From contig CM059432.1 in assembly GCA_030390025.1 (NCBI GenBank), positions 9,548,001 through 9,612,000 on the forward strand: a stretch of 64,000 nucleotides of DNA, written 5' to 3'. Under the pieces are notes generated by a model. It saw nothing but the letters and a program-made list of their open reading frames with translations, was not told where the DNA came from and searched no databases. Within the stretch, counting starts at the first letter, position 1. Every line of letters begins with the position of its first letter. The position numbers and the translations under genes were made by a program. The DNA comes from Squalus acanthias (taxonomy: Eukaryota). Shown here one piece after another: positions 1 through 64,000 of this stretch.

Positions 1-665
1 CTTGCATTTATATAGCGCCTTTAATGTAGTAAAACGTCCCAAGGTGCTTCACAGCAGCGATTATCAAACAGAATGTGACACCGAGCCACATAAAGAGATA
101 TTAGGTCAGATGACCAAAAGCTTGGTCAAAGTGGTAGGTTTTAAGGAGCGTCTTAAAGGAGGAGAGAGAGGTAGAGAGGCGGAGAGGTTTAGGGAGGGAA
201 TTCCAGAGCTTAGGGCCGAGGCAGCTGAAGGTACGGCCGCCAATGGTGGAGCGATTAAAATCGGGGATGCTCAAGAGGGCAGAATTGAAGGGTTGTAGGG
301 CTGGAGGAGATTACAGAGATAGGAAGGGGTGAGCCGATGGAGGGATTTGAAAGCAAGGATGAGAATTTTAAAATCGAGGCGTTGCCAGACCGGGAACCAA
401 TGTAGGTCAGCAAGCACAGGGGTGATGGGTGAATGGGGCCTGTAACAAGTTAGGACAGGTGACCAAAAGCTTGGTCAAAGAGGTAGGCTTTAAGGAGCAT
501 CTTAAAGGAGGAAAGAGCGAGGTAGAGAGGCGCAGAGATTGAGAGAGGGTATTCCAAAGCTTAGGGCCGAGGCAGCTGAAGGCACGGCCGCTAATGGTGA
601 GGTGAAGGAAATCGGGGATGCGCACAAGGCCAGAATTGGAGGAACGCAGAGGTCTTGGAGGGTTG
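1..665 (-). mobile_element. L2-type LINE 3' fragments (two partial copies)
   Basis: GRAFSCLGPKLWN translation and 3' tail aggcgctatataaatgcaag; same family at 9155, 19990, 54830 and 57045. Confidence 0.8.
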
Positions 666-979
666 TAGAGCCAAGTCAGATATTATGCTGTATGATAAGG
701 ACAGGTGTGTTATACTACCGAATACATAATAAGGCCAATTTTGTCTCTGAACTGGAGAGAGCAGTACCTGAAATTTAAAGGTACACCCTTCAGCGGAAGC
801 CCTGGGAAGTCCTGGGCAAGGTAAATTGGAGAGAGAGCCAATGTATTTGGTCTCCGCTCCGTTTTCCTGGCCTTCGTGCGCAGTGAATGAACGTTCCTCA
901 GAGGCAGAGGTCAGGAAAATCAACCCTGATTGATTAGTCCGCTGCCAAAGTGGAGCCACTATCTTTTAAGGCCACAAAG

Positions 980-1330
980 TCTAGGGTAGATGCTGAGAGG
1001 CTGTTTCCCCTGGCTGGAGAATCTAGGCCTAGGGGGGGTCACAGACTCAGGATAAGGGGTCGGCCAATTTTGGACTGAGATGAGGAGAAATTTCTTCACT
1101 CAGAGGGTGGTGAATCTTTGGAATTCTCCACCCCAGAGGGCTGTGGATGCTGAGTCATTGAGTATATTCAAGGCTGAGAGCGATAGATTTTTGGACACTA
1201 AGGGAATCGAGGGATATGGGGATTGGGCGGGAAAGTGGAGTTGAGGTCAATGATCAGCCATGATCTTATTGAATGGCGGAGCAGGCTCGAGGGGCCGAAT
1301 GGCCGACTCCTGCTCCTAATTCTTATGTTC
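980..1330 (+). mobile_element. CR1 LINE 3' end
   Basis: FFTQRVVNLWN-type terminus plus the conserved 3' UTR hairpin (ggagcaggctcgaggggccgaatggcc...cctgctcc). Confidence 0.85.
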
Positions 1331-2397
1331 TTACTTTACTAGGTGAACACAACTCCAGAGCTGAATTATTGATTGTCGAGGGACCATGTTGCCGATTGGG
1401 AAATAATTGTAAGTTTCAGGCTTCAAGTTGGATTGTTTCATATCTATAACAAAGGTTGAAGCGTGACAGCTGGCGTGCGATTGACAAAAGGTACATTGGA
1501 TGAAATGCGACTCTGCCATGGTACTGTTCATAGTTAATGAAAGGATGCGCTGTTACAGCAGGGTTCTTATGCAAGATATTTTGTTTCAGCCTGGAGCCTA
1601 CAATCGCAGGATCATAGAATCTTAGAGCACAGAAGGAGGCCATTCGGCCATCACGCCTGCACCGGCTCTTGTTTTTAAATTAGTGGGGCTGTGTTTCAGA
1701 GACAGTACGGGGAGGGAATGGGGTGACGCTTTAACATTTTCTTTTATAGAGTGGAGACAACAGCTGGGGTTGACATTGCAGAAACGGGTTGAGCCGGGAG
1801 AGGAGGGGGGGCGGGTGGTGCGATCTTTCAAATAGAGGCGGGATAGATTGTATCAGGAGCTGAGGGCAAAGAGCTGGTTGCAGAGCCGCATTTAGAAAAA
1901 CACACTTTCTAGCTGGAGCGTTGAGACCGGGAGCAAGATAAATTTAAATTTTTTTTTTATACAGCTTGTGGCATGGAGAGAGTGCAGAGCTGGTTAAAAT
2001 GGGATATAGCACAGAAGGAGGCCATTCGGCCCATCGTGTCTGCGCCAGCTCTCTGAAAGAGCTGCCCAACTAGTCCCATTGGAATAAAAGGGACAGTGGC
2101 AGCCTGGATACGAAATTGGCTAAGTGACAGGAAACAGAGAGTAGTGGTGAACGGTTGTTTTTCGGACTGGAGGAAGGTATACAGTGGTGTTCCCCAGGGT
2201 TCGGTACTAGGACCACTGCTTTTCTTGATATATATTAATGACTTGGACTTGGGTGTGCAGGGCACAATTTCACCATTTGCAGATGACACAAAACTTGGAA
2301 GTATAGTGAACAGTGAGGAGGATAGTGATAGACTTCAAGAGGACATAAATGAGAAGTCGCACAACACCAGGTTATAGTCCAACAGATTTATTTAAAA

Positions 2398-2439
2398 TTA
2401 CAAGCTTTCGGAGCTATCGATCGCCCCTTCTTCAGGTAA
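2398..2439 (-). ncRNA. Minimal hammerhead motif, inverted arm
   Basis: Exact reverse complement of 4923-4964. Confidence 0.8.
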
Positions 2440-2703
2440 AGTTACTATGAGTGAATCTACAAAAGTTCACAGAATTTAAACACAGAAAAAGCAGAGATAC
2501 AATCTTTCCTTACATCAAAGACACACCAAGAGCACAGCCAAGACAATGAGATGTGTCCCAGGGGGTCCAACGTGTCAAATCCTGCTGTCTGCGTATCCTC
2601 TCCATATCCCTTCCTCTCTCTCCCTCCTTTTTGGGTTTGTATTTTGGGTTTGTTTTTTTGTGTTTGTTTTTTAAAAACTGGAAAGACAGACAACGATGTC
2701 AAG

Positions 2704-3660
2704 TCACGTTCTGTAGCGTGACATGAACCCGATATCCCTATTGAGGCCGTCCTCATGAGTGCAGAACTTGGCTATCAGTTTCTGCTCGATGATTTTGCGT
2801 TGTCGTGTATCCCGAAGGCCGCCTTGGAGAACGCTAACCCGCGGATCCGAGGCTGAATGCCCTTGACTGCTGAAGTGTTCCCCGACTGGGAGGTAACACT
2901 CCTGCCTGGCGATTGTTGCGCGGTGTCCGTTCATACGTTGTCGCAGTGTCTGCATGGTCTCGCCGATGTACCATGCTCTGGGGCATCCTTTCCTGCAACG
3001 TATCAGGTAGACAACGTTGGCCGAGTCACATGAGTATGTACCATGTACCTGGTGGGTAGTGTCCTCACGTGTGATGACGGTATCTGTGTCCATGATCTGG
3101 CATGTCTTGCAGAGGTTGCCGTGGCAGGGTTGTGTGGTGTCATGGTCGCTGTTCTCCTGATAGCTGGGTAATTTGCTGCGAACGATGGTACTTTTGAGGT
3201 TAGGCGGCTGCTTGAAGGTGAGTAGTGGAGGTGTGGGGATGGCCTTAGTGAGGTGTTCGTCGTCATCGATGACATGTTGAAGGCTGCGAAGAACATGGCG
3301 TAGTTTCTCCGCTCCGGGGAAGTACTGCACGACGTAGGGTACTCTGTTGGTTGTGTCCCGTGTTTGCCTTCTGAGGAGGTCTATGCGGTTTTTAGCTGTG
3401 GCCCGTCGGAACTGTCGATCGACGAGTCGAGCGTCATATCCAGTTCTTACGAGGGCGTCTTTCAGTGTCCGTAGGTGTCCATCGCGTTCCTCCTCGTCTG
3501 AGCAGATCCTGTGTATTCGCAGGGCTTGTCCATAGGGGATGGCTTCTTTAACGTGGTTAGGGTGGAAGCTGGAGAAGTGGAGCATCGTGAGGTTGTCCGC
3601 GGGCTTGCGGTAGAGTGAAGTGCTGAGGCGTCTGTCTTTGATGGAGATTCGTGTGTCCAA
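2704..3660 (-). CDS. Inverted copy of the same Penelope-like RT-thumb/GIY-YIG ORF
   Basis: 318 aa, colinear with 3715-4671, 18 amino-acid differences by my count; WYIGET motif. Confidence 0.9.
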   Translation of the reverse strand: MDTRISIKDRRLSTSLYRKPADNLTMLHFSSFHPNHVKEAIPYGQALRIHRICSDEEERDGHLRTLKDALVRTGYDARLVDRQFRRATAKNRIDLLRRQTRDTTNRVPYVVQYFPGAEKLRHVLRSLQHVIDDDEHLTKAIPTPPLLTFKQPPNLKSTIVRSKLPSYQENSDHDTTQPCHGNLCKTCQIMDTDTVITREDTTHQVHGTYSCDSANVVYLIRCRKGCPRAWYIGETMQTLRQRMNGHRATIARQECYLPVGEHFSSQGHSASDPRVSVLQGGLRDTRQRKIIEQKLIAKFCTHEDGLNRDIGFMSRYRT

Positions 3661-3714
3661 GAATGAAACCGATTCTGAGGAGTAGTCTCAGAATCCTCAG
3701 AATCGGTTTCATTC

Positions 3715-4671
3715 TTGGACACACGAATCTCCATCAAAGACGGACGCCTCAGCACTTCACTCTACCGCAAGCCCACGGACAACCTCACGATGCTCCACTT
3801 CTCCAGCTTCCACCCTAACCACGTTAAAGAAGCCATCCCCTATGGACAAGCCCTACGAATACACAGGATCTGCTCAGACGAGGAGGAACGCGATGGACAC
3901 CTACGGACACTGAAAGACGCCCTCGTAAGAACAGGATATGACGCTCGACTCGTCGATCGACAGTTCCGACGGGCCACAGCGAAAAACCGCATAGACCTCC
4001 TCAGAAGGCGAACACGGGACACAACCAACAGAGTACCCTACGTCGTCCAGTACTTCCCCGGAGCGAAGAAACTACGCCATGTTCTTCGCAGCCTTCAACA
4101 TGTCATCGATGACGACGAACACCTTGCTAAGGCCATCCCCACGCCTCCACTACTCGCCTTCAAGCAGCCGCCTAACCTCAAAAGTACCATCGTTCGCAGC
4201 AAATTACCCAGCTGTCAGGAGAACAGCGACCACGACACCACACAACCCTGCCACGGCAACCTCTGCAAGACATGCCAGATCATGAACACAGATGCCATCA
4301 TCACACATGAGGACACTACCCACCAGGTACATGGTACATACTCATGTGACTCGGCCAACGTTGTCTACCTGATACGTTGCAGGAAAGGATGCCCCAGAGC
4401 ATGGTACGTAGGCGAGACCATGCAGACACTGAGACAACGTATGAACGGACACCGCGCAACAATCACCAGGCAGGATGGTTGCCTCCCAGTCGGGGAACAC
4501 TTCAGCAGTCAAGGGCATTCAGCCTCGGATCTGCGGGTTAGCGTTCTCCAAGGCGGCCTTCGAGACACACAACAACGCAAAATCATCGAGCAGAAACTGA
4601 TAGCCAAGTTCTGCACTCATGAGGACGGCCTCAATAGGGATATCGGGTTCATGTCACGCTATAGAACGTGA
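3715..4671 (+). CDS. Penelope-like ORF C-terminal part: end of RT/thumb, Cys-rich linker, GIY-YIG endonuclease (5'-truncated; the listed start is an internal TTG)
   Basis: SFLD..LYRKP..SFHP (late RT), CHGNLCKTC linker, VVYLIRCRKGC..WYVGET, R..GH, EH, E..LI, GLN. The Cys-rich linker suggests the Neptune-like clade. Confidence 0.9.
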   Translation: MDTRISIKDGRLSTSLYRKPTDNLTMLHFSSFHPNHVKEAIPYGQALRIHRICSDEEERDGHLRTLKDALVRTGYDARLVDRQFRRATAKNRIDLLRRRTRDTTNRVPYVVQYFPGAKKLRHVLRSLQHVIDDDEHLAKAIPTPPLLAFKQPPNLKSTIVRSKLPSCQENSDHDTTQPCHGNLCKTCQIMNTDAIITHEDTTHQVHGTYSCDSANVVYLIRCRKGCPRAWYVGETMQTLRQRMNGHRATITRQDGCLPVGEHFSSQGHSASDLRVSVLQGGLRDTQQRKIIEQKLIAKFCTHEDGLNRDIGFMSRYRT

Positions 4672-4922
4672 CTTGACATTGTTGTCTGTCTTTCCAGTTT
4701 TTAAAAAACAAACACAAAAAAACAAACACAAAAAGGACGGAGAGAGAGGAAGGGACATGGAGAGGATATGTAGACAGCAGGATTTGACACGTTGGACCCC
4801 CTGGGACACATCTCATTGTCTTGGCTGTGCTCTTGGTGTGTCTTTGATGTAAGGAAAGATTGTATCTCTGCTTTTTCTGTGTTTAAATTCTGTGAACTTT
4901 TGTAGATTCACTCATAGTAACT

Positions 4923-4964
4923 TTACCTGAAGAAGGGGCGATCGATAGCTCCGAAAGCTTGTAA
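4923..4964 (+). ncRNA. Minimal type I hammerhead ribozyme motif in the Penelope 3' repeat
   Basis: TTAC-CTGAAGA-A-GGGGC(gatcgata)GCTCC-GAAA-G-CTT-GTAA: stem I TTAC/GTAA, conserved core, palindromic AGCT stem III, predicted cleavage after CUU (4960); AATAAA follows. Confidence 0.8.
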
Positions 4965-6019
4965 TTTTAAATAAATCTGTTGGACTATAACCTGGTGTTG
5001 TGCGACTTCTCATTTTTGTCCACCCCAGTCCAACGCCGGCATCTCCGCATCAAGAGGACATAGACAGGCTGGTGGAATGAGCGGGCACGTGGCAGATGAA
5101 ATTTAACGCAGAAAAGTGCGAAGTGATACATTTTGGTAGGAAGAACAAGGAGAGGCAATATAAACTAAAGGCTACAATCCTAAAGGGGGTGCATGGACAG
5201 AGAGACCTGGGGGTATGTGTGCACAAATCATTGAAGGTGGCAGGGCAGGTTGAAAAAGCGGTTAAAAAAGCATACGGGATCCTGGGCTTCATAAATAGAG
5301 GCATAGAGAACAAAAGCAAGGAAGTTATGATGAACCTTTATAAAACACTGGTTCAGCCTCAACTGGAGTATTGTGTCCAATTCTGGGCACCGTACTTTAG
5401 GACGGACGTGAAGGCCTTAGAGAGAGGGTGCAGAAAAGATTTACAAGCATGGTTCCAGGGTTGAGGGACTTCAGTTATGAGGATAGACTGGAGAATCTGG
5501 GGTTGTTCTCCTTAGAACAGAGAAGGTTGAGAGGAGATTTGATGGAGGTGTTCAAAATCATGGGGGGTCGAGACAGAGTAGATAGAGAGAAACTGTTCCC
5601 ATTCGCAGAAGGGTCGAGAACCAGAGGACACAGATTTAAGGTGATTGGCAGAAGAACCAAAGGCGACATGAGGAAAAACTTTTTTACGCAGCGAGTGGTT
5701 AGGATCTGGAATGCACTGCCTGAAAGGGTGGTGGAGGCGGACTCAATCGTGGCTTTCAAAAGGGAATTGGATAATTACCTGAAGGAAAAAATTTGCAGGG
5801 CTACGGGGAAAGGGCAGGGGGGAGTGGGACTAGCTGAAATGCTCTTGCAGAGAGCCGGCACGGGCTCGACAGGCCGAATGGCCTCCTTCTGTGCTGTAAC
5901 CATTCTATGATTCTATGATTCCCCTTGCTCTTTCCCCATAGCTCTGCAAAATTTTCCTTTTCAAGTATTTATTTTTTCTTTTTTTTTAACAGGTGCAACC
6001 TGGTTCTGGGTGAGCCATA

Positions 6020-6610
6020 CAAGGGGGTAGAAGTTACGCTACAGCTATACAAAGCCCGGGTTACACCACACCTGAAGTACTACGAGCAGTCCTGGACACC
6101 ACACCTTAGGAAGGATATATTGGCCTTGGAGGGAGTGCAGCGTAGATTTATCAGAATGATACCCGGACTCCAAGGGTTAAATTACGAGAAGAAAACTAGG
6201 GTTGTATTCCTTGGAATTTAGGAGGTTAAGGCGTGATTTGAGCGAAATTTTCAAGATATTATGGGGAACAGAGAGGGTAGATAGAGAGAAACTATTTCTG
6301 CTGGTTGGGGAGTCTAGGACTAGGGAGCATAGTCTAAAAACTAGAGCCCCAGGCCTTCAGGAGTGAAATTAGGAAACACTTCGACTCACAAAACTAGGTA
6401 GAAGTTTGGAACTCTCTTCTGCAAACAGCAATTGATGGTCAATTGTTAATTTTAAATCTGAGATTGATAGATTTTTGTTAACCAAAGGAATGAAGGGATA
6501 GGGGACAAAGGCGGGTATACGGAGTTGGATCACAGATCAGCCATGATCTCATTGAATGACGGAACAGGCTCGAGGGGCTGAATGGCCGACTCCTGTTCCC
6601 ATGTTCCTAT
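6020..6610 (+). mobile_element. CR1 3' fragment; same subfamily as 15050-15837 and 22560-23066
   Basis: LYKA..PHL.Y..W.PHLRKDI; CR1 3' UTR. Confidence 0.8.
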
Positions 6611-7231
6611 ATTTTTTTCATTTTTTTTTATTAAGCAGGGAACAGGGCCCTATGAAAAACCAAAAATAAGTTCTAAATTTTTTTATCCAGTAGGGATTGG
6701 GCATTGGGGTCACAGGCTTTAATGTTTCATTGTTTTTTGCTGCTAGCCAATAGGAATAAGGATTAAAGTGAAGATTGGGGCTACAGACCTCAAGTTTAAT
6801 ATTTTTCAGGGCAGGCAATGGGGATCGGAGCCAAAGAGGCTAAAGTTCAATGTTTTCTTTTAAGTCAGCAGCAGAGACTAGGCCCGAAGTTGGATTTATT
6901 TATTTTTCAGGCCTGCGAGCGGTAAGCGGAAAATAAAACCGAGGAAAAAGGTCGGGAATGTCAACAGAGGCAGTGGGCGTGGTAAAGGGGGCAGGAGGCG
7001 GAGAGAGCAGAATTATGGGCAGAATTACCTGCAGTTAAACTCTCAAAATTTCAAGATTGAACAGATACGACGGAGGCAGAATTGGGAGAAAGAGTTCAGA
7101 AGCTCACTCCACAGTGTCGCCTAGTGGCAAAACCTCGCAACTATATTGTGACAGGCAACAGTTGACATCAGCACAGGTACTGCAGCTTCCACTAGCTTAT
7201 ATACATTTTATACTCTACTCTTTAATTTACA

Positions 7232-7414
7232 AATGTGAGAAGTCGCACAACACCAGGTTATAGTCCAACAGGTTTATTTGAAATCACAAGCTTTCATAAC
7301 GCTGCTCCTTCGTCAGCTTGTGATTTCAAATAAAACTGTTGGACTATAACCTGGTGTTGTGCGACTTCTCACATTTGTCCACCCCAGTCCAACACTGGCA
7401 TCTCCACATCATGG
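7232..7414. mobile_element. Miniature palindromic Penelope-like insertion
   Basis: Inverted copies of the Penelope 3' end, plus a tail on the right; TSD ctttaatttaca (7220-7231, 7415-7426); degenerate hammerhead in the left arm. Confidence 0.9.
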
Positions 7415-8096
7415 CTTTAATTTACACAGAGCTACATAGAGTCTACAGCATGGAAACAGGTCGTTCGGCCCAACTGGTCCATAGCGGCGTTTATGCTCCT
7501 CACGAGCCTCCTCCCGCCCCTCTTCATCTCACCCTATCAGCATATCCCTCTATTCCTCCCTCCCTCATGTACTTATCTAGCTTCCCTTTAAAGGCATCTG
7601 TGCCATTCACCTCAACTACCCCATGTGACAGTGAGTTCCACATTCTCACCACTCTCTGGTGAGATTATCTGCTCATTATCACATTGCTGTTTGTGGGAAC
7701 TTGCTGTGCGCAAATTGGCTGCCGTGTTTCCTACATTACAACAGTGATTCCACTTCAAAAAAACATACTTCACTGGCTGCAAAGCACTTTGAGACGTCCG
7801 GTGGTCGTGAAAGGCGCTATATAAACGCAAGTCTTTCTTTCTTTCTTTCTCTGGGTAAAGACATTCCTCTTGAATTCCCTATTGGATTTATTAGCACACG
7901 TTAGAAATAAATAAGGAGTCTGTAAATCGACGGGGGAAACATCTGAAACCGTTACTGACACCGTAACACACAGCGTAACAAAACAAGGCAGAATAAAAGT
8001 GAGTACTGTTAGGTCTGACAAAATAATATAATTGAAGTTGTAGGATTGCCGAATTCTGCGGTCTGATGCGAAAGAGATATTGTTGGTGATTGTCAC

Positions 8097-8216
8097 CTGT
8101 CTTTGGCTCCACGGAGAAATATGGCTGTCCCTGGAGGATACTGTACATCACTCTGGCACTACTTCCGTAAGTAGGATCATCAGCGTCAGTCGCTGTCACT
8201 TGTATCACTGAAGTTC
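8097..8216 (-). CDS. CDH7: Cadherin-7-like coding exon 3 (EC2), 120 nt
   Basis: [41 protein letters not shown]; gcag| acceptor and |GTGACA donor; phase 1-1, the usual size for this type II cadherin exon. Confidence 0.93.
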
Positions 8217-8452
8217 CTGCACAGAAATGTAATGGATCATTTGTTAAATTAAATACATCAAATGCCAAGGAGACATTGTCAAAAGTTTTTCTTTTGACAT
8301 AACGTGGAAATTAACTGTAAAATACTTCAGAAGGTGCACCTTCTTTCATAGTCCTTCCTATGCCCTGTCCCGTAAAGATTTTTGCCAATCTTCTGAAAGG
8401 CAGTTACATAAGAACTTAAGAACATAAGAATTAGGAGCAGGAATCAAGCATT

Positions 8453-10840
8453 AATCAAGAAATAATGGAGGCTTGTAAGAAAGGTACTGCAATAATCATG
8501 GGCGATTTTAATCTTCATATTGATTGGACAAATCAAATTGACCAAGGTAGCCCTGAGGATGAGTTCATAGAGTGTATTCGGGACGGTTTCTTAGAACAAT
8601 ATGTTGTGGAACCAACCAGGGAGCAGGCTACCTTAGATCTGGTACTGTGTAATGAGACAGGATTAATTAATGATCTCATAGTAAAGGATCCTCTGGGAAA
8701 GAGTGATCACAGCATGGCTGAATTTCAAATTCAGTTTGAGGGTGAGAAAGTTGGGTCTCAAACCAGTGTCCTGAACTTAAATAAAGGCAATTACAAAGGT
8801 ATGAAGGCAGAGTTGGCTAAAGTGGACTGGGAAAATAGATTAAAGGGTAAGACGGTAGATAAGCAGTGACAGACATTTAAGGAGATATTTCATAACTCTC
8901 AGCAAAGATATATTCCAGTGACAAGGAAAGACTCTAAGAGAAGGATGAACCATCCGTGGCTAATTAAGGAAGTAAAGGATGGTATCAAATTTAAAACAAA
9001 GGCATACAATGTTGCGAAGATTAGTGGAAGGACAGATGATTGGGAAATTTTTAGAAACCAGCAAAGGATGACTAAAACAATAATAGAGAGAAGATAGATT
9101 ATGAGAGTAAACTAGCAAGAAATATGAAAACAGACAGTAAGAGCTTCTACAACAAAAACAACAACAACTTGTATTTATATAGCGCCTTTAACTAGTAAAA
9201 TGTCCCAAGGTGCTGCACAGGAGTATTTTAAGACAAAAAATTTGACACCGATCCACATAAGGATAAATTAGGGCAGGTGATCAAAAGCTTGGTCAAAGAG
9301 GTAGGCTTTAAGGAGCGTCTTAAAGGAGGAAAGAGAGGTAGCGAGGCGGACAGGTTTAGGGAGGGAATTCCAGAGCTTAGGGCCTAGGCAACAGAAGGCA
9401 CGGCCACCAAAGGTTGAGCAATTATAATCAGGGATCCTCAAGAGGGCAGAATTAGAGGAGTGCAGATATCTCGGGGGGGTTGTGGGGCTGAAGGAGATTA
9501 CAGAGATAGGCAGGGGCGAGGCCATGGAGAGATTTGAAAACAAGGATGAGAATTTTGAAATTGAGGCGCTGCTTAACCAGGAGCCAATGTAGGTCAGCGA
9601 GCACAGGGGTGATGGGCGAACAGGACTTGGAAACGGGCACCAGAGTTTTGGATGACCTCAAGTTTACGTAGGGTGGAATGTGGGAGGTCAGCCAGGAGTG
9701 CGTTGGAATAGTCAAGTCTAGATGTAACAAAGGCATGGATGAGGGTTTCAGCAGCGGATGAGCTGAGGCAAGGACGGAGACGGGCGATGTTACGGCGGTG
9801 GAAGTAGGCGGTCTTTGTTATGCTGCGGATATGTGGTCGGAAACTAACTTCAGGGTCAAATATGACACCAAGGTTCCGAACACAGGTATATAAAAAGGAA
9901 GAGAGTAGCTAAAGTAAACGTTGGTCCCTTAGAGGATGAGACTGGGGAATTAATAATGGGAAACAGGGAAATGGCAGAGACTTTGTACAAATATTTTGTA
10001 TTGGTCTTCACGGTAGAAGACACTAAAAGCATCCCAATAATAGATAATCAAGGGGCTATAGGTAGGGGGGAACTTCAAACAATCACTATCACTAGAAAAA
10101 AAGTACTCGCTAAAATAATGGGACTAAAGGTGGACAAGTCCCCTGGACCCGATGGCCTGCATCCTAGGGTCTTAAAAGATGTGTCTGCAGAGATAGTGGA
10201 TGCATTGGTTGCAATCTACCAAAATTCCCTGGATTCTGGAGAGGTCCCAGCGGATTGGAAAACCGCAAATGTAACGCCCCTATTTAAGAAAGGAGGGAGA
10301 CAGAAAGCAGCAAACTATAGACCAGTTAGCCTAACATCTGTCATTGGGAAAATGCTGGAGTCCATTATTAAGGAAGTAGTAGCAGGACATTTAGAAAATC
10401 ATAACACAGTCAAGCAGAGTCAGCATGGTTTTATGAAAGGGAAATCATGTTTGACAAATTTGCTGGAGTTCTTTGAGGATGTAACAAGCAGGGTGGATAA
10501 AGGGGAACCAGTAGATGTAGTGTATTTGGATTTCCAGAAGGCATTCGATAAGGTGCCACATAAAAGGTTACTGCACAAGATAAGAGCTCACGGGGTTGGG
10601 GGTAATTTATTAGCATGGATAGAGGATTGTCTAACTAACAGAAAACAGAGAGTCGGGATAAATGGGTACTAGTTGGCAAACTGTAACTAGTGGGGTGCCA
10701 CAGGGATCAGTGCTGGGCCTCAACTATTTGCAATCTATATTAATGACTTGGATGAAGGGACCGAGTATAATGTAGCCAAATTTGCTGATTGTACAAAGAT
10801 AGGTAGGAAAGCAAGTTGTGAAGAGGACACAAAGAATCTG
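8453..10840 (+). mobile_element. CR1 ORF2 fragment (endonuclease C-terminus to RT) with a nested L2
   Basis: MGDFN..SDH (APE endonuclease), KSPGPDG, NYRPVSLTS, QHGF, YLDFQKAFD. Confidence 0.9.
9155..9880 (-). mobile_element. L2 3' fragment nested in CR1
   Basis: ITPVLADLHWL..FKILILVFKSLHGLAP.YL; (TTG)n tail. Confidence 0.85.
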
Positions 10841-11109
10841 TGAGTCAGCATAAATGCAGCAGAGTTTTGGATGAGCTCAAGTTTACAGAGGGCGGAGGAT
10901 GGGAGACTGGCTAGGAGAGCATTGGAATACTCGAGTCTGGAGGTAACAAAAGCATGGATGAGGGTTTCAGCAACAGATGGGCGAAGGCAGGGGCGAAGAC
11001 AGGCGATATGACGGAGGTGGAAGTAGATGGTCTTCGTGATGGCGAGGATTTGGTGTCATGATATAAAGTACCATGCTTCTTTGACAATTTACACACAATA
11101 ATTCGCTTC

Positions 11110-13640
11110 ATGGGCCACTGGTACCAGTCCTGGGGAAAGAGGGAGCTGTTCCGTTAGGACGGGCTCCACTTAAACCAGGCTGGAACCAGTGTCCTGGCGA
11201 ATCGAATAACTAGGGCAGTAGACAGGGCTTTAAACTAATGAAGGGGGGTTGGGAGGATTCAGGAAAGAGTAAATTTAAAAGCAGCAAGGGAAACATCAAG
11301 GCTCTGGAGCAGAGTTTTGGGTAAAAATAAGCAGAGTGGGTCAGGAAGGGACAGAGAGAGTAACAAAGGTAATAAGGCATCAGTGACTAAGGTGACATCA
11401 GGGACAAATAGAAAAAAGTCAAAGCTAAAGGCACTATATCTGAATGCACGAAGCATTCGCAACAAAATAGATGAATTAATAGCGCAGATAGAAATTAATA
11501 GGTTTGATTTAATAGTCATTATGCAGACATGGTTGCAAAGTGACCAAGGTTGGGAACTAAATATTTAACTTTTAGAAGAGATAGGCAAAATGGAAAAGGA
11601 GGAGGGGTAGCCCTGATAATAAAGGATGGGAGAAAGACAGTAGAGAGAAATGATCTTAGCTTGGAAAATCAAGAAGTAGAATCAGTTTGGGTGGAGCTAA
11701 GAAACAACAAGGGGCAGAAAATATTGGTGGGAGTTGTTTATAGGCCCCCAAACAGTAGTTGTAATGTAGGGCAGAGTATAAATCAGGAAATTAGAGGCGC
11801 ATATAACAAGGGTAATACAGTAATCATGGGGGACTTTAATCTACATATAGACTGGGCAAACCAAATTTGCAGTAATAGTGTGGAGGACGAGTTCAGGGAA
11901 TGTATACAAGATAGTTTTCTAGATCAGTATGTTGAGAAACCAACTAGGGAACAGGCTATTTTAGATCTAGTATTGTGCAATGAGAAAGGGTTAATTAATA
12001 ACCTTGTAGTAACGGTGCCTTCAGGGAAGACTGACTATAATATGATAGAATTTTATATTGAGTTTGAAAATGATTTAGTTAAATCCGAAACTAGAGTCTT
12101 AATTCTAAACAAAGCAAACTACGTAGGTATGAGGGGCGAGTTGGCTAAGGTAGATTGTGAAATTACATTAAAAGGTATGATGGTAGATAAGCAATGGCTA
12201 GAATTTAAAGAATTAATACATAATTTACAACAAATATACATTCCTTTAAGGCACAAAAATCCTACAGGAAAAGTGGTCCAACCGTGGCTAACAAGAGAAG
12301 TTAAAGATAGTATTAGAAAATCATAATACAGTCAAGCAGAGTCAACATGGTTTTATGAAGGGGAAATCATGTTTGACAAATTTGCTGGAGTTCTTTGAGG
12401 ATGTAATGAGCAGGGTGGATAAAGGGGAACCAGTAGATGTAGTGTATTTGGATTTCCATAAGGCATTCGATAAGATGTCACATAAAAGGTTACTGCACAA
12501 GATAAGAGCTCATGGGGTTGGGGATAATTTATTAACATGGATAGAGGATTGGCTAACTAACAGGAAACAGAGAGTTGGGATAAATGGGTCATTTTCAGTT
12601 TGGCAAACTGTAATTAGTGGGGTGCCACAGGGATGAGTGCTGGGGCCTCAGCTGTTTACAATCTATATTAATGACTTGGATGAAGGGACTGAGTGTAATG
12701 TAGCCAAATTTGCTGATGATACAAAGATAGGTGGGAAAGCAAGTTGTGAAGAGGACTCAAAGAATCTGCAAATGGATATAGATAGGTTAAGTGAGTGGGC
12801 AAAAAATTGACAGATGGAGTATAATGTGGGAAAATGTGAGGTTATCCACTTTGGTAGGAAAAATTTAAAAAAAAATTATTTCGATGGAGGGAGACAACAA
12901 AATGCTATGGTACAGAGGGATCTGGGTGTCCTTGTATATGAACCACAAAAAGTTAGCGTGCAGGTACAGCAAGTAATTAGGAAGGCAAATGGAATGTTGG
13001 CCTTTATTGCAAGGGGGATGGAATATAAAAGTAGGGAAGTCTTGCTACAACTGTACAGGGCGTTGGTGAGACCACACCTGGAGTACTGCATACAGTTTTG
13101 GTCTCCTTATTTAAGGAAGGATATACTTGCATTGGAGGCAGTTCAGAGAAGGTTCACTAGGTTAATTCCTAAGATAAAGGGGTTGTCTTATGAAGAAAGG
13201 TTGAGCAGGTTGGGCCTATACTCATTGGAGTTCAGAAGAATGAGAGGTGATCTTATTGAAACGTATAAGATTCTGAGGGGGCTTGACACGGTAGATGCAG
13301 GGAGGATGTTTCCCCTCGTGGGGGAATCTAGAACTAGGGGGCATAGTTTCAGAATAAGGGGTTGCCCATTTAAAACGGAGATGAGGAGGAATTTCTTCTC
13401 TCAGAGGGTCGTGAATCTTTGGAATTCTCTACCCCAGAGAGCTGTGGAGGCGGAGTCATTGAATATATTCCAGGTGGAGATAGACAGATTTTTGAAAAAC
13501 AGGGGAATCAAGGGTTATGGGGAGCGGGCAGGGAAGTGGAGTTGAGGCCAAGATCAGATCAGCCATGATCTTATTGAATGGCGGAGCAGGCTCGAGGGGC
13601 CAAACGGCCTACTCCTGCTCCTACATCTTATGTTCTTATG
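11110..13640 (+). mobile_element. CR1 with ORF1 end, endonuclease and RT; internal deletion near 12320
   Basis: YLNARSI, RRDR..GGGV, YRPP, GDFN joined directly to QHGFMKGKSC; 243-aa C-terminal ORF and 3' UTR. Confidence 0.9.
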
Positions 13641-15110
13641 TGAGTTGAGATGATCTTTTCCCGTGTGAAATAATTATGCATCACAATATGTGGGTGATAG
13701 CTCATGCCCATTCATATAACTAGAACATCTTGATCTCAAAGGCCCAAATTGGCCCAAAACTCAGATTCATTGCTCTGAATTCTTTTTAACCAGATAAATC
13801 TGAGCTAGTTCAGACTTTGCGTTCATTGTCTTTCTCTAATATCTTTGGTTTTTTTGTGTGCTGTGTAATCAGGTACAGTAGTTGTAGAGGTTGTTCTACT
13901 GGATAATAATCCCGGAGGCCTAGACTAATAATGTGAGTTCAAATCCATTTGTTAAAGGGTTCTCAAAAAACAGCCAAAGAAATTTATAAATCTTTAATTT
14001 TTGTGGTGCTGGGAGAAATGGTAATGATCCTTCTGGCCCCCACAAACAAAATTCCAGTCCTTGCAATGCCCCCCCCCCACCCACACCCCGCCCCCCTCCC
14101 CCCCGCCCCCCCCAACCCCCTTCCCTCCCCCCAGGCCCGACCTGCCGGCTAGCTCAATGTGGGAGCTTCCCAATCTCCCGCCCTCCCGCGACCAACGAGG
14201 TGCAGCGAGCTGAGTGCCCGCTTGGCTCCCGCAGTTCCTCGGTGCCATTCAAAATTGAGGTCCAGGACCGGAAATGGTTTGGGCCTACTATGGGGTGGAG
14301 GAGCGCAGCCACCTCACCGGCTCCACGGGCCCAATTTCGGCCTCGATATTCCATAACTAGCAGTTTAACAGCTATACGTACAGGGATAAACCTGGGAACA
14401 AATAGCCCGTCAGAAAATATTGTGGAGGTCGGGGCGTGTCTGAAAGAGGGGAGAGACGGAGAAGGGATGATAAAATGTTGAAAACACTTAAATCTAGCAG
14501 TTTAACAGTATTTTATTAACATATCAATTATTTATACCAATAATATTGCAGTGTTATTCAATGGCTATCAATCATGTTATAGTGAGACGGCAACAAGCAT
14601 TAATATTCATGTATAGCAGATGAAATATTACTGGATATTTTATCAATTGTAATTTTGAATGAATAATCACAACACTTTTAATCAATGATGATACTTTTTG
14701 AACAGGCGCCGCTATTTCTTTTATTCTTGCATTTTTCATTATATTGAAAGGTTTTACTGCAAAGTTTTGAATTGTATGAATAAGCACAAGTCATATCGCG
14801 CACGTACATTTGTTTTCATTGCTGCACCAGACCAGAGACTGACCCAATGGAAGGACGGAGGATATACAACATAGTGTAGCGGATTATGGAACAGCAGCTT
14901 ATTCCTACTTTCCACACCACAATGCATCAATTTCAGAAAGTATTCTATTAATCCCACCAAGGCCTTTTGTACTACAGAAAGCTTTCGAAATAAATTACTT
15001 TGTTTTCCTGAAAGTATCTGTTCATTTCCACATCGCAAAGTATCTCTTCAAGGGGGTGGAAGTTATGCTGCAGCTATACAAAGCCCTGGTTAGACCACAC
15101 CTGGAGCACT

Positions 15111-15310
15111 NNNNNNNNNNNNNNNNNNNNNNNNNNNNNNNNNNNNNNNNNNNNNNNNNNNNNNNNNNNNNNNNNNNNNNNNNNNNNNNNNNNNNNNNNN
15201 NNNNNNNNNNNNNNNNNNNNNNNNNNNNNNNNNNNNNNNNNNNNNNNNNNNNNNNNNNNNNNNNNNNNNNNNNNNNNNNNNNNNNNNNNNNNNNNNNNNN
15301 NNNNNNNNNN
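15111..15310. other. Assembly gap (200 N) inside a CR1 fragment
   Basis: Run of N; ccacacctggagcact on both flanks. Confidence 1.
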
Positions 15311-15973
15311 CCACACCTGGAGCACTGCGTTCAGTTCTGGGCACCAGTAGGAAGGATATATTGGCCTTGGAGCGAGTGCAGCAAAAATTCACTAGACTCC
15401 AAGGGTTAAATTATGAGGAATGATTACACAAACTAGGGTTGTATCCCCTGGAAATGAGAAGGTTAAGGGATGATTTGATCGAAGTTTCAAGATATTAAGG
15501 GGAACTAATAGGGTAGATAGAGAGAAACTATTTCTACTGGTTGGGGATTCTAGGACTAGGGGACATAGCCTAAAAATTAGAGCCAGGCCTTTCAGGAGTG
15601 AAGTTAGGAAACACTTCTACACACAAAGGGTGGTAGAAGTTTGGAACTCTCTTCCACAAACGGCAATTGATACTAGGTCAACTTAAATCGGAGATTGATA
15701 GATTTTTGTTAACCAAAGGTATTAAGGAATATGGAGCAAAGGCGGGTATATGGAGTTAGGTCACAGATCAGCCATGATCTCACTGAATGGTGGAATAGGC
15801 TCGAGGGGCTGAATGGCCTCCTCCTGTTCCTATGTTCACAACTTTCCCTATTGTGAGGTAATGGTGCCAACAGTGGGCTGATCAGAAAAATACAGGTATC
15901 ACACACCATAACCCATTGCTGGGATCGACACACATAACTAAGATAGAAGAGGTTAGTTTTTTTTTAAACTTAC

Positions 15974-16268
15974 CCACGGGAGACATTTCAGGGATACTGG
16001 TCACATATGGACCATCCAGAAAACGTGGCTCATTGTCATTGATGTCTTGTATTTTCACAATAAACTCGGACAGGGGTTCGACGGGTTCGTTTGTTAACCG
16101 GTCGACAGCTTGCGCACGTAACGCGTAGTAGGCCTGCTCCTCGCGGTCCAACCTTTTGGTAGCGTGAATGTCCCCTGTGCTCTCATCAATAATGAAGATG
16201 GAACCCGCACCTTCTCCCGAAAGGACGTACTTGACAGAACCATCTCCCCGGTCAACATCAGAGTGAAG
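15974..16268 (-). CDS. CDH7: Cadherin-7-like coding exon 2 (EC1 to start of EC2), 295 nt
   Basis: [102 protein letters not shown] and DINDN Ca-binding motifs; ccag| acceptor, |GTAAGT donor; phase fits both neighbouring exons. DREEQAYY...DRLTN is CDH7-like. Confidence 0.93.
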
Positions 16269-16334
16269 CTGGCGGCAAATAAATGCGAGATTAGACTCAT
16301 TCAGTACGGCAAGTCAGTTAACACTGCAATTTTT

Positions 16335-16790
16335 AATTCATTCATGGGACGTGGGTATCACTGGCAAGGCCAGCATTTATTGCCCATCCCTAATGGTCCT
16401 TGAGAAGGTGGTGATGAGCTGCCTTCTGGAACTGCTGCAGTCCTTGTGGTGAAGGTCTTATTATAGTTTCCTGTAGTGATTTGATACAACTGAGTGGCTT
16501 GCTAGGCCATTTCAGAGGGCAGCTAAGAATCAACCACACTGTTGTGGGTCTGGAGTCACGTATAGGCCAGACTGGGTAAGGACGGCAGATTCCCTTCCTT
16601 AAAGAACATTAGTGAATCAGATGGGTCTTTATAACCCATTACTGATACTAACTTTTAATTCCAGATTTAATTAATTAAATTTCAATTCCCCAGCTGCTTA
16701 TGGTGGGATTTGAACTCAGGCCTTCTAAGCATTAAGTCCAGACCTCTAGGATTACTTGCCCAGTAACAGAACCACTATGCTACCGTACCC
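16335..16790 (-). mobile_element. tRNA-headed SINE with LINE-derived 3' tail
   Basis: Head GGTAGCATAGTGG...GAGTTCAAATCCC (A/B boxes); the tail matches the 3' end of the LINE at 55430-55960. Confidence 0.7.
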
Positions 16791-17699
16791 CAACTATGCT
16801 ATTGTGTCCCGGTATTGCAAAGATGTTCTCATGCTGAGGGTCTATGTGCTCAACCCGTCACACAAACATATTGGGTAATGGAAGCAAGTCATATGATTGT
16901 CAGACATGTTCTATGGCTTTCAATGGAAGTAACTGAGCATGAGGTAGCTTAAAGAAAGACTTGCATTTATATAGTGCCTTTCACAACCTCAGGATGTCCC
17001 AAAGTGCTTTACAGCCAATGAAGTACTTTTTGAAGTGAAGTCACTGTTGTAATGCAGGAAATGCGGCAGCCAATTCCCACACAGCAAGACCCCACAAACA
17101 GCATTATTTTGTTATGCTTTGCATTAAATATTAAACATTTTTCCATAACCTAGTCAGCTTGGGAGGTGACCGTGAAGCTTAGGGTTAAGTCACTCTTTAG
17201 CCAATCTGTAGGAATCACACCTCAGAAATGCAGAAAAGGGAGACCTGGTCATTATTTTCCCTTCAATTCCCCCCCACCCCCCTCCCATACCGCCCTGAAG
17301 AACCAGCTAAAACTGAGACCATCGGTCACCAGGTGGACCCTCCTCGCCTCAGAGAACCAGCAAAAACTGAGACCATCGGTTACTAGGTGAACTACAAGTC
17401 TCTGACTTCAGAGACCAACACTGCAGCTTCATAGATACCAATCTTTCCTTCCTATTATTAAATATATTTTCAACTACCATTGTTACTCTCCCCCTCTTTG
17501 TTCATTAGCCCACACTATGTGCCACCCCATGACCAAGAGGATGGGCGAGGTGGCAACCTGCCCCCCACCGCCCCCCCCCCCCCCCGCACCCCCGGCTTTC
17601 CTTGTGTTTCTACTCTGTAAGCAAAGTAGAAGAGACTTGTGAAATGAACGAGGATAATTAGCTTTCTCTCCCTCCAAAAAAATGCCTCTAATCTGTAAC

Positions 17700-18200
17700 T
17701 AAGAACATAAGAACATGAGAAATAGGAGCAGAAGTAGGTCATTCGGCCCCTCGAGCCTGCTCCGGCATTCAATAAGATCATGGCTGATCTGATCTTGGCC
17801 TCAACTCCACCTTCCTGCCCGCTCCCCATAACCTTTGACTCCCCTGTTTTTCAAAAATCTGTCTATCTCCGCCTTGAATATATTCAATGACCCAGCCTCC
17901 ACAGCTCTCTGGGGTAGAGAATTCCACAGATTCACGACCCTCTGAGAGAAGAAATTCCTCCTCATCTCCATTTTAAATGGGCGACCCCTGTAACTATGCC
18001 CCCTAGTTCTAGATTCCCCCACGAGGGGAAACACCCTCTCAGCATCTACCCTGCCCAGCCCCCTCAGAACCTTACACGTTTCAATAAGATCACCTCTCAT
18101 TCTTCTAAACTCCAATGAGTATAAGCCCAACCTGCTCAACCTTTCTTCATAAGACAACCCCTTCAACTCAGGAATCAACCTAGTGAACCTTCTCTGAACT
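17700..18200 (-). mobile_element. CR1 3' fragment
   Basis: 125-aa RT C-terminus and 3' UTR. Confidence 0.85.
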
Positions 18201-19989
18201 ATTCCTTATGGCCTGAGCAACACTTATGGAGTATGATGGAGCCTGCAACTCACCATTTAGCGCTGTCATATATTTCTACCTCACATCGCCAGACTTGCTC
18301 TACCCATCTATAAAAAGCCTCTCGGATAATCACTGTCAGTCTACCAGAACTTGTGCAAGTGGAATATTTTCGTTTTTAATTGTCAGCTTGAACATGCTGA
18401 ATTATACTCTTTATCTTGTAAAAATAATTGCAATAAGCTGAGGGGTGCTGACAGATGCAGTAAAAGAAAAATTCACACAACTCAGACACTTTAACGTCTT
18501 GAGAAGAATGTTTGCTGTTTTATTAACAGTCTCACGTATCTCAAAAGGAAGGCAACACAACCAGGTTTCAAACGAGCTGTGTGTGGATGAGTGCTGAACA
18601 TTTCATCTTCACAACATCACTTTTATTCAATGATTTTTTTTTCCCCCGATATCAACCGTGAAACTTCATTTGGCGACAGACCTGCCTGATGACTGTCACA
18701 AGTCGGCTACAACCGTACTTGCAAATCTGAATCAATATTTAATTACAGAGTGCCGTGGTCTCCGAGCTCATAGTCAATTTAGTCTAATAGGAGAGAAATG
18801 CCGGACCTCCCATGTTGGCGATGCAGCTTTAAACTGACATTCAAACTCATCCCCAGCGGCTGACGTTCTTTTATATGTAGCCAGAGAATCAGATACTGAT
18901 ATCTCCCATGGGGCAGGGGAAGGGGGAGTGCGGGGGGGGTGGCAGGGGATCTGGAGGAGGAATCTATCCCACGCTCCACAACGCGTACATCTTGTACTGA
19001 GCAACCGCTGAATTGGCAGGCTCCGGGGAAAGTCTGAGGCCAAGAATGCCCCCCCCCTCCCTACCATTCAGCTGAAGGAGGGTGACTGGATGGCATGGAA
19101 AGAGACGAAGAAATATATGGCAGGGAATCGGGCGTAGCGCACCAGCGGAGGACCGGCAATGCGCTGCTAAGGGCCTGTCAGACTGGGGTGCAGCACCCTT
19201 GGCAAAGAGCGGCACATTAGGAAAGTCTGTGGCTCGCAGGTTTATCTAAAGCTCAATCTGCCAGTGATGACTATCGATGCAGGTGAATTTCCCATTCACA
19301 AATGGGCCTTGTTAAATACCTGGAGCAGAAACATTTTACAGAGCTCTGGGGAAAGGGCGAGGGAGCGGGACTAATTGGAGAGCTCTACCAAAGAGCCGGC
19401 ACAGGCACGAGGGGCTGAATGGCCTCCTTCTGTGCTGTATCATCCTATGATTCTATGGTTGCTACTTACCCTTGAGCACAGATATGATCTGAGATTTCCA
19501 TTGCTGCCTGGACTGAAATCGCCCAGACGACCGTCACTTCTCGGCCTTGATCTATTCGAGAAGGCTCTTTTAAGGAACGTACCGGGGCCCGATTTTAATT
19601 TTAAGGGCACAGCGGGCAGAGCATGTCCGCTGCCTGCCCATCGTTACCGCCATGAGGCCTAAACCATTTTCAGACCCGGAGCCTTATCTACGGGATGACA
19701 GCGAGCTACAGGTGCTAAACTGGCAGCTGGCTGATTGCAGAGGGCAGGAAATCAATCGGAGCCCGGGGGGTAAGCAATCCCAGGGGGCCTTGCATGGCCC
19801 GGCAGCAGGCTAGAGTTTCTTTTTTAAGATGGCCCCATGAAAATGAACATTAAAAATCATTTTGGAACGGCCTGCAACAATCCCTGCTAAGGCCGCTCAG
19901 TGCCAGCACAACATAGAAGATAGGAGCAGGAAGGAGTAGGCCATTCGGCCCCTCGAGCCTGTTCCGCCATTTAATGAGATCATGGCTGA

Positions 19990-20835
19990 TCAACAACAAC
20001 TTGCATTTATATAGCGCCTTTAACGTAGTAAAACATCCCAAGGTGGTTCACAGGAGCGATTATCAAACAAAATTTGACACCGAGCCACATACGGAGATAT
20101 TAGGACTGGTGTCCAAAAGCTTGGTCAAAGAGGTAGGTTTTAAGGAGCGTCTTAAAGGAGGAAAGAGAGGCAGAGAGGTTTAGGGAAGGAATTCCAGAGC
20201 TCAGGGCCTTGGCATAGAGACATAGAAACATAGAAAAAGAGGAGCAGGAGTAGGCCATTCGGCCCTTCGAGCCTGCTCCGCCATTCAATCTGATCATGGC
20301 TGATCCTCTATCTCAATACCATATTCCCGCTCTCTCCCCATACCCCTTGCTGCTTTTTGTGTCTAGAAATCTATCTATCTCCATCTTAAATATATTCAGT
20401 GACTTGGCCTCCACAGCCTTCTGTGGTAAAGAATTCCACAGGTTCACCATCCGCTGAGTGAAGAAATTTCTCCTCATCTCAGTCCTAAATGTCCTACCCC
20501 GTATCCTGAGACTGTGACCCCTCATTCTAGACCCCCCAGCCAGGGGAAACATCCTCCCTGCATCCAGTCTGTCTAGCCCTGTCAGAATTTTATACGTTTC
20601 AATGAGATAATGAGATGGCAGCTGAAGGCACGGCCGCCAATGGTGGAACGATGGAAATCGGGGATGCTCAAGGGGCCAGATTTGGAGGAGAGCAGAGATT
20701 TTGGAGTGTTGTGGGGCTGTAGGAGGTTACAGAGATAGGGAGGGGCGAGGAGGCCATGGAGGGATGTGAAAACAAGGATGAGAATTTTAAAATTGAGGCC
20801 TTGCTGGACTGGGAGCCCAAGTAGGTCAGTGAGCG
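19990..20835 (-). mobile_element. L2 3' fragment interrupted by a CR1 3' end (20215-20605)
   Basis: The L2 sequence breaks at ...gggccttggca and resumes at tggcagctgaagg. Confidence 0.8.
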
Positions 20836-21411
20836 CGGGGGTGATGGGTGAACAGGCAAAGTGTTGGCAAAAGCCTCACCTGCCAAATATTTGGAGCTAA
20901 ACCAAGTTAACGCTTTTACCAGCAGGAATATCCTCATTTCCTCTGGTGGGGGGGGGAGTCCAGAACAAGGGGGCATAACCTTAAAATTAGAGCTAGGCCG
21001 TTCAGGGGTGATGTCAGGAAGCATTTCTTCACACAAAGGGTGGTGGAAATTGGGAACTCTCTCCCCCAAAAAGCTGCTGAGGTTGGGGGCCAATTGAAAA
21101 TTTCAAAACTGAGATTGATAGGTTTTTGTTAGACAAGGCTGTTAAGAGTTACGGAACTGAGGCGGGTTGGTGGAGTTAAGATACAGATCAGACATGATCT
21201 CACTGAATGGCGGAGCAGGCTCGAGGGGCTGAATGGCCTACTCGTGTTCCTATGTTCCTAGAACTTGCTCAGAGTTTGATGGCCTGGGTCAATAAATAAT
21301 GGAATCAAAATGCATTAGCTTTGTTAGAAGAGGATTATTAAAAGGTTTGCCTTAATTAAAGTTCATTTTGAGATCTTTATTGAATTTGGTCAAGATGTCA
21401 ACACTTATAAG

Positions 21412-21920
21412 TATTCGACTTCGAGACACACGACAACGCAAAATCATCGAGCAGAAACTGATAGCCACGTTCCGCACCCATGAGGACGGCCTCAATAGGG
21501 ATCTCGGGTTCATGTCATGCTACAGAACGTGACTCGACATCGTTGTCTGTCTTTCCAGTTTTTAAAAATAAAAAAAAAACAAAGCAAAAAAAAAAACAAC
21601 CAAAAAAAAAGGTTAAAAGCTGAACTGCAGACGGCAGGATTTGACACGTTGGACCCCCTGTGACCCATCTCATTGTCTTGGCTGTGCTCTGGTGTGTCTT
21701 TGATGTAATGCCTCCCTGAAAGATTGTATCTCTGCAGACAAATTGCTTTCTGTGTTTATATACTGTGTAATAGATTCCCTCATTGTACCTTTACCTGACG
21801 AAGGGGCAACAGCTCCGAAAGCTTGTAATTTTAAATAAATCTGTTGGACTATAACCTGGTGTTGTGCGACTTCTCATTTTTGTCCACCCCAGTCCAACAC
21901 CGGCATCTCCGCATCATGAC
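21412..21920 (+). mobile_element. Penelope-like 3' fragment, non-palindromic
   Basis: Encodes the end of the GIY-YIG ORF (RKIIEQKLIA..HEDGLNRD), then 3' UTR, hammerhead and tail; TSD cttataag (21404-21411, 21921-21928). Confidence 0.9.
21791..21828 (+). ncRNA. Minimal hammerhead motif
   Basis: TTAC-CTGACGA-A-GGGGC(aaca)GCTCC-GAAA-G-CTT-GTAA. Confidence 0.8.
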
Positions 21921-24900
21921 CTTATAAGGCTAGAGAGACATGATTGTCAGCGGTGCTATTGTACGAATATTTAACATGCTCACACCAAATTCCTTTCTCT
22001 GCTGTTTTTACAAAGCCACAATCCATTTAAAATACTTTGGTAATCACCTCCATTAAAATAATGGGCAGAGACCTATGGTATGCTGTGATAAGATTCATAC
22101 GATAACATCGCCGACAGTAACATCCAGGTTATAGTGACCATTCAGTTACCATTTTTTCCCTTTATTATTCCCCCACTTGACTATATATCGCCATGTATCC
22201 AATAAGGAGGAAGTCCCAGGAAACAGGCAACTTTAATAGCAACCTCACCTCTGAGTCAGAAGGTTGTGGGTTCAAGTCCCACTCCAGGGACTTGAGCACA
22301 AAAATCCAGGCTGACACTCCAGTGCAGTGCTGAGGGAGTGCTGCACTGTCGAAGGTGCCGTCTTTCGGTTGAGACGTTAAACCGAGGCCCCGTCTGCTCT
22401 CTCAGGTAAAAGATCCCGTGGCGCTATTATACGTTTCCACAATCAGGCAATTGTAGGCCTACTAATATTGAGGTGAAATATTCAGTGCCAGTATTTTAGT
22501 TCCTTCTTACCCTGAATGCTGTACCTGTGGGAGGTTCTGCATGTAGAGCTCCCCAAAATCCTTAGGAAGGATATATTGGCCTTGGAGGGAATGCAGCGTA
22601 GGTTTACCAGAATTATACCCGGACTTCATGGGTTAAGTTATGAGGAGAGATTACACAAATTAGGGTTGTATTCTCTGGAATTTATAAGGTTAAGGGGTGA
22701 TCTGATCGAAGTTTTCAAGATATTAAGGGGAACAGATAGCGAGAAACTATTTCCACTGGTTGGGGATTCTGGGACTAGGGGGCATAGTCTAAAAATTAGC
22801 GCCAGACCTTTCAGGATTGAAATTAGGAAACACTTCTACACACAAAGGGTGGTAGAAGTTTGGAACTCTTTTCTGCAAACAGCAGTCGATGCTAGATCAA
22901 TTGTTAATTTTAAATCTGAGATTGATAGATTTTTGTTAACCAAAGATATTAAGGGATATGGGGCAAAGGCAGGTATATGGAGTTAGGTCGCAGATCAGCC
23001 CTGATCTCATCGAATGGCGGAAAAGGCTCGAGGGGCTGAATGGCCTCCTCCTGTTCCTATGTTCCTAAAATCATTACACCCAAGAGTGATAAACTGAGAA
23101 TAATCTCTGGAGCTCACAATCGAACATCAGTCTCTCGGACCTAAGACAGAGCATTAAAGTGTCCCTTAAACTCAAGAGGAGAACCTTGAGGTTACAAATG
23201 AATACTTGGCAGCATTTGGAATTAGAACACAGCATGGAACAAGCCTGGAATTTGTGTTACAGTGCCAATCAGCTCAGAAACACAAAAGCCTAGATTTTCC
23301 AATTGCCTTTATTTTAACACCAGTAATAACCCACTACTGGGCTCGTGTTCCCATTAAAATAACGTCGATCAGGCAGTCGAGGCTAAAGTCACTACCTTTA
23401 TGCGAGCTTTCTTACTATTACACATTGGGATGGAGGGCGACGAAATATGATGACACTGCAAAAGCTGTCATATATATAGTGGGGTATTTTTGATCTGTTT
23501 TTCTGGTGAATTTTATGTTAATTAAGGTGTAGGATGTTAGCGCTGGGAAATGGAATATTTTCCCATACCAAGCATTCCAGAAGTAGCATCAGGTATTCCC
23601 AGGTTAGTACGATGTTCAACTCACAATCAATAGGCCCAAGTTTTAAAAAAAACTTGCATTTATATAGCGTCTTTCACCACCTCAGGAATCCCAAAATGTT
23701 TTACAGCCAATGAAATACTTTTTTGAAGTATAGTCACTGTTGTAACGTAGGAATCTCGACTTTAACTAACATTTGAACCTATCTACCCTCTCTGATCGGC
23801 TGGAAGAGTTACAAAGTATTACAAAGTATTTACAGCACAGAAACAGGCCATTCAGCCCAACAGGTCCATGCTGGTGTTTATGCTCCACACCAGCCTCCTC
23901 CCACCCTTCTTCATCTCACCCCATCAACATCTCCTTCGGTTCCTTTCTTCCTCGTGTGCTTATCTAGCTCCCCCTTGAAAGTTTCTATGCTATTCGCCTC
24001 AACCACTCCTTGTGGTAGCGAGTTCCACTTTGTACAGTTCAATGGGGTGTGTTTGGTACACAACTTACACCTGTGCTGCCGTTACATTATACAGATATAA
24101 TTCATAGAGGTAACCCGACATGCAAGAATCCATAAGAGCAATAATCATCTTATCCCCTTGTCCCAAGCATTCTTCCTCCCTCCATGCTCTTCCCTCGCCC
24201 CCCCCCCCCCCGGCCCCCCCCCTCCTCTCAAGATGCTAACTCCTGCTTTAGAATGGTTTCACTGGCCTGCACAGGCACAGAGTCCATTCCAAATCCTTCT
24301 CTGTCCTCTGCTATCTTTCTCAGCCCTGCTTTTTTTTCCTGACACGAGTCTACTTTGCAACTACCCCCTCCCTCCGCTCCGCCACTGATGGCAGATACCT
24401 CAGTCACCACAGCCCTTGCACGCACAAAATTCTCTCCTAGGCCTCTTCGCCGTGCTACCTCTCCAACTGCAAAAAAGCCTCCAGAAAATTGACTCCTTTC
24501 TATTGTGCCTTTGGTCAACCCCACCCCACCCCCCCCAAACTCCTGCTTGTGATCCACCACTGCACCTGTACAGCACCTTGGGACATTTTATCGTGTGAAA
24601 GGTGCTATATAAATATAAGTTGTTCATAAACATGTCACTGACAGTGCACTGTGAGGTTACTGAATTGCTTTACAGAATGGATGGCTGTTTCCAGGATCGT
24701 GGCTGAAACAGGGAATCAAAGTCTCTTCCGTCAACAGTTTATTCCAAAGATACCGGCTCCTAACCACCAGCGTTCTGAGCACATAGACATGAAAGAAATG
24801 CCAGATTTTTATATTATGCGAGTTCTGCCTTTATGATGTGTTTTATAGCCACCTCCTTAAGTCTTTGTCCTTCATCAGATTTATAGAGATGGAGCAGCTA

Positions 24901-26123
24901 TTTTTAAAGGAGTGCATTTTTTCTGGCGTTCACTGATTTTTATAAATCACACGTATTTGCAAATTAAACATGTATGGCACTCGTTCAAAGTGGCGGTGGA
25001 ACCAATGTTAAACTTCTAGCGCTAATTGAATAGAATAGGAGATACTCATTCTGCCTCTGTGAAATACGATTCTGCTCTCAATGGCCTGACAGGGTAATTC
25101 ATGAACAAAGTCATAAGGGAGTCACGGTCAGCCCCATGAGTGGCAATAAAAATCAGGTGGAACCACTCAGTTCTGCATGAATCACACTCACAGGCATTTT
25201 GGAGATTTCAAACAATTACTTTGACAAGGACTTTGTTCATCGGAAGGATGTCAAGGCCTTGGTGAGGGTGCAGAGGAGATTTACTGGAATGGTACCAGGG
25301 ATGAAAGACTTCAGTTATAGAGAGAGACTGGAGAAACTGCAGTCGTTTTCCTTAGAGCAGGGAGAAGGTCAAGGGGAGATTTGATAGAGCTGTTCAAATT
25401 CTTGAATGGTTTTGATAGAGCAACTAAGAAGAAACTGTTTCCAGTGGCAGAAGGGTCAGTAACCAGAGGACACAGATTTAAGCGAATTGGCAAAAGAACC
25501 AGAGGCAACATGAGGAAACATTTTACACAGCGAGTTGTTGTGATCTGGAATGCACTGCCTGAAAGGGCGGTGGAAGCAGATTCAATAATAACTCTCAAAA
25601 GGGAATTGGATAAATACTTGAAAAGGAAAACATTGCTGGGCTATGGGGAAAGAGCAGGGGAATGGGACTAATTGGATAGCTCTTTCAAAGAGCCGGCACA
25701 GGCACGATGGGCCGAATGGGCTGTATCATTGGATGATTTCATGATTTATTAAAATTGGAAAAAATGAAGAAAATTGTCTCACGCCATAACTTACTATCTG
25801 AAAATATTTGCACAGTTGTTACCACTCGCAATAAGAGTTTGTGACTGTAACAATCAGGCCCTGAAATCACACTGTGAGATGTCGAGGTTACACTGTCTGA
25901 AATTCCTCTCCCCACTACTTTAGCAGAGGCACAACTCATTTATTTCAAAAGAATTGGTGCCTCCATTAAAATAATGCAGACAGGACTTTCAGCCAAATTG
26001 ATTAGCGATCACACGCCAGTATCCCAGAGCATCCTTTCTCGGGGCCAACATCTCTAATGAGGAGATCGATTGAGAACGTAGGGTGAGCATTTAAAAGGGG
26101 AAAGAGAAATGAATGGTGTTTAC

Positions 26124-26348
26124 CTTGCCCACATATAATGGGTCTGTGCCTGTATACTCCTCCAGCACAAAGAACTGGTTCCACACCCAGCCCCGTTTCA
26201 CCCGCCTGTGTGCCTCCCCTGGCTTTCCTGTTGCGAGGTGGGACCCTGACACCGACGATGAAGGATCTGATTGACTTGTTCCGCCAAGGCATAGGCACAG
26301 TGTCATTATCACGAGAGAATGCCAGAACCTCCCGTCTCTCGGCTTCAT
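26124..26348 (-). CDS. CDH7: Type II cadherin (cadherin-7-like), first coding exon: signal peptide, short prodomain, furin site, start of EC1
   Basis: [28 protein letters not shown]...[27 protein letters not shown] (75 codons). Donor AAG|GTAAAC after 26124; acceptor (ctgtactag|G) puts the exon start at 26527; A at -3 of the ATG; no upstream ATG in the UTR part. The N-terminus resembles CDH7 as recalled. Confidence 0.9.
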
Positions 26349-26799
26349 TTTTCACTCTGGAGAGAACCTTGACAGAAGCACAGGCACTGTTCCACTTGGC
26401 TTGGCAGCAATAGCCTCCGGCAGTGTTGTCAGTCTGGAGTTCGCAGATAATAAATTTGTTGCCAGTTGGTCTGAAGAAGCTTGCGACTGCAGAGTAAACT
26501 TTACTGAAGAAATGGTGTAATGGACACCTAGTACAGATAAAGACAAGAGCTGCTGTCAGTTAACCGCTTCACCAACCTGTGTCATTTTGTTTAACATGTT
26601 GAAAGACAAGATCCAAAGGTGTCTAAGACAAATAATGAGGCCGTTTCTTCAGTTAAGTACAAGGCACAGGATACATGAACATTGTATTGCGTTGGTTAAA
26701 ATAAGAACACATTACAGAATATGGTCGTTATGCTGAAATGACTTGACTTTGCATGTCTGGCTATCTAAATTGTTTTCAGTGTCCATTTTATAGAAAGAA

Positions 26800-27245
26800 A
26801 GACTTGCATTTCTACAGCGCCTTTCGCGACCACCGGACGTCTCAAAGCGCTTTACAGCCAATGAAGTACTTTTTTGGAAGTGTAGTCGCTGTTGTAATGT
26901 AGGAAACACTGCAGCCAATTTGCACACAGCAAGCTCCCACAAACAGCAATGTGAAAATGAGCAGATAATCTGTTTTTGTTATGTTGGTTGAGGGATGAAT
27001 ATTGGCCCCGGGACACCTCACCTGCTCTTCTTCGAAATAGTGCCGTGGGATCTTTCACGTCCACCTGAGAGAGCAGACGGGGCCTCGGTTTAACGTCTCA
27101 TCTGAAAGACAGCTCCCTCAGCCCTGCACTGCACTGCACTGCAGTGTCAGCCTAGCTTTATGTGCTCAAGTCTCTGGAGTGGGACTTGAACCCACAACCT
27201 TCTGACTCAGAGGTGAGAGTGCCGCCCACTGAGCCACAGCTGACA
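26800..27245 (-). mobile_element. tRNA-derived Deu-domain-like SINE (SacSINE1-like), near full length
   Basis: GTGGCTCAGTGG and GGTTCAAGTCCC boxes, gagacgttaaaccgaggccccgtctgc core, L2-like tail. Family name from recall. Confidence 0.75.
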
Positions 27246-28429
27246 CCTTACATTATAAGGTTGCTTCAAAGTCACTTCTCAAACCAAATTAGAACAATTT
27301 TGACCTATTTGTGTTCGGGTTTCAGGTACCTCAAATCCAAATATGATTGGGAGTTTCTTGACTAAGAACTGGCCCCAATTCAGGCCTGAGTTAAAATTAC
27401 AGTCGGGTCTCAATGATGTCATCGGGCCGCAACATGCATATGTAAAGAAGGACCCTGTTGGCTCCGGGCACGCGTGTCCTTGCTGCCCGCTCAGGAGAGC
27501 AGGTTAAAATCGCAGATGCTGCGATCATGGCGGGTTTCAGACAAGTAAGAGCCAGGGCGATTTTAACTGCCCACCTGCCAGGTTTCTGCTGAGCGAGTAG
27601 GGTTAAAATCGCCCCCAGCTTTACAGATCCTGAATTTCGATATATTTTACACACCCCCAAGTCCAAACTCTTGAATAATTATTTACATATCTTCTTCCTT
27701 ATTATTATTATTATATACATTTTTTTTCCTGGATTTCTATACACTTGTCTGTGGGAGGCTCAGTATACTAAACAATTCTATCTTGTTCTTTTGAACCTAT
27801 TGTACTCTCAATTGAGATAGCAAAGATTAAATTCAGAGCCCCAGACTGTTGGACAACAGGCTTATTTCTTAAAGCAAGCTCTTCCTATGGATTTGTGCTG
27901 TACGAGTTTGCTATTCTGAACTTATAGTGTGGCTGTATTTACCTCACTGCTGGTGAGACTTGAACGCAGTCAAGCCATTTACAACATTTCCTTCAAAATG
28001 AGCTATAACATAGCAGAGAGGGAACCAACCCATGAGTGCATTGTGTTTCTACTGCGCTGTTAAAAGGATAAAAGAGGATCACCAAGGAGCTTTACAACAA
28101 TAACAGGAAACACAAGCCTCTTAGACTTGAACCCAGTCTCTATCATCTTTAGAAGAGTGCTCTTAACTGTACTTTTGCGCAATCTAAAAAAGAATTGCTC
28201 CTATCTCCGGAAAAACACCACTGTGTGCCACTCTGCCCTGTCAGCACTTTCCATTTGGCGCTGATCTCGATGACACTGCTGCACTTTGCCGATCAATGGG
28301 GGGGTCACCCAATTGCTTAAATAGGGTAGAGGCTGGCTCTCTCTGAAGTTATATTGCAGGCACAGCACAGTTCAAATCGATCATAGACTTATAGACCCAT
28401 GCGGATCTACAGCGCCAACAGTTATAGAG

Positions 28430-29670
28430 TCATGAGTTATACAGCACAGAAAGAGGCCCTTCGGCCCATCGTGTCCACGCATTTTCCAGCACTTGGTCCG
28501 TCGCCTTGTATGCTATGGCGTTTCAAGTGCTCATCTAAATGCTTCTTGAATGTTGTGAGGGTTCCTGTCTCTACCACCCTTTCAGGCAGTGAGTTCCAGA
28601 TTCCAACCACCCTCTGGGTGAAAAAGTTTTTCCTCAAATCCCCTCTAAACCTCCTGCTCCTTACCTTGAAACTATGCCCCCTGGTTATTAACCCCTCTAC
28701 TCAGGGGAAAAGTTCCTTTCTATCTACCCTATCTATGCCCCTCATAATTTTGTACACCTCAATCAGGTCCCCCCTCAGCCTTCTCTGCTCGAAGGAAAAC
28801 AACCCCAGCCTGTCCAGTCTCTCTTCATAGCTGAAATGCTCCAGCCCAGGTAACATCCTGGTGAATCTCCTCTGCACCCTCTCCAATGCAATCACATCCC
28901 TCCTATAGTGTGGCGACCAGAACTGTACACAGTATTCCAGCTGTGGCCTAACTAGCGTTTTGTACAGCTCCATCATAACCTCCCTGCTCTTATATTCTAT
29001 GCCTCGGCTAATGAAGGCAAGTATCCCATATGCCTTCTTAATCACCAGTTCCAGATAGAATCAGAGAATCATGCAGCACAGAAGGAGGCCATTCAGCCCA
29101 TCGCGCCTCTTTGGTAGAGCTATCCAATTAGTCCCTTAGCCCTGCAAAGTTTTCCCCTTCAAGTATTTATCCAATTCCCTTTTTGAAAGTTGCCATTCAA
29201 TCTGCTCCCACCACCCTTTCAGGCAGTGCTTTCCGGATCATAACAATTCGCTTTGTAAAATCATTTTTTCCTCATGACGCCTCTGGTTCCTTTGCCAATT
29301 GCCTTCAATCTGTGTCCTCTGCTAACCGGCCTTCTGCCATGCCACTGGAAACAGTTTCTCCTTATTTACTCTGTCAAAACCCTTCATGACTTTGAACACC
29401 TCTATTAAATCTCCCCTTAACCTTCTCTGCTCCAAGGAGAAAAACCCCAGCTTCTCTAGTCATGCACATTAAAGAATGCAGGTGATGCAGGAATGGCATA
29501 TTCCATAACCCACCCCAGGAAATCAGAGAATCATACAGCACAGAAGGAGGCCATTCGGCCCATCGTGCCTGTGCCGGCTCTTTGAAAGAGCGATCCAATT
29601 AGTCCCACTCCCCCTGCTCTTTCCCCACAGCCCTGCAAGTTTTTTTCCCCTTCGAGTATTTATCCAATTC
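28430..29670 (-). mobile_element. Cluster of three CR1 3' fragments
   Basis: RPQLEYCVQFWSP, FFTQRVV, repeated 3' UTRs. Confidence 0.8.
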
Positions 29671-30446
29671 CCTCTGTGTGAGTTTAGCTAATCAATCGCC
29701 ACTTACATGACTGTTAGATGTCAATACTTTCAAAGATTTTTAGGATTATCTTTTCCTCCCATTGGCACGTGTCAGATTCCCGACAAATTCCCTGATGCAG
29801 GAATATGGCGCAGGGTGTTTAGAGTGATGCTGAAAAATGTACTTGTGGCCCTGGCTAAATCTGTTGAAAATTCCTCACCGACATCAATAAATCCTCATAA
29901 ATCCTTGAACATACATGAGGATCGCATAATATCCAGTGGCAGTCTCCCTCACGTCAATGTGTTTGTCGAAGCACCAGTGGCCTATTCCAGTGTGCTGGTG
30001 AGTTAGCCACTCCTAGGCAAAGACTTTTCTCAAAAAATCTTTAAATTTGTGAAATACTTGGCAGAGACATGGACAAACATGATACTGTGATGTCTCTAAC
30101 TATTGCAACGAACAACCTAGTAACTGTTACAATTCGCATGTGTTTGGATAGAAAAGTCAATAGATATATTGTAGTAACCCTAACTAGCACCAACTCCAAA
30201 GGAACCACAAAATGAAGAAGACTGAAGAATATATCATAGAATCAGAGAAACCCACAGCACGGAAGGAGGCCACTCGGTCCGTCGTGCCTGTGCTGGCTCT
30301 TTGAAAGAGCCGTCGTGCTCAGTCCCACGTCCTCGCTTTTTGTCCGTAACCCTGTGCGTTCCTCATCCTCCAGAACCCGTCCAACTCCCTTTTAAAATCA
30401 TTGATGGAATCAGCTTCCACCACCTGTTCATGTAGCCTGTTGCAGT

Positions 30447-30872
30447 GTCAGCTGTGGCTCAGTAGGTCGCAACTCTCACCTCTAGAGTCAGAAGGTTGTG
30501 GGTTCAAGTCCCACTCCAGAGACTTGAGTACTAGAATTCTAGGCTGACACTGCAGTGCAGTACTGAGGGGGTGCTGCACTGTCAGAGGTGCTGATTCTGC
30601 GATGAGATATTAAACTGAGGCCCCGTCTGCTTCCTAGGTGGACATAAAAGACCCCATGGCACTATTTTGAAGAAGAGCACGGAAGTTGGTCCTGGCCAAT
30701 ATTTATGGCTCAATCAACATCACTAAAAACAGATTATCCTGTCATTATCATATTGCTGTTTGTGGGATCTTGCTGTGTGCAAATTGGCTGCCGAGTTTCC
30801 TACATTACAACAGTGACTACACTTCAAAAGTACTTCATTGGCTGTAAGGCACTGTAGAAATGCAAGTCTTCC
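30447..30872 (+). mobile_element. Same SINE family, full length (other copies about 22243-22430, 31300-31685 and 58165-58795; 3' pieces at 7660, 16950 and 23650)
   Basis: A box tggctcagtagg, B box ggttcaagtcc, shared core and tail. Confidence 0.8.
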
Positions 30873-32179
30873 TTTCACATCCTGATACCTCTCTGAGTGA
30901 AACAAAATTCTCCTCACCTCCCCTCTATAGATCTTTTGCCAATGATATATGTATAGGTTCGGCATGTTTCAGTGGTTCTTGAAAGGGCCCCTTTTATCTA
31001 GTAGCCTTTATCTAATGTAGATTTAGGTCCTTGTGTTGCATTTTATGTTTCACTTCAAATTTTGAGCTACCATTTTCCAGCACCATTAAATCATTGGACT
31101 GTTACAGGTGCTACAGTGTAGAATTGCCTTTAGTTTTACAGAGGTGAATTTCATTGTTTTGCTATGTTAATATTATGAGGGAATGCAATCAAAGAATCAC
31201 CCAAGGCTGCTTTCACCTTTACTCTTGGCAAGCTCTACCCCATCCATTGTGGATGATTTTGACTTTGGGTGATAATATAAGACAGGCGATATCGATTCAT
31301 GCATTTATACAGCGCCTTTCATGACCTCAGCACATGTCAAAGCGCTTTACGGCCAGTGAAGTACATTTTAAGTGTAGTCACTGTTGTAATGTAGGAAGCG
31401 CGGCAGCCAATTTGCGCACAGCAAGCTCCCACAAACAGCAATGTGATAATGACCAGATAATCTGTTTTTAGTGATGTTGGTTGAGGGATAAATATTGGCC
31501 CCAGGACACCAGGGATAACTCCCCTGCTCTTCTTCGAAACAGTGCCATGATATCTTTTACATCCACCTGAGAGGGCAGACGGGGCCTCGGTTTAACTTCT
31601 CATCTGAAAGACGGCACCTCCGACAGTGCAGCACTCCCTCAGTACTGCACTGGTGTGTCAGCCTGGATTATGGGCTCAAGTCTCAATTTATACATCTCTC
31701 ATTGAAAATCGGGAGAGAGGGATAAAGGGCAGCTGAATCGATAGTGCCCGTTTTACACTATTACCCAATGACAAAATTATTCCCTGGAATACACGTGCCT
31801 TATCATTTTACTTCCTGTATACAATATATTGAATTTGTCCAAATTGAACTGCACTTGCCACTGGACCAGTCTAAATCTAATCTCTTTTCGAGCTCTTGGC
31901 TGCCTCCTCTGACGTAACATCTTCATCACAGCTCTGAATTTCCACAGGGTTCTCCCAATCTCTCACCGCAACTTCAGCAGAAGATCGGTGGACATCCCGG
32001 TGAATCGGTTCAAATGGCCATTTTTAGCCGTTGCTTTTCTGGGGTTACAGCGATCTCCTGTCAGGGAACCTTCGAAGAGATTCCAGGCATATTTCTTTAC
32101 ACAAATGGTGACCAACACATGGCACTAGTTGCTAAGAAGGGTTTTTTTTTAGGGCAGGGCACTGGACTGATTTAAGATA

Positions 32180-33120
32180 TCTCCAAGTTTGCAGACGACA
32201 CAAAGCTGGGTGGGAGTGTGTGCCGTGAGGAGGATGCCGAGAAACTCCAGTATGATTTGAACAGGTTGGGTGATTGGGCAGAAGCGTGGCAGATGCAATA
32301 TAATGTGGATAAATGCGAGTTTATCCACTTTGGTGTAAAAAACAGGATGGCAGATTATTATCTGAATGGCAATAGATTGGGAGAAGGGGAAGTGCAACGA
32401 GACCTGGGTGTCCCTGTGCACCAGTCGCTGAAGGTAAGCATGCAGGTGCAGCAGGCGGTTAAGAAGGCAAATGGTATGTTGGCCTTCGTAGCGAAAGGGT
32501 TCGAGTACAGGAACAAGGATGTCTTGCTGCAGTTGTACAGGGCCTTGGTGAGACCACATCTTGAGTATTGCGTGCAGTTTTGGACGCCTTATCTGAGGAA
32601 GGATGTTCTTGCCATGGAGGGAGTGCAGCGAAGATTCACCAGGCTGATACCTGGGATGGCAGGAATGACATATGAGGAGAGATTGGGTCGATTGGGCTTA
32701 TACTCACTGGAGTTTAGAAGAATGAGAGGGGATCTCATTGAAACTTATAAAATTCTAACAGGACTAGACAGACTAGATGCAGGAAGGATGTTCCCGATGG
32801 CCGGGGAGTCCAGAACCAGGGGTCACAGTCTAAGGATAAGGGGTAAGCCATTTAGAACTGAGATGAGGAGGAATTTCTTCACCCAGAGAGTGGTGAACCT
32901 GTGGAATTCTCTACCACAGAAGGCAGGAGAGGCCAAGTCAGTAAATATATTCAAGAAGGAGATAGATATATTTCTTAAAGCTAAAGGGATCAAGGGATAT
33001 GGGGAGAAAGCAGGGACAGGGTACTGAATTTGGATGATCAGCCATGATCTCATTGAAAGGCAGAGCAGGCTCGAGGGGCTGAATGGCCTACTCCTGCTCC
33101 TATCTTCTATGTTTCTATGT
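32180..33120 (+). mobile_element. CR1 RT 3' part, relatively intact (same subfamily at 63700-64000)
   Basis: Starts at FADDTK; 269-aa open frame to the natural stop; 3' UTR. Confidence 0.9.
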
Positions 33121-33388
33121 TAAGAAAGACCTTTCTGTGATGAGAGATGGTTGGGTTTGGAATGGTGGAAAGGTGCAGTAAAATGAGCTGAAGAACCGTC
33201 TTCATCTGAACCTGCCTTGCGATCTTGTGATATACTCAAGATGAGGTTCCTTGGAACTTACCATTTTTGTAGCCACCATCTTGTCTTTCGAGATTAATTT
33301 TAATTGCTTTTAGTAGTTTAAATGTTTCTAATTAAGTCTATAAAGGACTTCTGGAACAAAAGAACCACATTATTAAAAACTTAGCATT

Positions 33389-34382
33389 GGGCTGGATCTT
33401 GCTGGAAACGACTCAGCCAGCAAGTTCAGGGGATTAAGAGATCCGCTGTGAGTTGTGAACCTCCAGAACTTGCTGCTCGATTTACGCCGATCCCCGTTTG
33501 CTTCACTCACCGCAGAAAGTTAGGGCTGGCACTTAACAGCGTAAGCACGGTTTTAACGACATGATAATTGTTAATGCAATGCCAATCAACCTCTCGCCCA
33601 GAAAGTGAACAATTTAAAATATTTGACTCTCATTCCTGTATGTAGTAACTTGTGAGAGATTTAAAATATATCAAATTTTAAATTTATAATTTACATTCTT
33701 GCTTTTCCTTTCCATCTCTTTTTCTCTCTCTCTTAATCCAATCTTCTTTTTCCTCTCTTTATTTCTCTTTCTGTACCTGATTTGACTCTAATTCACCATA
33801 TCTCCTTTTCCGTCATTCCTCGGTTTCTTCTCAATCCTTCAATCTCATTGGTTGAGGAGATAGACTGTTGGTCCCGTCATTCACTAAGGTCCCAGATGCC
33901 CCGCTGCCCTCGCCGCCCCGTTATCAGCTCACACTCCCAGCAAGTTAAGGTGGAAAAAAATATCAAGCTGAAGGGTGAGGGAAAAGGTCTAACGGGGCAC
34001 ACTGTGAGGTTCTTTTTTTATTCGTTTCGTGGGATGTGGGCGTCGCTGGCAAGGCCAGCATTTATTGCCCATCCCTAATTGCCCTTAGAGAAGGTGGAGG
34101 TGAGCCGCCTTCTTGAACCGCTGCAGTCCGTGTGGTGAAGGTACTCCCACAGTGCTGTTAGGGAGGGAGTTCCAGGATTTTGACCCAGTGACGATGAAGG
34201 AATGGCGATATATTTTCAAATCAGGATGGTGTGTGACTTGGAGGGGAACTTGGAGGCGATGGTGTTCCCATACGCCTGCTACCCTTGTCCTTCTAGGCGG
34301 TCGAGGTCGCGCGTTTGGGAGGTGCTGTCGAAGAAGCCTTGGCGAGTTGCTGCAGATGCCCCGCTCCAGCAAGATCTGGCCC
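33389..34382. mobile_element. MITE-like non-autonomous DNA transposon with a nested LINE 3' end (about 34010-34355)
   Basis: Terminal inverted repeats gggctggatcttgctgga / tccagcaagatctggccc (16/18 match). Confidence 0.65.
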
Positions 34383-35248
34383 GTTAGCTTCATTTTGATG
34401 CTTTTTCCTTCAGGCATGTCTGACAAAAGAGATAGTTGGCCCTTGATGCTTCATATTCAGTAAAGCACTAGTGGAGGGCTGCATATACTATTAGACCCAG
34501 TTAGCTGCAGCTATCTTGCTTATGAGTATTCGTTCTTTCCTTCCCAAGGCTACAATGCATTTCTCTCCATCCTTTCCAAGGTTGCTGTTTCTTTCTTCCT
34601 TCATGGTCCTGTTGTTCTCTGGTTGACTTGTGCTTGTCCACTATTCAATAATTTCTGCTGCTCTCCTACAGTTATTCTTTCCAAGACTTCTGCTTGCAAC
34701 CCTTCCGCAGTGCTGCTACTGTCTTCCCTATGGTTGCTGGTATGGTATGGCTTTTCCTACATTACAACATTAAAAAAGTACTTAATTGGCTGCAACTTGT
34801 TTGGGAAGTCCTGAGTCGTGAAAGGCGCTATGTAAATGCAAGTCTTTCTTTCCTTTTGCTGCTATTCCCCTATCAAAGCTATAGCTATTCTTCTTCTTCT
34901 TGTCTCAATTGCCCTTCCAAAGCTGCGTTTGTTCTTCCTGTGGTTCTTTCCCTCTGTAATGTATCCTATATTGTATGCAACTGCCCACTTTTGCTAATTT
35001 TGCTGACTTCGGTGGGTCCGTAGCGGGCGACATCGGTGGCGAGTCCCGACCCCGCTGCTGACTCCATCCCGCTCTGTGAAATGAATTTCCATTGATGGGG
35101 TTTGTTAAGCCCCGCCCAGCGCGTTTCTCAGCCAACTAGAGGAAGCGGGTCTGGTGATGTCATTTGATTTATTTTGACAGTTGTGCTGTCAGTGCTCTAC
35201 AGCATTGAGGTGTTACAAACATTGAGAAGCACTGCACAGAGGTGCACG

Positions 35249-35461
35249 GCTGCACCCAGGCTCTCCCATGACTCCCTCCATATGCTTATGGAGGGAGTCA
35301 CAGCACGCAGGGAGGTCCTCTTCCCTTCTCATGGGCAGAAGAGACCTCGCCAGGAGATCAACACAGCCTGGTTGCACATTGCACAGGAGGGCACAAGCAG
35401 GGATGTGGTCAGGAGGACCTGGGTGCAGTGCCACAAATGTTTCAATGATCTCAGTAGATCA
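35249..35461 (+). pseudogene. Myb/SANT-like DNA-binding domain remnant of a PIF/Harbinger-type element (element about 34990-37016)
   Basis: APRLSHDSLHMLMEGV..RREVLF...AWLHIA...RTWVQCHKCFNDL; repeated cccgacccgct motifs near both ends. Confidence 0.7.
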
Positions 35462-38419
35462 CGAAACGTTACTGCAAAGCCACACTCAACCTCATCCTGC
35501 TGTGCCTCTCATCACATCCCCATCACTCTGCCTTCCCTACCCTACTCCTGCACATCCTTACTCACACCAACTTACCTTGCACCTCCACCCATCCCTCTCT
35601 ATCTACATTATCACTTCGCCATCTCACTAGCCACCCCTCACACTCACCCTCATCCTAGTCCAATCATACCAACTAACAACACACAAGGGTAGGCAATTGG
35701 GTGTTTTATGCAATATTCATGTAAAGTTTCTGTTAATGTGCTGTCAAACGTTGAAACCTATATTTTCACCACTTTGCATTCCTGGACAGATTTGTGTGAG
35801 AGAAGGCGGGGACGGGATACTGAATTGGAGGATCAGCCATGATCTCATTAAATGGCGGAGCAGGCTCGAAGGGCCGGATGGCCTACTCCTGCTCCTATCT
35901 TCTATGTATCTATGTATCTATGTATCTTTGGAAGTGGCTTAGTGAGTTGGTGAATGGTGAGACATAACGGTACCCCCCGCAATGGTGATGAGTGTGAAAG
36001 GAATGGCTTGGGCATTGTAGGAATGCTTTATGGTGTTGGCGTGGGGTGGTGCCATCCTGGCGCATCATGTGGCAGCCAGGGTGTATAGCATCAAGTGAAG
36101 TAAACCTGGCCATGGTGAGGCCATCCCATGCGTCCCGGGCAGCAATGTGGTCGGGTGCTGATGCCCTGTGTCCTGTGCAGCATCAGTTAATTGCGGAGAA
36201 GGTTGTTGGTGCTGCTGGTGTGCCTGGTGCTGCTGGTGTTGGGGCTGATCGTGGTGGGATTCTGAGGACCAAGGTGAGAGAGTATAAAGGGCACCAATGC
36301 TGATGGAATAGATGGCAGGTGAAGTAGAGATGACAGATGTGATCTGTCAATGGTGGGAGAGGTAATGAGGTCAGACTGGATGGAGACTTGTGTAAAGACT
36401 TGCAGCATGTTGAACCTGTTGTGGAAATGCAGAGAGGAAGAGCTTGTGACTGCGGGAAGATATCTCTGTAAGGTGGGAGCTTTTACTTTACATTTGAAGC
36501 TGTTAACTCAACAGCTGATTCAATGGCCACTGAACTCCTGCCTCAGCTTGACAGACATGGTCCACGACCAGCGTGGACCACATGGAGGAGCTGTCAAATG
36601 CAAAAGGTGAGCTGAAAATCATTCTTAAGTGGCTCTGAACAAGCCACTAATGACCTGAATTGGGACCCCAGCCCTGCGTGTCGGGTCTGCTCAGTGCTGA
36701 CAGACGCGACATTGGAAAAGGCGCGTGGCAGCGGGTTTACAGCGGGGTCCCGACCCGCTGTGAAAAAAAAAACACTTTCCCACCCGACCCGCTACAGATA
36801 AGAACATAAGAACATAAGAAATAGGAGCAGGAGTAGGCCAATCGGCCCCTCGAGCCTGCTCCGCCATTCAATAAGATCATGGCTGATCTGATCCTAACCG
36901 CCAATCTACTATCACAGAACCATCTCCTGCATCTAACAGAATTGCACACACGAAACAGGAGCAGAATCAGGCTACACGGTCCCTGGGCCCGCTGACACCC
37001 CGCACAATTCTGGCCGATCACTATTTAAAAACAAATTCAAGCGGAACAGCGTGTGGAATATGTGCTGAGTCACGAATCAGGAAGCAGAACCAAAGTCCCG
37101 ACTTGTGATTTCCCCACACGCTGGGCTTCCCAGCTTGGCAATACTGTCAGCCAAGTCTGGTGCTCGTCTCCCCAGCCATTCTGGTGCACCTCCTAGTGCT
37201 TAGTTCAAAAACAGAGCCCTGGCAGACGGCTGCATTCCCGCCCACCCTCTCAGCTGGAGTTTTGTCCATCGAGTGAAGAGACCTGGGAGAAGGGAGGAGG
37301 TAGAAGTAGCTTTCAAAAGTCAACAGTAAAAGAATCACAAAACTGATCGCTGTTGAGATGTTGATGCGCAAAGGGATTTGATCATTTTAAATCCTTGTGT
37401 TCCTACTTAAGCATTTTTAATGGATCATGGATTTTGTTGTTGACAGTACAGCATGTTAGTGCCCCAGTGTGTTTTACTTCCTAAGGTTGCTTTTGGGTTT
37501 CTTAGTTTGATGTTTTTTACATTTCTTTTGGGTTAGAAACATTGGCATTAATTGTCTTCTTCTTTCTCTATGCTGCCTAATGACACGTGAGGCAGCCCAT
37601 TACTTCCACTGCTTTTTACTACAAGCAGATTGCCCTCTGGGTTTTCTCTGTAAGAAGATGCCTTTTTTGTGCGGACAGGACTTTAGTCTGGTATGGGGGG
37701 ACCGGCTAGACACGATGGGGAGGGTCACCACTCCGCTCCCATCGGATGCGAGCACCCCTCTGGAGGTCAACGCAGTATTCAGAGGTCAGGACTCGTGACC
37801 CCGCTCACCAGAGCTGTCTGGAGTGGGTCCGCGAACCCATGACCTTCCGGCTCGGAGGGGAGAATGCTACCACTGAGCTGAGGCTCGCTCCTCATTGATT
37901 GCCTGGGTAAATAGAAATATCTGTGTCAATCGGAGCCACAATGGGAGGGTTAGCATTTGCAAGAGCACCCTTCCAATTCTGCTTTGGCTGCCAGTGTCAC
38001 TGTCACTGTTTAAGTAGCCAACAGTGGCAAGTTGGAGAGGGTGTTTTGAGCTGAAACAAGGTTCAATGTGACGTGTTACCTGCAATGCATACAAATATTT
38101 TTGCAGCTGCATCAAGCAACATAAAACCACTTTCTTGGGCACTCAAGTGAGCATACACCTTCCAATTGATGTTCGTCATGCCACAACTAACTGAAATATA
38201 TGGCTTCAAACATATTTGCTACGGGAATGGAGACTCAGGCCTCTGCCTCTGCACTCTCAGATGCTGCTGCAAATATTCCTGTGACGGTTGCAGTTTGTCT
38301 GCATCGGAGTAGTGTTGGGCGGGAAGCCAGAAGGGGAGGACTTATCTATCACGGTGACAAGTATGACCACATGTTAATGTGTCTCAACTGACTGCTAACC
38401 AAAGGGAAAATCAGGTCCA

Positions 38420-40050
38420 CGCGCATGGTGCATTTTGGTAGGAAGAATAAGGAGGGCACACACTACTTGGAAAATAAGAGTTTAAATGGAGTGAGGAGCA
38501 AATGGATCTAGGGGTACAGATATACAAATCACTAAAAGTAGCAACACAGGTTAACAACATACGAACATAAGAAATAGGAGCAGGAGTCGGCCATTCAGCC
38601 CCTCGAGCCTGCCCCGCCATTCAATAAAATCATGGCTGATCTTCTACCTCAACTCCACTTTCCTGCACTATCCCCATATCCCTTGATTCCCTTAATATCC
38701 AAAAATCTCTCGATCTCTGTCTTAAATATACTCAACGACGGAGCCTCCACAGCCCTCTGGGGTAGAGAATTCCAAAGATTCACCACCCTCTGAGTGAAGA
38801 AATTTCTCCTCATCTCGGTCCTAAATGGCCAACCCCTTACTCTGAAACTGTGACCCCTGGTTCGAGACTCCCCAGCCGGGGGAAACATCCTCCCTGCATC
38901 TACCCTGTCAAGGCCTGTAAGAATTTTGTATGTTTCAATGAGATCACCTCTCATTCTTCTAAACTCTAGAGAATATCGGCCTAGTCTACTCAATCTCTCC
39001 TGATAGGACAATCCCCCCATCCCAGGAATCAGTCTAGTGAACCTTCGTTGCACTCCCTCTATGACAAGTAGATCCTTCCTTAGGTAAGGAGACCAAAACT
39101 GTACACAATACTCCAGGTGTGGTCTCACCAGGGCCCTATATAATTGCAGTAAGACATCTTTACTCTTATACTCAAATTTTCTTGTAACAAAGGCCAACAT
39201 ACCATTTGCTTTCCGAATCGCTTGCTGTACCTGCATGTTAACTTTCAGTGAAGGGCACCCAGGTCCCTCTGAACACCAACATTTCCCAATCTCTCACCAT
39301 TTAAAAAATACTCTGCTTTTCTATTTTCCTACCAAAGTGGATAACTTCACATTTCTCCACATTATATTCCATTTGCCATGTTCTTGCCCACTCGCTTAAT
39401 AAGGCCATAAAAAGGCAAACAAAGTGCTGGGGTTCATTTTTAGAGGGATAGAATTGATTAGCAGAGAGATTATGTTAAACTTGTATAGAACTTTGGTTTG
39501 ACCACATTTAGAGTACTGTGTACAGTTCTGGTCTCCATATTAAAAAAACAATATAGAGGCACTGGAGAAGGTGCAAAAAGGATTTACAAGGATGATACCA
39601 GAACTGAGAGGATATAACTATCAGGACAGATTGAACAGGCTGGGGCTCTTTCCTCTAGAAAAGAGAAGGCTGAGGGGTGACCTAATAGAGGTCTTTAAGT
39701 TTATGAAGAGGTTTGATAGGGTAGACGGAGAGAAGATGTTTCCACTTGTGGGGGAGTCCAGAACTAGGGGTCATAAATATAAGGTAGTCACTAATAAATC
39801 CAATCGGGAATTCAGGAGAAACTTTACCCAGAGAGTGGTTGGAATGTGGAACTCGCTACCACAGGGAGTGGTTGAGGCAAAAAGCATAGATGCATTTAAG
39901 GGGAAGCTGGATAAACACATGAGGGAGAAAGGAGTAGAAGGATATGTTGATCGGGTGAGATGAAGTAGGGGTGGGAGGAGGCTCGTGTGGAGCACAAACA
40001 CCGGCATAGACCAGTTGGGCCGAATGGCCTGATTCTGTGCCGTACATTCT
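38420..40050. mobile_element. CR1 (+) interrupted by an oppositely oriented CR1 (38556-39397)
   Basis: The host breaks and resumes at ttaa; 195-aa minus and 130-aa plus RT C-termini. Confidence 0.85.
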
Positions 40051-43000
40051 ACGTAAGTCTGAAATCAATGGTAAACTAAGCAGGCTCCACTTTCACCAAC
40101 AACACAGTAAAAACGCTTCCAGCCCCGTCACCAATCATCAAAATAGTCATCATGATTCTCTTGTAAGTGTGATGGATTGAAGTGGGAGGCTAAGATTCCT
40201 TAACCCTCAAAATGTGAAAAATACCTGTTTTTAACATAATGTTGAAAACAGCATTAGGGAGAGTAATTCCGTTCAAATCCCCCCTTAGCCGTGTACGACT
40301 TACACTTTGCATCGTTAAATCAAAAATTAATGTTGATATATGCAATGGCTTATGTATAAACCACTAATGATCTTTTTTTTTAAATGTCATCCTTCCCTTT
40401 GGAAATTATTCACAAAACAAAAAAGGTTGATAGTGTAGATTTTTAAAAAGTGAAAAAAAAAATCCCAAGGTCACTGAATGCAAATCTGATAAGGAAGGTG
40501 ACCAGATAATATTCATCTGTCCCTATTATGATAAGCAGGCATTACTTTACTGCAGTCTCATTAGAGATTACTCGGTGACAATGCCTCAGGAAATAATGCT
40601 CAGGGACCACCTATTGTGACAAGGCCCCAATGTGTTTGAAGAAAGGTAGATTGAAGATTTTTTTTTCTCTCTCTCTCCAAATGTGGTTTTCTCTTTGTAC
40701 CTTCAAGCCTTTGTGGATGTTAACTCATTGAACACTAAAATCGTCTCTCCCCCCCCCCCCCACCACCACCCCTTGCAGTTTGTCAAATCTGGAGCAGAGC
40801 ACAAACAACGCCAAGGCTGGAAATCTGAAACAGAAACAGGAAAATCTCTGGAAATACACAGACAGCATCTGAAAGAGATAACCCTGCACAAAACGTTCAT
40901 TTTTCTGTTTCAGATCCCAGGCATTCTCTGTTTGAACTGCTGCAGCGAAAAGAGCCACAAAGAGCCGGCAAGGGCACGATGGGCCGAACGGTCTCTTTCT
41001 GTGCCGTATGATTCTACCATTCGATGAGATCAATTAGTCAGAAAGTCCGTCAGATTCAGCGACAGCTTATTGTCTTCTTACAGTGAAGATTATCAAAGGA
41101 CATGAATGAGTTTCACGGTGCAAAAGGCCAAAAGAAAATCACTTCTTCATGAATTATAAAACTATAAAACTGAGATTCACCACTTTTCCCCAAAGAATAC
41201 ACGAGAGGCTAAACCTGGGTGCACCTGACAATTAAAATGCGGACTTAAGAAACATGCAGAGATTGAATTTATTTTCTTTGAACTAAAACTTCTTTGAGGA
41301 GCAGAAGAAAGGGGGCCTCTGTCTATTATTGTGGCAATGTCAAAAACATCACATTATCACTTAATAGCAAAGCAGTTCCAAGTCAAGTTTGCTTTAAACC
41401 TACTGTTCCGTCAAAAAAATAATGATCCCAGAGGGAATACTGATACGCAGAAATTATTTGTGTTCTCTTTTTTGCAGGTGTTTGTGTAATAGAATACGGC
41501 AATATTTTCATTTAATTCTACATCAGATGGATATCGCGAACGTAATGCGACTGCCAATATTTGCGTGTCACAGCTCACAGAGATTATTCAGTTCTAATGG
41601 AGCAGTGAATATGCCTCAGCCTTGTTACTGAAGGAAGGCCGGGACGCTATCATTTGAGTGAAGGCAGCTGTGTTTATTTGCCTGACTTAGCGCTATGTTT
41701 AAGAGACTAATTCCGAGGATTTCACTGTGCCCTCTCGCTGTGCCTAGTCACATTTCGTTCCCCGTGTTGGCTACTGCTGTGGCAAGTCAAGACAGAAGGC
41801 ATGGGCAGAGTACAGCTAGACTGGCTGCGAGTCAGTGTGATCAAACACGATTAACTCCCTCCCCCCCCCCCCCCCCGCCAGATGACACAACACCACTCGG
41901 CTGCAGACTCCTGCCGTTAACTGCCCTAAGTATTCACTTGGGAGCATTTTAAATGGACTGAACATACTGTAGTGTGCATCTGCAGTTCATACACACACAC
42001 ACGCACGAAAAAAAAGGGCAAAAACAGCTCCCAACATATGGCATTGTAATAAGTACTGGGCTACATTAGCTTCTGAACTCCCCAGATAAAAGGCTTGTGA
42101 AGACAACAGATACAAACTGGGAACACAGAAGAGCTACATGTAGATTAATACCAGCAAAAGGCTCAGGGAGATGCTAAAGAAACTGGTTCGCAATATTCCA
42201 CTACTGGATACAGGGAATATTATTATTTGATTTCATAAGTTTCCTTTGTTTTATGGTTTAGCTCATGCCCATCTAAAAAGGGGGCTACTTTTGTTTGATG
42301 ACACTGCATTACCCAAGTGCCTCCTTACAGTCTTATTAGAAAAGGCACTGAAAATGCAATATTTCTGGCTGTGCAGAAAATATCATCCATATTTACACAA
42401 GGATTTTTTTTTTAACCCTTTTATTATTTCCATTCCCATCGAGTTAACGGCCCATATCAACCCGATCAGTCAGGGTGCTGGCACTGCCCGTCTGCCGATC
42501 CCTCCACAGATTCCCCCTCTCCCCGGTGCCAATCTTTAGTTGTCCTGCCATTGCACCACCTTGAGAGATGTTTAAAAAAAACACTCTCTTCTCACTGTTG
42601 TTCTCCTTACTTCCCAAATGGCCGAACCCTGACTGGAAATGTTTTCCGCTCGGGAAACATCAAGTTAAAAAATATCAACAGTGACTGGTGTTCAGACTCA
42701 GGTCTCCCTGTCCGGGATCTAATAACATTGCAGCCTATTAAGCCAGTTTTGAATATGAAACGTGGGGATTTCTTATTTATTTAAGGCATGGCTAAAGGTC
42801 ATTTGGTCCAAATAAACCCATCGCTTATAGAGTTATAGAATCAGACAGCGCAGAAGGAGGCCATTCGGCCCATCATGTCTGTGCCAGCTCTTTGAGAGAG
42901 AACCAATTAGTCCCACTCCCCCGCTCTTTATAGCCCTGCAAATTTTTCCTTTTCAAGTTTATATCCAATTAAAATTACTATTGAATCTGCTTCCTCCGCC

Positions 43001-44029
43001 CTTTCAGGCGGCGCATTCCAGATCACAACAACTCGCTGCGTAAAAATAATTCTCCTAATTTCCCCCTCCCCTCCCCCCGGTTCTTTTGCCAATCATCTTA
43101 AAATCGATGTCCTCTGGTTACCAACCCTCCTGCCACTGGAAACAGTTTCTCTCCATCTACTCAAACAAAAACACTTCAGAATTTTGAACACCTCTATCAA
43201 ATCTCCCCTTAACCTTCTCTGCTCTAAGGAGGACAATTCCATTTCTTCTCTTTATCAACCAACACCACCGTCCCACCACATCCCTTTAGTTCCCCTTCTT
43301 TCTCCAGGAGGTGCATACAATTGTCTTTTGACTCCATTGATAAGGTCTCCATCAATACATTTCCTGGTTACTTATTCCACAACTTTATGGGGTAGGTTTG
43401 CGACTTACTGTCCGGGTGCAACACTGGGGTTTCCGATCAGCTGCCGCGTTATAAAACCGGCGTGATTTTCATTCCCATCAACGGGCGGCTCACCGGCTCG
43501 GGCCGGCCTAACTCTGGCCAGAGTCCGGAAGCTGATCCGGCTGGGAAAAAGATGGAGGAGGGGGGGTTGTGATGGTGGAGGGGGTTGAGTGCAGGCTGGC
43601 AGCGACCTACATTATTCTTGTGTAACCTGGAGGAGCGATCATTCCTGCTCCTCCTGGCGCCGCCCCCTCCCCCCCCCCAAAAAAAATAGCCCTTACCTTT
43701 TCGAACCTCTTCCGCTGTACTGCTAGGTTGTTCTGATCACAGCGTCCACAAGTGGCCAGTAACCAGTTAAAATGCCATCAGTTCCTATGAACATCATGGG
43801 ACCCTAGTCGTCATAGATTAACGAGGCTCCCGTCTGACTGAGGCCGCCCAGAGGAAGACCCCGGGGAAAATAGCGGCAGAGCTGGTACATCCACCACCTC
43901 CATTTAACTCCCTGTTTCCCTCGTGTGGAAGGAGTTAAAAGCTCACCCCCCCCCACCACCACCATTCCCTGAGATCATCCTCGTTACTTATCTCTATACT
44001 CCCTCAAGCATCTCTTTCTTAATTAGAGG

Positions 44030-45505
44030 CTGTGAGATTCAGCACAAGTTTATACCTTTCTCACATTGAATTCTATGAAACAATATGAATAAATTGTACA
44101 ACTCAAAATATAATATCCTTCCTATGATTAGATTACCAGAACTGCAGATGGGGGTCTGGCAAACACGTTATAAAGCAAAACTATGATTTGTACTTTTTCC
44201 CTCAAGTATTGCTACCAGTATCTTACTTGCTTTTGTCACTGCAGCTGAGCATTGTCTTATTTTATTAATCATTATGGACTTATCCACTCAAGATCTCTAC
44301 CCTGATCATTGTAGCCCTGTTTCATTTCATGCACACTTCCTTCCTTAGTTTCTTGCTTCCATACAAAGTACTTTACCCTACATTTAACTGCATCTGCCAC
44401 CTATTGGCCCTGGTTATCTCAACAATGTTTCTCATTATCTGCCTGCCTCCTATTTTGGTATAATCCGCAAACTTGGATATTTTGCCGACTATACTTTTGT
44501 CCAAGTGATTGTTATTAAGTATTAAAAATAGCAAAGGTCCCAAGACCAATCTCTGGCTTGCCGAATAAACTCTTCGCAGCCGGAATAGTTTCCACTGACA
44601 AAGGCAATTTTTTATCCATCGCTGGGCATGAACACCTATTCTGCATCTCTTTACAACTGCCATTAATCACTGATGTGGAACCTTGTCAAAGTCCTTCTGC
44701 AATTCCAAGTATATAATACTAGCTGAACTTCTTCTGTTTAACATTTCTCTCGTATCTTTAAGAAACGTTAAGGTGTTAGTTAAACGTGACCTCATTTTCC
44801 TGAATCCATGCTGACTGTTGTTGACAAGTTATACTTTGCCAAGTGTTCACAGCCCAAGTGCATCCCCTATCAATACAATCTTATGACCACACTCATATAT
44901 ACAAAGCATGCGGATCCTTTGCTTTATAAATAGAGGCATAGAGTATAAAAGTAAGGAAGTATAACTCACTGGTTAGATCTCAGTTAGAGTACTTTGTCCA
45001 GTTCTGGGCACCACACTTTAGGAAGGATGTCAAGGCCTTGGAGAGGGTGCAGAGGAGATTTACCAGACTGGAACCAGGGATGAGGGACTTCGGTTATGTG
45101 GAGAGATGAGAGAAGGTTAAGTGGATTTTTTGATAGAGGTGTTCAAAATCATGAGGGGTTTTGATAGAGGAAATCGGGAGAAACCGTTTCCACCGGCAGG
45201 GGAGTCGGTAACCAGAGGACACAGATTTAAGATGATCGGCAAAAATGCAGGAGAGAGGGGGGAGATTAGTAGGTTTTTTTTTCACAGAGCGTGTCTTTAT
45301 GATCTGGAATGCACTGCTAGAAAGGGTGTTGGAAGCAGATTCAATAGTAACTTTCAAAAGTGAATTGGATCAATACTTAAAAAGGAAAAAAGATTGCAGG
45401 GGCTGCAGGGAAAGAGCGGGGGAGTGGGACTAATTGGAGAGCTCTACCAAAGAGCCGCACAGACACAAAGGGTCAAATGGCCTCCTTCTGTGCTGAACGA
45501 TTCTA
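44030..45505. mobile_element. Old degraded CR1 RT (minus, about 44030-44870) next to a younger CR1 3' fragment (plus)
   Basis: VLGPLLF..ISKFADYTK remnant; QLEYFVQFW and 3' UTR. Confidence 0.7.
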
Positions 45506-47366
45506 TCTATCTCCCTTCTACGTATTGTACACCAAGTGCATTACGTTAGACCCTATACATAGGAAGTATCACGTGTGCATCATACAGAGACTAACACGTC
45601 ACATAAATAACGTTCTCAAAACTGACAAGCATAACTTCTGTGCCAGGCAGACATCGTACAACATATTCCTGCTTCAACAACTGGCACTGGAGCTTGGATG
45701 CCACGAGGATCGATCTACGCCACCCATGCAGGCTGTCCTGTAACTAACAGACGCAGCCTACCTCACATGCAGTCCAACATGTAGCCTCCTCCAGAACTAA
45801 CAGTTAGCACACATGGACCTTGCAGACCCATCGACACGGTACATGCAGCCTGCCCTATAACTAAACAAGCACAGCTTATACAGCAGGCAAACCAACACAC
45901 ACTGCATACACACATCGTCTGCCCCACAACTCACAAGCATGTCACAGTTTGACATACACCATAGGCTATTCTGTAACCAACTTACACAGCACATGTACTG
46001 CGCACACTGATACATACCATACGCGCGGTTATTCCTACACTTGCAACAAAAAAAGTTTGTGCACATTATGCAGACAGACAGTAGAAATGCAATTTGCCCC
46101 CAACGAGCACAACTCGGCGCACTTTTTAATAGTAGGTAGATGCAAATCTCACACACACGCGTAGAAATACCTTAAAAAAAAGACTTTTACTTGAGATTTA
46201 CAGCATATCAGCACAGTGATGATAGGCAGACAGACATGTATCGTCATTGATTACAACTAGACTTGCAATTGCACACTGACTCATGTTCACAAGCGCGAAC
46301 AGCATCTCCAACAGAGCTGTTCCTATCGGGTGCTCTGCAGCACAGTGCTGGGCGCTGTTACTTCACAGTCCTGAACAGCCCTTCGACTTTGAGAAAGGCT
46401 CCAAACTCTATGGGAGTAATAATGAATCAAACTGCGTTGCTCTGAAATGAGAATAATGATCACAGCATGCAACTAACTGCCTATCGTTATTGGGAGAGTT
46501 ATATCGAGAAGGTTAGGGGACTGAACCTTTTTTTTCTTTACATTATACCAGGCAATGGCACACAGCGGTATTCTAGGGGCTAAATCAAAAATTAATTCCA
46601 TGTAGATTTTTTTTTATAGAAACAGTGGTCTACCTAATCCATTCCCACGCCCCGCGCTGGTTTATCCATCTATGTCCTCCAGCCCTCAGCTCAAACCGAA
46701 CCCGAGATCAAAATATATTCCTTCAGCCCCAAGAGTTGGGAAGTGAAGCAGCGAGAGGATTGCTAGCCCGTGTCCTAATAATCCTCAGCATCATCCCTAC
46801 TTATCAGGGCCACTCCTGGCACTAACTGCAACAACAAACAAAACAAAAACCAAAAAAAAAAATAGATATTTGCCCAAAAAGATGATCCTGCGAGAATGAT
46901 CGTGGTTTTTTTTCCCCATGATCAGCCGATTGCTGGCGTCCAACTTGTCGTTCAGCGAAGGGCTTGAGCTTGTAGGTTGGCTCACATCATCACCGCACCG
47001 ACTCACCTGAACCGGATCAATAGCCATATGGTTAATAAACTGATCCCGCACACTCAAAAAACGGTGTCTCGGATCCATACGCTGGCCACCCGCAGTGGGC
47101 AAGAATTCAATAGAGTGACAAATCAGTAGATTATAACAGAAGATGGACTTTCAGTCAGTATAAAGGCAGCACAGTCACTGCAGAACTGACCCTACCCACG
47201 GAATACTAATGCAAGGAATTTAGGGGGTTTTATTTCCCTTATGCATTCTAATCATCCGATCTCCAATGACAGATACACACACACACACACACACAAAAAC
47301 ACAGCTTCTGCTAACGAGTAAGAAACACACACAGAGCAAGTTGGATTAAAATCAGCTCTGTCTCAC

Positions 47367-47900
47367 CTTGTTCCTCAGTTCTTAAACCAGTCAATTGCAC
47401 CGCTTTTCTAGCCGTCAGCACGGCATGTGTCGAAATGCCCAGCTTCTCGAGATTCCTGGTCCCCCTTGCAAGAGGCTGCTGTTTATGTCCCGGTGTGGAG
47501 AACTTCCAGCCGCGGTGGGCGCATTCAGCACAGGACTTGCAGACTGCAGAACAGGCTGTTCAGTGGTGTCTGCCGGAGTCGAGCGCAGAACATGCACAAT
47601 TGCCACAGCCAGCCGAGACTTCATCAGCGAGGGGGTGGGTGATGGATGGTGGATGGGGGGGGGGGGGGGGAGGTGGAGAGATTCTGAAAGGCACCAAGGA
47701 GGTACCCAGCCTCCTTCTACCAGCCTGACCACCAGTGGCTAATTATGAAGAAAGATCCTGAGCAGCAACAAGGAGCTACAGATGATTCCTTTGGAGACAA
47801 AAGAGAAGAAAAAAATCAGGGAAAGGTTTGGGGAGGGGGCTGAAGTCAATCTATCTTTCAGAGAGAGAGAGAGGGGGATTTGCATTAGAAAGCGCCAAAA
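47367..47900 (-). promoter_or_regulatory. Candidate non-coding exon 1 and promoter of the cadherin gene
   Basis: Strong minus-strand donor CAAG|GTGAGA at 47367 in a transposon-free, moderately CpG-containing island with poly-G, GA and CA tracts, upstream of the UTR-containing exon. The 5' boundary is unknown. Confidence 0.5.
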
Positions 47901-48573
47901 ACCTCTGCAAAGACCACATAAGTATTTTTTTTTAACTTGTCAGAGAGCAAAGTGATCAATTGAACTCCTGAGGCATGCAAGGCGAAGTCACAAAACTAAT
48001 CAGGATTTACAGGTTGCTTGCTCCAAGAACTTCAACCTTTTCTTTTTCATTCTCCTCAGGGGGGCTCTGGCTGGGTTGTAAAAACCTTCTGCTCCTGCGA
48101 GGTACATTGGTTTACAAGCTTTAATGTGTGTGCCTTTGTTTCAGATAAGCAGGCATGACCATGTACTTTTCCTTGATGTTATTGCCAAGCAGCCCAGTAG
48201 CAAAAATTAAATGTGATAGCAAAATAAAACTCGAAGGGAAATCGCTCTGCTTTAACCTACAGAAATTTTACCATCATTATCCACCCACCCACCCCACCCT
48301 CCAAATTTTTTCAATCCTTGACCTCGCCGTCCTTGCAAACCGCCGCCCCATCCCCAACCTCCCTTTCCTCTCCAAAGTCCTTGAACGTGTTGTCGCTTCC
48401 CAAAGCCGTGCCCAGCTTTCTCGGAACTCCAGGTTTGAATCCCTCCAATCAGGTTTCCGCCCCTGCCACAGTACCGAAACAGCTCTCATCAAAGTAACAA
48501 ATCCTATGTGACTTTGATAAGAGCCGTTTCGGTACTGTGGCAGGGGCGGGAACCTGATTGGAGGGATTCAAAC

Positions 48574-49505
48574 AGAAAGGCAGAGTATTATTTAAATGGT
48601 GATAGATTGGGAAATGCTGATGTACAGAGGGACCTGGGTATCCTTGTACACCAGTCACTGAAAGCAAACATGCAGGTGCAGCAAGCAGTTAGGTTTTGTG
48701 TACAGGAGCAAGGATGTCTTACTACAGTTATACAGGGCCTTGGTGAGACCACACCTGGAGTATTGTGTCCAGTTTTGGTCTCCTTATCTAAGAAAGGATA
48801 TACTTGCCACAGAGGGAGTGCAGCGAAGGTTCACCAGACTAATTCCTGGGATGGCAGGATTGTCATATGAGGAGAGATTGGGTCAACTAGGCCTGTATTC
48901 ACTAGAGAGAAGTCGCACAACACCAGGTTATAGTCCAACAGTTTTATTTGAAATCACAAGCTTTCGGAGCTGCTGCTCCTTCGTCAGGACCTGACGAAGG
49001 AGCAGCGCTCCGAAAGCTTGTGATTTCAAATAAAACTGTTGGACTATAATCTGGTGTTGTGCGACTTCTCACTTTTGTCCACCCCAGTCCAACACCGGCA
49101 TCTCCGCATCATGTATTCACTAGAGTTTAGAAGAATGAGAAGGGATCTCATTGAAACATATAAAATTCTGACAGGGCTGGATGCAGGGAGGATGTTTCCC
49201 CTGGCTGGGGGGTCTAGAACGAGGGGTCACAGTCTCAGGACTGAGATGAGGAGAAATTTCTTCACTCAGAGGGTGGTGAACCTGCGGAATTCTCTACAAC
49301 AGAAGGCTGTGGAGGCCAAGTCACTGAATATATTTAAGAAGGAGATAGATAGATTTCTAGACACAAAAGGCATCAAGGGGTATGGGGAGAGAGCGGGAAT
49401 ACAGTATTGAGATAGAGGATCAGCCATGATCATATTGAATGGCGGAGCAGGCTCGAAGGGCCGAATGGCCTACTCCTGCTCCTATTTTTCTATGTTTTCT
49501 ATGTT
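48574..49505 (+). mobile_element. CR1 3' fragment hosting the mini-Penelope
   Basis: RPHLEYCVQFWSP..GLYSLE | insertion | YSLEFRRM. Confidence 0.85.
48908..49111. mobile_element. Miniature palindromic Penelope-like insertion with back-to-back hammerhead cores
   Basis: Centre tcgtcagg-a-cctgacga at 48989; CTGACGA-A-GGAGC(agc)GCTCC-GAAAGCTT; TSD tgtattcactagag (48894-48907, 49112-49125); inside a CR1. Confidence 0.92.
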
Positions 49506-49699
49506 TCTACTTAAATGTAAGTTTTCCTTTTTATATATATACAAGTTGTTGCCCTTCAATACCTCACCCAAGTGCCTATTCTTCATTGATGAGAAGGGAC
49601 AGTGTCCGTCAACAGGCTAATCGCCCAGAGTGTGGGTAGGATATGGGTGACTTCACAGATAGAAGTCTCATCCTTTCCTCAAATCATGGGGAACCCAGT

Positions 49700-52603
49700 T
49701 GACACCCGACCCGATTTGCACCCGGCCCGATTAACAACCGGCCCGATTAACACCCTGCCCGATTTACACCCAGCCAGATTTGCACCCGGCCCGATTAACA
49801 ACCGGCCCGATTAACACCCTGCCCGATTTACACCCAGCCAGATTTACACCCGGCCCGATTAACACCCTGCCCGATTTACACCCGGCCCGATTTGCACCCG
49901 GCCCGATTAACAACCGGCCCGATTAACACCTGGCCCGATTTACACTCCGCCCGATTTACACCCGGCCTGATTAACACCCGGCCCGATTTACACCCGGCCC
50001 GATTTACACTCCGCCCGATTTACACCCGGCCTGATTAACAACCGGCCCGATTAACACCCAGCCCAATTTACACCTGCCCGATTTACACCCGGCCCGATTT
50101 ACACCCGCTCGATTAACACCTGGCCGATTTACACCCTGCCCGATTTACACCCTGCCCGATTTACACCCGCCCGATGAACACCCAGCCCGATTTACACCCG
50201 GCCCGATTTACACCCGGCCCGATTTACACCCGCCCGATTTACACCCGGCCTGATTAACACCCGGCCCGATTTACACCCGGCCCGATTTACACTCCGCCCG
50301 ATTTACACCCGGCCCGATTAACAACCGGCCCGATTAACACCCAGCCCGATTTACACCTGCCCGATTTACACCCGGCGCGATTTACACCCGCTCGATTAAC
50401 ACCTGGCCGATTTACACCCTGCCCGATTTACACCCGGCCCGATGAACACCCAGCCCGATTTACACCCGGCCCGATTTACACCCGGCCCGATTTACACCCG
50501 GCCTGATTTACACCCGCCCGATTTACACCCGGCCTGATTAACACCCGGCCCGATTTACACCCGGCCCGATTTACACTCCGCCCGATTTACACCCGGCCCG
50601 ATTAACAACCGGCCCGATTAACACCCAGCCCGATTTACACCTGCCCGATTTACACCCAGCCCGATTTACACCCGCTCGATTAACACCTGGCCGATTTACA
50701 CCCTGCCCGATTTACACCCGCCCGATGAACACCCAGCCCGAATTACACCCGGCCAGATTTACAGCCGGCCCAATTTACACCCGTCCCGATTTACACCCGC
50801 CCGATTTACACCCAGCCCGATGTACACCCGGACCGATTTACACCCGGCCCGATTTGCACCGGGCCCGATTTGCACCTGGCCCGATTTACACCCGGCCCGA
50901 TTTACACCCCGATAGATTTACACCCAGCCCAATTTACACCCGGCCCGATTTACACCCCGATAGATTTACACCCAGCCCGATTTACACCCGGCCCGATTTA
51001 CACCCCGATAGATTTACACCCGGCCCAATTTGCACCCGGCCCGATTTACACCCCGATAGATTTACACCCGCCTGATTTACACCCGGCCTGACTTACACTC
51101 GGCCCGATTTACACCCCGATAGATTTACACCCGGCCCGATTTACACCCCGATAGATTTACACCCAGCCCAATTTACACCCGGCCCGATTTACACCTGGGC
51201 CGATTAACAACCGGCCCGATTTACACCCAGACCGATTAACAACCGGCCCGATTTACACCCGGCCCAATTAACAACCGGCCCGATTTACACCCGGCCCGAT
51301 TTACACTCGGCCCGATTTACACCCGGCCAGATTTACACCCGGCCCGATTTACACCCACCCGATTTACACCCGGCCCGATTTACACCCGGCCTGATTTACA
51401 CCCGCCCAATTTACACCCGCCCCGATTTACACCCGGCCCGATTTACACCCGGCCCGATTTACACCCGGCCCGATTTACACCCGGACCGATTTACTCCCGG
51501 CCCGATTAACAACTGGCCCGATTTACTCCCGGCCCGATTTACACCCGCCCAATTTACATCCGGCCCGATTTACACCCGGCCCGATTAACAACTGGCCCGA
51601 TTTACACCCGGCCTGATTTACACCCGCCCGATTTACATCCGGCCCGATTTACACCCGGCCCGATTTACACCCGCCCGATTTAGACCCAGCCCGATTTACA
51701 CCCACCCGATTTACACCCGGCCCGATTTACACCCAGCCCGATTAACACCCGGCCCGATTTACACCGAGCCCGATTTACACCCACCCGATTTACACCCGTC
51801 CAATTTACACCCGGCCCGATTAACAACCGGCCCGATTTACACCCACCCGATTTAGACCCGGCCCGAATAACAACCGGCCTGATTTACACCCGGCCCGATT
51901 TACACCCGGCCCGATTTACACCCGCCCCGATTTACACCCGCCCCGATTTACACCCAGCCCGATATACACCTGGCCCGATTTACACCCGCCCCGATTTACA
52001 CCCGGCCCAATTTACACCAGCCCGATTAACACCCGGCTCGATTTACACCCGGCCCGATTTACACCCGGCCCGATTTACACCCGCCCCGATTTACACCCGG
52101 CCCGATTTACACCCGGCCCGATTTAGACCCGGCCCGATTTAGACCCGGCCCGATTTACACCCACCCCGATTTACACCCGCACCGATTTACACCCAGCCCG
52201 ATATACACCTGGCCCGATTTACACCTGCCCCGATTTACACCCGGCCCGATTTACACCAGGCCCGATTTAGACCCGGCCCGATTTAGACCCGGCCCGATTT
52301 ACACCCACCCCGATTTACACCCGCACCGATTTACACCCAGCCCGATATACACCTGGCCCGATTTACACCTGCCCCGATTTACACCCGGCCCAATTTACAC
52401 CAGCCCAATTAACACCCGGCTCGATTTACACCCGGCCCGATTTACACCCGGCCCGATTTGCACCCGCCCCGATTTACACCCGGCCCGATTTACACCCGGC
52501 CCGATTTACACCCCACCAGATTTACACCCGGCCCGATTTACACCCGGCCCGATTTACACCCAGCCCGATTTACATGCGGCCCGATTTACACCCAGCCCGA
52601 TTT
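49700..52603. repeat. Minisatellite, 16-bp unit GATTTACACCCGGCCC, about 180 units
   Basis: Directly visible; 15-bp variants and higher-order blocks. Confidence 0.98.
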
Positions 52604-52774
52604 TCCTCTTCACCAAAGTCAATGGAAAATAAAGCTGGGCAGGCTGTAAAACATGCAGCCAAACTGCTGTCGCCCATTTCCCATGCAGTGACAACTGTTA
52701 AAATCACCTCCGAAGATTGGGAATCTGGCAGATTTTGCCCTCTCTAGCCCAGAGACACTAGAGCCAAATAAAAC

Positions 52775-53456
52775 TTCTTCTTCTTCTTCTTAGGCAGTCC
52801 CTCGGAACCGAGGATGACTTGCTTCCACATTAAAAATGAGTTCGCAGGTGACTGATGAGTCCAATGCGGGACCTACAGTCTCTGTCACAGGTGGGGCAGA
52901 CGGTGGTTGAAGGGGCAGGTGGGTGGGGTGCTTGGGTTGACGTGCGCTCCTTGCGCTGCCTGCGCTTACCTTCCACTTGCTCCCGGCGAAGAGACTCGAG
53001 GTATTCGGTGCCTTCCCGGATGCTTCTCCTCCACTTTGTGTGGTCTTGGGCCAGGGATTCCCAGGTGTCGGTGGAGATGTTGCACTTTTTCAAGGAGGCT
53101 TTGAGGGTGTCCTTGAAGCGTTTCCTCTACCCACCTTGGGCTCTCTTGCCGTGCCGGAGCTCCGAATAGAGTGCTTGTTTTGGGAGTCTCGTATCGGGCA
53201 TGCGGACAATGTGACCCGCCCATCAGAGCTGATCGAGCGTGGTCAAAGCTTCGATGCTGGGGATGTTGGCCTGAGCAGGAACACTGACGTTGGTGCGCCT
53301 ATCCTGCCAATGGAATTGCAGGATCTTGCGGAGGCAGCGTTGGTGGTACCTCTCCAGTGCTTTGAGGTGCCTGCTGTACATGGTCCATGTCTCTGAGGCA
53401 TACAGCAGGGCAGGTATCACTGCTGCTCTGTAGACCATGAGCTTAGTGCCGGGTTT
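52775..53456 (-). mobile_element. RTE-clade LINE, 5'-truncated
   Basis: LLYASETW..HQRCLRKIL..WQDR, C-terminal CPTC..HLRTH, (GAA)n tail, 14-bp TSD gagccaaataaaac (52761-52774, 53457-53470). Confidence 0.92.
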
Positions 53457-54194
53457 GAGCCAAATAAAACACCTCAACGCCAACCACTCGAGATTAGCAA
53501 AGTCCGCACAAAGAACTGATTAATCCTGGCCGGGGTGGGGGGCGATTTCTGCCGAATACTTTAGGGGCTAAAGAGTTAAAAAGGTGGCCAATATGGGGTC
53601 TTAAGCTGAAATGTTGGTTTAGCCTGCATTTAGCACAAGACGCCATCTTGGTAAAGGAGTTGAAGCCAATGCTAGGAACGGCTCGTTAAACAGCTGATTG
53701 CCACTTAAATTGCCTGCTCAGGCTCATTAACAAGACTGCACAGTATTTTGGTGGCTGGCGCTTCAACTACCGTCCTCTCCTAACAGTGACCAACTGTTTG
53801 AGAGTAAACACAGCGTTGATGTCGAGTTCAAGCGCTACTTAAAGGAATACTCACCATTTAAGGGGATACTCACCATTTCATGGTCATTGCTGCTGAAGCT
53901 GTGAAGAGGACCTCTGAGACACATCGGGAGGCTTTCTGGGACACTTTGTCAAGACTTCACCAACACTCGAGCAACATTTATTCTGGAAATTCTCTGAGGA
54001 CTTTAGCTAAAAGGAGTGAGTGCTGTGCTTATTGGAAAACCTTATAGGCGTCACCAGGAGAAAGGGAGTGCTTGGTCATAGGAACCTGCTGGGGATTCCC
54101 CTTGGTCTGGAGAAGGAATGGGAGGAGGACACGAGGCCAGGCAGAGCAGCACCAGCTGCTGCAGGAGAGAGGAACAGAGGAGGGTGAGGTGGCG

Positions 54195-54306
54195 TCCTTC
54201 CCCCCTGCGGGTACAGGACATCCCTCCTCCTCTGGACCTCCTCCACCAGGACCTCCAGTGCTGCATCTGAGAACCTGTGCGCCCTCTCCCTCAGTCCCTG
54301 AGCCAT
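54195..54306 (-). pseudogene. N-terminal Myb/SANT-like (Harbinger-type) fragment
   Basis: MAQGLRERAHRFSDAALEVLVEEVQRRRDVLYP; aligns by eye with 35249-35461. Confidence 0.6.
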
Positions 54307-55429
54307 CCTGCAACGTGTCGCTGTGTGCCAGCCAGCCCACTCCACACCTTCAGTAGAAGTGGGTGCGAAGAGCCCACATACACAGCTCCACGAAAATCAC
54401 GTCTAATCAGCACTTGAGTGCGAAACCTCCAGGTGTCTGTTTCGCACCTCCAGGCAAATTCAAATTATGGGTAATCAGCAATTAGGACCAAGATTGTGCG
54501 CTAAATCCAGACTTACAAACAGGCCAGTCTTATTATCTCTGCACCCATTTTGCGCCTGTTTTCATCCTTTGGCCAAAATAATCACCCTCCACGTAAAGAA
54601 TTTTGTTTCAAACTCCTCTTTAGTTCTTTTGTGATTATCTTAATGTTGTGCTCTCTGGTTACCGTCTCACCGATCTATCACTGTTTCCTGTACTTCACTG
54701 TAACCTCTATCAAATCATCACTGAACCTTCGCAACCAGAGTGAAAAAAGCCAGTTATACTGGAACTCCATTTGTAATGGGACAAATAACATTTTTCTGTC
54801 TGTATAATATAATAGAACACCCTGTCTAGCTGCCTCGGCCCTAATCTCCTCCTTTAAGATGCTCCTTAAAACCTACCTCTTTGACCAAACTTTTGGTCAT
54901 CTGTCCTAAAATCTCTCTATGTGGTTCGCTGTCAAATGTTGTACGATAATCGCTTCTGTGAAGCGCCTTGGGACGTTTTACTGCACTAAAGGTGCTATAT
55001 AAATGCCAGTTGTTGTTGTTACTGCCGGCCTACCTAATAACTATCCTTCTATGGCCTCGCTCCTCCTTATCTCTGTAACCTCCTCCAGCCCTGCAACCAA
55101 TGCTCTCAGTAATTTTTTTATTGGCCTCGTGGCCCCTTTAATGGGCTGCGCGGCCCATTCAAAATTCTGCGTGTGCGTGGTTTTTCCACTTAAAAGCTGG
55201 CTGCACGGGACCTCCAGAGCATCGTGCGGCTGCGTGGCCGAATGGCTGCAGAGTTTAAAGGGAACATTGCCTACAACCCTCTGAGATCTCTGCACTCCTC
55301 CAAGTCTGGCCTCTTGCACAACCCTGGATTTTCATCGCTCCACCATTGGCGGCCGTGCCCTCAGCTGCCGAGGCCCTAAGCTCTGGAATTCCCTCCCTAA
55401 ACCTCTCTACCTCTCCATCTCCTTTAAGG

Positions 55430-55960
55430 CAAAAGTAAGGAGTGTGATGGAATACTCTCCACTTGCCTGGATGAGTGCAGCTCCAACAACACTCAAAAAG
55501 CTCGACACAATCCAGGACAAAGCAGCCCACTTGATCGGCACCCAATCCACCACCTTAAACATTCACTCCCTCCACCACCGGCGCACCGTGGCTGCAGTGT
55601 GTACCATCTACAAGATGCACTGCAGCAACTCGCCAAGGCTTCTTCGGCAGCACCTCCCAAACCCGCGACCTCTTCCACCTAGAAGGACAAGGGCAGCAGG
55701 CGCATGGGAACATCACCACCTCCAAGTTCCCCTCCAAGTCACACACCACCCTGACTTAGAAGTATATCGCCGACCCTTCATCGTCACTGGGTCAAAATCC
55801 TGGAACTCCCTCCCTAACAGCACTGCGGGAGTACCTTCACCACACGGACTGCAGCGGTTCAAGAAGGCGGCTCACCACCACCTTCTCAAGGGCAATTAGG
55901 GATGGGCAATAAATGCTGGCTTTGCCAGCGATGCCCACATCCCATAAACGAATAATAAAA
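55430..55960 (+). mobile_element. LINE 3' end (CR1/L2-superclade family) nested in L2 remnants (54830-56112)
   Basis: MEYSPLAW..KLDTIQDKA..HRRTVAA..WNSLP; same family at 34010-34355. Confidence 0.8.
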
Positions 55961-57044
55961 AATGACGCTTCTTAAAACCCACCTCTGTGATCCTGTCCTA
56001 ATATCTCCTTATGTGGCTCGGTGTCAAATTTTGGTCTGATCACGCGCCTGTGTGCAGTGCCTTGGGACTTTTTACTACATTAAAGGCGCTATATAAATAC
56101 AAGTTGTTGTTGTTTTTATCATGAAATTATGACTCACTTATAGTGAAAAACCGAGTTCAGTTGTTCAGTCCAGAAGGTGCAGTGAATGAACTTGACAAGT
56201 TTGACTGCAGGGAATTACTTCTTTTTGTCATTTGCAGCAGCAAACTTAGGGAGATTTCCTCTGGTCAGTTATCTTTAGAGAAATCCTAAACACGTTTAGA
56301 AACACCGTCCATTAGAAAATCTCTTTGGATTTGTTCACAATGCTGCTACCCATAGCGACAAGAGGAAATCATCGCCAATTGTACCTCTGGCCACAAAAGC
56401 GTCAAATTGTTTAAGTGTAAACTGGCCGAGTGCTTAAAATGCAACTCTCTTTAAGAGATTCCTTTCCATTTCAGTTACGGCAAAGAATCTCCAATTGATT
56501 ATCTTTTCAGTAATGAATGTGATGAGTTTCGAGGCAGTCTCACAGCCTGAAGAAGCCAAGGATGCATTGTGTGGATTAAAGAGATTTAGAAAGAATGTTG
56601 AGAATGCAGCGATTTTAGACAGAGCTAAACTTTACAATAACTGCACTTGATCCCACTGCTTTCTCTGTTGCATCAGACTGCCAGTCAGCAGTCCCTAAGA
56701 GTGACATAACTCCAATTATCTTAAACCTTTTGGCTACCTAAAACTAAAATATGTGCAGGTTATTTTTTGATATTTTTGAGGATTTAAAATAAAATGACAC
56801 TTCTGCTTGCTCCACTAAGTTTGCTTTATATTTAAGGCAGGAGCACAGACTGTGAATGGGATTCTGAAGACCTCGCTTCAGTGATTTGTTGGCACAGTGA
56901 GGATGGGTGGGGGTCAGGAAATGGGTTGGGGTTCTACTCCACTCCCGCTCCCCGCCAATTGGCACAGCCCACTCATTTTCACCAGAAATGACAGGCAACA
57001 GACAATACGTCTGGCCAAATATGGGCAGACATGCAGTCGGACAA

Positions 57045-57712
57045 TGCTCCCTGACCTACATTGGCTCCCGGTCCGGCAAGGCCTCACTTTTAAAATTCTC
57101 ATCCTTGTGTTCAAATCCCTCCATGGCCTCACCCCTCCCTACCTCTGTAACCTCCCCCAACCCTACAGCCCTCCGAGATCGCTGCGCTCCTCCATTTCTG
57201 GCCTCTTGCGCATCCTCAATTTCCTTCGCTCAACCATTGGCGGCCGCGCCTTCAGCCGCCTGGGCCCTGAGCTCTGGAATTCCCTCCATAAACCTCTCCG
57301 CCTCTCTACCTCTCTCTCCTCCTTTAAGATGCTCCTTAAAACCTACCTCTTTTGACCAAGCTTTCTTCACTCAGAGGGTGGTGAATCTTTGGAATTCTCT
57401 GCCCCAGAGGGCTGTGGATGCTGAGTCATTGAGTATATTCAAGGCTGAGATCGATAGATTTTTGGACTCCAGGGGAATCAAGGGATATGGGGATCGGGCG
57501 TGAAAGTGGAGTTGAGATCGATGATCTTATTGAATGGTGGAGCAGGCTCGAGGGGCAGAATGGCCGACTCCTGCTCTTACCTCTTATGTTCTATGTCACC
57601 TGCCCTAATGTCTCCTTATGTGGCTCGGTGTTAAATTTTGTTTGATAATCGCTCCTGTGAACGCCTTGGAACATTTTCACTACGTCAAAGGTGCTATAGA
57701 AATGCAGGTTGT
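57045..57712 (+). mobile_element. L2 3' end with nested CR1 3' end (57360-57595)
   Basis: LHWLPV..FKILILVFKSLHG; break at gaccaagcttt, resumes at gtcacctgccc. Confidence 0.8.
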
Positions 57713-58246
57713 TTTGGCAGTAATGATATTCAAATAACAGGACGGCGTTTCATTGGCCGTGGCACGGGAGAATGTAATAATTAACTATCAGAAACCCTAG
57801 GCAATTGATCATCCTGCGACTGATTTGACAAAGTGTTCTTTTTTTAATCTTCAGCTGGAAGCACAGAAGCCATTCGACACTCTATTCCATGGCAGGCCTC
57901 TGGATTCTGTCCCAACCAATCTCAGCCCCCCTTCCAAGCCTAGTAACTCATCCAGGTCAAGGGTCATGTTCCAATCTCTGTCCACATATATTCTACAACT
58001 TTATGTTAACGCTCACTGTAGTTCTATTATACCACGTGATAAATTTGTTTCTGTTCTTATTAGTGCTGGTCTTTAGTCTCAGTCTTTCCCAATCCCCCAC
58101 CACCCCTACATGCACCAAACAGCAGATTCTATAAAGAGCAGCTAAGTGACCTGTGCCCACGCCCGCCTCTGAGTCAGAAGGTTCTGGGTTCAAGTTCCAC
58201 TCCGGGGACTTTGAGCACAAAAAATCCAGGCTGACATTGAGGGAGT

Positions 58247-58456
58247 CTTCTTCTTAGGCAGTCCCTCGGAACCGAGGATGACTTGCTTCCACATTAAAAA
58301 TGAGTTCGCAGGTGACTGATGAGTCCGATACGGGACCTACAGTCTCTGTCACAGGTGGGGCAGACGGTGGTTGAAGGGGCGGGTGGGAGGGGTGCTTGGG
58401 TTGACGTGCGCTCCTTGCGCTTGGCTTCCACTTGCTCCCGGCGAAGAGACTCGAGG
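58247..58456 (-). mobile_element. Short RTE 3' end inserted in a SINE
   Basis: Near-identical to 52785-53000; 15-bp TSD tgacatt(g/c)agggagt with one mismatch. Confidence 0.88.
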
Positions 58457-59554
58457 TGACATTCAGGGAGTGCTGCACTGTCGGCGGTACTGTCTTTTTA
58501 TGAGACTTTAAACCGAGGCCCCGTTTGCTCTCTCAGGCGAGCGAAAAATGATCTCAAGGCACTATTTCGAAGAAGAGCAGGGGAGCTCTCCCCAGACTCA
58601 ATATTTATCCCTCAATCAACACCTCAAAACAGATTATCTGGTCATTATCACGTTGCTGTTTGTGGGACTTTGCTGGGCGCAAATTGGCTGCTGCGTTTCC
58701 TACATTACAACAGTGACTACAATTCCCAGTGGCTGTAAAGCGCTTTGGGCTATCCTGAGGTCGTGAAGGTGCTATATAAATGAAAGTCTTTCTTTCAGTA
58801 ACTAGCCACCAGGTGGAGTCTGCGAGCGGCCCACACTGCCTCGCCCAATGAGTACAATTGTTGCAGGTACTCGCTGTGACTATTAGAATATTGTTCACTT
58901 CAGTAGCATGTCCGATGATCTCTACAACACTCAAATTATGGACTGTACGTGGAGATTTCAGTGGAACAAACCAATTCAGCTATTCAGTGGACGGATAGCC
59001 GAGGGTTAAAGCTAAGGCTGTATCTACAGCCAGTACATTCATTTATCTGGCATGTACATGAATGTTTTGACACATATTTTGCACTCTCGTTTCACAGTCC
59101 GCAATGCCACATTCAAAATTCTTATAAACAGAATTTCTCTTCATAAATATTTTTCTTACTGCCGTCTTTACCCACCTGTGGGGGGGTTTCACCTTCACAG
59201 ACCAGAGTTGGGGGGGGGCGTGATCTGGTTAACCCGCCCGTTATAGAACCCGCCCGATTTCCATTTCAGTTGAATTCCATTTCCGTCGATCGCAACACCA
59301 ACAAAATCAGGCGGGTTCTATAAGGGGTGGGCAATCCACTCTGCCAGTTTATCGCCCGGAAAGATGAAGATGAAAATGAGCCCTGTCGTCTCCCACGCTG
59401 TTAGCGCCTTCAGTGTCTGACAGCAGCGACTGAAGAGCTGGCTTCACCAACCCCGCTGTTTAGCCCGGAGACTGCCCTGTGGCGAGTCACTGTCTAATTA
59501 TTCCTCAGGGCCATCTCACTGGTTGCATCTGTGGGGGGGGGGGGGGGGGGGGGC

Positions 59555-62500
59555 GGAGACCAGAACTAGGGGCCATAAATATAAGGTAGTCAGCAATAAA
59601 TCCAAAAGGGAATTTAAGAGAAACTTCTTTACCCAGAGAGTGGTGAGAATGTGGAACTCGCTACCACAGGGAGTAGTTGCGGCGAATAGTATAGAGGCGC
59701 TTAAGGGGAAGCTGGATAAGTACATGAGGGAGAAAGGAATAGAAGGATATGTTGATGGGGTGAGATGAAGTAGGGTGGGAGGAGGCTCATGTGGAGCATA
59801 AACACCAGCATGGACCTGTTGGGCTGAATGGGCTGTTTCTGTGCTGTACATTCTTTGTAATTCTACGTAAAATCTGCCTACTGCAACGCGGTTGAGATTA
59901 GAAACTCAACTTCTGAGGAACTATCAGTGCAACCCCAAACTGCGAAGTGCTGTGTCGCAAAATGTTCCTTCTGTTGATAACGCTCATTGATTTGAGTACT
60001 GGAGCGCATTTACCCATTGTTAACACGGCATTCTCAAGACGGCAGCAATAACCAGACAGAGAGTAAAGCTCTCTCTGTTCCGCCTAAATAACGCGACTTT
60101 TAAAAAAACATTTCCCACTCCGCCCGACTGTTAAATTATGGGCTGGTGAAAGGTCATCGGCCTTAAGCGTTTAATCCTATGTTTCTCTTGCTCTCTCTGC
60201 AGACACAAAAGGCATCATCTAGACACAAAAGGCATCAAAGGGTATGGGGAGAGAGCGGGAATATGGTATTGAGATAGAGGATCAGCCATGACCATATTGA
60301 ATGGCGGAGCAGGCTCGAAGGGCCGAATGGCCTACTCCTGCTCCTATTTTTCTATGTTTCTAAGTTGTCTGACCTGCTGAGCGTTGCCAGCATTTTCTGT
60401 TCTTTTTTTTCAGATTTCCAGCATCCGCAGGATTTTGCTTTTGTTAAATTACGGGCTGTTTCAGTGGAGCAGCAGTCGGCCCGTGAGATTACTCGTTCTT
60501 CTTTGGTGCATGCTTTCAGCCAGCAGAAGGGAACTCCGTCCCGTCGATCTGGGCTCGATTTGAACTCCGCTCCCAGGGGGGGTGAAATGACTGTGAGCTA
60601 ACTCTCGGAACCACCCAGTCCCATTCGGAATAAAATGCTAATGAAACAATGGATAATAGAAGTCTTAACGACCAGAATTTAATAGGACAGACATGCACTG
60701 GAGGGGTCAGTCGTGGGAAGGTTAAAGCTGTGTCTACGTTCGGAAATGAGGAGCAGTTGCAGGGATCTAAATTAAATGACTGGCTAACGCAATACCAAGA
60801 ACCCGATCCCTGAAATAATGAATGCCCCAGTAGATTTTGCAGGGGACTTCGTATTTTAATCAGCGCTCATTCTGGCAGCAGAAGCACAATGAAATGTTCG
60901 ACAGGAGCAAAATATTGGGGGTGCAATTTAATTGGGGGGTGTGGGCGCAAAACGGGCAGTAGCAGATCGGGTGCTCGTTATACCCACCCCCCCCAACCCC
61001 CCCCACCCCCGCCGCCCGATTAACCGTCTTGCACCCCCCGCTAAAGTTGAATTTCACCCCACTGTCTCCTTAAAGATTTCGAGTCCTGTAATTTGAAATA
61101 TTTGAGGAACAAAATGTTGCTATATAATTCGAGTGTCACCACTACATTTACTTCGTGACTCACCGCGCTTTCATTTAAAGTTAACCACCGTAGATCAAGG
61201 GTGCGGCAGGTGCTGAATAGTTCACGTGATGACGGGACGCCGAGAGACATCGGGAGCGATATTGGAATATCCTGCCTGAAAGGGGCGGTGGGAGCAGATT
61301 CAGTAGTAACTTTCAAAAGTTGATTGGATAAATACTTGAAGGGGAAAAATTTGCAGGGCTATGGGGAAAGGGCAGGGGGTGTGGGACTAATTGGATAGCT
61401 CTTTCAAAGAGCCGGCACAGGCACGACGGGCCGAATGGCCTCCTTCTGTGCTGTATGAATTTATTGTAATTTATTTCATAGAATGATTTGGCACAGAAAC
61501 AGGAGATGAGGAGAAATGTCTTTCCGCAGCGAGTTGCTGTGATCTGGAATGCGTTGCATGAAAGGGCGGTGGAAGCAGATTCAATAGGAACTTTCAAAAG
61601 GGGAATTGGATAAAGACTTGAAGGGGAAAAAATGTCAAGGGTAAGGGGAGTGGGACTAATTGGAGAGCTCTTTCAAAGAGGCACGATGGGCCGAATGGCC
61701 TCCTTCTGTGCTGTCTGATTCTATGATTCTAAATGGGTCTCGGGTGGTAGCGGATATTACACCAAGTCAATGCAAAAGAAAATGGGGCGTGGTGTAAAAC
61801 GGGCAGGCAATTCGCTATCGCCCAATATGTGTTACCGGCAGAGACCAATTTCAGCCCCATTCTACCAGCGTATCAGGTGCCGTTTATTGCCTCAGCTATG
61901 TTGGAAAAGGTCAGCTACATTCATTTAATTTAATAAAAAGTGAAAAGTCTTGAGAAAAGATCAAGTTTATTGCCGGTATACATAATGCATGTGAATTTTT
62001 TTTTCACAGGGCTGTGGGGAAAGAGAGGGGCTAATTGGATCGCTCTCGCAAAGAGCCGGCACAGGCACGATGGGCCGAATGGCCTCCTCCTGTGCTGTGT
62101 CATTCTGTGAAAGGGAGAAAAGAATCGAAGTGGCTGTGGCAAAACCCTCGAGTGTGCTGATGAATGGAGCCATGACATGGAGTCACTGTGACAGGAACAG
62201 CTTCCGAGCCAAGAAATCACACGCAAAGCAAGCCTCAGTCTATCTGCTGAATCTAATCATCCAGTGCAGCCCGAAAAAGCACTGTTGGCGATTACTGGAA
62301 TTCCGTGACGTTCCTGCATTTTAATACGGGCGTTCGCCCATTTAAATGGAGCACTAACACATATGTTAAAATAGTGGACAGAGGAATATCACACCCACAA
62401 CAACGACAACTTACATTTAATAAGAATATAAGAATTAGGAGCAGGAGTCGGCCATACGGCCCCTCGAGCCTGCTCCGCCATTCAATAAGATCCTGGCAGA

Positions 62501-62805
62501 TCATCCACCTCAACTCCACTTTCCCGCCCGATCGCCATATCCCTCGATTCCCCTAGAGTCCAAAAATCTATCTTTCTCAGTCTTGAATATACTCAACGAC
62601 TCAGCATTCACAGGCCTCTGAGGTAGAGAATTCCAAAGATTCACAACCCTCTGAGTGAAGAAATTCCTCCTCATCTCAGTCTTAAATGGCCGACCCCTTA
62701 TCCTGAGACTGTGACCCCTAGTTCTAGACTCTCCAGCCAGGGGAAACAACCTCTCAGCATCTACCCTGCAAATCCCCCTCAGGATCATGTTTCAACGAGA
62801 TCACC
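59555..62805. mobile_element. Scattered short CR1 3' ends (59555-59860, 60200-60360, 61273-61730, 62005-62105, 62420-62805)
   Basis: FFTQRVV termini and CR1 3' UTR hairpins. Confidence 0.75.
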
Positions 62806-64000
62806 TTTATGTAGCACCTTTAACACAGTAAAATGCCCCAAGGTGCTTCACAGTGCACTGCGCTGGTCCACTGGTATCACCAGCAGTAATCTCTAGGTTT
62901 ATATTGGCTCTGAGTCTGTAGAGGAATAGACTTCCCTTATGTGACTCAACAGGGTCGTTTTAAAACTCGACCCGCCCCCGGTGAAAACAGGGCGGGTGGC
63001 GTAGTTAAAATGGCTGCGGCGAACACATTGCCATGTCCCCGCTCCGCCGTCATATTTACCGGGGCCTTCCAATGGGAGTTTACTGCGGTGACAAGAGACA
63101 TTTTAAATTCGATACAGTTTGAATAAAACAAAAGCACTGAATGATTCGTGAAGCGGCACTTTCGGAGCGATTTTAACCCTGCCCGCCCAGCACAGCCCAT
63201 CGAGGTTCCGCTGCTCTTCGCGCAGGTTCCCACTTTAACCTGCGGGGTCCTCGTCAAGTAGGCCGATCGGGGCTCCGACGATGTCATCAGGGCCAGACTG
63301 CAATTTTAACCCGAGGCCCGCCTGAGGAAGCCCGAGTGGCTTTTCCGCCAGAGCAAAACTTCCAGGAGGTGGGGGCCAGAAGAGGCCCAAAAAGAACATT
63401 TTTATGGGGCGAGGCGGGGCAGGATGCTCTTACCCGAGGGCGGGGTTTGCGGGGGGGAAATGGGGGGGGGGGTCCCGGTTCCGTCGGGAAACCCCGGCAG
63501 CTGCCTCCTGGCATGGCGACGTTCCACTCCCGCCGTCGGTTATCTCCCGGGCATCTGGTTGGCGCAGCTTGCCGCGACCCGCCCGGACGCCTGCCAACCC
63601 GAGTTCGAATCGGGCCTTTTGTCTTCCTCTACGGCGGCAGGCCACACACACGCTGCGATCCAGGAGCCGCCTCAGAGAGCAGACACCGCGTCACAGGAGC
63701 AAGAACGAGCAAGGAAGGATGTTCTTGCCATGGAAGGAGTTCAGCGAAGATTCACAAGGCTGATACCTGGGATGGCAGGAATGACATATGAGGAGAGATT
63801 GGGTCGATTGGGCTTATACTCACTGGAGTATAGAAGAATGAGAGGGGATCTCATCGAAACATATAAAATTCTGACTGGTCTGGACAAACTAGATGCAGGA
63901 AGAATGTTCCCGATGGTCGGAGAGTCCAGAACCAGGGGTCATAATCTAAGGATAACGGGCAAACCATTTAGGACAGAAATGAGGAAGAATTTCTTCACCC

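Follow-up and report, generated by a model that had tools for sequence, protein, structure and literature searches.

Canonical endonuclease-bearing Penelope-like elements (PLEs), such as Penelope of Drosophila virilis and Pen2a_Av of Adineta vaga (Craig et al. 2021, PMC8557442), are built as a partial tandem, pLTR-ORF-pLTR, with an adjacent inverted 5'-truncated copy. They carry a hammerhead in the pLTR, a target site duplication (TSD) and, at one end, a tail of 30-40 nt reaching the ORF start (PMC8557442); the Fig. 2 legend of that paper gives the one-sided tail as part of the typical arrangement. The inverted arrangement has been called the structure seen most often for D. virilis Penelope (PMC2377424). 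PAc, which is found in Anolis and belongs to Poseidon (Frangieh et al. 2024, PMC11167929), has the same hammerhead layout and a predicted N-terminal dimer. In vitro, its two RT start sites were mapped in 2024 to positions bounding the tail, and both target strands were cut and extended with no start-site difference between them (PMC11167929); in the paper's main text the two sites are not given as the origin of inverted insertions, and their use is reported to show no strand bias. The origin of Penelope inverted repeats and tails is stated as open (PMC8557442, PMC11167929), and self-priming is the one explanation that we found published (PMC3846280). The layout described below, an inverted 5'-truncated copy with a 30-40 nt tail on one end, is thus already published as typical Penelope structure (PMC2377424, PMC8557442, PMC11167929); the original prediction had taken the palindromic geometry as special to this family and inverted ends in PLEs as occasional. 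No earlier description was found of a symmetric target, of microhomology at both outer ends, of long or solo tailless arms or of a pile-up of inner ends at a TATA/Inr-like site, and the family provides numbers that separate integration models for Penelope inverted repeats.

We have analyzed a window of 64,000 nt from Squalus acanthias (contig CM059432.1) together with the family to which four insertions in it belong. As originally predicted, three of these four copies are palindromic, with TSDs of 12-14 nt and a tail on one side only. Copy 1 (insert 2348-5049) is flanked on the forward strand by the 13-nt TSD TCAAGAGGACATA, at 2335-2347 and again at 5050-5062. Its tailless arm (2348-3687, reverse strand) starts 2 nt beyond the landmark from which outer ends are counted, and contains the hammerhead core at 2435-2402, the 3' UTR and, encoding thumb, linker and GIY-YIG, the 3'-most 327 codons of the ORF. 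Between the arm ends lies a strandless 6-nt insert, TCAGAA (3688-3693), a duplicate of adjacent element sequence. The tailed arm (3694-5012, forward strand), whose landmark end is 5012, holds an ORF remnant with its stop at 4671 (CX4CxxC linker, GIY-YIG with CCHH), followed by the 3' UTR and the hammerhead. The tail occupies 5013-5049 on the same strand; in full-length copies the equivalent stretch reaches the A of the ORF start codon (+40). The two arms, 1338 nt (tailless) and 1319 nt (tailed) with the 6 extra nt at the centre, differ at 36 positions (2.7% mismatches). Copy 2 spans 7220-7426 on the forward strand, including a 12-nt TSD at 7220-7231 and 7415-7426; its tailless arm (7232-7316) and tailed arm (7315-7414) have arm lengths of 81 and 57 nt, the latter falling below the minimum of about 80 bp that had been proposed. 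Copy 3 (48894-49125, forward strand) has a 14-nt TSD at 48894-48907 and 49112-49125, a tailless arm at 48908-48988 and a tailed arm at 48989-49111 (arm lengths 83 and 83), and is centred on the 5' edge of the hammerhead. The remaining copy, at about 21412-21920 on the forward strand, is a solo tailed, 5'-truncated copy without an inverted arm, and its flanks share an exact repeat of 8 nt only.

Copy 1 splits a LINE-type RT remnant, read from its translation, at 2057-5464 on the forward strand (2057-2347 and 5063-5464). Removal of copy 1 or copy 3 with one TSD restores an uninterrupted stretch of host LINE, and the restored empty sites were spanned by 58 and 57 BLAST hits, respectively, in the window and fetched loci; the same search gave no spanning hits for copy 2. 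The 20 sequencing runs consist of short-read contigs; with four of these runs placed on 2200-3760, none among the pieces listed bridges the centre or left junction of copy 1. The loose contig ends at 2347 are uninterrupted copies of the host repeat and speak neither for nor against the copy 1 locus.

Judged by their sequence, the insertions are 5'-truncated copies of a Neptune-type PLE, the clade being assigned from the linker motif; the searches for homologues gave no named reference of a clade. A copy with a single ORF of 892 aa (L170) encodes an RT (RVT_1, E=1.4e-8) followed by a GIY-YIG nuclease with CCHH, read by eye as VVYLI-CxxxC-WYIG, H, H. Pfam PF01541 matched neither the 892-aa protein nor the nuclease remnant of copy 1, and is listed for many homologues. 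The linker between RT and nuclease, CHGKLCKTC, has the CX2-5CxxC pattern that defines the Neptune/Nematis clade (PMC8557442); like those clades, the protein has this linker before a C-terminal GIY-YIG with CCHH, as well as DKG and GxKF motifs. An inverted 5'-truncated copy and a one-sided tail, hallmarks of endonuclease-bearing PLEs, are both present, as is the partial tandem that forms pseudo-LTRs, with the upstream pLTR 46-736 nt before the landmark in an alignment of 15 full-length copies. PAc differs in belonging to the Poseidon clade and lacking the linker zinc finger, in start sites 111-118 nt inside the ORF instead of at the start codon, and in a cut preference for ATT instead of CnCTGnC half-sites. 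The pLTR contains a minimal type I hammerhead motif as described in PMC4209133: its core, at 4927-4960 on the forward strand of copy 1, comprises CUGANGA, an extra nt, stem II, GAAA and the palindromic AAGCUU, it folds with stems I and II, and its predicted cut site follows 4960. Rfam returned no hammerhead hit and only sub-threshold microRNA matches. The original prediction of a GIY-YIG Penelope-like family was correct in kind; it had missed the hammerhead, the symmetric target motif and the occurrence of the tail on either arm. Two other identities were rejected. A MITE or TIR DNA transposon does not fit ends that differ by a tail, 109 distinct centres among 132 palindromes, or a parent element that encodes an RT and no transposase. 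Non-LTR retrozymes are described as ORF-less head-to-tail tandem monomers with hammerheads, and the copies here are head to head or solo, truncated ends of an ORF-bearing element.

More than 43,000 tailed ends of the family are found genome-wide. Copies were collected by exact sequence patterns, and the palindromic pattern recurs on six chromosome-scale contigs in addition to the window. Palindromic integration is common, as had been proposed: 72 of 98 non-duplicate tailed ends on C1 are palindromic, as are 46 of 67 insertions in a hand-counted census that includes tailless solos, so that palindromes make up about 70% of sampled insertions and one-armed copies about 30%. The expectation of two defined outer positions and a non-random inverted-arm start was also borne out. 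The tailless outer end falls between -5 and +6 of the landmark (mode +2) in the mapped sample and the tailed outer end between +36 and +47 past it (mode +40), the tail ending about 38 nt further out than the tailless arm. Of the 72 palindromes, 60 lie between exact TSDs of 12-14 nt (300 controls with swapped flanks gave no repeat longer than 8), in agreement with the proposed use of both strands of a staggered cut. Solo tailed (10) and solo tailless (11) copies are about equally common, and 9 of the 11 tailless solos have a flanking repeat of 9-14 nt with at most one mismatch. Since tailless solos carry their own flanking repeats, +2 is a start site in its own right. Two rows were left out of the counts as duplicates (L048 of L045, L066 of L065) and one as an inverted piece inside a solo (L125); 14 of 90 loci cut at an edge were also omitted, and L077, whose TSD lies in a microsatellite, was left out of target counts only. 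An apparent tailless/tailless pair (L144) proved to be two copies of different subfamilies with satellite between them.

None of 123 mapped palindromes has a tail at both ends. The inverted arm had been thought always to lack the tail, and one tail per pair does hold, but restriction of the tail to one arm does not: by our reading of 11 copies that have both an ORF and an inverted arm, 5 carry the tail on the inverted arm, which is the short one, and 6 on the arm with the ORF. In equal-armed copies the earlier rule holds by definition only. Each pair has a single tail, which either arm can carry.

The target is two-fold symmetric, CnCTGnC-N12-GnCAGnG. The motif derived from a first sample scored 3.77 of 6 on 13 held-out independent sites with 12-nt TSDs, against 1.22 for background, and the left flank correlates with the reverse-complemented right flank over 40 sites (r=0.78; shifted controls -0.27 to -0.04). 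Both halves carry the motif: the weaker half scores 2.05 of 5, against 1.16 under a one-sided model, a value reached in none of 5000 simulations, with a half-site that took three of its five positions from the first sample and the other two from pooled data. Twenty-two sites homologous to another target were excluded from the symmetry tests. TSD length peaks at 12, compared with 9-10 in those A. vaga examples that were available to us, and the stagger may be 12-13, because apparent TSDs of 13-14 nt fit no clean 12-nt core. For Neptune, a preference for microsatellite or AT-rich targets is reported, whereas the preference here is for a spaced symmetric motif. Among 48 palindromes with a 12-nt TSD, microhomology averages 1.67 at the tailless outer end (control 0.76) and 1.62 at the tailed outer end (control 0.54). 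No published description of a symmetric target motif, or of microhomology at both outer ends, was found for PLEs.

We infer, with a probability of roughly 0.65, that each palindrome was formed by twin priming at a symmetric target cut by a dimer. The predicted protein dimer would cut both strands about 12 nt apart, and each 3' overhang would serve as primer for a separate cDNA. The starting points would be the tail end (+40, the start codon) for one cDNA and a position about 38 nt upstream (+2) for the other, with 1-3 nt of pairing to the RNA assisting at each. Synthesis of both would proceed toward the RNA 5' end, mostly over the short distance to a putative transcription start that lies just upstream of the hammerhead, and end joining would then connect the two cDNA ends head to head; priming at one end only would leave a solo tailed or solo tailless copy. 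In LINE-1 twin priming, too, a second cDNA is primed by the second target strand, and an inversion within a single TSD pair results. The second primer of LINE-1 acts at internal sites that vary, and the two parts are free of overlap, whereas the second start in the Squalus family is at a fixed site, and therefore the arms overlap and form a palindrome. Also in favour of twin priming are the two tail-bounding start sites and two-strand cutting of PAc in vitro (PMC11167929) and the diversity of palindrome centres. A model of the N-terminal homodimer (residues 1-340) supports, without proving, such a pair: it scored 0.50 (best control 0.00), with at least 22% of contacts agreeing between runs and pLDDT of at least 61. 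In a microbial benchmark, 21 of 30 solved pairs attained the score mark and none of 23 single chains did; for eukaryotes the corresponding figures were 17 of 29 pairs and none of 30 single chains (animals 7 of 16; 1 of 7 without an older solved relative).

The absence of tail/tail pairs is a point against twin priming in its simplest form, since free choice of start site, as seen in vitro with the related enzyme, predicts many such pairs; the coupling needs the extra assumption that both active sites sit on one RNA element. A more specific version, to which we give slightly less than an even chance, is programmed twin priming in PLEs. Here a dimer on a spaced palindrome would cut both strands and leave 12-nt 3' overhangs in the manner of a restriction enzyme, and both overhangs would be loaded on two fixed sites of one RNA element, yielding one tail per two-armed insertion; most events would copy only the 90 nt from that element to the RNA 5' end, producing tens of thousands of hammerhead mini-palindromes. 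The palindromic hammerhead stem III may pair two pLTRs and so supply both templates.

The published reading, self-priming, explains one tail per pair (0 of 123 tail/tail) with no extra assumption. One cDNA, or an antisense RNA (PMC3846280), would fold and be copied back, stop about 38 nt short of the tail where protein covers it, and then be joined to the second target end. It also sits well with arms of the same subfamily that diverge by 1.5% within an insertion and 5.6% between insertions, and with arm lengths that correlate (Spearman 0.65 and 0.59). In 7 of 26 long pairs the two arms stop no more than 20 nt apart, against 2.4 expected (p=0.005), which is compatible with one shared RNA as well as with fold-back. 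The tailless arm, however, is longer by more than 10 nt in 46 of 123 palindromes (the tailed arm in 24), a length out of reach for a copy of the tailed cDNA; asymmetric deletion at the centre after insertion could be the source of some of these cases. Tailless solos with TSDs, the 5 of 11 ORF-bearing copies whose tail is on the short inverted arm and a target symmetric on both sides likewise tell against self-priming, as do three insertions (L068, L110 and L112) with different family haplotypes in their two arms, which are compatible with two templates or with subsequent conversion. Frequently longer tailless arms, and tailless arms standing alone with their own duplication, have no published description that we could find for PLEs. 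We regard self-priming as unlikely, and favour twin priming by a dimer on the target symmetry, the end microhomology, the tailless arms and the inner-end pile-up.

The symmetric motif requires only that the same specificity act twice, and about 30% of insertions are one-armed; a monomeric nuclease that nicks first one strand and then the other, reading the same half-site each time and priming on the second strand later, would account for both. Some GIY-YIG homing enzymes are reported to nick two strands sequentially. A fixed pair better matches the narrow spacing of 12-13 nt and the modelled N-terminal dimer, and the related enzyme cut both strands in vitro (PMC11167929), so that we find a monomer distinctly improbable.

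Arms range from 16 to 2220 nt, reaching into the ORF; in 88 of 123 palindromes both are at most 105 nt, and most insertions are mini-palindromes of 120-250 nt; canonical PLEs differ from this family, with its tens of thousands of mostly short copies. Such units might be non-autonomous (MITE-like, or a palindromic master RNA), copied whole with inherited geometry. L055 and L135, at different targets, share a centre with a 6-nt insert, and L061 and L065, also at different targets, share another centre; in some cases, therefore, a palindrome already present was probably copied again. As a general explanation this is very doubtful and can account for a minority only, given that 97 of the distinct centres occur once, that recurrent ones appear in mirror forms, that arm lengths vary so widely and that the ends are not symmetric terminal repeats. 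The two commonest centres lie on microhomologies of 3-4 nt, in both mirror forms; among 105 short centres, 41 overlap by at least 2 nt and 31 hold an insert. Assembly artefact, in which fold-back chimeric reads give false inverted duplications, can be dismissed with near certainty: the unit as a whole lies between TSDs, the empty site recovers an intact host repeat, copy 1 has 36 differences between its arms, only one side bears a tail, and six chromosome-scale contigs show the pattern in addition to the window.

Among the mapped palindromes, 92 of 246 inner ends lie within 9 nt upstream of the hammerhead core and only 15 in the next 10 nt. The pile-up is about 30 nt behind TATATAT, on TCACTT, which we take to be TATA- and Inr-like, respectively; no published description of inner ends at such a site was found for PLEs. 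It is weaker in a second subfamily (9 of 39 inner ends), and inner ends are shifted upstream in one subfamily (median -16 vs -6, p=0.0004), which fits a shifted TATA or a local palindrome and is not counted as proof of a start site. An apparent peak at -92 was partly an effect of mapping to a single reference, and the mapping was redone with 31 references. Arms ending at the hammerhead cut site seemed frequent at first (7 of 44 ends within 1 nt, p=0.004), and this idea was dropped because it did not replicate in held-out samples (1 of 6 and 2 of 30). The family offers a concrete substrate for the existing in vitro assay, namely a spaced symmetric site with a 12-nt stagger and starts at +2 and +40. 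Its palindromes of 120-250 nt with TSDs, of which there are tens of thousands, could be taken in annotation for MITEs or microRNA hairpins.

The window contains three palindromic insertions of a Penelope-like element (PLE), as had been predicted, and a direct check placed them at 2348-5049, 7232-7414 and 48908-49111. Each consists of two inverted arms meeting at a centre, only one of which carries the tail. In the first insertion (2702 nt, flanked by 13-nt duplications) the tailless arm measures 1338 nt and the tailed arm 1319 nt, with an insert of 6 nt at their junction. The others are 183 nt with a 12-nt duplication and 204 nt with a 14-nt duplication; a fourth copy (~21412-21920) is solo. 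In-silico removal of the first or third insertion, each with one duplication, restored the host repeat (58 and 57 spanning hits, respectively). The arms of the first insertion differ at 36 positions, and this palindrome is therefore no fold-back of a read. The window also harbours an unrelated 141-nt palindrome outside the Penelope family (48433-48573, 91% self-complementary, ~330 nt ahead of the third insertion), a tandem repeat array of ~2.9 kb (49693-52603) and an assembly gap of 200 Ns (15111-15310).

The source genome is 3.7 Gb, and the closest named proteins to the element ORF are from sharks (84-92% identity). Searching at the protein level scored 69 long copies, of which the best 20 by frame length were fetched; among these the order is pLTR, ORF, pLTR. 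The 892-aa ORF of one copy, L170, combines an RT with a CX4CxxC linker and a CCHH-bearing GIY-YIG domain, the domain layout of Neptune/Nematis PLEs in PMC8557442. The tail extends as far as the A of the start codon. Offsets are counted from the landmark, a fixed point near the 3' end (5012 in the first insertion). Some 50-85 nt upstream of it lies a predicted minimal hammerhead, which includes a palindromic AAGCUU and agrees with the PLE hammerheads of PMC4209133. This is a new Neptune-type Penelope family with an insertion form that was already known. In three elements (L170, L173, L178) the stem II variant of the hammerhead differs between the upstream and downstream pLTRs, which are thus probably a partial tandem built from two source RNAs. 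Pieces of the ORF lie inside several annotated shark proteins, including septin 5a, XRCC5 and USP8 isoforms (P0007, P0010, P0011, P0015, P0020, P0021), and are probably gene-model artefacts or exonised copies. In the X10 contigs, from a sequencing run that is RNA by guess only, depth peaks over the pLTR end (2359-2411) and drops towards the ORF interior, contig depth being no measure of expression.

The landmark 19-mer has 73,844 exact matches genome-wide and the landmark plus tail 34,222; a second subfamily has 8,800 tailed ends by exact match, and reversed-pattern controls for these counts gave 0 matches. Palindromic integration proved common, as had been supposed. The first sample was the first 100 tailed ends on contig C1, reduced to 98 by leaving out two duplicates; 72 of the 98 adjoin a tailless inverted arm, 25 are solo and 1 is complex. 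Held-out ends gave 20 palindromes, 4 solos and 6 edge-cut loci (30 of the 8,800 second-subfamily ends) and 37 palindromes, 15 solos and 8 edge-cut loci (60 of 203 third-pattern ends on C2-C6). A hand count of 100 landmark places listed in C1:1-5.27 Mb found 46 palindromes, 10 solos with a tail and 11 unpartnered tailless copies. The samples lean to younger copies because they were picked by exact patterns. At L118/L119 (C1:9083997-9086950) and L128/L129, groups of two or three distinct mini-palindromes lie within ~2 kb, by local clustering or local duplication.

The predicted fixed geometry of the outer ends was borne out. Among the 72 palindromes of the first sample the TSD was 12 nt in 30, 13 nt in 21 and 14 nt in 9, against a control maximum of 8 for the flanking repeat; TSDs of 12-14 nt were found in 17/20 palindromes of the second subfamily and 20/37 of the third pattern. 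In the 48 palindromes with 12-nt TSDs, positions of the tailless end range from -5 to +6, most often +2, and those of the tailed end from +36 to +47, most often +40. Of 11 ORF-bearing copies, 6 carry the tail on the ORF arm and 5 on the short inverted one. Palindromic integration is therefore real, common and of fixed geometry, but not a new form, since the arrangement is already in print. An adjacent inverted 5'-truncated copy, with one end bearing a tail of 30-40 bp, is called typical of PLEs (PMC8557442), the inverted-repeat form is called the most frequent in D. virilis (PMC2377424), hammerhead pairs lie on opposite strands 100-700 bp apart in Schistosoma (PMC4209133), and curation hints for PLEs include inverted pLTRs and extensions (PMC8969392). 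The worth of the dogfish family lies in its symmetric target and its evidence for twin priming; neither a symmetric target nor a twin-priming account of PLE inversions was found in the literature searched, which did not extend to the 2004-2006 core papers.

The target has two-fold symmetry, CnCTGnC-N12-GnCAGnG, and its core is AT-rich. At 13 held-out sites, the six motif positions derived from the first sample reach 3.77 of 6, the background being 1.22. The flanks of 40 independent 12-nt sites show a mirror correlation of r=0.78, and both motif halves occur per site in excess of what a one-sided model allows. Some host-repeat positions were struck repeatedly, with as many as nine insertions at one position and both orientations represented. 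One position of a host LINE-type repeat was struck nine times independently (L046, L054, L056, L057, L069, L115, L187, L205, L253) and another position of it six times (L055, L085, L086, L095, L106, L117); both are target hot spots matching the symmetric motif.

We regard twin priming as the best explanation, with a probability of about 0.65 for the account as a whole. The duplication implies that the cut in the top strand would lie to the right of that in the bottom strand, giving a pair of 3' overhangs. The symmetric site and narrow spacing would point to a dimer, and a predicted N-terminal homodimer (score 0.50 against 0.00 for the best control, agreement of 22% or more between runs, pLDDT of 61 or more) lends this model support short of proof. 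In calibration this level was attained by 21 of 30 microbial pairs of solved structure and 0 of 23 single chains, and among eukaryotes by 17 of 29 pairs (7 of 16 from animals, 1 of 7 lacking an older solved relative) and 0 of 30 single chains. Each overhang would prime one cDNA, one starting at +2 and the other at +40; for a related PLE, PMC11167929 shows cleavage and extension of both target strands in vitro and two RT start sites that bound the tail. Free choice between start sites predicts tail/tail pairs, but there were 0 two-tailed palindromes among 123 mapped. The site is also present in the 5' pLTR of the RNA, whose putative transcription start is placed by motifs; a cDNA started there would run off at the 5' end after ~90 nt, which would account for the mini-palindromes (both arms at most 105 nt in 88/123). 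Finally, microhomology or a short insert would link the cDNA ends.

Self-priming that uses an antisense template, to which PMC3846280 ascribes the same arrangement with 9-10 bp TSDs, is an unlikely source of the palindromes. It could make neither a tailless arm that exceeds its tailed partner in length, as in 46 of the 123 palindromes (the tailed arm is longer in 24), nor tailless solos flanked by TSDs of their own, which occur. These data are evidence for twin priming. Microhomology averages ~1.6 nt at both outer junctions, two to three times control. Arm lengths may be blurred by later deletions at centres. Of 246 inner ends, 92 are located within 10 nt 5' of the hammerhead core, preceded by a TATA-like box at -30; an excess of ends at the predicted cleavage site of the hammerhead did not replicate and was dropped. 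The two arms may be copied from one RNA or from two. Long arms are co-truncated above chance (7/26). The arms of an insertion are usually of the same haplotype (1.5% difference against 5.6%), with two haplotypes in one insertion in three cases. Centres are mostly unique (109 distinct in 132). Two pairs of insertions have a common centre although their targets differ, and some palindromes were therefore probably re-copied. L055 (C1:2938165-2938488) and L135 (C1:3041700-3042064), at different targets, agree in their centre down to a 6-nt insert but have the tail on opposite arms, which suggests that a palindromic copy served as template and that the ends were made anew.
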